From Oculina patagonica (taxonomy: Eukaryota): DNA of 64,000 nucleotides. Shown here one piece after another: positions 1 through 64,000 of the stretch. Location of the stretch: positions 6,262,001 to 6,326,000 of the forward strand of contig NC_135766.1 of NCBI RefSeq assembly GCF_052425735.1. The letters run 5' to 3'. The notes under the pieces are model-generated. The model worked only from the letters and a program-made list of their open reading frames with translations, was not told the origin of the DNA and did not search any database. Positions within the stretch are counted from its first letter, which is position 1. Each line of letters starts with the position of its first letter. The translations under genes were made by a program, and so were the position numbers.

Positions 1-266
1 ATACACCATCAGCTATCAGTGTGGAGTGGCTGAAAGTTATCTACAAAATAATGATATTTTCTCATTTCCCTGAAGTTTCAGAAGAAGTTTGAAAATGTCA
101 CTGGATAATTCAATTCCCAAGGAGTCAGTCACTGTTACAGAACACTAAAAACGTGAAATTGTTGAATAAACTGATGAGCATTTGTAAACAGCTGGAAGTT
201 TTTAATGATAATTCACTCTGCCAGGTCTTGCTATAAAGCGTGAAGTTATTTGAGGGAAATTCAGTT

Positions 267-652
267 ACCTTATGGTTACTATTTTTAGCAAATACTAATT
301 TTAGCAATTTTTTCTGAGCAAGATTTGGCAACTATTAAATTAAGCGATTTTTCGAAAATTAAAAAAAAAAAAACAATTTTGATATATAGCTAAGATGAAA
401 ATAAATGCTCAGTAATAGAACAAAGTCATTTAAAATTAAACGAACATTGTCATTCTCAGAAAGAACAAAGTGAATTGCAAATGTTAGCAAATGGGTCCCT
501 GTCAGGGAAATCTGTCATATTCTCCACGATTAATTTAACACGTATTAAATTTGACCAAGACAAATTTTAGCAAGTACTAAATTTAGCGATTTTGGCCCAA
601 CTCGCTAAAATTGCTAAAATTAGTAGCCGCTAACAATAGTAACCTTGAGGCA
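267..652. mobile_element. Degenerate MITE in 14-3-3 intron
   Basis: Imperfect inverted ends taccttatggttactatt...tactaattttagcaatttt / aaaattgctaaaattagta...aatagtaaccttgaggca; same layout as the 41261-41807 element. Confidence 0.55.
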
Positions 653-883
653 GAATTCTACTAAAATAAGTGTACTTCGTGTTTAATATAGCTAGGTGAT
701 GTAAAAAGAAAAGGTAAAGTCTGTGTTTGAGCTAAGTGGCCCACCAGGCAGGAGATTATTCCTGTTTCCTTAGCATTAATTGACTAGAATTGTTTCTGAT
801 CCTCGTGGATGGGATGCTTTGCTTGGCATATAGTTATATTTTCAAGTCATGTTAACTGTTATTTTTTGTTTTGTATCCCTCAG

Positions 884-979
884 GCATTTGATGAGTCTAT
901 TGCTGAGCTTGATCAATTACAAGAAGATTCCTACAAGGACAGCACCCTTATAATGCAGTTACTGCGTGACAACTTGACT
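884..979 (+). CDS. 14-3-3 protein, penultimate coding exon (gene starts upstream of the window)
   Basis: cag|GCATTT...TTGACT|gtaagt; 96 nt encoding [32 protein letters not shown], the 14-3-3 C-terminal signature. Confidence 0.97.
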
Positions 980-2079
980 GTAAGTGATAAAATACCTGTT
1001 ACAGTGTTGTACCACTGCTACTTGACAAGTTTTTGATTAATTTTTGACAGTTTTTTGACATATTTTTATAATTTTCTGAGAGCTTTCTTTTGAACTGGCC
1101 AATCAAGGTGCAGGCACTGTAATGAGAGGCTGGAGTTATCGAATCATAATTTTATGTTCTCTCTCCAGCAATTGTCAGTTTTGTCTCCCTCAATTCTTGC
1201 ATTTTGATTTTCCATTAACAGAAGTTATCAAAAAGTTGTAAAAAAATTTCACAATTTAAAATTGATGTGGTTTTGAGATTTCTGCCCCCTGTTAGCGATT
1301 GTACTAGGACTTTGTGAACAAAACTGTATGAGTATACTGAACCATTGCCCTTCATCATGTTCAGATCTGCTGGCAAAACAGTAATGAATTGAGCCAAGTG
1401 GCCTTTTCGTAGAAAATTGATGTACGTAATCATTTGTGTACTAAAGCTGGGGTAATTTCTGAAGACATACAGTGTAGGCATGGCAAACTTTTCCTTCTCA
1501 TTTTGAGGATACAAAAGTAGATTTTGATCATGACCTGAACAAAGCGACTTTTTGTCATCTTACATCTTGGTGTTTAGCACTGGACGCCATCTTGGAAATG
1601 TTGTTTTCTTGTGTTTGAGCAAGATTTGAGTCTGTAAGTCTTCTGCACATGTGTTAAGCCCATACATTCGTGAGCTTGGAAAGATAGCACCATAAGGAGA
1701 GCAGAAGGTTTTCAGAAACAAATGTATAGCCTTTGGGCATTTCATTTAAAGTAACCTAGATGTACTACGAGTTTGCCCAGTGCCAGACACAGTCATGTGC
1801 ACTCCCCCCTCTACCTGCTTAAATTAATTCAATTAATTATTCAATTGAAATGTGGACAGGAATTGAGTGAAATTGGCCTCATCACCAATACTGGGAATTT
1901 TTGAGTTAAAAATGATTCAAGTTAAAACTTTGAGAACTATTTTTAGCATGAAGAACACTCTTATTAGCTGCAAAAGCATTCTGGTTAGCCTAATTAGCAC
2001 TATGGTTAGCCCGAAAAGCCTTCTGGATAGCACAATTAGCACTCACTCCTGTTGGCCTCATTTGGGTTAGAGCTGTTAA

Positions 2080-2690
2080 AGGAACTGCGACACTGCATCA
2101 TGGATTTTGGCTCAGTTCACGCATGCAAAATGACCATCAAATTCGTTGAAATATAAAAATAACCTCTTACAGTGTGAACCAAAAAACCGTGAACACTTTA
2201 CTATATTTTGCATATGTAAATTTTGACAGAAAACCATCAAATGATAGCTTAAACTGCAGGGAATACAAACAAATGGACAGAGATGAGGCAGCAGGTTTTT
2301 TCATGAATAATTCGTCAACTTTTTCCTCTACTTCATTCTTCAAAGTATAATAAAAGTGTTCACGGTTTTCATGTTCTCACTGTAAAACAGCGAAGAAACA
2401 TTTCAATAACACACCAAATACAAAGGAAGGTACAGATGGCCAAAAGCGACGAAGATTGAAACGGATTGCAATATGGTTTTTTGAAATATTGTTGGGCTAA
2501 ACAGTTTTCAAAGTTAATCTTGTTTGCTTGTAACTTTGAATTAAAATGCCCGAGAGACATTGGTTGCATTGAAGCTATGGTTTTGTCATTTAGATCTGAA
2601 GAAGTAATTTCTTTGCAAACATTAAGTTTCATACCAAGTATTTGGCAAAACTTAATAAAATAAACTTAACTCAGCTGTGACACAGTCCCT
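2080..2690. mobile_element. Non-autonomous TTAA-flanked DNA transposon (Kolobok-like)
   Basis: ttaa|AGGAACTG...CAGTCCCT|ttaa. Confidence 0.55.
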
Positions 2691-2694
2691 TTAA

Positions 2695-3458
2695 GGTCAT
2701 TTCCCTGTATTGCATTGCGCATCCTTACTGCGCAGAATTTTATGCGTAATTAGCACGGCACATAAACAAAATGGCGGATTTTTTCCATGCACCTTAGTCC
2801 GCAAGAAAAGTGAAGAAACATTTCAGTAACAACATTTGGTGTGTTATTGAAATGTTTCTTCTAACCCAAGTGAGGCCAACCCAAATCAGTGCTAACCATC
2901 ACTGGTAAGCGACTTTCAAGTAATGTGTAATAAATGAGCAGCAGTGCTTTATCAAGTTTAAAACACGAGGCGCAGCCGAGTGTTTTAGACGGGATAAAAC
3001 ACGAACTGCGAATTTATTGAACGGCTTAAAAATCTTCTGATGTAGATCAACTCATTCTTGCACTAATATTTAGATTTGGGGTTATTTTGGTCTAGAAAAT
3101 TGGACGTGAAGTTTAGCCGTGTCTTTATCAGATATAAAGACACTCATTAAACATTAATTTCTTTTGTATTTTCTTTATGAATTATTAATGAGTTTTTTAA
3201 CCAGAATTAGCCATGACCTGGCTACTGCTGTTAGTGGAAAGCAACTTGAAAATGTCCGATGTGCAAAGCTTTTGGCTCTTGAGATCGACCATGAACTAAC
3301 ATTTAACCCTCGTGTGGATAAAATATGTATAAAATTGTCACAGTGGATAGGGATTTGAAAGAGGATCAAATGCTGCTTACCTCTAAAACACTTTTTTATT
3401 TCAAGGAGGCAAAGTTTGGTTGAAAATCTATGTTTAGTTCTATATCGGGGGAATGACC
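2695..3458. mobile_element. Non-autonomous TTAA-flanked DNA transposon sharing a TTAA with the previous element
   Basis: ttaa|GGTCATTTCCCTG...CGGGGGAATGACC|ttaa. Confidence 0.6.
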
Positions 3459-4079
3459 TTAAGGTGACACTATTTCAGATTTTTAGCTTACAAGGCTTAG
3501 TGATTGGTTTTAAAAGCTCAAGCCACTTTCTCTACTAGTCAGAAGTAAAACCAAAACAGATTGGGAAAGGCTGGCACATGTTTCCTGCAAAAGTGTCGCC
3601 CAGGTGTATTTACTTCTTGTTTTGATTTGTTTGCTGGATTGTCTTGTGTCTTTGAGATTGGCCAGAGTGTTTCTTTGTTTTGGTTTTAAGTCACTCAGCT
3701 CAATTTGTCACATGAAACAGTTGACCATGATTTTCTTTCTTTTTTTTTAACCAAACCTATTTTAGAACTTGAGTAAGAACTGGGATGCTGTAAAATACCA
3801 GTTTAATGTCCATGCTTAAGTTGATCAGTCACAGTTACTCTAAAAAATAAGTTAAATACTCTTCCTCTGCCTCTCTCAAGTCCACTGGCATAAGCAATTT
3901 AGTGGTATATATACACTTGAGACTACATCTACATGCTTAGGAAGCTTTACCAGTCTTAATAACATTAGCTATTTCTTCAAGTTTGGTTAACCTTGCCATC
4001 GTATCATTATGGGCTAGTGTGAACCAGGCCTTATCCAATAGCAAAATCCAGTACTAACACAATGTGCTTTCTATTACAG

Positions 4080-4133
4080 CTGTGGACATCACAAAGCAAT
4101 GAGAATGATGATGATGATGACGGAAATGAGTGA
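4080..4133 (+). CDS. 14-3-3 protein, last coding exon
   Basis: TACTAAC branch point at ~4052 and ttacag acceptor; encodes LWTSQSNENDDDDDGNE*, completing RDNLT-LWTS plus an acidic tail. Confidence 0.95.
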   Translation: MWTSQSNENDDDDDGNE

Positions 4134-4312
4134 AGGCTGTTGTGCTGGGTCATCTTCCTCAGATGCTAAACCGTTTCCCTTTCTTATTATGTATCAGAAT
4201 GTCCATTTGTGTGACACAGGTGTTACCATTCCTTGTTTTTCCTTGCTCAGTAAACATGTCCTGGAGAACAATTAGATAATGTTTCCCATGGTCACTTGCA
4301 CCTTTAGCTCAA

Positions 4313-4593
4313 TTTATTGGGGTTTTCAGTGATATGCGAACTCTGAAATGCAATCCTCTTTTTGCTGCTGTCAATCATCTTCGGGGACCTCTTGGGAAAC
4401 AGAAGTTCACCTCAACCCGGTCAGAAGGTCACGTCTGTCAGTTGTGATTGGAGGATTCTAATCCATTTTGTTTATTATTTTTTTTCCTGGTTTGTTGGTT
4501 GTTGCCATAATTATGATTGACAGCAGTGAAAAACACAATCCTTAAATGGATTTTGAATTTCAGAGTTCCCATATCACTGAAAACTGCAATAAA
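4313..4593. repeat. Long inverted repeat in the 14-3-3 3' UTR
   Basis: tttattggggttttcagtgatatgcgaactctgaaat...ctgctgtcaatcat (4313-4378) pairs with atgattgacagcag...atttcagagttcccatatcactgaaaactgcaataaa (4513-4593). Confidence 0.8.
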
Positions 4594-5652
4594 CTAGTTA
4601 CACTATTTAGTGCCTCGATTTTGCACTGGAGTTTAACACGAAATGGTAGCTACTTGTTTGATAAGATCCTGTACTTTTTCTATGGTGAAAGTTTCCGAAT
4701 GCTGTGTTGTGATTGTTTTGGATAAGTCAAATTCCCCCTGTGGGTTTTTATTCATGTACACAAGCAAAGGAAAGGGGATGCTTTTGTTTGATTTGTAACC
4801 TTGTCAATGATCACTTTCCAGCGAGCAGTTCTGGAGCAAAGTGTAATTTTCCACACAATGTAACCAATTTGTTAACCATTAAATGTAAGTTATGTCATTG
4901 CTATGTTTCTTTGCTTACCTTTTATTTTCATCCTAATATGTTCTTACACTCAGTTCTCCTCTTTAAAAAAATATAACAGTCAACGCAAAACCCGTCGAAT
5001 CGCTCATGTTTGCTGTCGAGCCGCAGAGCCGATGAAATAAACAAATTAGGTAGATTTACGTTTATTTTGAGCTACAATAAGCCCCTTTTTAAAGATCAAT
5101 ATCCTATCGGCTACGCCTCAAGCAACTCTTAGTATCTCTCGTGCTCTCCAAACTCCCCGCGTGCATCAGTGACTCGATATACGTACGCTAAGCATGCTAC
5201 TAATTTATTTTAACTCCAGGTTTTTTATTGGGAGTGGGAGGGAGGGAGGTTGGATTTTAGCAAATACGTTTACGCCTTTCCCAGTGTCTTTGTCCTTTGT
5301 CTCTGTTTTAAAGTGTTTGTTTTAATTTTCTGTTGGATCTAGAGGGTGGCTGGATCCGCCCCTGGGTCTTCTCAACATAAATTCCAGCATGCCCTTTATT
5401 GTTTCTAATTCTATGCATAAGACGAATTTTTTTATGCCTGTTACCCAAGTAATTAACTCACAATCTTGAATGTATTTATTTTTGTCTCGCATAATATCAG
5501 AAAATTGATAAGCTATACAGCTAAATCAAAATACTTGTGAATGCATGTTGATTTTGTCCATTCAAAAGTCATAATGTCTTAATGCTATAACATGCACCAA
5601 AATTTCCCCAGAGAGGGGATGATGCTAAAAAATGGCAAAAAATGTTACGTCT

Positions 5653-6443
5653 TAATTTTGTTCGATCATGCTTGCCAACATCTGGTTAAACGAAGCAGGA
5701 ACTTTCCTTCCTATGATGCTCTCGATGTGCTTTTTTGGCAGGCATCCATTGTAGTTATTCTGGGAAACTGAACAGCCTGCACGCCAAGTTTGGTTGAGTT
5801 TCGTCAGGGATAATCACGCTAAAATTACCTCCGTTAGTTGCTCTGACATAACCATCAGCTCCCTCGGGTTTGGACGGGTGCCATGCGTTCCTTTGAACCT
5901 GGGTGAAAACTCGCTTGTCGAACCATTCAATTCCTTTTGTAGTTGGACAGAACAAGACGAAAGAACGATCGGAAAGAGGGAACGAAGCCGGGTAACGCAT
6001 GAATTTAACGACCCCTTGATTATCTGAATACGTTTCCAAGATTTCTTGGTCTAAGAAAGTCCGATCCCACTTGTCTCGTTTGTCTTTATTTCTTGGGTGC
6101 ATCATTTCCATGTTCATTTTCGCCGATATTGGTATGTCAACCCAAGACAGTACCTTTATCGGGACCTCTGTTGCAAACGCTTGCAACATGTTGTGCAGAA
6201 CAATGTTGCGATATGTTGCGTGCGTTTGGCCAGCTCCTTCACAACATCTCACAACATGACATAACCATTTTGGCCAATGTTGGAAAATGTTGCGTTAAAA
6301 TGTTGCGTGCGTTTGGCCGGGCCTTAACGCCGTGCTGGCCCAGTGGAAAGTTTTTTGACCCTCCCACCTCCCCTTCGGCGACGAGTACCGCTTTCCCCAT
6401 CTCTACCTTAAGACTTCCTGCCTTTGCAAAATCTCGCTTCCCA
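5653..6443 (-). pseudogene. Disrupted START/SRPBCC-domain gene
   Basis: ORF 5755-6252 has START-like WDRTF..., FPLSDRSFV and HPSKPEGADGYVRA. A frameshift near 5757 continues as NYNGCLPKKHIESIIG...*, and a ~160-bp repeat fragment (6169-6327) interrupts the N-terminal part. Confidence 0.65.
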
Positions 6444-7210
6444 TAACTTAGTATCGCAAAGGCAGTCAGTGGTTGTATTGACAGTGAAAATGATCTACTA
6501 TGCTCCTAGCTATGCGAATGAATGAAAATTTATTAACACGGTTGAAATATACAATTCTCTGTAAACTGCTTTACGTATTTGCCACGAGGGAGACCGTTGC
6601 CAAAATCGTTTTGAAGAATTGACCCATAAAAAGGGCGGCCAGGGGCGTAGCCAGCCTATAGGCCCGTAGGCCTGGGCCTACAAATTTTTCGACCCACTCG
6701 TATTTTTAAAACGTAAGATAGAAAAAATTCAGACTCAAACGCTTTCAAGATGAAAAAGAAAGCCATTTGAAACGTACCTTAGCATTATATATTTGGCAAC
6801 TACTCTTTTGCGATGAGATCAAGGCTCAGCTAGCAAGTGCAAACTCGGGAGCCTTCTAGACTAGGCAGGTGACAGACAAACGCATATTTGCATGCGCCGT
6901 AAAAGACGAGTGTGTTTACTTTGGAATGAGTGACAACTGGCGCAATTCCTTCTTTGAAATGTTATAATCTAGGTGCTTGTAAAATACACATAACATCAGC
7001 AGAAAGCCAAAGAGAAAGCATTTTCGAGAGCCTTTATAAAAAAAAAACCCACCAACAACAACAAGTTACAACAACAACAACAACAATTCCTCGGCGGACG
7101 TCCTCCACCTCTACCCCTTCGAAAAGCAGCCTTTACTGGCCAATTGACCAGGTCCACAACTCTCCAAAAAAGCTGGCGACGCTCCTGAAAGCACAACTGA
7201 GACTAATAGA

Positions 7211-7571
7211 GAGATTAAGCATGACGTTAACGGCAAACGGCAAAAATGAAACTTGCCGTGTCTCTTCAGTTGTGTGTACAGTAGAGTAAAATATTATTTG
7301 TATTTGCAATGAATAGTAGAAGACGTTATTCCGTTTTTGTGTGCTTAAATGATAAATGAATGAATGAATGTTTATTTCCCATAAAGCATAATACAAGTAG
7401 ATTTTAGAATGTGTATTAGTATAATAACTTGGGAGGAGGACTATAGAAACCCTCACGGGCTTTTACAAAGTAGTCCCAAAGTAGCTTTATTTACGGATTA
7501 GAAGAAAAGAACTCAAAATCAGAAGTTATCTTTGCCGTTTGCCGTCTGCCGTTCACGTCATGCTTAAATTT
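7211..7571. mobile_element. MITE
   Basis: Inverted ends ttaagcatgacgttaacggcaaacggcaaa / tttgccgtttgccg...ttcacgtcatgcttaa. Confidence 0.7.
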
Positions 7572-8094
7572 CAGGTACAGTGGAACCCCGCTTTACGGAC
7601 ACCCGCTTAATACGGACACCCCGGTATTACGGACAGTTTCGTTGGTCCCGACGAAAACCTCATACATTTTCTCTTAAATTAACCCGCTTTATACGGACAC
7701 TCGGTAATACGGACAACGGACACTTTTCCGTGTCCCGAGTAACAAACTGTCATACATTGTCAATCCCGCTTTACAGCCACTGTTTATCTGTGCACCGTCA
7801 ATTTTCATTGTTGCGATTATTTGCTAGCTTCACCCTGGTCAAATAGGTACAGAATTCGACGAGTAAAAACGATTCTATTACAAAGAGTAGCTTAATAGCG
7901 TGACTTTGCAAAGGTTTTGTCGAATCTTCAGTCCGCCTGGTTGTGTCGCAAGCTAAAAGGTACCGTGCAAAGTAAAGTTACCGACTTTTTCAAGTGAGTT
8001 TGTAGAGTTTATGAACGGTTACGATCAGATTTTTAGTTTCAATGGAAACTTATGGAAAACGCCACATTGCTGTTGAAATGCGTTTTATTTCTTG

Positions 8095-10170
8095 TACAGT
8101 ATGGGGCCCAGTTCTCGGCCGGGTCCAGTTCTCGGCCACTTTGTGTTCAACGCGTTTTTTCACGCCACAGTTGAATCACAGGCTTCCCAAGCTCAAAAGT
8201 CGTCTTTTTGATGTGTTTTTAGAGCCCTTCGGGCGGCCGACTCTACATACGTGGTGTATGCGACAGCTTGTGTATATAGAGAAATGTATGGGAAAATCAC
8301 GGATTCTCTAAAATCGGGTAAATAACTATCTATTTTGAAATAAAGTTTATCTACCTCAAATGTGTCGCTTACTTGTGTCTTGTGCCGAATTCGAAGCCAT
8401 TCCGACGCCATTTAGCGAAGTTATACGAACAACGACTTCGTACAACTTCGCTAAATGGCGTCGGAATGGCTTCAAATTCGGCACAAGACACAAGTAAGCG
8501 ACACATTTGAGGTAGGTAAACTTTATTTCAAAATAGATAGTTATTTACCCGATTTTAGAGAATCCGTGATTTTCCCATACATTTCTCTATATACACAAGA
8601 TGTCGTATACACCACGTATGTAAAGTCGGCCGCCCGAAGGGCTCTAAAAACACATCAAAAAGACGACTTTTGAGCTTGGGAAGCCTGTGGTTGAATTAAA
8701 AGAAAAAGTTATTTCCTTCAAACGATAGACTGATTCTTGTGCTCTTAGTATCTTGAGTTTGATCTTTCAACTCGCTATAGAAAGCTCACACGGTCGAGTT
8801 TATGCGAAGGTAGGTGAATTTGTTTTTTCGAAAACTTGTTTGTTTACGGCTCCTTAAAATTCATGGATGTAGTTAAATTCGTGTTTTGTCCGTGAGCCCC
8901 TATCAAACAAGCTAATTTTTGGCATGTAAAACTTAGAATAATTCAGCTTTCTGCTTAAGTTAACTTTTTGTTGAACCGTTGTATATTTTGGTCTTAATTT
9001 ACTTCGAAATTTTTTCGTGCGACTTTTGCGTATTTGCCAGTTCTCTGCCACCCTGCTCGCTATCACAGTTTAGTGCTTTTGTTTTTAATACAATTTCATC
9101 TGCTGCAGCAATAATGAAAGAAAGAAATGTTTTAAAAATAAAGTTCAATTAAATATCTAAGTTTTGAGCTGACTTTCATCTTCAGTTTCTATTATTTCTA
9201 CAACACCTAACTCTTTCAAGACCTTTTCACTGCAAAATAAATACTACTTATTAACCGAGAGCGAGGTCATTACAGGGGAATCTCAGACCGAGGCCGTGAT
9301 GTATTGACCGAGCGACAGCGAGGTCAATACATCAAGGTCGAAGTCTGAGATTCCCATGTAATGGCCGAACGGACGAGGTTAATAAGTTATTTATTATATG
9401 GCCTTTAAGCACTATTCAAAAAAGAGTATAATCAAGGGAAAAAACACTGGAGGTAAAACTCGCTCTCTGTGGCTCTCTTCGTCGCTCATACTAAAGAAGT
9501 ATCGGTATGCTTATATTTTTCTTTCAGTTATTGAAAAGATAGTTATATTTTGTCGGCATTTTTTGTTGTTTTTTGCCCCCTCGCTAGTAGCTTTAGTAGC
9601 TTTTACTCACAACTCAAAAAACCGTCGAGCCGAGAAAAAGTTTCATAATGCCCGGTCATTACAAGAAAATAATGCCCGCTCAGCAGCCAATCAGAGCGCG
9701 CGTACTATTGTAGACATATAATAAACCATCTAAATGCATTGGTCACACAACGTAGTTCTGCGGGTTTGCCAGACCCGGCACAGAGGCAAGCAACTAGGCG
9801 CGTTAAAAACCTTCTTTTCCAAAGTAAAACAAAGTCTCATAAAATGATTTGGGATCGACATTACATAAATAAGTTTACAGAGTGATTTTATGACTGTGAA
9901 AATTAATTGAGCCTTTTTATACAGAAAATTACGCACAAGCTTTTTGGTGGCCGAAAACTGGGTCCGGGTGGCCGAGAACTGGGCCCACAAACGGAGCTTT
10001 TATTTTTATTGTTGCTCGGGCAAATTAATTATTGACCGGTCGATAGCTTTACAACAAAAAGCTGAATAATGTAGTTAGCTCTGGGCGAAATTTCAAGTTC
10101 CTGCGGTTCTTCTGAGGTAAGAAATACAAGTTTACGTCAAAAGTGGCCGAGAACTGGGCCCCATACTGTA
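8095..10170. mobile_element. Nested non-autonomous TIR element (TA-flanked)
   Basis: TACAGTATGGGGCCCAGTTCTCGGCC at 8095 and its exact reverse complement GGCCGAGAACTGGGCCCCATACTGTA at 10145-10170. Confidence 0.85.
8177..8689. mobile_element. Foldback/palindromic element (~250-bp arms, 7-bp TSD)
   Basis: Near-perfect palindrome centred at ~8432; ORFs 8193-8411(-) and 8455-8673(+) mirror each other; gttgaat|CACAGG...CCTGTG|gttgaat. Confidence 0.9.
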
Positions 10171-12778
10171 TATAGTAAAGTTGCGACATTTTCAAATAAT
10201 ACCACTGTTGATTTCTGACTAGATCGTAAGGTTTTCGCCTAAAAACTTTTCATTTTAGTCAGAGAGTTCACAGTTTGCATTTGTTACAGTTACAGTTTAA
10301 TCAAACAACGTTTTGTTACCGTAAAAACGTTTGCCTTCGTCTTTGTGTCAATAAAACATGTATCCGTGACTTTTTTCTGAGACCCCGCACCCCGTTAATA
10401 CGGACAATTTGGCCGGTCCCCTTGGTGTCCGTATTAACGGGGTTCCACTGTAGTCACTTTCTAGTTTTGATATAGACAGTTTTTGTGTGCATCGCAAAGA
10501 TCATAAGACGAAATTTTATGCATGTGACGAGACATGTCTGGCGTGACTGAAGACAAATCTCCGCAAGAAACTCTGTACAGCTCCCGAAATGATCCATTCG
10601 ATCGCGTCCCCAGAACCGGCTAAGCCTGTGTACGAGAAACAAGTGGCTTCGGGGACATATGATTTGATTGGCTGGATTTTAACAAAGGGAGCGCTGACCA
10701 GTCAAATCAACCGTTTTTAACTCGGAAGAGAGTTGTAAAAAATATAGGCACGCAATGCGTGCAAGTGTTTTAGACCTCTAGAGAATGAGTCCTGTTCTCT
10801 GATTACTTACATTTCTAGTTAAATTACATAATAACACCATGCTTAGTTACCAGCCAAAATATTGTATTAATGTCAGTTTTCTTCAAATAGACCAAAACTT
10901 GATATTATTATTATTTTGCCTAACCTTCATGCTTCAAAAAAACAAGAAGGAAAAATAAAATGAAAGAAAACAATTTGCAATGGATGATATGGGAACTCTA
11001 TCTCTTGGCCTTTCGGCCTGATCTCGATTAGCAGCTAGTTACCGCTGCCACCATGTAATACCACAAAGAGCAACACGAGTAAACGAACAAGTGTTTACTT
11101 TCAAATCTACGTTATACTGACAACGAACTAAGATCACAGAATACTAAGTAGCCAAGTAGCATCGCAAGAGAACACGTATACATGCCCATATTATAACAGA
11201 GATGAACATAAGAATTCTGATGGGATTAGTTCGATGTTGGTCAGGTTAATTCCGAGTAGGTCCATACAATGTTAGTGTTTCATTTTGTTTGTGACACCCA
11301 GTCCCAGTAACCCTATTTCCCCATGCAGAGAAAAAATAGGCGAAATCCTTTCAGACCCATTAGGATTGGACACTAATATTTAGTAACCTCGCCTTACGTT
11401 TTCCAAAATGGCGTCCAAAACACACGATGTGGATGGAATGATGCTAAGGTACTTACTTCATTCTGGAGATGCCATGTCCGTACAGGGAGCGTGGTATTCT
11501 CACATACACGAATAGTATTCATGCATAACGAGCGTACTTTTTCAGAAAGTACTTGGGAACGATTTCTGTGTCAAGATCAGGTGAGAATATTAGTGAACCT
11601 GTAATGAAGTAATGAAATGAATTTTATGGATATTATTAAACGTCATAATACAACTCATTCGAATTTTGATAAAACGCTCTTTACAATTATGCGTCAGTCA
11701 ATTCTAGCAGTGCCAATCCTCCTCCACCCACCATCCTCACCCCAACTGGCATATTATCATTTTCTTTTGATTACTAAAATGGAAAATTCTCTACAGCGGG
11801 AAAAAAAGGCCTGTCAAATTTCTAACAATCTACCCTGCTAGCAAAGTCGCACAGATGCCAACCTTAAAATATTGAAATCTGGGAGACCACTTATTTTGCA
11901 TCAAGGTACCTCTTCTGAACCCCCAAAACAGTGTGAAAAACAGAGCTCTACTGAGTCATCCACAAAAAAGACTTCAAATTTTAAAAAAAATTCTCCCAGA
12001 ATCGGCCAAAATTAGTGTGAAAACACGTATTTTAAGTACTATCCTTCATATCCGGGAGATTTGGTGACCCATACGGAAGATTGGGAGATTCTGCCTGTAT
12101 CCAGGAGACTCCTGTATAATCTGGGAGAGTTGGTATAGATGAAGTTGCTTTGATCTTTCCTAGCTATTGTAGGAAAGATCGAAGTGACTGTGTTAGTCTA
12201 AGGTCCTGTTAAGTGTAGCCAATGCAAAGAGACAAGACAAAGAAATATAAACTGACAAAACTTGCACCCCCACTGTCTGGGGGTACAAACAAATGCAATG
12301 TACCACTGCCACTTAACAAGTCAAGTTTTCATAATAAATTATGCATCATTTTTCCAATCTATCAGGTGGCTTTTTCAAACCATATCATTACATCTTCTTC
12401 ATTTCATGTTGTCTGCTGTTTGCCAGCAGGCATTTTTCTTGTTTACTGTCATTGATAGTGCTGGGCTAAGGTAACATTAAAATGTCCTACCCCCAAAATT
12501 ACATGCTGTGCTAATGCTTGATGTTGGCCTCAGAGCGGATGGGTACTGCTGGAATTGACTGGTACATTATATTCACAAATAATTTTACTTGTCAAAAGTT
12601 TTCATTTGATTTTGTATTTCATTAATCAGTGATTTTTGACAGCCATTAGTCTGACATATACTGAACCTATGGATAAAAATAGATTTTGTTCACTCAAGAA
12701 TTTCTATGCTGCACATGCCAAATGAACTCCATTAATTTTAAGGAGGCTCACAAGGGTTTCCAGCACTTTCCAGCTCTT

Positions 12779-13443
12779 ATACAGTGAAACCCTGTTAATA
12801 CAGACACCAAGGGGACATGCCAAAGTGTCAGTATAATCGTGTGTCTGTATTAAGCAGGCTCTCAGACAAAAAGTCACAGACACATGTTTCATCAACACAT
12901 GATAAAGGCAGACTTTTTTAGGCAAAAAAACGTTTACCGGTAGTTTCTTCTGTAACTGTAACTGCAACTGTAACAAGTCTGAACTATGGAAACCTTCTGC
13001 TCATCTGCTCATACTCTCAGACTTAAATTACCTTACTGATGGTGAAATTCGCCAGACAGTGGATTAATCATTTGAAAAGGTCCACAAATTTACTTTATTC
13101 AAGGAATATAGTAGGCATTTTAACAGCAACAGTTTCTTCTGTAACTGTAACCCTGACAAGTTAAAACTAGGGAAAATTAAACTCACGTTCATTTACTTGT
13201 ACTATCGGGATAAAATTAATTACTGTTCATTGAAACTCAACAATGGACTCATTTGAAAAATTCTGTAACTTTCCTTTGACAATGAAAATTGACAGTGCAT
13301 AGATAAACAGTGGCCGTAAAGTGGGGTTGATGATGTATAACAGTTTGTCACTCGGGACACAGAAAAGTGTCTGTTGTCCGTATTAACAGGTGTCCTATAA
13401 TTATTATCTGTATTAAGTGTCTGTCCATAGAGGGGGTTCCACT
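12779..13443. mobile_element. Degenerate relative of the 7577-10451 TA/CAGT MITE family
   Basis: tacagtgaaaccctgttaatacagacacc ... gtgtctgttgtccgtattaac ... ggggttccact. Confidence 0.6.
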
Positions 13444-13776
13444 CCTCTTTGATGGGTCAGTACTACAAATCTTTATCAGTTGCTGCAGCAATAACGATAT
13501 CAAACAAGTGTCCAATCATTGCTGAACAAGCTTTTGGTCATTTTCGTGATGTCACTTGTCACCATAGCAACAGTATAGCCTGTAAAAACCCTACATTTTC
13601 ACTTTCTGTGCTTATAACTCCAAAACGAGCTTGGTGACCCCCATTTTTTATTATTGAGTAATGATGATCAGCGTGTAAAGATTCAACTTTTTGCAAAGTA
13701 AAGTGTAGTAAGTACTGATCCATCAAGGTATAAGGGCTGGAAAGTGCTGAAAACCGCTGTGAGCCTCCTTAAGATA

Positions 13777-13993
13777 CAACCCTCCAATTTTTTTTTTTTA
13801 GTGGCCATTTGGCCACCGACTGCTCAAATTTTTTCGCCAGTGAAAAATTTTAGTCGCTAAATTAAGCTCACGCTTTCAATCCTTCTTCTCAATTTTGGTC
13901 ACCAGGCTGGCCGCGACTTTGGTTCCAATTTAGTCGCCACCTCCAAAGTTTTAGTCGCCATTGCAACTAAAATGGTCTTAACTTGGAGGGTTG
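13777..13993. mobile_element. ~217-bp MITE, same family as 28735-28952
   Basis: TIR CAACCCTCCAA/TTGGAGGGTTG; internal sequence collinear with 28735-28952. Confidence 0.85.
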
Positions 13994-14953
13994 CGAGAGG
14001 TCTAATGCTACCCAAAGTTTCAATTTACAAAATTTGCATGGACAAAAAAAAAAAAAAAACATAAAAACATAAAAACATAAAAAAATAATTAACTTGACAA
14101 GAAAGCCTCTGTTTATTTATATCTACAAAGTGTATTTCTACATTTCCTGATCTTACTTATTTTGACAATATTCACACTTAAACACCTGAGTGGAATTTTT
14201 TGGATAATTTTACTCTTTACCTTAAAAAGTAAAGTGGTTAGCTTATAACAGTACAGTGAAAATGTGAAAATTATTTTTTCTGACCTCTTTATGAGAGGTC
14301 TGAGTTCTAGCCCTGGTCAGGGTCTCTGAGCTGTAATATCAAGCAGGACACTTAACCCAGGAGTAGACACCGGTAGGGCAAATTATTAGAAATCCTGAAA
14401 ATTCTGGGGAGGAGGGGCAAAGGAAAAAGGTGAGAGGGAGGGTGAGGGATGGGGTAAGAAGGACAAGGGAAGGGGGAAGGGGGAGGGGAGGGGGCAAGGA
14501 GAAACGGGGAGGGGGATGGGGTTTGGTTTGCAATTGATTAGCTCCCCATTTAGTAAAGCACTAGCACTGATAAGTCATGTTACTACACCAATTCTTGGGA
14601 CTGGTGCAGGGTTTACCTTCACCATTTATACTGTAATCGAGCAGCTTATATGTTTTAAACAAATTCTTGATAAGAGAAGGTTGCTGTGCAGTTTATTAAA
14701 TTTAAGTGAAACTTGTTGAAACTATGTTTTAGCAATCTGTAAAAGCGAAAACTTTTCTGCTTGTCGTGTCGTTTTAGTGTGGAAGTAAACGCACTGAAGC
14801 TCAGGGATAAAAACTCTATTTCATGACTGATTACTGACCACAAATCGACAAATATACTACAAACAAGGATTTCATGTTAGTGCAAACGCTAGGTTAAGCT
14901 CTTCACCGACGAAACTTAACTCGACTTCAATCAGTTGGTAAGTTGCTTTTGTA

Positions 14954-15409
14954 CCCGGGGGGGGGGGGTCCTCCCATAAATTTCGGATAGGGGTGTGCCG
15001 CCAAGGTTCTTAAACCCTGACCCTATTTAAGGATAAAGAAAGCGAAAATTGATACCCTTTTTAAGGCCCAAAACCGAAAAATGACACCCTATTTAAGGGG
15101 AGGAGAAACGTTCGGTGACGACCCAAATAACGGCTAACCGCGCACGGCAAGACACAAATCTTTATAAAATCGCTTTTCTAATACCTGAACTGAAAATTCA
15201 GTTTTCAGATACCTTTTTTTGGTTTAGCTGGGCGTTTATTTTAGCTAATAGAATTTAGGTACGCTATCTAAGGATCACAGCGGGAACACATTGCCAAAAG
15301 GAGCAAAAATGATACCCTATTTAAGGACCGAGAACCTCAAAAACCATACCCTATCGGGCGGCACATACCTATATAGGCCACATATGGGAGTACCCCCCCC
15401 CCCCCCGGG
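14954..15409. mobile_element. MITE with G/C-homopolymer TIRs and 8-bp TSD (second copy at 60031-60490)
   Basis: cttttgta|CCCGGGGG...CTCCCATA ... TATGGGAGTACCCCC...CGGG|cttttgta. Confidence 0.92.
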
Positions 15410-15641
15410 CTTTTGTACAAGTTGACAACGAGAAAATTTACCATTTCTCTAAAGAAAATCGTAACAAACATGTCACATCCTTTCGGCTTTGGCATTTCAG
15501 TTCAGTAGCTGAACTGTAAAAATATTTCCTTCAGACCAAAAATTCCGGTCGAGTCTTGAAATCGTGCGAGGATGTCTATTCCCCAGACAGTGCCGTACTC
15601 AATAATATTTCTTCCCGTGGGTACACCCCCCGTGCTGCGTT

Positions 15642-16949
15642 TTACCCACTTGCTGCATCAGGACTTGGAACACGTGATATGTGTATAGTCTCTTGGTCTT
15701 CGTCTTCGGAAAAAATCGTCATGCTATCGCTTCCACGGGGCGACGACGGCTCTCGTTTCTCGGGCGGATATCTCACCAGGGAAATCTGCTTCTCGAAACC
15801 GTCTGGAGTTGTCACGAGGTAAGTCGTCGGAATAACGGGCAAACTCGACTGCCGGCGAAGTTTGCTTCGGAGTTTCTCGGTCCAGCTGCCGTTTGACGCT
15901 CGGGACTGTCGTCGGAAGACCTTCGGGTTTGTTGTTGGCTTCGGAGAAGGTGGCTTCGTCTCCTCTCGTGAGCTCTCCGAGGACGACGATACCGAGCTAG
16001 ACCGTGGCTGGATTTTTGGTTCCACTTGGCCCACTTGGAGTTTCTTGTTGTCAAGTTTGTTTGTCCAGTTACCGTAGTGAAGATTCTCGGTCTTTCTAGG
16101 CTGCTTGACAATTTGTGGGCTTGGTATTTGTATTGTGGCGGGTTGAAGGGGCGTTCTGTTTCGAGGCATTGTTGTTTTCGCGTTTGACTGAGTACCACAC
16201 GGCAACTGGTCGAAAGTGTTGCTTCTGCGAAGCAGCGAACCCGTACTCGAGGCTCGCTGCAGTTTGGGCGGTGAGAAATTAGCCGTGTTAAAGCCGCATT
16301 TCGGGCACTTGGTAGGAGCGTTCGCTTTCTCGTCACGCTTATTCAGCGGCAAGTCATTTGACACGTTCTCGGCGGAGCGCTGTAGAAACTCTTTCTCGTT
16401 TTCTCTTTTACTGTAAGCCTTCGCTACCTTATGAATCAGCCTTTCGATACAGGACTTGTGAAAGTCCGGTCCGTACACCATAGAACTTTTGAAATCGGCG
16501 ATTAAGTGTTCCGCGAGCGAGGTTGTTATTTCAGCCGTCCGCTTGTCATCTTGGCTTGAATTGCGACTATTATCAACGATTTCCGTTCGGTAAAATTGTT
16601 CCGGCAGCGGATTTCGCAAAAAATAATTCGTTAGTCGCATGCCAACCACAGGAATATTGTACGATTTAGCAATGCCGTATTGATTGAGAAAATAACTGTC
16701 TTCGAGAGTTTTTTTGCTAAATATGAAGACAAACACGCTTGCATGAGAAATCGTCTGATAGAGTTCCATGTTGTCCTGTCTTGGATCGAGTGTATCGGCA
16801 GCAGGGTGCGTACGAACTGCCCAGCTATTGACTAAATCTCTGATCACCACATCTCTTAGCGAAGGACTGCCTTTTGGCGTATTTAAACTAGCTTCACCAC
16901 ATACGTAAACCAACGGTTCTGTTTTGAAATTGCTTCTTTGCGTAGACAT
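15642..16949 (-). CDS. Intronless protein (~435 aa): N-terminal TIR-like domain and disordered S/P/R-rich C-terminus
   Basis: Long GC-richer ORF; ATG at 16949 in gaagccATG context; LVYVC ... ISHASVFVFIFSKKTLEDSYFLNQYGIAKSYNIPVVGM resembles TIR betaA/betaC-alphaC-betaD. The domain call is by eye. Confidence 0.75.
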   Translation of the reverse strand: MSTQRSNFKTEPLVYVCGEASLNTPKGSPSLRDVVIRDLVNSWAVRTHPAADTLDPRQDNMELYQTISHASVFVFIFSKKTLEDSYFLNQYGIAKSYNIPVVGMRLTNYFLRNPLPEQFYRTEIVDNSRNSSQDDKRTAEITTSLAEHLIADFKSSMVYGPDFHKSCIERLIHKVAKAYSKRENEKEFLQRSAENVSNDLPLNKRDEKANAPTKCPKCGFNTANFSPPKLQRASSTGSLLRRSNTFDQLPCGTQSNAKTTMPRNRTPLQPATIQIPSPQIVKQPRKTENLHYGNWTNKLDNKKLQVGQVEPKIQPRSSSVSSSSESSREETKPPSPKPTTNPKVFRRQSRASNGSWTEKLRSKLRRQSSLPVIPTTYLVTTPDGFEKQISLVRYPPEKREPSSPRGSDSMTIFSEDEDQETIHISRVPSPDAASG

Positions 16950-19900
16950 GGCTTCCGCGAAGTGTGTGTGTTTTTTAAAAGTTTCGCTGACTGAAGTCGA
17001 CCACAAGATATTTGTCTTGGCTGTAAAAAGTTGTGTTTCTTTTTTTTAACTCAAAATCTCAGCTCGAAAACCTTGAACATTAAGTCTCGCTGGCAAGGCT
17101 TCACGTCGATCTAATGGTTTTCTCGGCGTATTTTACCCGGCTCACAATAAAAGTTGCATGAGACAGGTGTTTCTTGCAGTTGCCATGTCGAGTGACTGAC
17201 ACCCGGTCGATCATACTTTTAATCCTCTCGTAACTACATGCAGAACTAATTTCAAAGGTTTGTTTTACAGCATGTGTATGTTTCTTCTTTACAAGATCTC
17301 CCAGCACTTTCGTTAATCCTTCAGTCGGCCACAAAGTAAAGTTTTTCCCGAAGCGAACAGCTGTGTCGTGTTTTCGTGCACAATCTAGCTGCAGAAATCA
17401 AGAAAAACATACATTACTTTTAGTTTTTATAAAGTCCCTTTATGTTGTTTCTACTTTTTGCCCGCAAGGACAGAAATATATTCTTTGTCGTATTTACGTC
17501 TTTTCTATTCGCCGTGACTACCAATTTGGTGATTTTCGCTAATAGTCAAAAATTGCATCCGAATTGCGGCTCTTTCCCTAACTTGTTCGTTCATTATGTT
17601 TCCGAACAATACCGCGAATTAGCAAAAGAATATTGCGTATTATCCCGTCATCTAAAGTCTTAGCTTCGCCGCTTTTAAGAAAGTAAATTCAATTTTTCAT
17701 TTCCATATCAAAACAAAAAAGAAAACGAGAGGTAATAAGCGATATGAATAAACAGCACAGCAAAAAATGGATACCAACCCGGGTCTCAAACGATCGCCGT
17801 CCGACGAAGGCCTCAGAGCTGTAATGACTTTTTGGTCGATGTGATTCGTATTTTCACCTCGAGTCTTTCAAAGTATATAATTAATAATCTTCTGCGTGAA
17901 CAGGAAAACCTATCAAAACACCTTCTGTCTTTGTTGATAAAAGTGAAAGAAATAATATTACCTTCATGCATATTCATGACAAACTCTTTGAAAGCGGTGT
18001 GCCACTTTGCAGTGGTTAGCGATCTTGCGCTCGTATTTGATGCTTGATTTTGCGTTAATAAACTCAATGTCAAACGGCTGCGTTTTATTTCTCAGGTTAA
18101 TAGCGCCAATTTCATTAACGCGGGATGGAATGAGTAAAGAACCGAAAAAATTAACGAAAAAAGAAGATATATAAAATCTAGTTTCCGTAACATTTATTCA
18201 ATAGAAGTTGTTTTTGATGTCTCAGAATGGTTTTGTACACATTGCTATAGGATAAGACCCCACTTATTTCATTTAAAGCGGCGAATTTACATAAATCTTC
18301 TGTGAAACATCATTTTTTTTAATGAGCTCCGCAGTTTTATTCAATGCAGTTGCCAATTCGCAGGTGAATCGAATTTTCTCGCTCTCTTATTGGTTGTTTT
18401 GACAGCCATACGCAATTAGAAGGCCTTGGTCTAAGAGGTTTCTTCTTCGGATATTACTTGACTTGTTTTCCTTCACATGTAACGCATCGATGCGATAAAT
18501 AATGAATTTAAGCCATCGATCGTCAACGAAACACGCAGATCTATTCGGGAAATTAAAGATTGATATTCAATAAATGAAATCTGAATTCCATTTTGAGTAG
18601 TTTATCCACTAAATATTTCATTATGTTAACGTGTTCCTGCCTGGGGCTTATGTATTTCATTCAAGAATATTCTATAAATCGACACAGTTAACAGCTGTCT
18701 TATTTGCTGCAAGCTGAGCTTTAAAATATCTTTGGCAACCAAATAAAAATTTCATTTCAACCTAAAGCAAACAAAACAGAAACTACCCGCGAACTCAATG
18801 CAAAATGTTTTTTCACGTTTCGTTTACAAAACACTTCACTTTGCGAAAGTTTAAACAGCTCAAAGCTCATTGCTTTCCGGTTTTGTGTTGATAGCGTACT
18901 GATTTTAAGGTTTTTATCAGTTTTGCAAGTAATCAAAGATCGCTTAGTTTTGATAAGCCACGTTAGAATGTTCTGGAACAAAAAGTATTTTGACAAATTT
19001 TTAATTTAGTTCAGTGTTGAAACGTGCAAAACTCGTAACTTAAGAGCATTCGATTTCTTTCTCAAAACGTTTAATAAATGTAGCAAGTTTTTCCTATTTT
19101 TTTTTTGAGAAAAACTGAATAACCCTAGTTTAATTATCGGGAGTAATGAAAGGAGAAACTTGCATCGTCCCGACTCATAAACTGTAAAAACACGAGCCTA
19201 AATTTTTTTTACAAATTTGTTCATATTTTAAGCCATTTCCATTTTAATCATTGTTACTTATTTTCGCTTCCTGTTGGGTTCGTTCATGTCATTTGTCAAG
19301 CCGTACATTTCCACCAAATTAAACCATTAGCCGGCTATTTTATTATCTAGTCTTGTTTTTTAACTCCTTGAAGACATGTCACTGAATCTTTGTTCAGTTC
19401 TCGAATGAAATTTGACATTTGCTAAGTGCTTTATATTTGTTTGGTGAAGCTATATATATTTTTTCTCTTTACACAATTTAATTTCACGGAAATAGAAATC
19501 TGCAGTCTTCAGAGGGGAACGTATTCAAAGCGACACAAAGAGCGTGGGAAGAAAAGCTTTCCTGTACAAAGTGTGGGCTCCTAAAACTACCTAGAACAAA
19601 TTAAACTCCAACAATAAAGACATCATTTTGTAGACCAGTGCTCGACACATGAACGCATTGGGTAGTGAGTATGACTAACGATGGCTAGGATGGAAATGAA
19701 TAACAATATCGACCAACGAAAAATACATGAAGCTCGCATTTCATTTTGATTCGGAGTCCCTTGAAATGATTTTTTAATTCATTTTATATTTGAAACGTCA
19801 ATATCCAGAACAAATACGCTGTCTTCTTATTGTTACATCTTTATTTTATATCGATTTTTGAATTAAGTCTTATCAACACTGATTCCAAATATCCGTCGGT

Positions 19901-20984
19901 ACGGAAACAGTCCGAGCTGTAAATGGCTGTTGATAAAATTGTCCGCAGTTTACAGAAAAACCATGATTGCTCGTGTTTGTTTTTCGGCGGATTTTGTTTT
20001 TCATTAACACGGATTGTATTGTCTTTAAACGTCGGCAATTTCTCACTGACAACATTGCTCGGAAGTTGTTAGTTGTTATATCACACTTTGCAGAGTAAGT
20101 GAAAAACAAATAGAAATTGTTTATAATTGTCAAATTCATAGACATTATTTTTAGTTGTACGCACGCCGAAATATATGTAATTTTATTGAGCTGTTTGACC
20201 CTTGCCAATAAGCGTAGCTTTAGAGCATGACACATTTCCAAACAAACATGTATTCTGTTAATAACAAAGAATTTAAAATAACTGAATTCTGAGTCGTTTG
20301 GACAGAGGGCATTTTCGTTTATTTTTTGTTTTGTCTACGGTAATTTTTTTCCGAATACTCCCGAAGGTCGTCCGAAGACCCAACGAAATTAAAAGTTGCC
20401 CCGAAGACTTCAGACGATTTCCGAAGACGACCGAAGTCTTTCTAAGAACGCCAAAGATGACCCGGAAAAACTTGCGATGATCACCCGAAATTCAGCATAT
20501 ATTTTCAATAGTCCCCAAAGTTTGCCGAAGACCACTCAATGTCTTACCAGTAGACACAGATGAAAGGCATGTTATAGAGACCCGTATAAGTTTTGTTTTT
20601 TTTCCAGTTGCAAACAGACTTCTTTTTTTCTTGTAGGGTCTGGTTTTTCTGTTATTACAAACGTTTCTGAACCGACGATGATCGTTTTAAACGAAACGAG
20701 TAATTTCACCACATTGATTTATGTTGTATCAAAGTAACAAAGTGAGCGTTTTCATTGAAAACCGATTTTTGCAGAAAACGTTCTCCAAAGTGGATATTTT
20801 TGAAACTGACTGCACTGAACATCTTCGTGTGACGTTGAAAAGGAAGGTTTACTCCTCCAAAAAGATATTGAATTTTTTTCTCGTCCCCATAGCCGCTTGT
20901 CCCCCCTAGGCCCCTAGCCAGCAGAGCCTGGGGCACCAGGAACAAGTGGCACCGACATGCTGCTAGGGTTACCCTAGCAAAAAG

Positions 20985-21113
20985 NNNNNNNNNNNNNNNN
21001 NNNNNNNNNNNNNNNNNNNNNNNNNNNNNNNNNNNNNNNNNNNNNNNNNNNNNNNNNNNNNNNNNNNNNNNNNNNNNNNNNNNNNNNNNNNNNNNNNNNN
21101 NNNNNNNNNNNNN
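20985..21113. other. Assembly gap (N run)
   Basis: 129 N, followed closely by a long poly-C. Confidence 1.
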
Positions 21114-21146
21114 AAAAAATTTTATAAATTAAAGGGTGGGGGAAAA

Positions 21147-21181
<35 letters not shown>

Positions 21182-21413
21182 TATTGTTACGCTACCTGCT
21201 TGTAAGTTTACTGGGCCTTAGTTCATTTTGCTTTCATACAAGACAAGCCTGTTCCAGGCTCTCAGTTAATTGGGGTGCAACCCGAAAACAGGATTGGCAC
21301 AAGAAAGGCGAATTCCGAGGCGCCGTTCTTGGCGCTGTTTTCCAATTAACCGAACGCCTAGAACAGGCTAGTGTGGACGATGCTTAAAAATCAAAAACGT
21401 CTAAAAACAACAG

Positions 21414-21557
21414 TAAATTAAAGTGGTCTGAACATATCTCATCTATTTCAAGCAAGGCACGTCGGTCCTTGGGGCTGATCAAGAGAAATCTCTGGAACTG
21501 CCCCAGGAAAGTACGCGAAACGGCCTATACCAGCATCGTCCGACCCAAATTGGAGTA
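21414..21557 (+). mobile_element. CR1-group LINE, 5'-truncated, left part of ORF2 C-terminus
   Basis: Encodes KLKWSEHISSISSKARRSLGLIKRNLWNCPRKVRETAYTSIVRPKLEY; continues at 36168. Confidence 0.85.
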
Positions 21558-23135
21558 ATAATAATAATAATAATAATACTTTATTTATATAGCGCTATTT
21601 CTATTTCTAACCAATAGCGCTTTACAAGTTATTTACAATTAAAAATTACATATCTATATTAAAAAAGTTACAATTTGTATATAATAAAAAAAATAAAAGA
21701 TCAATAAAAGAACTAAAACGAATAAAAAGACTAACTAATTCACCTAAGTTAATTGTAAAAATACACTAAATTATAAAAATATCTAACTAAAGTTTGCGCT
21801 TAAACTCTGAAATGCCATTGCACGATCGAATTTCTAAAGGTAAGGCATTCCAGAGTTGTGGCGAGGCTACAGAAAAAGCTCGAAATCCGTAGCTGCGCAA
21901 ATTATAGGCGACGTCATCCAAGCGATGGCCATTCATGGAACGTAGATTACGTCTCGGAACATATCTCTTGATCATATCAGACAGATAAGTTGGGGCTAAG
22001 CCCATCAAACACTTGAATGTTATAAGAAGCAGCTTAAATATTATGCGCTCTTCAATAGGTAGCCAGTGAAGGTTATAAAGTACCGGTGTAATATGTTCAC
22101 ATTTTCGCGTAAGTGTCACAATCCGGGCTGCTACATTCTGAACATGCTGTAACTTCTTTAAAGTTTGTTTAGGCAGTCCAAACAAAAGTGAATTGCAGAA
22201 ATCTAATCTGGAGGATACAAATGCATGTACCAGCATTTCAGCAGTATGAAAACTTAAATATTTCCTAATGCGACTGATATTCCGAAGATGATAGAAAGCT
22301 GACTTGCAAATAGCAGTAATGTGGTTTTCCATGGACATAGATGTGTCGAAAATTACACCAATGTTTCTGGCTTTAGATGATAGGTCAATATCCTCATCAC
22401 AGACTGAAATAGACGTCAGTGGGGGGAGTGGACGATGACGAGCCTTCAAGACAAGTAACTCGGTCTTGTCCCTGTTCATCTTTAACATGTTTGCCGTCAT
22501 CCAAGTATCAATGTCACGCACACAAGCCTCCATCGCCGCTTTAGCCATCTCAGGGGACGATTTAAAGGTGAGATACAGCTGCGTGTCATCAGCGTAAAGG
22601 TGGAACTTGACCTGATGATGCCTCATGATATCACCTAATGGGGACGTGTAGAGCAGGAATAGAATGGGTCCGACTACCCTGAGGTACACCACAGCGGAGC
22701 TCACGACGGGAAGACTGACTTCCATTTACTTTCACGACTTGATGTCGGTCAGACAGATATGATCGGAACCACCCCAAAGCGTTGTCTACGATACCAAACC
22801 GTTGTGACAGACGATCTAATAGGATACGATGATCAACAGTATCAAATGCTGCTGAAAGGTCAAGTAGCAGCAGAATTACACAACAGTTGTTATCAATTGC
22901 CCGAAGAATATCATCTTGAACTTTGATCATCGCCGTTTCAGTGCTGTGGTACTGTTTATATGCTGACTGATAAAGTTCGTTTAAGTTGTTATCCTCAACG
23001 TGTTGACATGTCTGAGCTGCAACAACTTTTTCGACACATTTGGAAATGAAAACCAGGTTAGAAACTGGGCGAAAGCTGCTAAATTCTTCATAAGGCAGAG
23101 TTTGCTTCTTAAGAAGTGGATGCAATGAAGCCTTT
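21558..23135 (-). mobile_element. L2-group LINE 3' part (reverse transcriptase, frameshifted; (TTA)n tail)
   Basis: ORFs 22631-23125 and 21787-22725 contain FRPVSNL, LLDLSAAFDTVDH, GVPQGS, YADDTQLY and LHWLPIEERI; frameshift near 22680; 3' end gcgctatataaataaagtattattatta. Confidence 0.95.
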
Positions 23136-23605
23136 TTAGGCGGTGACGCCTATATGCCAGGGCACGATGGAGGGTTCGTTCGTGTGAGAACTAAGGATGG
23201 GCCGATACTCGATACCAAATATTCGATACATCGATATTTTGACAAATTTGAAAAGTATCGATACTTTCGAAAAATATCGCACTTTCGATACTGAACACGT
23301 GACCTGAGCCTGCGGTCTTCTGGTCAGCACCTGAGGTTTAAAAATGCACTTTTGCGCAAACAAATATTGATTTTCTTGTCAATATTTGCATTTTTCTATT
23401 GCCTTGACTTGATCTAGTCCACAGTGAAACAAAAAGACCAAAAATCAACATTCCTGGCTAATATTTATAATGCCAGGACTGTCCTTTGTATGGTCAAACA
23501 AATCACGTGACATACCAATGACGTCAGTACGAAAGGGACGTCATAATATCGATATCGATATCGATATCGAGAAAAAAGGCAAATATCGTATCGATATCGT
23601 AGATT

Positions 23606-24110
23606 ACCGTACCCAAATTCGCAAGTAGCCAATCAGAAGCGCGATCTACTGTCCTGATATCCTACGATATCAAGTCACTGACCTGATATGCCACCATATC
23701 ACGGTCACTTTGAATTAAAGTAGTGTTTCTGTACGATGAATTGAAAAGAGGTTTTACCAATAAAACAGAAACTAGTATTTTTAATTAGCTGGTGTTTACC
23801 GGTCGTAAAATGAGAAAAACTTTCCCGCCAAAACTAAACTTGAGCGACGAGTACTGAAACATTCACACTGAAACAATGGAGTCGAAGTTTCCCAATTTTT
23901 CGCTAAATTTGGATTTTGAAAATTTAGGGAATGAAACTACAAACAAACGAGTAAAAAAATGTAAGAAGAGGACTTGATAAAAGTGTTGAAGACCAAAAAA
24001 GTATCAATACAAGCAGGTCAAATTTTGTACTACGTGTCTGGCAAGCATGGCTTCAACAGATCGAATAATACTCTCTATCACCGGATTTTTGGCTGAATTT
24101 GGGTACGGTA
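23606..24110. mobile_element. MITE inside the Helentron 5' region
   Basis: TACCGTACCCAAATTC / GAATTTGGGTACGGTA inverted ends, TA-bounded. Confidence 0.6.
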
Positions 24111-24114
24111 AATA

Positions 24115-24272
24115 CCTAATAGTACCTTTTTGGTACGCTTCGGCGGCATATCAGGCTCGTTTGGTCTCACCATGGGTATTTTGGCTCGACTGCGTCTCGC
24201 CAAAATACGAACCATGGCTCGACCAAACTCGCCTGATATGCCGCCGAAGCGTACCAAAAAGGTACGATTAGG
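24115..24272. repeat. Long hairpin upstream of the Helentron ORF
   Basis: cctaatagtacctttttggtacgcttcggcggcatatcaggc... pairs with ...gcctgatatgccgccgaagcgtaccaaaaaggtacgattagg. Confidence 0.9.
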
Positions 24273-24821
24273 TATAAGAACAGAGAGAGGAGAGAGGATT
24301 GGTAACAAAGCACATGCGACAGGTCACGTGAGGTATTTGTATTTGCCTGTCCGCCATCTTGGTCGCGCGATTGTGAACTTGTGAGTATTTTCTTGTAGCG
24401 AGAAGCCTTGACTTCAAGATTTGTAGCTGTTATATTTTTGCGCTCACCTACAAACACATAAAGAACTCGTAGTGCACACATACAGCTAAATCGACATACT
24501 CGCACACGAGATAGGTCGAGGGTCTACATAAATTGTGGTTTACGCATCGAGCTCTACGCTACGTGTCGGTGAGCTGTTTTGGTCAGACCCTGTCCTGTCA
24601 TAACTGAAGTTGAACTGAATATAACCATTGAAAGCAATATAAACACTGTCAGAATTGAAATATTTGTCATCTTAACTACTGGCGACATTGTGATTTGAGC
24701 TTAACTGAAGACGTGATCAGTACAGAAGAAGTTTACTATCAAAACTGCTGAGATTGCAAAAGATAGAAAGGTGAGCTATCTAAGTTTTATTTGCTTGAAC
24801 GTGTATTAACTACCGTAGGTT

Positions 24822-27610
24822 ATGGTGTCTTTAATGCAATATAGAGCAGCAGTGGGGTTACATGACGTTCATTTGAAGGCCAAAGAATACTCGGATCGTA
24901 TGAAAGGGAAATTCTGGTCTATGCTGTTGTTTATGTTTTACCTGGAAGCGATATATCTGCCAACATTAAAAAGAGTAATCCGTTCATGGCAAATGGCTTA
25001 TTACGCTAGGCTTTGGTTTACACAAATTTGTCTTTATCGTTTCTATATTCCCTTGTTGATTCGACTTGCCAATGATGTTGAGATGAATCCTGGCCCTTTT
25101 TACGTTGTGAATTCGTCAAAAACTGTCACGGCTGACTATAATCAAGGTGATGTTGCACTGTTTGGAAGAAATGCTGGCAACCAATGCGTAGCGATGTGCC
25201 TAACTGCAGTTGTTTACAATTGTAAAAATAATGCATCGTGGTCAAGAGATCAGCTAAATGAAGTTTTGATTCAAGGCAATGTGCTTTATTCTCATATTAG
25301 CAAGTCAGTAGGGAAAGACAGATTGTTGCTATCTGAGATTCCATCTGCATTGTCCATAAATGACGAAAACTTTTCCATTAATTTTAGCAGCAGTTTTGCT
25401 GGCGATTTACACATGTCTGATGTAAGAGACTGTTTTTTCCCATTGCAACATGTACTAAATATGTTAATAAAAGACTATGATGCCTTTCTGTTGACTGTTG
25501 AAATCAATACGGTTGCTATTATTATTGACAACAAAGGTAATTATAGAATTTTTGATTCTCATTCACGAGATATCCATGGTAACATTGCTGCAAATGGAAC
25601 AGCAGTACTGTTGGAATTTACTAGTGTACAGGAAATGGTGCAGTATCTGCAAAACTTCTACAGAGAAAAGAATGTAGTGCCATTTGAAGTGTTGGGTATG
25701 AAAGTTGAAAATTTATCAGTTAATCAAAATTGCAGGTACACAAGTTCTAGTGCTCTAAGTGTACCATTTTCTACAACAGATAACACTGTAGGGTGCCAGG
25801 GATCATGCAGTCAAAGTCAATGTCACAATTTTGAATCAGACATAAGAAAAGAAAATGTAGTTAACAATAGCAGAAAGAGAAAACAAGCACAATCAGAAGA
25901 ACACAAAGAAAGCTTGCTGATGTTTAGAGAAAAGAAAACTGCAAGGAAAGAAGCTGAAACATGTGGTGAAAGGAACAATATGTCACAAATGTATAGAGAA
26001 CAGTATGATAGAAAAAAAGCAATTGAAACCAAAGAGCAGAGAGAAAATAGGTTAAGAAAGCCCAAGGAACAAAGAATTAAAAAAAAGAAAATTGAGAGCA
26101 AAGAACAAAGAGAGGATAAATTAAAGAAGCATCGAGAACTAATGAGAAAAAGACGAGAAACTGAAACCGAACAGCAGAGAGAAAATAGGTTGAAAGAGAG
26201 AAGAGAACGATATAGGAAAAGCAAGGAAACTGAAACTAAACAGCAGAGAGAAAATAGGTTGCAAGAGAGAAGAGAACGATATAGGAAAAGCAAGGAAACT
26301 GAAACCAAAGAGCAACGAGAAAAAAGATTAAAGACAAAAAGGGAATTAAAACAAAGAGTAAAGGAAACTGAAACTAAACAACAAAAAGAGGAGAGGTCGA
26401 TTAAAAGAAGAGAAGCTTACAAGGCCAAAAAGGGTTGTGATAATGACAAAACACAAAAATCTTGTGATGAATTGGTTGTTATTTTTCGTGAACTGGTTGC
26501 TTCAGGGCCAACGTTTGTTTGCACATGTTGTGAGCAGTTATGGTACAAACATAGTCTTGTCAGAACTGATACTGTACTAAAACTTAATAACGAAGCTGTA
26601 TTAAGATGCATAAGAAAAGATGAACAGTGTTGTACAGCTCAATGGGTTTGTCATACATGTTATAATCACCTGAAGCAGAATAAAGTGCCTCCATGTGCAG
26701 TCCAGAATAAAATGAGTTTTCCACATAAACCTGACCATTTAGACTTAACAGAACTAGAGTGGAGGCTTGTATCACCACGATTGATCTTTCAAAAGATACA
26801 CGAAGCAGCTAGGGGAAAGCAATATAAAATTCATGGCAACATAGTGAATGTTCCTGCTGATGTTGTTAATACTGTGAATATCTTACCAAGACTATCAACT
26901 GAAACAGACACTATCAAAGTGCAGCTTAAGAGAAAATTAAAATACAAGAACTATGTCCTGTCTCAAAACATAAGACCATCCAAAGTTTTTGAAGCAGCTA
27001 AGTGGTTGACTGAAAATGGTGCACTTTACAAGAAAGAAAGTATCAAACTGGACCCAGATTGGAATGGTTTGTTTGCAGGGTCTAATGAAAATGACATGTC
27101 AAATGATAGTGCTTGCAGCAGTTCAAGCAACCTTACAGAAAACAATACACCTATAGCTTCAATTAAGTCACTGAATACCACTGTGCAATCTTTTTCAGAA
27201 CACAGTCGATTGCTTTCATTTCAATTTGGTAAAGTTTTTATTTGCCTTGACTGTGAACAAGTTTTAATAGACTCAATGAATTTAGAAAATCATCTTTTGT
27301 ATGATCATGGAGTAGAAACTGATACTGAGTGTTGTGAGGAGAGTAACTATATTCCATTTTTTCATAAAAATGACTGTAATAGTAATGAAGTGGTTTTCTT
27401 TTGTTCTTTGTGTAGTGCCTGGGAAAAAGAGCAATCACTTTTTAGTGAACACATGGCCATTGTACATGATCTACCACCAATGGAAGATGATGCATCCTCT
27501 CAATTCAGTGAAGCAACAGCTAATGTAAGTACTTCCGTTGTGGTCAAACTGTTCAGATATAAAATGCTTGATCCCAAAAATGTTGTTCTTGTAGAAACAT
27601 GTTTGAAAGG
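24822..27610 (+). pseudogene. Helentron polyprotein N-terminal part: leader, 2A motif, C76-like cysteine protease, STPR-like repeats, Cys-rich (DUF6570-like) domain, two C2H2 fingers
   Basis: ORF 24822-27659 contains DVEMNPGP; NQGD...GNQCVAMC...FDSHSR; ETETEQQRENRLKERRERYRKSK 23-aa repeats; CTCC...CHTC...GNIVNVP; interrupted by a MITE at 27611. Confidence 0.9.
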
Positions 27611-28571
27611 CAGGGTCCGAAATTGCGCCTTCCTGGTCGCCAATGCGACTAAATATTGAGAGCTGGCGACCAGAATTTCACAACTGATCGCCCACTGGCG
27701 ACTAAGTTGCTTTGTAAGAGTATTCAGAGAAATTGATTAAAAATAAAATTCGGAGCCGTTTTTTAACAATTTATTGACTCACTTTTTATCTTAGTGATGT
27801 CCTTGAGATAACACTGAAGTAAATTTCTCGCTACATAATGTATAAACTCCCCAACAGCTCAGCCAACAGCTGCGATCAACGCGATTCGAACATTGCAAGC
27901 CGCCATGTTGTTTTCCTCAGCGGTTTTCCCCATGACACTATTGCGGGCGCGCCCAGACATGTGCTTTCTTTCGCATGCAATGGTCTATGCAATGAATATT
28001 CATTCTGGCGATGTCATGTCCGCGGACACGCTGAAATATTTCCATCATTTACTTGAAACTGGTAAGGCTACAGATGCAAAAAACTTTGTGGAAGATTTAG
28101 ATATTTCCAATTACATGCCAGGCTACTAAGCTACGACGTTCCACGAACGCAACACGTTCTTGTTGTCACTGTGTTGAATGAAAAACTACCTGTCGAAATA
28201 TGTCAGAAAGTTGGTGGAAATGATGTTTTTTATATTATTAAAGAGCGGAATGTTTGGGTAAGACTGTAAAGTATTTTCCGTTTAAATGTTAGAGAGTTAA
28301 CATTCGATAAAGAAGACTTTTTAAGACTCTACTTATAGGCGGGTACAGCATTTCTTTGAGTGATTGTCATCGTTGTTTTGTGGTATAAGTAAGCTGTTTT
28401 TGAGCATATGAATGGCCAAAAATACACAAGAAGAACAAGTGTTTCGTCTTTTAAGTGTAAAAGGAAAGTCAATCGAAAAACATTGGCGACCTGAAGTTGC
28501 CATCTGGCGACTAAAACTTTCGGTCCGGTCGCCAGGTGGCGCCGATGTAAAAAATTTAATTTCGGACCCTG
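27611..28571. mobile_element. 961-bp non-autonomous TIR element with 5-bp TSD (hAT5-like)
   Basis: aaagg|CAGGGTCCGAAATT...AATTTCGGACCCTG|aaagg; subterminal GTCGCC/GGCGAC motifs. Confidence 0.92.
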
Positions 28572-28734
28572 AAAGGGTATGGATTAGCAAACACTATTTC
28601 TCTTAAAGCGTTAGTAGGTATACCAGTAACTTTGAATGTATCAAGATGCTCATCTAGTGCAACAGATGTGCATTTATCTAGTAGAGATCTTTGTAAGGAT
28701 TCCTGTCCAACTGAAATGGAGGTAAATGACCCTT

Positions 28735-28952
28735 CAACCCTCCAAGTTTATTTTTTTCCTTAGTGGCCATTTGGCCACCAACTACTCAAGTTTGGTCGCC
28801 AGTGAAAAATTTTAGTCACCAAATTAAGCTGATGCTTTCAATCTTTCCTCCCAATTTTAGTCGCCAGGCTGGCGACCTTGGTTCAAATTTAGTCGCCAGC
28901 TCCAAAATTTTGGTCGCCATGGCGACTAAAATGGTCTTAACTTGGAGGGTTG
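28735..28952. mobile_element. 218-bp MITE with 5-bp TSD
   Basis: ccctt|CAACCCTCCAAGTT...AACTTGGAGGGTTG|ccctt; excision restores ...VNDPWNEVDE. Confidence 0.92.
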
Positions 28953-30348
28953 CCCTTGGAATGAAGTGGATGAATCTGAAATGTGTGCTGGTACTTTGGA
29001 CACAATGTTAACATCCCCGGACTTTGTAGAAGATTGTGAACGTGAAAAGGTTTTGAACTTTGCACCAGGTGAAAGCAATCATCCAATTAGTATTTTCAAA
29101 GACCAATATTGCGAAGAGCTAGCATATCCTGGTATATTCTGTGGTCACGCAAGAGCAGATAATAAGGAAAGAAATGTACCTGTGTATTATAGTGACATTT
29201 GCAAATCAGAGTTAAGGCGTTCTGATCGTAGAGTTGCTCAGTGTATGGAAAATATTTTCTTTAAACTGAAAAAGCTGCAAATGAAAATAATTTTAGGCAA
29301 GTGCCAGATTGCATTGCGAAAGCATAAAACAAATGGAAAGAGACTAACAGCAGGCGAGTTAAAAAAAGAAGGTGCTTTAGACAAATTAGTTCATTTGAAT
29401 GAAGGGTACCGATTTCTAAGAGCTCTTCGTGGTTCCCCACCATACTTTGAGAAGTCTAAGAGAGATCTATTTGCCATGATAAGGCAACTTGGATCTGCGA
29501 CACTTTTTTGTAGCTTTTCTGCAGCTGAAACAAAGTGGAATCATCTGTTAAGAATGTTAGGTGAATTAATTGATCACCAAGTATACAGAGATGATGAATT
29601 AAATGCCTTGTCATGGGAGGAAAAGTCAAGGTTAATTCAAAGTGATCCCGTCACATGTGCAAGGCATTTTGATTTCCAAGTTCAGCAACTAATTGTAAAA
29701 TTTTTGCAAAGTGATTGTGCACCACTGGGGAAAATAGCAGATTGGTTTTATCGAGTTGAATTTCAACAACGTGGCTCGCCACACATTCATATGCTTTTAT
29801 GGATTGAAGGTGCACCAAAGTTTGGTGAAGATTCAGACGAAAAAGTTTGTGAATTTGTTGATAAAATCATTTCTTGTTCAAAACCTGCAAGTGGCTGTGA
29901 ACTAGATGAATTAGTTTCTCGTCAAGAACATAAACATTCATTTACCTGTAAAAAGAAGTTTCAAAAACAGTGCAGATTTAATTTTCCTCAGCCTCCAATG
30001 AAAAGCACTCAAATATTGTATCCTTTAAGTGACATTGAGAATACAAGTCTTTTGAATCAACACAAGGCTACTTGGAAAGAAATCAATGAAAAACTTAATA
30101 CTATGAGGGAAGGAGAGAATATTTCATTTGAAAAACTTCTTAATGAACTTGCGGTCGCTGAAGAAGAATATATTCTGGCTATTCGATCTTCCCTAAGTAG
30201 GGCAACAATTTTTTTGAAACGAAAGCCAAACGAACTTCGAATCAATAATTATAACAAGCACTGCTTGCTTGCATGGAGAGCAAACATGGATGTCCAATTT
30301 ATCCTAGATATCTACTCTTGTGCAACATATGTTGTTTCTTACGTATAA
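28953..30348 (+). pseudogene. Helentron HUH Rep domain
   Basis: LFAMIRQLGSATLFCSFSAAE, FYRVEFQQRGSPHIHMLLW (HUH), YSCATYVVSYV*K (Y2 motif broken by in-frame TAA at 30346-30348). Confidence 0.95.
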
Positions 30349-30363
30349 AAGGCACAGAGAGGT

Positions 30364-33300
30364 ATGAGTGAACTTTTGAGAAAAGCATGTGAGGAAGCTC
30401 GAGAAGGAAATTTGAGTATTAAACAGCAAGTGCGTGACATCGGTAACAAATTCTTAAACAATGTTGAAATAAGTGCACAAGAGGCGGTATATATCGTACT
30501 TCAGTTACCAATGCGACGCTCCTCTCGTGAAGTGGTGTTTATCAATACAGCTTTACCAGATGAAAGAGTGTGTCTTTTGAAATCGATGGATGACATACAG
30601 CAGCTAGAAGATGAGTCTGAAGATATTGAATCAGGTGGCTTGATAAAAAGGTATACTAAAAGGCCATCTTGTCTAGAGAATGTGACATTAGCTGATTGGG
30701 CCGCTTGGTATGACAATAGGAATTCAAACCTTAAAAATCTACAAAAATCCAAAAATACTGATGTTGATGGTTTGCCATTAGAAATATTTGATGATGATAA
30801 CAATGAAGATGATGTTGGTAAAGACATTACTGATACATGTAGCAATGAGCTGACATCAAAGAAGGGCAAAAAAGAACCTCAGAAGCGGTCAAAAGCTAGG
30901 GTAATAAGAAGTGTATGGTTTAATAGAGAAAGTCATCCTGAAAAGCACTATCGTGAGCTGCTAATGTTATTTACTGCTTGGAGAGATGAAAATACTGATT
31001 TGCTAGGAGACTGTGAGAATTACATGGAGAGGTGTCAGATATTGAAAAAACAGATAAATGACCAAATGGCTCAGTATGCACCATGTAGTGAACAACTAGA
31101 GCAAGCATTAGATGATGTACAAACTATAGAAAGCACTGATGATATGTGGGATTGTGTAGCTCCAAACACACAACATGTAGAACTGAGTCACCTTGCAGAA
31201 AATGAATGTCAACATGTATGCAACACAGACGAAGTAGGGAACTATGATCTTTCTGGAGATCTGGGAATTCCTGCTAGTACTACTAGTAATTATGAACATA
31301 ATATCTCATTTGATGAATTGCCAGATGAAGAGTATAGGGAAGCTGTTCGTTCTCTAAATGTCGAGCAGTTAAATTTTTTCTACCATGTTTTACACCTTGT
31401 GAAGACAACCAGTGAACCCTTCTATTTGTTTCTTTCTGGTGGCGCTGGAGTTGGAAAATCTCACTTGACTAAAGTACTGTTTCAAGCAGTTTACAAATAT
31501 TTAAACACAAGAGCTGGTGTTGATTTTCATCAAATTACAGCTATTCTAGTTGCTCCGACTGGTAAAGCTGCCTATAATATTCAAGGAAGTACAATCCATA
31601 CAGCATTAGCAGTGCCAGCAAACCAGTCCTTAAAGATTTATAAGAAGCTTGATGCCAGTCGTTTGAATTCCTTGAGATGTAAATTTGCTGGTTTGAAGAT
31701 AATTTTCATTGATGAAGTATCAATGGTAGGAAATTCCATGTTTAATATTCAAATTAACAAAAGACTCCAAGATATCATAGGTACAGATAATGATTTTGGA
31801 GGAGTGAGTATTATAGCAGTTGGAGATTTGTTTCAACTTCAACCAGTATTTGATGGCTATGTTTTTGAAGATTTGGAGAATGATTATGCTCCTTTAGCAG
31901 CTAATCTGTGGCAGAAACATTTTCAGATGTTTGAATTACATGAAATTATGCGTCAAAGAGAGAGTTGCGAGTTTGCAGAAATTCTTAACCGGCTGCGTGA
32001 GGGTATTCACACTGAGAATGACTTGAATATACTGAGAGCAAGAATCGTTGAAGATCCTGATCAGAACTATCTCAGACATGCTCCCCACCTATTCATTCAA
32101 AATGACAGAGTTGATGAGTTTAACAAGTCAGTTTATAATTCTGCAGCTGGCAGAAAATTTATTGTCAAGGCAGTTGATAGTGTCATTGGTGCTCAGTCTG
32201 AGGAATTAAAGGCACGGCTATTGAAACAGGTTCCAGATGATCCACGAAAAACTATGCAATTAGCAGCCTGTCTTGCAATTGCAGAAAATGAAAGGATTGA
32301 GGTCTGTCAAAACATCAGATTGGATGATGGTCTTACGAATGGTAGTGCAGGTTTAGTGAGATTTATTAGTCTGCTAAATTCTGATTGTCCTGATGGAATT
32401 GTTTGGGTTGAATTTGATCATGCTAAAGTTGGAGAGAAAACTCGGAATGAAAATAGAAGCCTTTACAGTGATAATATCCAGCAGAGTTGGACACCAATAA
32501 AACCTGTTTGTGTAACATTTTTTGTAGGAAGAGGTAAAGCTGCTCAGATCGTTCGAAAACAATTTCCTTTACGGCAATCTGCAGGAAAAACTATTCACCG
32601 TTCTCAGGGTGACACTGAAACCAAGGTTGTAGTTGATCTTACTTCAAGAAGAGCTATTCCTCACATTCATTATGTTGCATTAAGCAGAGTTACTACCATT
32701 GATGGATTGCATATAAAGAATCTCAATGAAAAAAAGATAACTGTGAGTAACAAAGTTAAGAATGAAATGCAGAGATTGCGAACAGCAGCTTATCTTCAGC
32801 CGTCTATAATATCCCTTGCAGACATTGGTGAGAATTTTGTCAAGATAGTCTTTCTTAATGCACGTTCTCTTCACAAGCACATATCAGATGTGAAAAATGA
32901 TTTCAATGTTAAGGCAGCAGATATAAATATCTTTGTTGAAACTAGATTGTGGGTGTTTGACCAAAATGACGAATTTGAAATTAATGACTTCTCCTTGTTT
33001 AGAAACGATGCATTGTTTGATAGGCAGTTGCATACACAAAGACCATTCTATGGAACTGCAGTTTATACCAGAGCTCAGTGTTATGATGAATATCCTAAAT
33101 GTCAAAATATGCATGGAGTTGAAATAACAATTATTAAAGTTGAATGTCTGCCAGATGTTGTTATTGCTGGCATTTATAGATCACCAAAAGTGCCAATGAG
33201 ACATTTGCTTCAAGCATTGAGAGAACTTCATTCCATTATGTCAACAGAACGTTTTCATATAATACTTGGTGATTTTAACATTGATTTTAATGATGGTGTA

Positions 33301-33495
33301 CAAAACAGCAGTATACATAATCAAATGATTGTAACATATGGATATAAACAACTTATTTCAAGCTTTACCACTGATAACAGAACTACAATTGATCACATTT
33401 ATACAAATCTAAATGAATCAAGAGTCCAAACTGGTGTTCTCGAGACATACTTTAGTGACCATAAAGCTGTGTGGATAGCAACCAAAAAAGAGTAG
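30364..33495 (+). CDS. Helentron PIF1 (SF1B) helicase plus C-terminal APE endonuclease
   Basis: GGAGVGKS, APTGKAA, IIFIDEVSMV, GDLFQLQPV, TIHRSQG, YVALSR; then LNARSL, ETRL, IYRSP, GDFN, TIDHIYT, SDH. Confidence 0.96.
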   Translation: MSELLRKACEEAREGNLSIKQQVRDIGNKFLNNVEISAQEAVYIVLQLPMRRSSREVVFINTALPDERVCLLKSMDDIQQLEDESEDIESGGLIKRYTKRPSCLENVTLADWAAWYDNRNSNLKNLQKSKNTDVDGLPLEIFDDDNNEDDVGKDITDTCSNELTSKKGKKEPQKRSKARVIRSVWFNRESHPEKHYRELLMLFTAWRDENTDLLGDCENYMERCQILKKQINDQMAQYAPCSEQLEQALDDVQTIESTDDMWDCVAPNTQHVELSHLAENECQHVCNTDEVGNYDLSGDLGIPASTTSNYEHNISFDELPDEEYREAVRSLNVEQLNFFYHVLHLVKTTSEPFYLFLSGGAGVGKSHLTKVLFQAVYKYLNTRAGVDFHQITAILVAPTGKAAYNIQGSTIHTALAVPANQSLKIYKKLDASRLNSLRCKFAGLKIIFIDEVSMVGNSMFNIQINKRLQDIIGTDNDFGGVSIIAVGDLFQLQPVFDGYVFEDLENDYAPLAANLWQKHFQMFELHEIMRQRESCEFAEILNRLREGIHTENDLNILRARIVEDPDQNYLRHAPHLFIQNDRVDEFNKSVYNSAAGRKFIVKAVDSVIGAQSEELKARLLKQVPDDPRKTMQLAACLAIAENERIEVCQNIRLDDGLTNGSAGLVRFISLLNSDCPDGIVWVEFDHAKVGEKTRNENRSLYSDNIQQSWTPIKPVCVTFFVGRGKAAQIVRKQFPLRQSAGKTIHRSQGDTETKVVVDLTSRRAIPHIHYVALSRVTTIDGLHIKNLNEKKITVSNKVKNEMQRLRTAAYLQPSIISLADIGENFVKIVFLNARSLHKHISDVKNDFNVKAADINIFVETRLWVFDQNDEFEINDFSLFRNDALFDRQLHTQRPFYGTAVYTRAQCYDEYPKCQNMHGVEITIIKVECLPDVVIAGIYRSPKVPMRHLLQALRELHSIMSTERFHIILGDFNIDFNDGVQNSSIHNQMIVTYGYKQLISSFTTDNRTTIDHIYTNLNESRVQTGVLETYFSDHKAVWIATKKE

Positions 33496-34065
33496 AAACA
33501 TGTACATTTTTGTAGGCTATAATGACTAGTAAATGATTAACCTTTTATGCCCCATCATCCACATACAAATTCTCCTGACTGATCTCCATACATTTTCGTA
33601 TAGCAATTGTTTGGAGAATTTGTTAAAAGTTCAAAGCAATTTCCCTTTGGTGACCATTTTATTACAGTGTAATTCTCCTAACCTCTTCTCTTAATTTAGT
33701 ATTGACATTGTGAGGAGAAATTTGTAATGATCACTATTAGGTCTTAAGGAAGCATAAATTACATGTAAAGTATGTGTTTCAGAAAGAAAGAAAATTTAAA
33801 TGAATTTAGTATCTACTTGTGTTACATTTTAAGGTGTTGTAGTTCATCAGCCTTGGTGTCTAAATAAATTTGTGTAACGGCTCCTTTGAGTCCCTTGTGA
33901 CCATTTGGGTCACACACCCCTCCTTGTGACCCTTTGGGTCACAAACCCACCATATTGCAACTGTACTTATTAGGTAAGTATACGAACAGTACACAATGTA
34001 GTTATTTGTTGTTCTGGTCCATGTAATTACACATGTATGTTAATAATGATCGATGTGACATCTAA

Positions 34066-34247
34066 CAGGGATGTTGCTAAGAAAACACTAAGCCGGCTCA
34101 TCAACAAGCCAGTTGGCTTTTATGGCCTTCGTAGCACTAAAAGTTTATCTAAGTCTTGGTTTTCATGTGAAATTTCAGCTGTATTTACCATAAGTAGTCT
34201 TTTAACCGGTGAAATTGGCTGGCAGCCGGCCGTTAGCGACATCCCTG
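34066..34247. mobile_element. Small CAGGG-ended MITE in the Helentron 3' region
   Basis: CAGGGATGTTGCTAA / TTAGCGACATCCCTG; catcta on both flanks. Confidence 0.75.
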
Positions 34248-35582
34248 CATCTACATGTACACGTAGTCGTGATATGTAAGTTACCGGTATAAATACATGT
34301 ATGTTACCTCATAATATTGCACGTGCATTGTATTAGTTATTGTTAAAAAATTATTAATATTTTTAATTATTTTTTTTCTTTTATTATGTTTACAGAACAG
34401 AAATGTAAAACAACAAGAAAATGCACAAGATACAGTCTTCAGAGAATCCACTGATTGCCATGTTATGTCCAACACTTTCAATCTACATTATTATCTACAG
34501 ATATTGAAACAACACACAGCAACAACCATGTAGCGGTAACATTCAAGTTGAAAAGAAACTGTGTTAAACATCTCCGGATTCACCAATGAAAAGACCCTTC
34601 AATCGGAGGTCTTCACTGGCTCACCACTGTATCAACTTTACTTCCTGGAGTCCACTTGTACTGTATGTGTGTATCACCTCCAAATGATAACATATCTTAT
34701 TGGACTGTATATCTTGCATCACAGATTGTACAGTCAGTGTAGACAACTTTCAGCAGCATTTAAACAAGAGTACATCAAGATACTGTATCAACCTTACTTG
34801 CTGGACTTCACTTGTAGTGTCGTATTACCTCTAAAATGTAGTAACAATGTTTTGGACTTATTGGTCTTATCCTGCATCACAGATTGTATAGTCAGTGAAG
34901 ACAAATATCAGCTGCATTTAAACAAGAGTTAATCAAGATGCATTATTTCAAGACAGTATTTTTCTGCCAAAGTTGTAACAGCTTCCTGGCTTTCTAGTAC
35001 AGTTGCATACTATGTTGCATTCCATGTAACAAAGTGACAATGAAAGACATTTAGTTAGCATGGTTCAAGTTTAAATGTCAATTTTGTGATCAAAGTAGCT
35101 CAATATTTGCGTTTTTTTTAAATTGGTTAGAAACTAACCTTACCTTGGGATGCACAACTTAATAAAAAATACCATCCAAAGGAAATTATTGTAAAATTTT
35201 ATTTACTTGACAAACTCCTTTCCCCCTTTTATAGCAAATGAGTCAGTCTCTAAACTATCAACTTTAATCAACGATGTCTATTTCAGTGTTTAATTACTTG
35301 GATATCTTTTGCTTTTTGGGCTCACATTTTCACTCACAACAATAGACCTTTTTAGCTTTGTGTGTCAATTGCCCATCACAAATCACACGATGCTCCCTAG
35401 AGAATTTCCTTTTAACTCTCTGAATATCGTGAAGTAATTCTCAAGGGTAACATCACATAGTCAGAAATGGGACAACAAACAAACAAAGCCCAAAAGGTCT
35501 ATTCCCAGTCTGTCTGGGCTTCAAACATACTGACTTGCTATACTGAAACGTCACCGCCTTTGCATGCATTGCGTGCCGGTTA

Positions 35583-36167
35583 TTTAGACTAGAAGGCACC
35601 ACGGCTTCAGTTACAGACACATTGACTATCTTAGTGATGACTGGCAACAAATCAGTGAGACACTCTTTTAGTACTGTTGCTGGAATAGGATCCAGGTCAC
35701 AGGACTTGCGCACAGATTTACCAATAAGCTTCGCTAACTGTACCTCAGTAACAGGCGTGAACTGACGAAGTAGAACATCACTTTGTCGTAAGCACGTATC
35801 AGGGAAAGGATTCTGCTGTTCCATCCTCTTGCAATCTAGTTCTGCTCTTATTGTGCTATCTTCTGTTCAAAATAATCGGCGAATCTGTTTGCTAGTTCTT
35901 CAGAAGAACTACAAGGCGGGTAGAGCTTCTCAGTTCGACCTTTCAGTAGCACCTCCAGAGTCCCAAACAGTTCTTTAGAATCAGACGCAAGTTCACTGAT
36001 AAGCTCTGTGTAGTAGTTTTCCTTAGCCTCACAAATGAGCTTGCGAACAGTTACACACTGCTGTGTGTAGAGTTCTCTGTCTACCGTCAGCCTTGTTTTA
36101 CGCCATCGGCGCTCTAGTCGTCTCCTAATTACCTTCTGCTTTTGAATCTCTGAGGTGAACCAGGGGG
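35583..36167 (-). mobile_element. L2-group LINE 5' part (5'-truncated)
   Basis: PWFTSEI...RRLERRWRKT and KSCDLDPIPATVLKEC...VVPSSL, which joins KASLHPLLKK at ~23135. Confidence 0.92.
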
Positions 36168-36738
36168 GGAGTACGCAAGTGCCTCGTGGGACCCACACCA
36201 CAAAATAGATATTTCAACCCTGGAGAGAGTTCAAAGAAAAGCTGCCCGTTTTTGCCTTCAAAACTTCAACAAAACAGCTAGTGTGACAGACATGTTATCT
36301 GATTTGAAATGGGACACGCTAGAAACAAGACGAAAGAAAAACAGACTGACTCTAATGTACAAACTTAGTCATAACCTAGTAGACATAACTACGGAAAATC
36401 ACTTAATACCAAACAGTGAAAAAAGAACACGCAATAGCCATGCTTTTAAGTATAGGATACCAAAAGTATCTAAGGACGTTTTTAAGTTTTCTGTTTTTTC
36501 CTAGATCAATAACAGAGTGGAACTTACTGCCCGCTGACTTAGTGAATTGCAATTGCAAGTCATTATCGAATTTTAAATTAAATTTAGAGAAGCATGTAAA
36601 CAAGTAAATTGTAACTAAGTATTTTTATATCTTATTTATGCATGTAAATTTTGTTTTTTTATTTTGTATCTATTTTTTATAGTTGATGTGATGTCTTAAA
36701 CGATGTTATCAACTTAATAAATGTAGATGTAGATGTAG
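36168..36738 (+). mobile_element. CR1-group LINE right part with (GTAGAT)n tail
   Basis: EYASASWDPHHKIDISTLERVQRKAARF...FPRSITEWNLLP; GGAGTA duplicated at 21552-21557 and 36168-36173. Confidence 0.88.
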
Positions 36739-36879
36739 AACAGCTAGCCAAGGTACAAAAACCCAGGGTAAAGTCCTTTCTTGTCTTAACCGGCGTTCAA
36801 CTCTAGTTTTTTCGAACCTGTATAACCAGCGCACTCTTTTTTGCCTCCCCGAGCTTCCAGCAAAAAGAGAGTGCCTGAT

Positions 36880-37085
36880 CGCAGGTTACTAAAAGTAGTG
36901 CAACTCCCCCTGGAAGGGATGCTAGTCCATTGCATGTTTAGCGCAGAATTTTGTCTCCAAACAATTCGCCGGGACTCATTTATACACCTGGATGGAGAGA
37001 GGCACTGTGAGAGTGAAGTAACATAACTCAATGACTCCAGCAAGGGCTTGGACTCGGATCACTCGATCCGTAATCCAACGGACTT
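36880..37085 (-). mobile_element. Degenerate SINE-like repeat (related fragments near 712-830, 14300-14380, 42650-42770)
   Basis: ccctggaagggatgctagtccattgca ... catttatacacctggatggagagaggcactgtgagagt resembles cnidarian tRNA-derived SINE bodies; recognised by eye only. Confidence 0.5.
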
Positions 37086-37537
37086 CAACCATTAATTTTC
37101 GTGAGGAGATTGGGACATCAAATATTTTCCACGCCTCGATCAGTCTGATTGTTACATTCATGTATTAGCTGTCTAGATTTTCTTATGATACGGTTGCCAT
37201 CTTTTAATATTCGACAGCACAAAATTGCAATTTCACTGTTTGATGTTATACCAGTTTCAGTTTGCCGCTGGCGCTATTTTTGATGGCGTGTATCTTTTCA
37301 AATTCAAAACATCACGCTTCGCCTCGGCGCGCAATCAAAACAACTTTACAAAGTCAATATTTGAACTCCAGTTTACTTGTAATGGACTTTCATGCCAGCA
37401 TGATGTGGTTTTGTCTAAGTTGAAGAGCTAGATGAAATATTAATCGAATCTCTTTTATCTATTCAAACTCGCCCGCCGAAACAATAGCCGGACAAATGCC
37501 CTGTGTAATTGAGCCCTTTTCGCAGCCCAACAGATCA

Positions 37538-37551
37538 ATTGCTATGGAAAC
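37538..37551. promoter_or_regulatory. RFX X-box-like motif upstream of the CCP gene
   Basis: ATTGCTATGGAAAC, 135 bp before the ATG. Confidence 0.5.
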
Positions 37552-37685
37552 AACAAGCTTATTCGTCTGTGGGCATTTTTTCGGGCAGACACACGCTATG
37601 TTTGAACGGTACACTATGATTATTGCTTGCTTTTGAAATATTTTTGTCATTATTAATCCGCGAAGCGTTGACTTTTTGACGCGAG

Positions 37686-40600
37686 ATGTCTGTGGAAAAA
37701 TCCGTCGAGCTGAAAGATAATGCGGAGTCATTCAGGAACAAGCACAAGGGTAGCGCTTACGCACTGGTCGAACAAACTGCCGAGGGTTTCCTCGCGGACG
37801 GACTTTGGAAGTCAAAACGCGAAGAGGATCTGCAGCGTGAAATAGAACTGATGTCTACAGAAAAAGCTAAGCGTTTATTTGAAGATGAGAAAGACAGAAA
37901 GGCTTGGGTGGCAGCGATTAAAAAATCCGTAGAGCAAAGTATACAATCTCAAGTACGGGCTGCTCTGGGTACACCACCGGGAGAGAAGCGAAAGAAATTA
38001 TACGAGCAAAGGCTTGCTGAAGAAAGACGAAGGAGGGAAATGGAGATCGAAAACAGTGACAAACAAAGAACAACAGAAAACCGTAATTATAGCTATCCGT
38101 CTTTTCATGATGACGACGGGATACTGTTTCAAAGACGTCAACAATATTTGCAAAAGTATGCGATGAGACGAACGATGAGATCTCTCACCTTCGACAAAAC
38201 CGCCTCACGAACAACTCATCACGGCTTCGATTCAGACAGCGATATAGATCCCTTATCCAGCGAATTTAATAAACGTTTTAGCATCTACACGCGAGCAGCT
38301 TTAGAGAATGCGGGTAAAACGTGCGCCAACTCAAGCACCGCTCCTGTTTATAAACGCTCTGCGGGTTGTATATGGGTTGATCACAATGGCGACCAACATG
38401 ACATCCCCGGACCGTTTTGGCCGAAGGATCACTTACCGCGATTCTCATGCCAGAAACACATTCATTTTATTCCCGATTTTGTCGAAAGGTTGAACACGGA
38501 AGGTATGTGAGACTCATTAAGATTAAAATTCGCCATGCATGCTATTAAAACAAACTCATTTGTTTACCAATGGATTTACATTTCACACTGACTTCTCGCC
38601 TTGTTATAACTCGTGTGGTAATTACATATGTTGGCACTCACTTTACAGCTTATAAGGGAAGTCTAAACGTCAGTGATGGAATAAAAGAAACAAAGTGTTT
38701 TGTGAATGATGTTCGTGTGATATTCAGGCGAAAGTACGGTACTTCAAACAGTGCAATTAACAAGTCACGCATACGAAATCTACATTTGCGTTTAGCGGAT
38801 TGAATTACAAATTCAATTTTTGTTGAGTTTATCGAAGACTTGAAACATGAGAGGAAGTATTCACGTTTGATACTGCGTATCCGCGTTCCATCAAACTGAA
38901 AATCTTTTAGTGGCAGATATTCTACAATTCATGTAATATTCCTGACAAAATGTTGCTCTTATAAGTTTCACGCAATAACGAGGGATACAGAGTAAACATA
39001 TTGTCACGAACCCGACACCAAGCGACATCATTGTTTATTCTAAACATCTTTCAAACATTACGTACATTGCTATGGATGGTCTGCTCTAACAAAAATATTC
39101 TAATTATGAAAACTTGATCTTAGTGTAAATGGGCTGTAAAATACTAGCCGCCTCTCATTTGCTCCCGCTACTACGTATGAGAGGCGGCTGTATTCGCAGG
39201 CTAGTAAAATATTAGCAAGACATTCTCTCGATTTGTTGATTTTATTAATGAATTATGTTCCAGAAAATTATCTTATTGTATGAGGGTTTTTAATGCTCTT
39301 GAAAGAATCCAAAATTTGCACCATAATTTTTAAGAAAATGTTAGGTAAGGGGTTGTAGTCATGGGAGTTTTGTATTGCCCAAGAATGCATACAATAAGAT
39401 GGTGATAATGATGATGACAATAACAACTAAATACTCCATGGGGAAGGGGAGGGTTGAGCTGGGTACACCATAATATTTTTGGTGTGGGTAGATCCATTGT
39501 ACCACTGTGCTCCTTTGACCCAAAATGTCTTTTCCCCAGACACTTGCCTAATGGCTAATGTATTGTATAGCATTGGCACTGATAAGTTTTCTGGCTCCTC
39601 CAGGATTGGGGCAGGTTTTCATCCCACATAATATGACCACTAGATCACCTTACCTCTCAAATATCTCACTAATCTGACATTCTTAGAAGCTATGTCAAAT
39701 GATTTTTTTGACTGAACAGAACTGCTTTTGTATTTCAGCAGAAAACTCCAACACTGCACACAGAGGGAGCAATGAGAATTTACTGTACCCTCAACAGTGG
39801 CGTGGAAACTTCACCGTCTATGAAAGACAAAATAAGGGGCAGGTATGCTATGCCCAGAACACATTTTAAACTGCTAAATTAAAATTTTAGATATCTTTAC
39901 TTTTTAGAATTTATATAATTTTTAAAACAGGTAGGTAAAGGTATCGAGTTACCTAATCCTCTTAAAAATATAAAACAGTAATATATAGATTTAGGCAGGC
40001 CTAAAAGCGGAGCTCCCCATTTATTTAATTTTCACTGGAGCTTACAATGTTTTCATTCTGGCGAATAAGCGGCCAATGTTCTAATGTTAAGGGTGGTTTA
40101 TAGGTGCAAGACAAATTTAAATCGCTCACGGTTAAATAATTTTCTTAAAGCAGGGCAAATGCCGTAACTCATGGCACGAAAAATTACTTAAGAGTACAGT
40201 AAATTATCTGCTTTCTAGCAATAGAAAATAGTTTCGCAATCCTGTTATAGTTTCGCTTACAAAAGAGAGCTTTATGCTTCTGTCCCTTCCAAAAATGCTG
40301 ATGTCCCTCCAAAAATGCTTGAAAACTTGTAGGAACAGAATTTTTCCTCCATAATCGCTAAGAATCAAAGAGCTCTTCGAGCCAGAACTGAATTTTTTCA
40401 CCAAGTATATTTGGTTTTCATACCTTGAACATATATGAGCAGCAGGTGATTCTAGATACATCCATCGTTGATGAAGCTCATGTGAAACCCGATTTAGCTT
40501 TCGAATGCTCCTTCATGTATGACGCTAGCTCTACAGATAGACACAAAAGTCATCGATTGCTTATGGCTCTCAATGTCCACTTTTTTGGCGGTAGATTACT

Positions 40601-43600
40601 TTCTACACGTAATTGTCAGCAACATTTTGTTTCTTAGCTTGTTGTTTTTCTTGTCAAACCCCTTTAAATTTTAAAGGCCGCCTTTATACGGCCGTCTTGC
40701 TTCACTCTTTCTACCATCAAACTATGGCCGCCATGTTGCACGACGTACGTACGTCGTACGCGCCCGCGAACCATGCCGCTAGCCATGATGACCATGAAAA
40801 ACCAAAAGCATGGTTCTGTTAATTTTCTATGTGTATGGGGCTCTGCTCTGGGAGCTCCGCTAAAAAGATTTTGGTTATTCATCTTGGGCTCTTTTCATAG
40901 ATCAGATGTTTTTTGACTTTAGTTCTGAGAATACATGTAGGCCCTTTGCAGCTGGGGTCACATGACCAAATTTTTTATTTGAAAAAATTGTTTTATGGGC
41001 TACAACTTAAAGAATGCCAGAAATGGAAAGAGCAAAAAAGTGCTTGCTGGAAGGCAAGACCTTGAATTCCAGCAACAATTTTCATACTACCGGTAATCTT
41101 CATTTTCAAACCTTCTTAAAATCCCATTCCTTTATGGCAGGGGCCTCAAACTTGGCCATTTTGCTATTTTGACATGCTCTTTTAATTTCTGGCATTCTTT
41201 AAGTTATAGCCCATAATTTTATGAAAAGAAGGTCATGTGACAGCCTAGCTGCAAAGCGTCTACCTTATTACATGAAATTTTCGCGACACGTTAATTTCGC
41301 GAATTTCGCGATTCCAAAAAAATCGCGAAATTAAAGTAACGCGAACAATAAGTGTCGCGAACATAACATGACGCGAAAATTAAGTGACAAACATTATGTC
41401 AATAATCAAGAAGGAATAAGTTTATTACCACTGAACGAAGGAATTTTCAATGTAAATGGATGTTGTCGTCAATTGACTCAAGAACAATAACTCGCGTACA
41501 GGCATGACCTACTTGTAGACATTGTGAGAACTGCTCTGTTGTTGCTATTGCCGAGATTTAGTCCCACCCTTGTGGTTTTGTTAATTTTGACGTTACTGTT
41601 CCTTTGATGAAGTCGGTTTTTTTAGTTGAACAGCCATGTAAAATAATATTGCCAAGGAAATGTAAATTGTGTCTTACTCAAAAACGCGAAATTAAAGTGA
41701 TTCAAAATACAAAATTTTCGCAAAATCGCGAAAATTAAGTGTCGCGAAATATGCGCACCTCAAAATCGCGAAATTAACGTGTCGCGAAAATTTCATGTAA
41801 TAAGGTATTTAGTGATACATCAAGAAAACATTGCCTAATTGATTGATAATATATTGATATTGTCAGGAGAAATTAAATGTTGATAACTCTTGGGGGGAGG
41901 GTACAGTGAGGGTGAGTGAATACTTAATTAATCGCATGGTGATGTTTCCTTTATTTGTGCCACAGGGTACCCACAGTCATGTTGTCCCACCTGGGTGCCC
42001 TCCAAGCCTCACATTTGAATCAAGGTTTGAATGTGGAAACCTGAAGCAGGCTAAGAGAGTGTAAGTACAAAATAATCCTCTTGAAAACAGGGTTGGTAAA
42101 TTGGAACATGCCCACTCGCCCAGGCGAGTGTGAAAACTGTCGGACCAGTACAAATCACGGATCACTCGCCCGGTTTGGCGAGTACAGTTTTCAATATATT
42201 ATTCAAAATAAGCGGAACTTTTACTTTCCACTTTAAAATAATCTACACTGTCCATAAGCTGATAGCTTACCGACATTTTGAAATCTCCATCAAAGCTATT
42301 TGCTTGTGTGCTCCGGCTTTTATTGTGGAGTAAGGTCTATTTTCGGCAACTTTTCATTTAAAAAATAAGCTTAGATTGCAGCAGTCTGTATCGTGATCGA
42401 CCACTACGGTGGCACAGTGAGTATAAAATTTGCTTAAAAATAAATCTTTAAGTTGTATACATTTTATTTTTCGTGGGGGGAGGGGGGCTAAATTTTCCTT
42501 TTTTAATGGAGGAGACTGGGCGAGTGAAAACTGATCTGGGCGAGTGCAATTTGAAGGTCACTCGCCCAGATGGCGATTGCTCTGAAATTTTAGTTTCCAA
42601 CCCTGTGAAAATAACCCTTTTATTGTCAAGCTCTCAGAATTAGTTATGGTTATAGTGTGCTGGACTTCCAATCAAGCTGTCTGAGTTCAAGCTCTATCTA
42701 GAGTCATTGTGTTGCTTTCTCCAGGGCAAGACACTTTGCTCTCAGAGTACCTCTCTTCGCCCAGGAAAACATAAATTATGTGTCCTTACAAACACCCATG
42801 GCGGCCCTATACCCACATAGGGTTATGGCAATAAGTCAGACAAACACCCAGGTGAAACAGATGGAGATGCTCATCAGAAAGTTTGAACTATACCCCTAAA
42901 GGAGACCAATCCTAGTGTGGCTTAAGCTTTTTTTAACTAGAATTGATATTTCTATATGTCTTCATGTGTATACACTGAGACCTTGGTGGCTACAAAGATT
43001 GGTATTTTGCCCAGAACACCCTTATTGATGATGCTTACCAGAGTTAAGCACAGCAGGTTTATTGAGACGCTAGGTTTAAAAGAAGTGACCAACCCTGGGT
43101 ACCAGAGAGAAAGTATCTTGAGCAGAGTGTCTGGTAACCAGTATAAATTTTAAAGCAGGCCCTTTGTAAACAATGCTGTTCTCATCCTTCTGTTTTAGTG
43201 GAAGTTATGAATATGATTTGCTTCTGAGTTGTGACTTGTACACCAAGCGACACATGCAATGGTGAGTTAACTTTAAATGTTTATCACTGTTTTAACTGAC
43301 TCGTACATACAATAATTCAAAACTAAGAGGTGATCTTTCCTATATAATTCCAATGAGTGTTTTTCTCAACTGAAGCTTATCCCCAGTTGTATATTTTTTT
43401 GATTTTTCCCATGGAAATTAGCCATTAACGGGCCTCAAAAGCCCGTTTAAGAAGACGGTTTTTTTACCCCTTCTTTCACCCATTTTGCAAACAGTAAAAA
43501 AAAGACTATCAGCCTCATTCCCAGACGGTGCGTGGTCGCTGAGGACATAGAGTTAGAACATGCAACCTCTAACCATCGGATTTACCACCCTTTAGTGTAA

Positions 43601-46600
43601 ATAACTTTGGTATTTTTATTATGTAAAATAAGACTCTTTATTGTTCACTGTAGGTATTACTTCCGTGTTCAAAACATGGTACCTGGTGTTGTTTACAAGT
43701 TCAACATCATTAATCTGCTGAAGAAAGACAGTTTGTACAATTACGGTAAGTGTTTACGTTTGACTAAGTGGAACAAAGATAATCCCGTTCTGAAAAGTTG
43801 TCTGAGCCCTCGATGATGTTTTTTCTCGGCATAGGCGTACGGGCAATTTTTTGCCAGGGGGGGCGGTGAGACATTTGCCCAAAAAATTCTCGCAAATTGC
43901 CCAAATTTTTACGAAACAGTCGAAAAGAAACGAGGGTCATACGATGAACTAACATAGGCTTACAAATGAAGTGAAAAATTCTTACATAAGAATCTACGAT
44001 AACATTGTTGGATTTTGTTCGTTCTAACTTTTCAAAAAACAAATAATAATAAAAAAGAGGCGGCCCCAAAAATGTAGCGGGTGGGGACGAGAAACATTTG
44101 GGTTTTTTTAACTTGGTCTTACTGACACGTTGTCGCCCCATCACGTGCTGCGGAGGTATTAAATCCGCGCACACGACGAAAACTCGCGCACATTTTCTGC
44201 TCAGCTTTCAGAATCTCGCCGTCGATTTTGTAAAATTTAGCAACGCGAAGAAGCTTTTTTTTATCAGGTGTTTAACTGTGACAGATATTTGCAGTAGAGT
44301 GCTCAACAGTAAAACAAAATTACAAATATGTATATACCTAATTGAAGAAACGTTGACCTCTTGAAAAGCATAAACCATGAACGATATGACCCGATGGTAT
44401 TCTGGGTAGACAGCTTTGGTTAGCTCAGTAATATTCTTTTTATTGATAATCAAAGTTTTTTCTTTCTTTAAGAGCCTTGGGAGCATGACTAATACAACCG
44501 GTCTTATTATCATGCTTATTCTGTCAAATACAACAATTATTTTTTCGATTTCCCAATAAACATTTGGGTCACATCGTTCATGGTTTATGCTTTTCATGGG
44601 TCAACCATTCTTTAATCAGGTATATCAACAAATGATCCCCTTCACTATTAACCAGAAGCTCATCAGGTGCTAAGCAACCACTGTCTTATGTGAATTTAAC
44701 TGGCTTTAACACGCCGACTTCAGGTTAAAATAGAAATTATCTATCTCTTCGAAAAAAAAAACTTCTTTAAAAACTAGCTTTGCCCAAATTTCTCTTGTTG
44801 CCCAAAAAATCTGACTTGCCCAAAATTTGGGGGGGCTGCAGCCCCCCCTGCCCCCCCGGCCCGTACGCCTATGTTTCTCGGTCAGAGACGTTACTTAGCG
44901 GCGTGGCATCGCCGTGAAGGCGAGATCGTGACGACACGAAATGACATCAGAGAATGCTCGGGTGCTCGGGCTTGTTTTCGACTGGAACTGATTCTTTGCG
45001 CTCACAGGCTATTAGACTAGAAGCAAAGAAAATGTTTTCTTGTGGCGAAAAGAGAACTGACAGCAATAGATAGCTAGTTTTAGATCTGGGAAAAAAATAA
45101 TTGTCCATTAAAATCCTATTTTGATCAGTTATTTTTATTTAGGTCACTCGCGTAGGAAAGTCTGAAAATAAAACAGTCCCAGATATGACAGATATGGTTT
45201 GAATTTAAAACCTTCTCACACCAATCGAACTAACTTTTAGCTCACCAGGAGTTCTCAGTACATTCAAAGCTTACGATGTTTCCTCATTCCAGGAATGAAG
45301 CCGTTGTTGTACTCCGAGCGAGAGGCTACGGTCAGAGGCCTGGGTTGGAAAAGAGTCGGCTTTCACATTAGTTATTACAAGACTTCATCTTACAAGAATC
45401 CTCTACTGCAACGGGAATACGTTTATTACACTCTCACATTTTACATGGTAAGATTTTGTTGATATTCTTTTGCTCTGTTATACATAGCAGCCACTCAGCA
45501 GTTATGGTACTGCTATTGGGACTTCGATGATCAAAATTCTTGTCTTGTTGCCCTATTAGTGTATTATAAGGAATTCACTTCGGTAGGCTTTACAGTGGAA
45601 CTCGTTTCAGTTTTCAATCGCTTTTTGCCTACGTTTTATAACGTTTCTGTTTGTTTTCTTATCTGCCATTCAAAAACTAATTACCCCAGGTGCACTTATC
45701 GTTGACTGGCTACTTTGACATCTTTGCCGTTAAGACCAATCCTGATTTCAGGAAGCTAAGACACTGTGTCTCGTTGCCGCAGGCTCGTGAGGATTCCTGG
45801 CAACTTATAGCTGGTAGAAGAGAGGTTTATAGTGGTTCCTAAAAACACAACTGGTGCAGAACCTGTTTTTAACGCAAACATTCTTAGCGCACTGGTGTCA
45901 AGCGTGGGAAAACGTTTTAAACTTTTCTAATTTAATTCCTTTTCGCTTTTGGAGAATGGATCATCGTCTGAAAACTATCTATAAATGTTATCTTTGCTTA
46001 GATATTTATTGACGGTGTTGTGCTTGATTTTCAGGTGTTTCCACACGAGGGCGACACATGTTACTTAGCTCACTGTTATCCGTACTCCTACACTGATCTG
46101 GAGCTGTATTTACGATCCATCATCGACAATCCAAAGATCTCACAGCATGTTCAGAAAGAGGTAACTGAGCTATGAGCATTAAAAGAAATTTAAAAAAAAT
46201 ACTCTTAAAACTTCTTGGCGTGAATGGAGGGGGCCGTAAAGGTTTGCGGTATTGCGGTTTCGCGTTATTTTATGGTGCGGTTTTCCGGACATTTTTTAAT
46301 TTTAAACTGCGGTTTTACGGTTTACTAGACTATACGGTTTGCGGTATGTGAAAATGTTTTGGTTAAATTTAATGCGGCGTTGCGGTTTTTGAAAGTTTTC
46401 TGTGTGGTTTTAATGGTTATCGTACCCCTTTAAGCGCCCCCTATGAATATACAGACCTGTGTCTTCGCTGTTGACCTTCATCTTGATACTGACAGGACTG
46501 ACACATGAAATCTCTTCACTTTTCACAGGTGTTGTGTAAAACCATGGCTGGAAACAACTGTTATGTGTTGACCGTTACATCGTCCCAAGGTAAGCCTTAG

Positions 46601-49600
46601 CTTTTCAAGACATGGATCTCAACTTGTTTTAACAGTAAAAGGAAACCAGATACAATGAAACCTCCAATACAATCGTGAACCCGCCTTTTCTAAAGAAAGT
46701 AGAGAAATATATCACGTTTGTTTTTACCGCGAATGACAAAAAACCAACTCTCTTTTTCGGGTCGAACTTCAGACTTCTATCTCGCTCGGAAAAAAGGGGT
46801 CAGTATTCAGACTAGTAGTAGTAGCGTCTTTATTTATAGAGGATTATTTATAGAGACTGCTTCTTAGGACGTCCTGATTTTCTTTTCCAGTTCCCGAAAG
46901 CGAGAAGCTTGGTGTAGTTATAAGCGCCAGAGTACATCCGGGAGAGACAAACGCCAGCTGGATGATGAAAGGCATGTTGGACTTTCTGACCAGCGGTCAT
47001 CACATTGCAGAGGTAATGAATAGTTTCCAGTCCCTATTGCGAACATGGCCTGATTAACAAACTGCGTCAACACTGATTTTCTGTTTCTTAGTAAGTTTAC
47101 ACAAGTAATTCACGCTTGTTTTTGCTCTCGCCTTTTGTTGGAATGATGCGCGGCAGACCGTTACTACGTGACAAAGTTTTGACACATTTTAGATGTTATT
47201 GACAACTTGCTGATAGCTTCCGTTTAGTTTGACCAATCATATTGTAAGAAGTTTTTTTCTCGGGTGAGGGGGGGGGGGGGGGGGGGGAGTTGACATGACA
47301 AATTTTAGATGCACTGGAACTGAAACAAACGCAGGCGCGTGTTTCAATCTCAACCCCGCCCTTACACTTGGATTTGCATTGGTCAAATGAGTGTCATAAA
47401 CGATGTAAGATATGAATCAAAAACTTTGTAGAGCGACAAAGGTTCGGCGTGCATCATTATCAATTTAATGGCGCAAAAAATGAATCATTTACTGCGTATT
47501 TTAAAACAATTTTTTTATTTATATGATAAATGCAAATCGATGAAATTGGCCTCCCGAGAGCGAAAAAAAAAATTTTTTCAGGTCTTCAGTAGTGTAAGAC
47601 CGCTTATTTATATTTTCACTGCTACTGCTGGACACACATTCATTAATTTTTTTATTCTTCTGTGGACAGAAACTCCGCCGGAAGTTCGTGTTCAAGCTTG
47701 TACCGATGCTGAATCCAGATGGTGTGATTGTCGGTAACTACAGAACGAACCTGGCCGCGAGGGACCTGAACAGGACTTACAAAGACCCAAAGAAGGTGAT
47801 TTGATATTTTGACTTTGTAGAAAGTGAATATTGAACGGTATATACCAGGCAAATGAACTTTAGTTTGTGTTTACCTTAAACGTTTTTTTTTAACCTTTTT
47901 TAAAGGAGAGTTTTCCAACTGTTTGGCACATGAAGAATATGTTGGAATCTTTCAAAAAGGACCATCAGGTGAGGGACTCTAAAGTAATCCTCAATAATAC
48001 ACGTTTTCAACACGATTATTCGCTTAGTAGGGGGTGTGGGTTCAAGCAATCTTGATGTCTGTGCCTGTACGATTCCAGTGTCCAACCCTCACACCCAAAA
48101 AAGAAAAGAAACGAAGGGGGAAATGGAAACAAATTGCTCGAAAAATTGCGCATTAAATGGTTCACATGCATTACGTGCTATTAAAGGAAACTACTGCCAT
48201 TTCCAATCAAGTTTTGCCGTATTTTATTTTAACACAGCTATTGAAAGTGACGTTTGAACCAAGTTTGTTTTCTATAATTTTAGTTGAAAGTGCTGACTTA
48301 TCTGGTTATTTAAAGTAACTGGTTTACATTAGAAATGTTTTATTTCAGGTCATTATCTATTGTGATCTTCATGGCCACAGCCGCAAGCCAAATGTCTTCA
48401 TGTACGGCTGCACGGCGGATCCCAAGATGGCGTCCATGAGCAATTTTGTAGAAGAGCGGCTTTTTCCCTGGATGATGTCACAAAAGGTAAAAAGATGGAC
48501 CCGTAATGCGGTTATTAATTGTTTTGTGCAGTTGTTACCATTTATATTTTTTACGGGTCTGCTTGACTGTTAAAAAGGTGAATTCAAGGTAAAGAGAGAA
48601 ATTCAATGCTCCGCTGATTAGCCTTGTGACATGTTTCGGCCCACTGTGAACGCAGTATTAAACTGTTTAATTCAGTATTAAAGTTTTTTTTTCTTGTTTT
48701 CGTTGCCCCAGGCTCCTGACAAGTTCTCGTTCAGCGGGTGTAAGTTCCGTGTGCGCAAGTGCAAAGAGTCAACAGCTCGTGTTGTGATGTGGCGTCAAAT
48801 GGGAATAACGAACAGCTTTACAATGGAGGCCACCTTCTGTGGCGCGAACTTCGGCGACATGTAAGTGAAAGATTGTGCATTGCTATTTATGATATAGATA
48901 TAATCTAAAACGCAATATGATTGGCTAATAACGAAACCGACCATATAATTTCAACTATGTTTTTCTGGACTTAACTTCATTATCTAAAATACATTTTCCT
49001 GCTTTTAGTTTTTAAGTTTTTTAGCTGTATACTGTGGTGCGATCATTGGTGGGTTTGGTTGTTCATTACGATCTTTGTCTTCACAGGGAGAGAGGCAGGC
49101 ATTTTCACGTGGGTGACTTTGAAGAGATGGGTCGCCATTTTTGTGAAGTCTTGTTGGAGTACTCAGAAGCAAAGAACGGCAATCGGTAAGAGAAGTTATT
49201 ATCCAACTCCGCCTAGTGGAATACAAATAATGGCGAGTCTAGTTCAGATACCTGACGGTATTTGTACTCTACAAGACCGGTTTAACAGGATCTGTGTAGC
49301 CCTCTTATTCCTGCTAACTGCGCGTACCATTAAAAAACGGGGAAATTAAGATATATAGAATATATAAAATATACGTTCACGATACTACACACTAAAATGT
49401 CTAATAAGATTGATGTCATCACAAACGATAATAATTCCATAGTTGCAAACAAATCAGGTCTTTTAGTACGTAAAAAGACGGCGCAAGTTGTATCATGCAC
49501 AAGTCATGTCTCGGATATTGACTGAGCCCTCAGTCAAAGATGTTGCCAAGCAACATGACGTATTCAATATGACGTCATGCCCACGAGACAACTCTCCAGC

Positions 49601-52600
49601 AAGTGCATCGAGTCAGACATCACCATCATCTGTTGAACCACATTGGCTTTTCTTGCTTGAAAGAAAAGTACATCCAGCAAGAGAAGTATATTTGGATCAA
49701 CAACATTCACCTTAATCTCGTACCTAGAACTTCTTAACCCTAGGGAGTACATCTGGGTACGAGATTACATTCACCCATGAAAAACGTGTCAAAGACACCT
49801 AAATTCTAAGCACACAACTGTAAATGGGCAATTAACTCTTCCTGTTGTGGAAATTCTGGCTAGATTTGCCAGTGTCTTGCAAGCGTTTTCCTTTCTTATC
49901 AATTATTTCTAACCAATTCTTTGTTGTTGTTTTTTCGCGTATAGGAGTGAGATGACCCAAGCATTCGTTGAGCTGGCTTGCAAGATGACTCGAGATATTC
50001 TACGACAGACGCTGGGAAACTATCATCTAGATTCAAAAGACGGCGCTGTTATTAACAAAGAGAGCAATGCAGGAACAAACGAAGGGAAGAAAAGTGATGG
50101 CCCGTCCAAAGAAAACGAAGAAGCAGATAGCAAAACGAGAGGAGTTGGCGTCAAGGAATTTTCTCTCTCAAAGAACAAGCCGGTGAATTTTGTGGATGTT
50201 CGAGTCCAGGCTCCTACTACTGGACTTGAAGACGGAGTGGAGTTTTCTGTGAAAAGCGTTCACGTGGATTCGTTCAACGATTGCCTTAAAATACTGGAGA
50301 ATTTAAACCTTGTGGATTGCTTCGATGAATCTGAGTAAGTCAAAAAGTTTTGTATTCATTTAGTTACTCAAATAGAGCGAAGCAACCGTTAAAACTCGAG
50401 TTAACGTATGTGGATGACTGTTCTGTTTGTTTCAGTTCCAGTGACTCGGATAGCGACGACGATGACGTGGACGAGAAGGAGGACGATGAGCCGGGGTCCA
50501 GCGGTATCACTGTAAGTATTAAAACAGTACATACTAGTCTTACAGGACAGCGGTCAAACGCAAAAATGTAACACCACTTTAGTTTCTTTATAAATTTATT
50601 ACTTCAGTTTTTGTTGAATTTTGTGAGAGTTTGTAAAGGATGGTTCTGAAATATACAACGGCAAAACTTAATGCGAGACAACAAACAACAACAACTTTAT
50701 TAACCCTTATACATAAAAAAGAAGAAATTTACACACAATAGAAATTAAAGCTAAAAGGGCGTACGCTTCCTGAAATAACTAAGGAGTTAACAAGTCTGCT
50801 TTATTGCAATCAATTTCTATCATATTTGCTCATACATAAGTATTCGGGGGAAAAACCCTCATGTCCTACTTTTATTTCAAGAAAAATAAGAAAATCAGTT
50901 CCCTGCCCGTACACTCAAGGTGGCCAAATTTTAAAGCCGAAATTCTCCTCGCGTTTGAAAACTAAAACGCACGGAGAAGTTTGGACAATTTGAACGACGG
51001 AAAAACTCTAATAGTCCCCGTTTGTTGAGCGCTGTAATGTCTTTACATTTGGTATGTTTTTGTCTTTTAAGGGCGAGAGAAAGAGAAAGAAAAAGAAGAA
51101 AAAGAAAGCTAAGCATTGGTGGGATACGTTATCGGTAAGAATATTTTCTAAACTAGTCGTTATCCGCAACAATAATGGCTTTTGGCGCAGGCAAACAAGC
51201 CACACTCCATTAGTCATTAAAGTTAGAGGACTTGGAATGTGTTCTGGGTCCGGAGCGCCACGTAGGCAAATTAAAATGGAAAGCATTTTTAAGCTCGGTT
51301 CAATGCAATCACAGGGCTATAAACAATGTTTTTCATTTCATGAAACTGGGCGCGCGCGCTCTTTGGTCTTTTAAATCTGACGTGCGATCGCGTACACATA
51401 TGGAAAACGGTTTCACACTGAAGAAGGGCTATGCCCGAAACGTTTGTGTTTGCAAACTACACAAAATGACACTTTGTACACCTTTTTTAGATTTTTTGTT
51501 TATAGTAAATAATTCCTGCGGCGGGAAAAAATCTTGTGCGCGCTTGTTTCTAGGGTAATGGTTTTGCGTCTATGACGTCACAAGTTGCCATGGTTTCGTA
51601 GTAACTTTGAGTTTTCTCTCAAACGGCTGTAAGCGAAGCAGTGTATTGTTGCGAAACAAATACTGTAAACGCTCAAAATGCTAAAGCATTGTTTGTGCAT
51701 CGCTGCGAGAAGTTTTGCTTCGTACAATACTGATTTGCTGCAGAAGAAAATGTTGCGGAGAACTATAGATATTTCGTGAAACTTGTGTCGCAGCTGGAAA
51801 AATCAGTTCAAAACAAACTACACAAAATTTACGGTTGCCTGGTTTAACATTATTTCATGTCAACATTCTTATTTCTAGTAATTTATTTTTTTGTTGTTTT
51901 ACTTTTTTAAAGAAACCGCCTGCAGCTTCCGAAACAAGTAACAGTACAACAACTGATGATGATGATGCTAACAGGGAGGTAAGTGCTGAAATATAAGGAA
52001 AGATAAAAAAGATGTGAGGAATATTACCTTTAATAGAAGAGAAATTTAACCCTCACACTTAAATCCTGGAGCAGTGTTAATAGGTTTTCAAACATCCCGG
52101 CCCTGATTTAGACCTGGTGTTACAAGAGTACAGTGTAGCTATCGGTTTAAACCCGGTTCAGACCACGTTATCTCGCCTAAATAATCGATCTTAACAGTTT
52201 GCGTAAAACAAATACACGTTTGAGGATCGTTACTGACTTAGGCTAATAAATCTAGAGATAAAATACTGTTGCTGTCGACTAAATAAATAGCAGTGCATCA
52301 AAAATAAAAGTGAATGTTCATAAATATTTTTTTCAAGGAAGAACGCTTTTACTTTTGTGTCTAACCTTTTCTTTATCACTCGTTGACAGAAAACTAAGGA
52401 ATGGCGTGGAAATATCCACAAAGTAATGTATTGTTCCTTACTGTAAAAACTTACTAATGTAACCTTTAAAGATTAACGTAGATTTAAAATATATAAAAAT
52501 GTTTTGAGAAATAAAATGTAGTGTGGGGGATTGGTGAGAGGCTTGCTCTCTCGTACCCAGCCTCCGGAGTTAAATGAGGTTAAAATTGAGATGAGTATGA

Positions 52601-55600
52601 ACTAGAAAATTTACTAATTTTGTTGCATGTAAAAGGTTGAAAAATTGACAGGAAAAAACTGTTAAAATTTTTTGAATATTGTATTCAGTCACCTATACTA
52701 TCTCCGCGCCATAGCTGAAACCTGAAATTGAGGCGCGCGGTGGCAGGTGCCCGTTGGAAATTGCGCTCTCCGCCGTTTTCTTTTCTTTAAAAGTTCATAA
52801 TAATTGGCGCATACTCAGATACGATCAGTAGCGGGGTTGCGTCCTTCTGCGCGCGCGCTGTGCTCTGCGCCTTTCCCTCCCTTGCGGGCGCCGCGCGAAA
52901 AATAAATTTGTTTTTTTCTTTTTCCCTGGTCTCTAGGGAGGTGTCATCGCGCATCTTTTGCGATTTCGCTTTTTTACGAGCCTGCGGTAATCTTTACCAA
53001 AACACAATATTCCCGCCAAACCACGTCAGGATTTTAAGATACTCAAGTAAAACTAAAGACGAATGTGCCTGTTTATCTTGTTGGTTTAAAGTAGATAAAA
53101 CTGTTAAAATTTAAATTCAATATTTCCAAGTTTGTTACACTTGCGTATCTCAAGTAAATCTTTCAACTCTTGATGCAGCCCGTTCTAAATAAAATGATCT
53201 TCTAAAAACAAATTTAAGGAGAGCGCGTCTGCTTAAAACCCCTAATTGTTATCAAAGTAAAGGGTGAAGGCAGAAGGGCAGGGTTTGAAAAAGTTTGCCC
53301 GACTTTTTTAAGCAAAACCGTGCGTGCACTAGTATAGTAATTTCTAACAAAACCAGACCATTATTTTAAAGTTTTCATTGATGTAAATTTGTATTTTAGC
53401 TTTTGACTTTCTGATGTAATGCTCCCACCGTAACAACAACGTCTTTGCAAAAGTAAAAAATCCAGACTTGTCTTGAAAGCGAGACCACGGTGTTTTTAAG
53501 TTTGTTAGCATTGTAATCCATTTCCATCCTCGCCATCGCTAGTCATCCTCACTTTCTATCTAAATGAGTTCCTTTCATTTGGGGAGTACCGTTCTAAAAA
53601 ATCAAGCCATTATTGTTGTTTTTCTTGCGCTCTGTTCAACAAAATTGCGGCATTGTTAGATTGTTATGTTCTACTTGTTTGCTGTTGCCAATCACGCTAA
53701 AAGATGATAACCTTGTTAAAAAGGTTTAAAAAAAAATCTTGCAGATTCCTTTTACGATTTCTTTCAATTAATCCACTGTGTGTTTTTGTAAACAGAAGAA
53801 GGTAAAATCAAACTTTGGCAAGTTTGTTAATCCATACAGCAATCGTTCAAATGGCGGCATCCCCATCTTCTCACAGGAGAGAATCCAAGAAAGAGCTAAA
53901 AAGGTAAAATAATTTATTCCCCTGATTGTTGAACTTAGAACTCGAAAAGATTGATAAACTGGTTCGCTTGACTGTTGAAAGTGATTGTACCTGCAAACTC
54001 TCTTATTGCTCCTGTTACGGTCTCCCACCAGTCAGAGTAAATTAAGTGTGTTATGCAACCAATCAGGGACAAAACCGAAATCACGTGCGCTGCTTTTACC
54101 CGCGCTTTCCACCGCTTGCGTGCTTGTGATTCAAGCCCTGATTGGTTAGTTGCACTGTTTGTGCTCAGATGTGAGTACTTTGGTTGTGGATTTACGACAG
54201 TCAGTAGAATACTGCTCTGTATGAATTGTTTTATTATGTCGGCTTCCGTTGATCGCGTGAAAAGTCCAGTCATTTTCTGTTGAATTACAGCTTTCAATAT
54301 ATTTTGTTGTTGTTGTATCACGGGGTTTGTAGATAGATTGAAATACCGTGAACAGTTGTATTCCTAATGCCCATGAAAACAGTGTAACACATTTTTCTTC
54401 CAAAATCAACAACAAAAAGAATAAACAAAAACATCAAACGACAAAGAATGGTATGTCCTAAAGTGAACATCTTATTGTTTTCTTTATAGAAAGAGGAACT
54501 GCAGCAGAATGGATCACAGGAAGCAGAGAGAAAAGATTTCCTCGTGAAGGTAAGAGTATGAAAAAATGCAAATAATCTCAATTACAGACGTCCACTCTGT
54601 GATCAAACATTGTGAAGAGGAAGATTTGGTTGTTCGTGAGCTGTGTTTGTTACGGATTATCGCGGTTTTCTGAGTTATTTCTTCTTTCTTAGAGAGATTC
54701 CTCGGTTTTCTTGCCACCGTAAAATTAAACCGGCAAAAACATCGTTCTTCTTGTTTTACAAAATTCGCTTTGTGTTGTTTTGAGCTCAGTTTTCAGGCGT
54801 TATAACTCCCTACCTCCTTGAATGTAAATAGTTTTCCATCCCCCAATCCTCCCCACCGTTTGATGGTCATATCCGTCATCTAACTGAATTAAAGCGGTGA
54901 CCGAAAGCTGTAAAGAGGATTTACCTTTACTTTTTTCTCCGTCCCAGTCCCATAAGTAGTTTTTCCCCTTACCTCAATAATAAAGACATTCTAGCTCTTA
55001 CCCTTCCTGAAAATTTAAACTTACGTAGTACATGGAGTGAGCGCCTCCGACAATCTAACCCGTAGTTCTTGTTTTGCAGTATGCGGCAGATGAGCCCCAA
55101 CATTCCGCACCAGTTCTTGCTGTGACAGACGATACAGAACTCAACTTTATCACCGCCCAAAGACGCGTGGCATATTACATGTTTGCCGCGAATAAGAACC
55201 ATCCCAGCTGGGGGACACCAAACATTCAGACGCGCAGTAAACCCCCGAGCAGTCCCCCCAAACAAGTTGTAGAGTTGGACTCATTCAAGTTCGATTACCT
55301 GACGGGGGATGGGTACGGCTTTACTATCCGTATCCCTGGGAGAAAACCGCAAAGATCTCGGACTCAAGACGTTCTCGAACGCGCGAGACAACAGCAGCCT
55401 CTTCAAACATTTGAAGAGGCGAGGAGCAAACCAAGGAAAAAACAGGTTACTCCTGCTTATGCTATCGACTTAAGCAACGAACACGTCGCATTCCCAGATG
55501 TGACCCCCAGTCTTTACACCACACATCACGGGCGTTACTATAGTAACGATTTAGAGGAAGATTCTGGCAAAAACATTCAGTTCAGAAGAGGAATGACTGG

Positions 55601-55814
55601 TTCATTCGACAGTGATGCTGTTGATCGTAAGAGAAGGAATTTTGCGAGATCACGCAGCGAGCATGGCATGTTAGTTAAGAGTGAAGACAATGAAGAAGTG
55701 AAATCACAAAGCGCTGGGCACAGACCGAGAAACGAGCGTCCGATGTTTGAACCATCGGCGCCAATTCCTTCCTACTCACACGTTTCCACACCGCTTGCCA
55801 ACCGCAAAAGATGA
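37686..55814 (+). CDS. AGBL2: Cytosolic carboxypeptidase 2/3-like (M14D tubulin deglutamylase, AGBL2/AGBL3 family), 21 coding exons, ~1235 aa
   Basis: Phase-consistent GT-AG exons: 37686-38502, 39739-39842, 41966-42060, 43199-43261, 43654-43745, 45293-45447, 46035-46160, 46529-46589, 46891-47012, 47670-47795, 47906-47968, 48349-48486, 48712-48860, 49087-49185, 49945-50334, 50436-50511, 51072-51134, 51913-51978, 53796-53903, 54490-54549, 55080-55814. Motifs: [62 protein letters not shown]. Paralog assignment is tentative. Confidence 0.93.
41261..41807. mobile_element. MITE with ~40-bp perfect TIR
   Basis: TACCTTATTACATGAAATTTTCGCGACACGTTAATTTCGCG / CGCGAAATTAACGTGTCGCGAAAATTTCATGTAATAAGGTA. 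Confidence 0.92.
42088..42605. mobile_element. CAGGG-ended MITE with 6-bp TSD
   Basis: tgaaaa|CAGGGTTGG...CCAACCCTG|tgaaaa; CTCGCC/GGCGAG subterminal motifs. Confidence 0.85.
43830..44873. mobile_element. Non-autonomous hAT-type element with 8-bp TSD
   Basis: tttctcgg|CATAGGCGTACGGGC...GCCCGTACGCCTATG|tttctcgg. Confidence 0.92.
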
Positions 55815-57613
55815 CAAACAACCTGGACACGTCCTCAACAACCAAGAGCCTGCATTGCCTTTGGTACATGTACATGACGTCATACCTGTTACTTGGCAAC
55901 CGAGTGAGTGGAGTGGCAACTCCCCTGTGGGGGTGTGGGTCAACTGCACTAGTCTTTGCACTTGTCTTTACACAGCGAATAAATTCACGTTATCCCCGTG
56001 TGTCACGGTGTTTATCGAAGTAAAAGTTCAACAAACAAGACTTACAGAAAGGAACAATTTTTCAAATAGAAACATCAAATCACTATAAAATATCGTTTTT
56101 AAAGAGTATATATATATTTTAATAAGGATAATTTGTTTTTAAAAAGAATATTGTACAGAGAGTTTGCTAGAGTTAAATCGTTCTTTGTTAAAACCCATAT
56201 TATATATTTATTCACTGCGTTCATGAACGTTGTTATGAGTTATGTAAAGCAGAACAATATTTACACGATATGAACAGGACCTGAGATAAGGAATGAATCT
56301 CAGTCAAGTGTTCGCCTTGAAGATGGAGTGTTGAATGTCTTCGATGTGCAAAACATTTGAGAGACATAAGGATGTGTTTGAGAGAGGACAAAATAAAGTA
56401 CTACAGCAATTAATTTATCGCTTCATGTTTTAGTGAAATAAGTTTCTTGTGTTGCTCGGAAGAGTCTCTGCATCTCATTTTGAGGTCTGCGCACGAGCAT
56501 TTGGAGCACACGTGATCAAGTTTTAATCTCCACCAATCAGAATAAGACATAGCCTTGGGTCACGTGAGTAATCGTGCGGTTTCTAATCCTGTTTCGTCCT
56601 CCAGCAAGCTGTTTACTCGATACCGCTGAAAATGAAAAAAAAAATAAAAAAAATAAAACCGGACATGTTAAGGTAAATGTTCAAGTCTTCTTCATTCCAC
56701 TCAAAAAACTTTACGATAACATCTTTACTCTAAAAGCCCCTTCTGTAAATTTACTGTAAACCATTTTATAGGTTCGAACCATTTGAGTAGTGTTCGTTCT
56801 TTCTACAACCGAGTAGAACTTCACCGGGCATATGTTAGACTGTCCACAATCGATCGTCGAAAGCGCGTAAAAAAATCGCGAGAGAACTGGACGCAAGGGG
56901 CGCCGCTTTCACGTGCTTCATGCTCGCGCTTGCTTCCCTCGCTTTTTCTTTTGCGCTCTTATGTGTTGGAAAATAGAGAGGCTGAAAACAGTCTAGGCAT
57001 GAGTACAAGCACAAGCGCTCAAAAAGAACGAACACGCTCATTCTTTGTTTTTTAAACCACCGTTGTTGTGGTTATGATTATTCCTAGTGAGGGCAGCATG
57101 AGAAGAATATAAAGTGTGCTCGTTTTTCTTATATGCTCAATGCCTGACCCAAAGAATGGCAGAACGATAGAACACACTACTATACAACGAAACGACCGAC
57201 GGGGTAAGAGGAGTACCGCCGGAAAAAATCCCAGAAAACCCAGAGTCTTTTAAGGCTTCCTTACAATTACTTGCATCGCAAACACAAATGTGAGGATTAT
57301 TTCTCCATTCCACAGAATGCATATCCGCAGTTCATGTACATGGGCACCAAAGATGCCGTAGTTTTCTACTTACAGTGCAGTTTGCAGAAGCTCTCGACTA
57401 TGTGAACTTTTGCTCGATGAAGCGAATACCTAAAGGCTTGTTACAGTTTGCGATAGGTACTATGCTGCTCACTTTTCAAAAGCAGCAAACTATTGATTGT
57501 TATAAACAAACTTATTATAGCTTTATGCTACCTCTCAGTCTTTCTACAAGACGGACAGTTGAAACCGGTCCCAACGGTGTCCATCTTAGAGAGAGTTGAC
57601 CGTATAAGCTTAC

Positions 57614-60600
57614 CTCGTTTTTCACCAATAAATCCCTGATGTAAATCTTGTCCGGACTGGGAGGAACTAAGCTTTGTAAACGAACTGCTTTTAATGCTGT
57701 TGGCTGACAGGAAATCAAATGTGTAACCTCTGAGCTCTGAAACAGAGAAAACAGATTCCAGATACATGGTTACCACTCCCAAGTACTATATATACAAATT
57801 ACTTACTTTTCCCTCCTGTTTTTCTTTTACACTTTACTTTTGAACCTAGATTGACGTTTCAGTAAAATTTGCTACTAAATTTGAAAAAGAAAGAAAAAAT
57901 CGGACAAAAACAAGAACATTCAATTTTCAAAACTGGCTAAAATCAAGGCATTTTCATCAGAATCTGTCCATTGATTAAATCATTATGAAATATGGGCCTA
58001 TTTTCAGTCACTCTTGTACGTGTTTTCAGAGTAGCTTACCCTGTTGTTTTGATATCTGAGTCTCATGAGTCTTATTCTGTTTCTTGCTTCAGCAGCTCTG
58101 TTTATTTAACAAGAAAGGAAAATAATTATCAACAGAATTATCTATACATTATTGGGGTTGGTTCATTAAAATTACAGTACAAGGAAACATATGCTTTTCC
58201 ATACTTTCCCTACTATTTGAAAGAAGTTTTGCCCTTTTTCCTAGCAATTATTTTTCTCTTGTTGTGGCACAAATGTACTGGACAAACGTTTGGGTGAGAT
58301 CAGCTTAATAATTATAATTATGCACTTGGCTTGAGGAAACAGGACAGAAATATTGTTTGTGGGTGCCCCTGATACCTAAAATAAGAGATATTTGAGATAC
58401 ATATTTATTATCTTGACATGTTGTTAAGACCAATGTTCTACAAATCCTTCAATGATGATAAATCATTCCAGTATTTCCACTGACAAAACATTGCACTTAT
58501 CTAAGTGTTATTTTGAAAATTTAAAGTAAACTACCCTTGGAATTAAAACATTATTATTTTAAACCATAATAATTGAAAATAATATTGTGTTGTCAGTTCA
58601 AGAAAAAATCCATCCCCTCACACATAATTGTTTTTGGTATGCATCCCACCCCCTAGAAATTCATGTTAAGCTTAATATATTTTTAAAAGCTTTGCCTTTG
58701 CTTAACAACCCCCCCCCCCCATCCCCCACCTCCTTGAAATTTTTTAATGCCCTTTTATGGGGTGGGTTTGGATATTCCCTGGAGCCACACAGTGAGCATC
58801 TCTGACTGTACTCTGACCAAAACAATGCTGGGTAGTACTTACTTTAGTTGTCCTATTATCTTGGTATGCTTTTCATTCTCGACAACTTCTTCTATGGGTG
58901 CAGGTTTCTGTTGCCTTTAAATATCAGGAAACAAATACATAAAAATATAAGTTGAAAGCACCATTCTAGGTACATACATTGTATGCATGTCCTGGTGAAA
59001 ACCTTAAATGTAAGGAACTTATGAAGATCACAATGAAGGTTATTGAGGAGTTAAATAAAGATAAAGGATCTTCAAGGGTGCTAGGCTGACTATGCAACAG
59101 AAGTTGTACAAATACAGTGAAAATTAAAACAGGGCCCTCGATTTAATGCATCTTTTACTAATACACAAACTCTGCTCAATCAGCCATAATTTGTGATTTT
59201 TGCTGCTGTATTTTATCAGACCTCAGAATTCACTTCAACAAGTTTAAAAGGTCGTGTCTCCAGGTTGAATAATTCATGATTTCTATCTTGATTGTTGTTA
59301 TTATGATTGAGGGCAGCAAAAAACATCATAGTTATGTTTTGAACTTCAGAGTTCGCAAGTTATTAGAAGGCCCTGAGTAAAGACAAATAAAAGACAATTC
59401 TACACAATTATAATTTAAAAAAAATGTACTCCAACTTGCATCAAGCTGTAAATTAATGTGAAAGAATAACATTTCAATTGTTTGTGTCAGACTGCTTTGT
59501 TTTGCTTTGGTTTGTACTGTCATTGTCATGTTTTGATTGTCATAACTGCTCCAGGTGTAGTTAGAAACATGTAAATTACTTTCGTCTTGACTTGTCCAAG
59601 TCTTTTAATCTTTTCCTTGCTGCTGACATAGCTTCACTGCACTCCTTAGGGGCAGGCTCATACTGTAGGTAAAATGCACAAAAACATTGTCAGAGCTATG
59701 AATACTATAACGAAGCTGCACTGGCATTTATTGAGTGCAGTGTTGACTACGATATACTTCACCTTGTGAAACACAAATGTCCCTGACCAGGGCTTGAACC
59801 CAGGGCACTGGGGGAGGTGGCCTGATAGCCAGTATAATTTTTATGAAAAACATACAGTTTACTGGTACCTATGATTACAGAAATTTATCTATCTGTTATG
59901 AAGTGAAATGCAGATCATGTGGTCCACACAGTGTACAAGCAGAAACTTCCAGCCAAGGCTCAAGCCCAGAGCACTTGATTCAGAGTCTAGTACACTAACT
60001 ATTACCAGTTTTAGGCCACCATACAGTGTACCCGGGGGGGGGGGGGGGGGTACTCCCATAAATTTCGGATAGGGGTGTGCCGCCAAGGTTCTTAAACCCT
60101 GACCCTATTTAAGGATAAAGAAAGCAAAAATTGATACCCTTTTAAAGGCCCAAAACCGAAAAATGACACCCTATTCAAGGGGAGGAGAAGCGTTCCATGA
60201 CGACCCAAATAATGGCTAACCGCGCACGGCAACACACAAATCTCTATAAAATCGCTTTACTAATAACTGAACAGTAAATTCAGTTTTAAAATACTTTTTT
60301 TGGTTTAGCTGGGCGTTTATTTTAGCTTATAGAATTTAGGTACCCTATCTAAGGATCACACCGGGAACTCATTGCCAAAAGGAGCAAAAATGATACCCTA
60401 TTTAAGGACCGAGAACCTCAAAAACCATACCCTATCGGGCGGCACATACCTATATAGGCCACATATGGGAGTACACCCCCCCCCCCCGGGACAGTGTACC
60501 TCCCAAGTGAGATATTTACATGTAGGAATAAGTTCACTTAATGACGTGTTGCCTGTTGCAAAACATATGAAATGCACTGTGCCTATTGTGTGTGCTAGAA

Positions 60601-62677
60601 AACTAATTTAGCAACAGAGAACTTATGCACAGTGATGGCAACCAGAAGTCAATTTATTTCTGATCCATGTGTGTTGTTGAAATATTAAGCTGTTGGAACT
60701 TGTTGCTAATGTAACATAATAGCTTTGCCTTTTTATGACACCTGTTAAACATAAGATTTGCCATATAAAGCAGAGTATTCTCCCGGGGGGGGGGGAGGGG
60801 GGTTCGCATATGGAAGTGACGGGGATGCTCGTCGTCTCGCTTAGGGGTGTAAATTTCGGACGTTTGGTCTCGCTTAGGGTGTTCCGGGAAAAAACGCCCA
60901 AAACGCCAATATTTTTTGCCATAATGGTCTCGTTTAGGGTTACACACGAAGAAATATACAAATATAAACTCCATTTTTAGTTTTTGGTATCTTTTAGGGG
61001 TCAAGAAAGGCTTGAGCCACACCCAGATTGGTCTCTTTTAGGGGTTCTTTTCAAAATTTCCGACGAGCATCCCCGTCCGTTTCATATGGGAGTCCCCCCC
61101 CAGGGAGTATTCTCTTGTTTTAAAAAAGACATTTCTCATGGAGATTTTTCTTGGTTTCAATACAAGATTCAGGAAACTGGTGCCATGAAAACTTCTTTTG
61201 CTTACTCCTTTTTAATTTGGTGGCAACAATAGCATCCTCTCTCCCCAGATTGACTTGGATACTGAGGTCACATTCACTTTAAAAATGCAGATGCTTAAGG
61301 CCCAGTTCAAACGTCGAACTTTTCATGACCCAAACTTAATACTATTTGGGTCGACCCAAATAAATAAATTTGGCTGGTTGATTCAAACATCAACTGTTCA
61401 TGTGCCGAACTCAATCTGCAACCAGAGGAACACACTTAATGCAACGAATAAGGACACTGTTTAATGGAAGAGCATATCTCCTTGTTGTTTAAAAATTATA
61501 CAAACAGCAGTTTTTTGAAGTACAGACGCCAGGCTTTGGTTAAATGTCTTCAGTACTTAATGGCGGCTATATGGTTTGATAATGACATGAAAAGTTCGAC
61601 GTTTGAACCGGGCCTAAGTTTCCTATTATTAGTTCACTCTATAAATTACAATAAGAATTAAATTATATATTTTTCTTTGGTAGAAAGATTGCCTATATTA
61701 ATACCAGGGAGATAATAAGTCAGGTTTTCAAAAAGCATTTTATGGCATACATAATTATTAATATATTATAAGCAAAATTATATGATACAGATATGATACA
61801 GTTGTGTGCACCACGTGATCGACATCTATCTGTTATTAGTCAAATGTGGATCATGTGATGCACATAATGTACAAGCAGCAACCCATTATTATAGTTTGTG
61901 GCACTATGTTACGATGTGCAAGGCACCATTTTGCTGTTGAAATAACTATAGACTCGTATGCATACATGTAGTCTCATAAGTAGCAAAAAGAACTAGCAAA
62001 AGAAAACACGCAATTTTCTTTGTGTGCTCAATAACTTTTCCCCTGCTCTATGCTGGGATGTTGTATCCTTATCAGGACCATCGCAACACAAAAACTAAAT
62101 AACGCAACCAAATCCTTGACCCAGGGCTTCTACCTGAGTTATGAGGCTATATAAATAGCCCTGGGGCGGGGAAGGGGTAATACTTTGGGTCAGTTTTTGC
62201 TGGGTTATTTGTGCTGTAGGCATGCATCTTTTAGTACAGTATTGGTAAACATGTCCTGCAATATCGCCCCCAAACCAGTGATGTATAATGGTAATGTCAT
62301 TTGCTTCTTACACATTATTAAAACAAGATATTTTTCTTTTAGTATTTATAGGCTTAAGCTAACAAAACGGATCTGTTTCTTACTGCAAGATATTTGCTCT
62401 TTTGTTGTGGAGGTAATTTCTGGATCTCCTTTTTGCTCAGAGCTTTCCAGTTTTTTGCGTGAAATCTCTCTCTGCCATCATTTCCTCCAGCGGAACTTTT
62501 CTTCTCTATGTTCGGCAGCTTAACACTTGATGACGATTTGTCCTGTGCGGTCCATTGAAAAAGTATAGAAGAAAGAGGTCAATTTATAAACACCGATTTT
62601 TTACCATCAGTTTTAACGAAACATTCTACACTTTTTTGATAAATAAACTAGAAAAAGGATCAATTTGAACCTACCAT
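57614..62677 (-). CDS. LKAAEAR1: LKAAEAR motif-containing protein 1 (terminal exon not located)
   Basis: Exons 62675-62677 (ATG), 62384-62542, 59580-59662, 58843-58914, 58040-58097, 57614-57736 splice in phase to ...QQKSKYLAYEP...KIIGQLKAAEARNRIRLMRLRYQNNRSSEVTHLISCQPTALKAVRLQSLVPP... Confidence 0.9.
60031..60490. mobile_element. Second copy of the 14954-15409 MITE
   Basis: acagtgta|CCCGGGG...CCCGGG|acagtgta; collinear and highly similar to 14954-15409. Confidence 0.92.
60782..61105. mobile_element. Related CCCGGGG-ended MITE with 8-bp TSD
   Basis: agtattct|CCCGGGG...ACGGGGATGCTCGTCG ... CGACGAGCATCCCCGT...CCCAGGG|agtattct. Confidence 0.88.
61299..61614. mobile_element. PIF/Harbinger-like MITE
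   Basis: taa|GGCCCAGTTCAAACGTCGAACTTTT...AAAAGTTCGACGTTTGAACCGGGCC|taa. Confidence 0.8.
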
Positions 62678-62938
62678 CGTTTATAGCATAATAACAGTAA
62701 ATGGAATGGAATCCAAAAGATTAAAGTTCCATCAAAACTTCTTTACAAACAAAACAACGCGTTCCGCCATCTTTTCCATTTTTTGCGCGAGAAGTTGTCA
62801 TGGAAACTAAAAGATTACAGCGATCATCAAGACGAGGCTGTTTACCGCTGGTCAACACGTGAGCGTGCGATACAGAAAGAAACATGGCGGCTTTCTAGAT
62901 GTGGTGGAAGTCTTTTGAAGACTTTTACAGCCTTAAAA
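62678..62938. promoter_or_regulatory. Bidirectional promoter LKAAEAR1/DCAF13
   Basis: The two ATGs are ~260 bp apart and divergent; X-box GTTGTCATGGAAAC at 62794-62807; YY1-like CCGCCATCTT (~62764) and AACATGGCG (~62881). Confidence 0.7.
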
Positions 62939-63208
62939 ATGAAGGTTAAGGTGCTATCCAGGAACCCAGCTGATTACATAAGAGAAAGCAAGTCAGATAT
63001 TCACAAGATTCATCGCAATTTTGATCCATCGTTGCATCCTTTTGAAGCACCGCGGGAGTACACGAGGGCGCTGAACGCGGTCAAGCTCGAACGTGTGTTC
63101 GCTAAACCATTTGTTAGTTCGTTGGACGGGCACACGGATGGCGTGAATTGTATTGCTAGACACCCTAGGAGTTTATCTGTGTTATTATCTGGGTCTTGTG
63201 ATGGAGAG
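62939..63208 (+). CDS. DCAF13: DDB1- and CUL4-associated factor 13 (SOF1/WDSOF1), coding exon 1
   Basis: MKVKVLSRNPADYIRESKSDIHKIHRNFDPSLHPFEAPREYTRALNAVKLERVFAKPF...GSCDGE|gtgggt. Confidence 0.97.
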
Positions 63209-64000
63209 GTGGGTATTTAATAGTACTCATGTTTTGGTCACAAGCTTTAGCGATCACTACACGTGGTAACCTTTAAATAAATAAATAACACTAGTGAATA
63301 ATATAAAAACCGCCATTGTCCAGTTGCAAGGAAATTATATAAATTTTATTTATTTATTGCAATTCTTGGTAATAAAAATGTTGCAGTTAGGAGCCCAAAA
63401 GAGTGACCACTTGTAATTAGCATTCTCAAGTGGTCATCATCCAATCAGAAGCTTAAACAGCTTCCAGTTTTTACTTCTTTTTGGATGAAATCTGCTGGAA
63501 AAACGTAATAAATTAACAGTGGTCACAGTTTTGGGCTCCTTGCCGTTAAAGAAAAAACAAAACAAAACAAAAATACAGAGAAAAATGTGCAGGCAAAAAA
63601 TGCTATGTGACTTATAATGATAGTGATAAAAATGATTAATAGGAGCAACAAAGAACTCAGGGCCACTATGGCTCATCTCATTTACATGTGTCAGAACGCT
63701 TTGTAGAATGAGCATAACACAAGAGTTGCTATTCTTATTAATGACATGCAAATAAGTGGCCCTGTATTCTTTAATTTAGCAGGTGAACTGTCTTTCTTGA
63801 CAAAGGCCTTGAATAAATGATACCCAAAGCTAAACCCCTGGGGGAAAATTGTTACATGAAATCTCCCCCATTTGTTCATTGCCTGTTCATCTCACATCTA
63901 AAGACATTTCAATGTTTTAAACGTCTATGCCAAGGTCCTTCTTTGTTTTAACCCAACATAAACATCCTGAATCCCAGGTGATTGAATTCTGGATCAACAA

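Follow-up and report, generated by a model that had tools for sequence, protein, structure and literature searches.

A conserved 2A-like sequence follows the N-terminal leader of a Helentron from Oculina patagonica and is predicted to release that leader from a deubiquitinase-led transposase

StopGo (2A) recoding has been described in RNA viruses, in non-LTR retrotransposons and in a handful of cellular genes. The viral 2As, such as FMDV F2A, P2A and T2A, have in common a D(V/I)ExNPG/P end and a Leu-rich LL(K/I)(L/R)LA tract, and they are found between large proteins within an in-frame polyprotein. In APE-type non-LTR elements of marine invertebrates, cnidarians included, the 2A lies some tens of residues into an enzymatic polyprotein, ahead of an APE or a PHD finger, and translation assays have demonstrated activity for such N-terminal 2As (Odon et al. 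2013, PMC3708506). In sea urchins, NLR immune receptor genes encode 26-aa signal peptides that are N-terminal, hydrophobic and 2A-ending, placed ahead of a cytosolic/nuclear protein (Roulston et al. 2016, PMC4981915). Regarding DNA transposons, VTD/OTU Helentrons were described with the order VTD deubiquitinase (DUB), Rep/Hel and APE and with the 8ADD fold, and both the VTD/OTU substitution and their presence in cnidarians were already noted (Erven et al. 2022, PMC9741609); 2A is not mentioned in that article, in which 'NPGP' and 'ribosom' occur 0 times. Additionally, a preprint on algal and dinoflagellate LINE ORF2p-DUB fusions (PMC13405545) described single ORFs that combine a 2A with a deubiquitinase and a transposition enzyme, in protist retrotransposons with Josephin or OTU domains, and in its text 'Helitron' and 'helicase' occur 0 times. 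A literature search covering sources other than subscription-only papers and Repbase notes returned no paper joining NPGP or '2A-like' with a Helitron term or containing literal xNDVExNPGP strings. In the literature as searched, the sequence described here is the first 2A case found for a DNA transposon.

The locus lies in a 64-kb stretch of Oculina patagonica DNA, the whole of which was analysed and is referred to as the window. Its 2A shares with the viral ones the terminal motif, the Leu-rich tract and the in-frame polyprotein context, but its host is a cellular DNA transposon rather than an RNA virus, its position 11 is Asn, and it stands at the extreme N-terminus after a dedicated 70-aa leader. 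As in the APE-type non-LTR elements, it is located near the N-terminus, and a leader N-terminal motif is common to the Helentron and two LINE loci, L042 and L043; in contrast to those elements (PMC3708506), the ORF lacks RT and belongs to a rolling-circle DNA transposon, the 2A precedes a deubiquitinase, and the APE lies at the C-terminal end, with no closer relationship detected to that of L043. The sea-urchin arrangement is likewise N-terminal and 2A-ending, whereas the Helentron leader is 91 aa long, polar at its N-terminus and, in this copy, below the hydrophobicity threshold, and its 2A does not fall within a ~26-aa N-terminal signal peptide. Domain order and DUB fold are those of the described VTD/OTU Helentrons, and the combination of 2A, deubiquitinase and transposition enzyme is that of the protist LINEs.

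The features of the element are collected in Table 1. As originally predicted, it is a Helentron, because a VTD deubiquitinase is followed by DUF6570, Rep, a PIF1 helicase and an APE, with Helitron_like_N, PIF1 (77.5 bits) and a C-terminal Exo_endo_phos domain all recovered. The last of these (ORF3 aa 853-1033; E 7.5e-5) narrowly missed the cut-off, with 23 bits against 24.5; L001 has a homologous ORF in which PIF1 and Exo_endo_phos are likewise found. The Pfam domain search detected no RT in the element, which encodes DUB, Rep, Hel and APE. In the 5' UTR, AAAGGTGAGC is conserved about 50 nt 5' of the start codon, and a conserved GGTGAGC...TAG|GT may be spliced. At the opposite end, the two palindromes look like 3' subterminal hairpins, and homology with the deletion derivative L003 stops near 34057, where the 3' end of the copy is probably located.

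Table 1. Coordinates of the Helentron copy and its components in the window
Feature	Position	Strand	Basis or remarks
Helentron copy	~24668-34057	+	decayed; ends bracketed by homology with L003 and L031
Approximate 5' end and 5' UTR	24668..24821	+	no ATG; DNA homology from ~24668-24742 against L003, L004, L031
ORF1	24822-27659	+	stop 27657-27659; leader-2A, VTD deubiquitinase, DUF6570
Leader peptide, aa 1-91	24822..25094	+	translation; alignments of relatives; AF2
2A-like StopGo element, aa 74-92	25041..25097	+	19-mer FYIPLLIRLANDVEMNPGP
VTD deubiquitinase domain	25140..25649	+	Pfam PF04843, 50 bits
DUF6570, usual N-terminal Helitron transposase domain	26676..27059	+	Pfam PF20209, 64 bits
Spacer without long ORF between ORF1 and Rep ORF	27660..28941	+	three-frame translation
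Rep (HUH) part of transposase	28942..30348	+	Pfam Helitron_like_N, 97.8 bits
PIF1-like helicase (~31354-32010) and C-terminal APE endonuclease (~32920-33462)	30364..33495	+	Pfam
Two 17-nt perfect palindromes, GTGACC(A/C)TTTGGGTCAC	33897-33913, 33926-33942	+	2 matches against 0 expected

It was verified that the transposase of this copy is not encoded by a single uninterrupted ORF. After the ORF1 stop codon (27657-27659) comes a 1.28-kb spacer, beyond which the Rep ORF reads in another frame; the Rep ORF is closed in turn by an in-frame stop codon (30346-30348), and the next ORF shares its frame. The spacer has no counterpart in relatives with intact single ORFs, tblastn of P0005 skips from 27086 to 28870 across it, and a 220-bp repeat within it (28735-28953) has a second copy at 13777-13994 (blastn). 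With stop, frame break and spacer, the full transposase is therefore probably not expressed from the window copy. The intact relatives are L016 and L017, whose ORFs exceed 2000 aa and carry the leader-2A cassette in frame. Two Oculina patagonica proteins, P0001 and P0011, are also found among the relatives.

At the N-terminus of ORF1, the 91-aa leader ends in LLIRLANDVEMNPG/P, and LLIRLANDVEMNPGP ends at aa 92 in the plus-strand translation of 24822-25400. This agrees exactly with the peptide quoted in the original prediction, which placed DxExNPGP at 25074-25097, after a hydrophobic stretch and directly ahead of a protease. The core D85-P92 reads DVEMNPGP, and the bond predicted to be skipped joins Gly91 (25092-25094) to Pro92 (25095-25097), with the junction at 25094/25095; beyond the core, ORF1 runs 853 codons further. 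NPGP occurs only once in all six frames of the window; in 200 shuffles, NPGP averaged 0.315 per window and D.E.NPGP occurred in 0/200. In a position-by-position comparison with the printed F2A sequence, the last 15 residues are identical at 10/15 positions, the core differing at position 11 (N, where F2A has G) and at position 15 (M instead of S), and the upstream tract reads LLIRLAN versus LLKLAG in F2A, with Ile at position 7. A saturation-mutagenesis preprint (10.64898/2026.09.24.754024) reports that both of these core substitutions are tolerated and that L6 and L7 are largely intolerant, Ile at position 7 lying outside what the scan states. Since AF2 pLDDT falls below 50 at aa 84-91, the 2A core would represent a linker between the helical leader and the well-folded DUB. 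On sequence grounds, the tract qualifies as 2A-like, given its in-frame D(V/I)ExNPG/P, its Leu-rich, helix-prone upstream tract and the retention of the motif among homologues.

The conservation of the motif among related elements, which had been proposed as a check, was extensive. Canonical D[VI]ExNPGP was present in 48/53 distinct 19-mers from relatives, with D12, N16 and G18 retained in 52 each and E14, P17 and P19 in all 53, although identity in the domains flanking the 2A has dropped to 30-40%. Position 13 is occupied by V or I in 51/53, position 15 varies freely (T, E, V, S, K, M), position 11 is Asn rather than Gly in 43/53, position 7 is Leu or Ile across the family, and L6, L9 and A10 are each kept in 35-40 of the 53. 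Among 30 VTD catalytic sites chosen independently of the motif and preceded by 45 aa or more of sequence, 23 had a 2A no further than 45 aa before the site. The carriers are corals, one octocoral and one nemertean. In fish and echinoderm VTD Helentrons the 2A is missing or a relic; a canonical 2A was not found ahead of the VTD of Oryzias P0127, and Nerophis P0058 gave no motif match. Since these elements manage without it, the 2A is not essential for Helentron transposition. Additionally, the same leader-2A stands ahead of three DUB types, VTD and two different OTU types, the 2A region (aa 77-92) has a dN/dS of 0.13-0.25, and the intact L017 carries two tandem 2As, 69 aa apart, which make sense only if functional. 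As judged from these alignments, motif conservation tracks the known 2A constraint profile rather than chance.

The domain that had been called a protease is real and is, more exactly, a deubiquitinase. Pfam Herpes_teg_N (PF04843) matched aa 107-276 with 50 bits (cut-off 25), PDB 8ADD chain A, the VTD DUB of a zebrafish Helitron, matched with E 1.8e-10, and Foldseek gave a TM of 0.85 to 8ADD and of 0.73 to M48 USP. The catalytic Cys122 (25185-25187) is embedded in GNQC, the FDSHSRD motif is present, and the distance from P92 to the catalytic Cys is 30 aa, within a family range of 27-33. By sequence and modelled fold, the domain is a VTD (viral-tegument-like) deubiquitinase with predicted catalysis.

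Regarding the leader, an in-frame stop lies two codons ahead of the ATG at 24822, which is the first ATG past that stop; no further ATG was found upstream (24660-24821, ~160 nt), and the stretch of ORF1 after residue 58 and up to the DUB catalytic site contains no Met. The leader opens with M-x-S-L-x-Q-Y-R-x-x-V-G-x-H (family form M..S[LI]..YR..[IV]G.H); M1, Y7, R8, G12 and Y40 are invariant in the alignments of relatives (A1, A3, A6), and the position of the start Met is kept across families only 30-50% identical. Residues 1-30 are polar and basic and are followed by an aromatic-rich hydrophobic segment at about aa 31-49 (FWSMLLFMFYLEAIYL corresponds to aa 31-46), and AF2 models helices at 4-27 and 31-82 with pLDDT 67-79. 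The dN/dS comparison suggested at the outset gave 0.155, 0.068 and 0.075 for aa 1-76 (overall range 0.07-0.17) versus 0.23-0.26 for the DUB, with synonymous sites diverged or saturated in the leader comparisons; the leader is under protein-level purifying selection. In a word-based protein search, aa 1-95 matched Helentron proteins only. An IMG/VR profile scan found no viral leader homologue, and its one matching locus, L008, matched the 2A core only, so that it offers no evidence for a viral source of the leader. N-myristoylation of an MG... start was considered and dropped: the consensus is G-x-x-x-[ST], the window leader starts MV, and the relatives starting MG do not fit it.

The most probable reading, which we hold with good confidence, is that a working StopGo site frees a separate leader peptide from the DUB-led transposase, the cassette being composed of a helical, aromatic-rich, basic leader and a canonical 2A. 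With the ribosome at ...DVEMNPG-P, the nascent 2A tract in the exit tunnel would block formation of the Gly91-Pro92 bond, the leader would be let go ending in NPG, and translation would resume at Pro92. Thus, one ORF would give rise to two products, the free leader and a Pro-starting transposase with the DUB catalytic Cys 30 residues in, and in the intact relatives the second product would span DUF6570, Rep, the PIF1 helicase and the APE. The original proposal of a 2A-like peptide behind a Helentron leader is borne out by the motif, the upstream tract, their conservation, the purifying selection and the tandem 2As of a relative, with the skipping itself predicted from these data. The leader may likewise act as a separate small protein, for which membrane association and control of transposase dosage or localisation are candidate roles.

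An extension of this reading would regard the leader-2A as a mobile N-terminal cassette swapped between LINEs and Helentrons and among DUB lineages, with the leader as a new functional small protein produced by StopGo stoichiometrically with the transposase, for example a membrane- or ribosome-associated regulator or a host-defence antagonist; we put this forward only tentatively. The resemblance of the MVSLMQYRAAVGLH start to the leaders of LINE 2As, already noted in the original prediction, was recovered by profile comparison. The two LINE ORF2 leaders start MG[IV]S[LI]..YRA.IG and end in 2A, and, with the 2A removed from both sides, L042 and L043 matched the Helentron-leader HMM with 21.6 and 22.6 bits, a homology that rests on these two LINE examples. 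None of their shuffles (2000 each) reached those scores, the maximum being 10.9 bits, and the best unrelated window ORF scored 11.8 bits. A word-based protein search with the L043 leader gave no matches. The further proposal was that the 2A cassette and the APE were both taken from LINE-like donors. The APEs of the window and of L043 showed no significant pairwise similarity, and joint acquisition of cassette and APE is therefore without support; the cassette may have passed between LINEs and Helentrons in either direction. P0002 was considered as a LINE host of leader-2A-VTD and RT and was rejected, because at its locus, L005, where DUF6570 and Rep lie downstream, an RT element is inserted into a Helentron copy. 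As for exchange between Helentron lineages, leader data rejected the Rep-tree grouping {window, L002, L023, L026} (p-AU 0.0002), a further leader-data tree test (p 0.127) and the reciprocal Rep-data test (p 0.113) were not significant, and leader and Rep identities were uncorrelated (rho -0.37, p 0.24, n=12). These results are no more than suggestive of cassette exchange; they might instead reflect fast evolution of the leader in the L023/L026 lineage.

Skipping might also serve dual targeting, the functional idea of the original prediction, which was patterned on the sea-urchin NLR 2A signal sequences. Unskipped chains would be tethered to the ER or another membrane and kept from the nucleus, whereas skipping would yield a nuclear-competent transposase and a small membrane peptide. 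The basic stretch followed by the hydrophobic aromatic-rich segment is consistent with this, as are the TM-like segments that precede the 2A in P0142, P0039, P0054 and P0105 (Kyte-Doolittle maxima over 19 aa of 2.4, 2.7, 2.6 and 3.0), and the SpNLR 2As provide an experimental precedent (PMC4981915). However, hydrophobicity ranges widely among relatives (0.68-3.0): the maximum of the window leader is 1.44, below the usual threshold of 1.6, and the leaders of the nemertean P0020 (0.68) and of P0117 (0.83) are not hydrophobic. Moreover, the 2A ends at residue 92, versus ~26 in SpNLR, behind a polar/basic N-terminus. We regard dual targeting as a possibility of rather low probability.

Somewhat less probable still is that incomplete re-initiation after StopGo lowers or gates the downstream transposase, the leader itself being dispensable, so that by means of the 2A the element would restrain its own, potentially genotoxic Rep/Hel/APE enzyme. 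Most retrotransposon 2A-like peptides were reported to cut protein abundance, in 59-70% of the tested ORF2p and ORF1p cases (PMC13405545, 2026 preprint), and an N-terminal site would be ideal to gate all downstream product. Nevertheless, dosage control leaves unexplained the strong purifying selection on residues 1-60, which would already be beyond the exit tunnel once the ribosome reaches NPGP, and the invariance of an N-terminal motif common to LINE leaders.

An inactive look-alike, in which the NPGP tract would be a structural linker or another processing site, for instance for the adjacent cysteine protease, and no skipping would occur, is improbable. VTD and OTU enzymes cut after the Gly-Gly C-terminus of ubiquitin, which makes NPG the wrong cleavage site for them, even though a protease domain does lie directly downstream. 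The same tract, besides, precedes three unrelated DUB types as well as the APE in LINEs, and, site for site, its conservation agrees with the mutational landscape known for 2As, down to V/I at position 13 and an unconstrained position 15. The main argument for inactivity comes from N. vectensis, whose non-LTR 2A-like sequences are all mutated at key motif residues and of which the two tested were both inactive (PMC3708506); activity therefore does not follow from finding such a sequence in an element of a cnidarian, although the window motif, unlike those examples, is fully canonical. Finally, that translation starts past the motif and the 'leader' is a chance ORF extension made of 5' UTR or terminal cis-acting DNA, as its location ~150-430 nt from the element 5' end, where cis-acting sequences are expected, and a possible small 5' UTR intron signal just upstream might suggest, is very unlikely and largely refuted by the amino acid conservation despite diverged or saturated synonymous sites, the start Met shared by distant families and the lack of alternative ATGs.

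A canonical, conserved 2A heading a rolling-circle transposase would extend StopGo to DNA transposons. It is also suggested that Helentrons make two proteins per ORF, which would change the annotation of their gene content and the way in which their expression is studied. The three DUB types, the tandem 2As and the LINE-like leader motif point to module exchange between transposon classes that share marine invertebrate genomes. The family also supplies dozens of natural 2A variants, mostly with Asn at position 11, for exit-tunnel nascent-chain models, and, with the gap to the DUB active site fixed at 30 residues, one may ask if starting with a free Pro is important for the enzyme.

It was verified that the leader-2A peptide described in the original prediction is encoded in the window, the translation of 24822-25400 (+) being identical to the one quoted there. 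The segment LLIRLANDVEMNPGP corresponds to residues 78-92 of ORF1. A single NPGP was found across the six frames of the 64-kb window, against an expected mean of 0.315 per shuffled window (200 trials), and D.E.NPGP occurred in 0/200 shuffled windows. The start codon at 24822 has an in-frame stop two codons upstream, and no other ATG was present within 160 nt on its 5′ side. Additionally, within 24765-24821, AAAGGTGAGC is identical across three diverged copies ~50 nt 5′ of the start codon and TAG/GT lies immediately 5′ of the ATG, a pair resembling the splice donor and acceptor sites of a small intron within the 5′ UTR.

The domain set carried by three ORFs is that of a Helentron. A protease domain had been predicted after the 2A; a domain is indeed present there, and it is more exactly a viral-tegument-like (VTD) deubiquitinase (DUB), matching the zebrafish Helitron VTD structure 8ADD in sequence (E 1.8e-10) and, as an AlphaFold model, in structure (TM 0.85; TM 0.73 versus the cytomegalovirus M48 DUB). 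Erven et al. (2022) demonstrated deubiquitinase activity for Helentron VTDs and noted that OTU domains, another DUB type, at times stand in for them; a 2A is unmentioned in that study (PMC9741609). The window copy is decayed: ORF1 is followed by 1.28 kb without an ORF and by a frame change, and an in-frame stop within a conserved Rep region (…VVSYV-stop-KAQRG…) divides Rep from the helicase, whose two ORFs share a frame. This stop and the break after 27659 show that the element is present here in a form that is neither intact nor autonomous. Intact relatives have no counterpart of the spacer, and P0005, the protein of one of them, maps to 24828-27086 and continues only from 28870. Since the 3′ 220 bp of the spacer are repeated elsewhere with 86% identity, it represents at least partly another repeat. 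Two relative loci, L003 (153-983) and L004, are the same internally deleted derivative of this Helentron family, which retains the 5′ end, leader, 2A (YVEMNPGP, Y replacing D) and a portion of the VTD, its 5′ part abutting the 3′ end with its palindrome.

Features of the Helentron copy and its surroundings in the window
Feature	Position	Strand	Evidence or remark
N run	20985-21113		
RVT_1 domain in a 312-aa ORF	21787-22725	-	E 4.6e-8; separate retroelement fragment just upstream of the Helentron
5′ side of element	begins ~24668-24742		homology with L003/L004 and L031
ORF1 (945 codons)	24822-27659	+	
Hydrophobic stretch	ORF1 residues 31-46		translation
D-x-E-x-NPGP core	25074-25097	+	
Herpes_teg_N	ORF1 aa 107-276		Pfam, 50 bits (cut-off 25)
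STPR-like basic repeat	25995-26414 (ORF1 aa ~400-560)		tandem repeats encoding a highly basic ETETKQQRENRL…-type array; weak Pfam match, STPR stronger in relatives P0005 and L023
DUF6570	ORF1 aa 619-746		Pfam
Spacer	27660-28941		3′ part (28735-28953) repeated at 13777-13994
Helitron Rep domain	second ORF, 28942-30348	+	Pfam
In-frame stop	30346-30348		
PIF1 helicase and C-terminal Exo_endo_phos	third ORF, 30364-33495	+	Pfam
Two 17-nt palindromes	33897-33942		
3′ side of element	ends near 34057		same homology bracketing

The motif was also conserved in related elements. A word-based protein search with ORF1 aa 1-300 returned 13 proteins, the closest from the stony coral Oculina patagonica (90% identity) and another source being the octocoral Paramuricea clavata, and ORF1 had 4675 matches in an exhaustive HMMER search. 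A 2A-like motif was carried by 31 of the 163 related proteins retrieved at that stage, and a leader-profile scan of metagenome contigs provided 37 further loci. Canonical D[VI]ExNPGP was observed in 48 of 53 distinct Helentron-linked 19-mers, in which D12, E14, N16, P17, G18 and P19 are invariant or have one miss each, V or I occupies position 13 in 51, position 15 is free, and L6, L9 and A10 predominate in the upstream tract, with Asn at position 11 in 43. This profile agrees with that of F2A/P2A saturation mutagenesis, where D12, E14, N16 and NPGP do not tolerate change, V13 can be replaced only by I, position 15 is permissive (M included) and G11 specifically tolerates N (10.64898/2026.09.24.754024); the motif is conserved as would be expected for a working 2A. 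Since the 19-mers had been chosen by a motif-like pattern, a second count was based on the VTD active-site motif alone, and, among the 30 VTD sites preceded by 45 or more residues, 23 had a 2A within 45 residues. The seven exceptions comprise P0187 and P0188, degenerate second copies (ATVIERNPGP) in a tandem arrangement, P0112, with the relic NDVHEDPGP, the medaka protein P0127, with a possible relic, and P0163 (crinoid Antedon) plus a pair of P0027 sites, with nothing recognisable. The 2A proline precedes the catalytic Cys by 27-33 residues (median 30) in 34 VTD relatives. The nemertean Lineus longissimus protein P0020 carries the 2A, therefore this feature is not confined to Cnidaria. No 2A was found before the near-N-terminal VTD of the Amphiura protein P0135, and the existence of VTD Helentrons lacking it indicates that it is not universal among them.

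The leader is itself constrained. Its start Met and M-x-x-S-[LI]-x-x-Y-R-x-x-[IV]-G-x-H can be aligned between families of only 30-50% identity, and M1, Y7, R8, G12 and Y40 are invariant across 13 diverse leaders. The proposed dN/dS check of the leader (Nei-Gojobori, aa 1-76, window versus relative) gave 0.155 with L003 (dS 0.58), 0.068 with L005 and 0.075 with L001 (dS near saturation in both), compared with 0.23-0.26 for the VTD domain in the same three pairs. Such low leader values indicate that constraint acts on amino acids rather than on terminal cis-acting DNA. An AlphaFold run with a 27-sequence alignment predicted two leader helices (4-27 and 31-82, pLDDT 67-79), a low-confidence linker at 84-91 and then a confident DUB.

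The leader-2A was found ahead of three DUB types, namely VTD, OTU with GGAGDCFF and OTU with GDGNCLF. Two contigs, L016 and L017, hold uninterrupted ORFs of >2000 codons with the cassette first, followed by DUB, DUF6570 and Rep; that of L017 extends into PIF1, and L016 has three OTU domains. In L017 (847-7134, +), two 2As stand in tandem, 69 residues apart, before the VTD: the first is of the leader type (…LANDVETNPGP) and the second belongs to a different class (…SADIERNPGP, upstream context VFKSLNQRV...). Similar residues follow each of them (VD..SKT..AP), which gives the appearance of a duplicated 2A/VTD junction. The second-class 2A also occurs alone in other proteins, one of them from Oculina, and is frequently preceded by long N-terminal regions that are basic or contain TM segments. 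In P0054, P0105, P0102 and P0111, this 2A (…VYKN.NHR……KLSGDIETNPGP) is preceded by long, very basic regions, some with strongly hydrophobic TM-like segments, whose Kyte-Doolittle value over 19 aa (KD19) reaches 3.0. A Pfam scan of P0054, the one protein of the four scanned, reported no family upstream of it. Leader identity to that of the window does not track Rep identity (rho -0.37, n=12), given that elements with Rep 21-31% identical have leaders 54-60% identical to the window's, and those with Rep 67-69% identical, 48-59%. The Rep-tree grouping of the window, L002, L023 and L026 was rejected by leader data (p-AU 0.0002), and neither another test on the leader data nor the reciprocal one with Rep data reached significance (p 0.11-0.13). 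These trees and identities suggest that the cassette may have been exchanged between Helentron lineages.

The leader start had been said to resemble those of LINE 2A leaders, and this likeness was confirmed by the only two LINE examples recovered, the non-LTR loci L042 and L043 from the same metagenome scan. In L043, an 81-aa leader, which starts with MGISIVAYRAQIGLH and ends in SSGDIEANPGP, stands ahead of APE (aa 95-254) and RT (aa 586-801). The L042 leader starts with MGVSLSQYRATIG and ends in LANDVEKNPGP; the sequence behind it resembles the beginning of an APE, for which Pfam gave no confirmation in the 166-aa fragment. After the last 20 residues (the 2A) had been cut from the Helentron profile as well as from the LINE leaders, the latter scored 22.6 (L043) and 21.6 bits (L042), compared with 11.8 bits for the best unrelated ORF (1577 window ORFs) and 0/2000 shuffles per LINE leader above 10.9 bits. 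M1, Y7, R8 and G12 remained invariant with both LINE leaders included, and L042:19-516 and L043:157-3573 share MG[IV]S[LI]..YRA.IG.H with Helentron leaders. Since this motif is located 50-80 residues N-terminal to the 2A, it would be outside the ribosome tunnel when skipping occurs. Protein searches with the window or L043 leader yielded no further LINE examples, and no closer relationship was detected between the APEs of the window and L043 than between any other pair of such domains. Gene model P0002 joins leader-2A-VTD to an RT domain (L005:10001-12286); this fusion was rejected as evidence for a LINE host, as the locus shows the insertion of a retroelement in a copy of a Helentron. The leader of that copy is interrupted by an in-frame stop (…KGKF-stop-C).

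The best-supported reading is that the leader-2A is, probably, a functional StopGo site. In this case, the 2A tract within the exit tunnel would block formation of the Gly91-Pro92 bond, the 91-aa leader would be set free, and translation would restart at Pro92 to give a DUB-led transposase. The sequence and position of the motif, its pattern of conservation, the selection, the tandem 2As and the modular context are directly observed; the occurrence of skipping at Gly91-Pro92, and its efficiency, are inferred. Its precedent is found in APE-type non-LTR elements, whose N-terminal 2As are experimentally active (PMC3708506). As to its role, the leader-2A could act in dosage control, in agreement with the report that 2A-likes of retrotransposons tend to reduce the abundance of proteins (PMC13405545), although this leaves the conserved far-upstream leader residues unexplained. 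A signal-anchor or dual-targeting role of the leader (cf. PMC4981915) would suit relatives with TM-like leaders, but it fits poorly the window leader (KD19 1.44) and does not fit those of the nemertean (0.68) and P0117 (0.83).

In a full-text literature search, NPGP or '2A-like' did not appear alongside a Helitron, Helentron or rolling-circle term in any paper, and the literal 2A sequences of this family were likewise absent. The main texts of two 2026 preprints, which catalogue thousands of 2As from eukaryotes and reverse-transcribing elements, mention no Helitrons or helicases; the family 2As may be present, unannotated, in their supplementary tables. What is rated as new is the class of host element in which this canonical 2A occurs, and the conserved leader with which it would form a transferable cassette.
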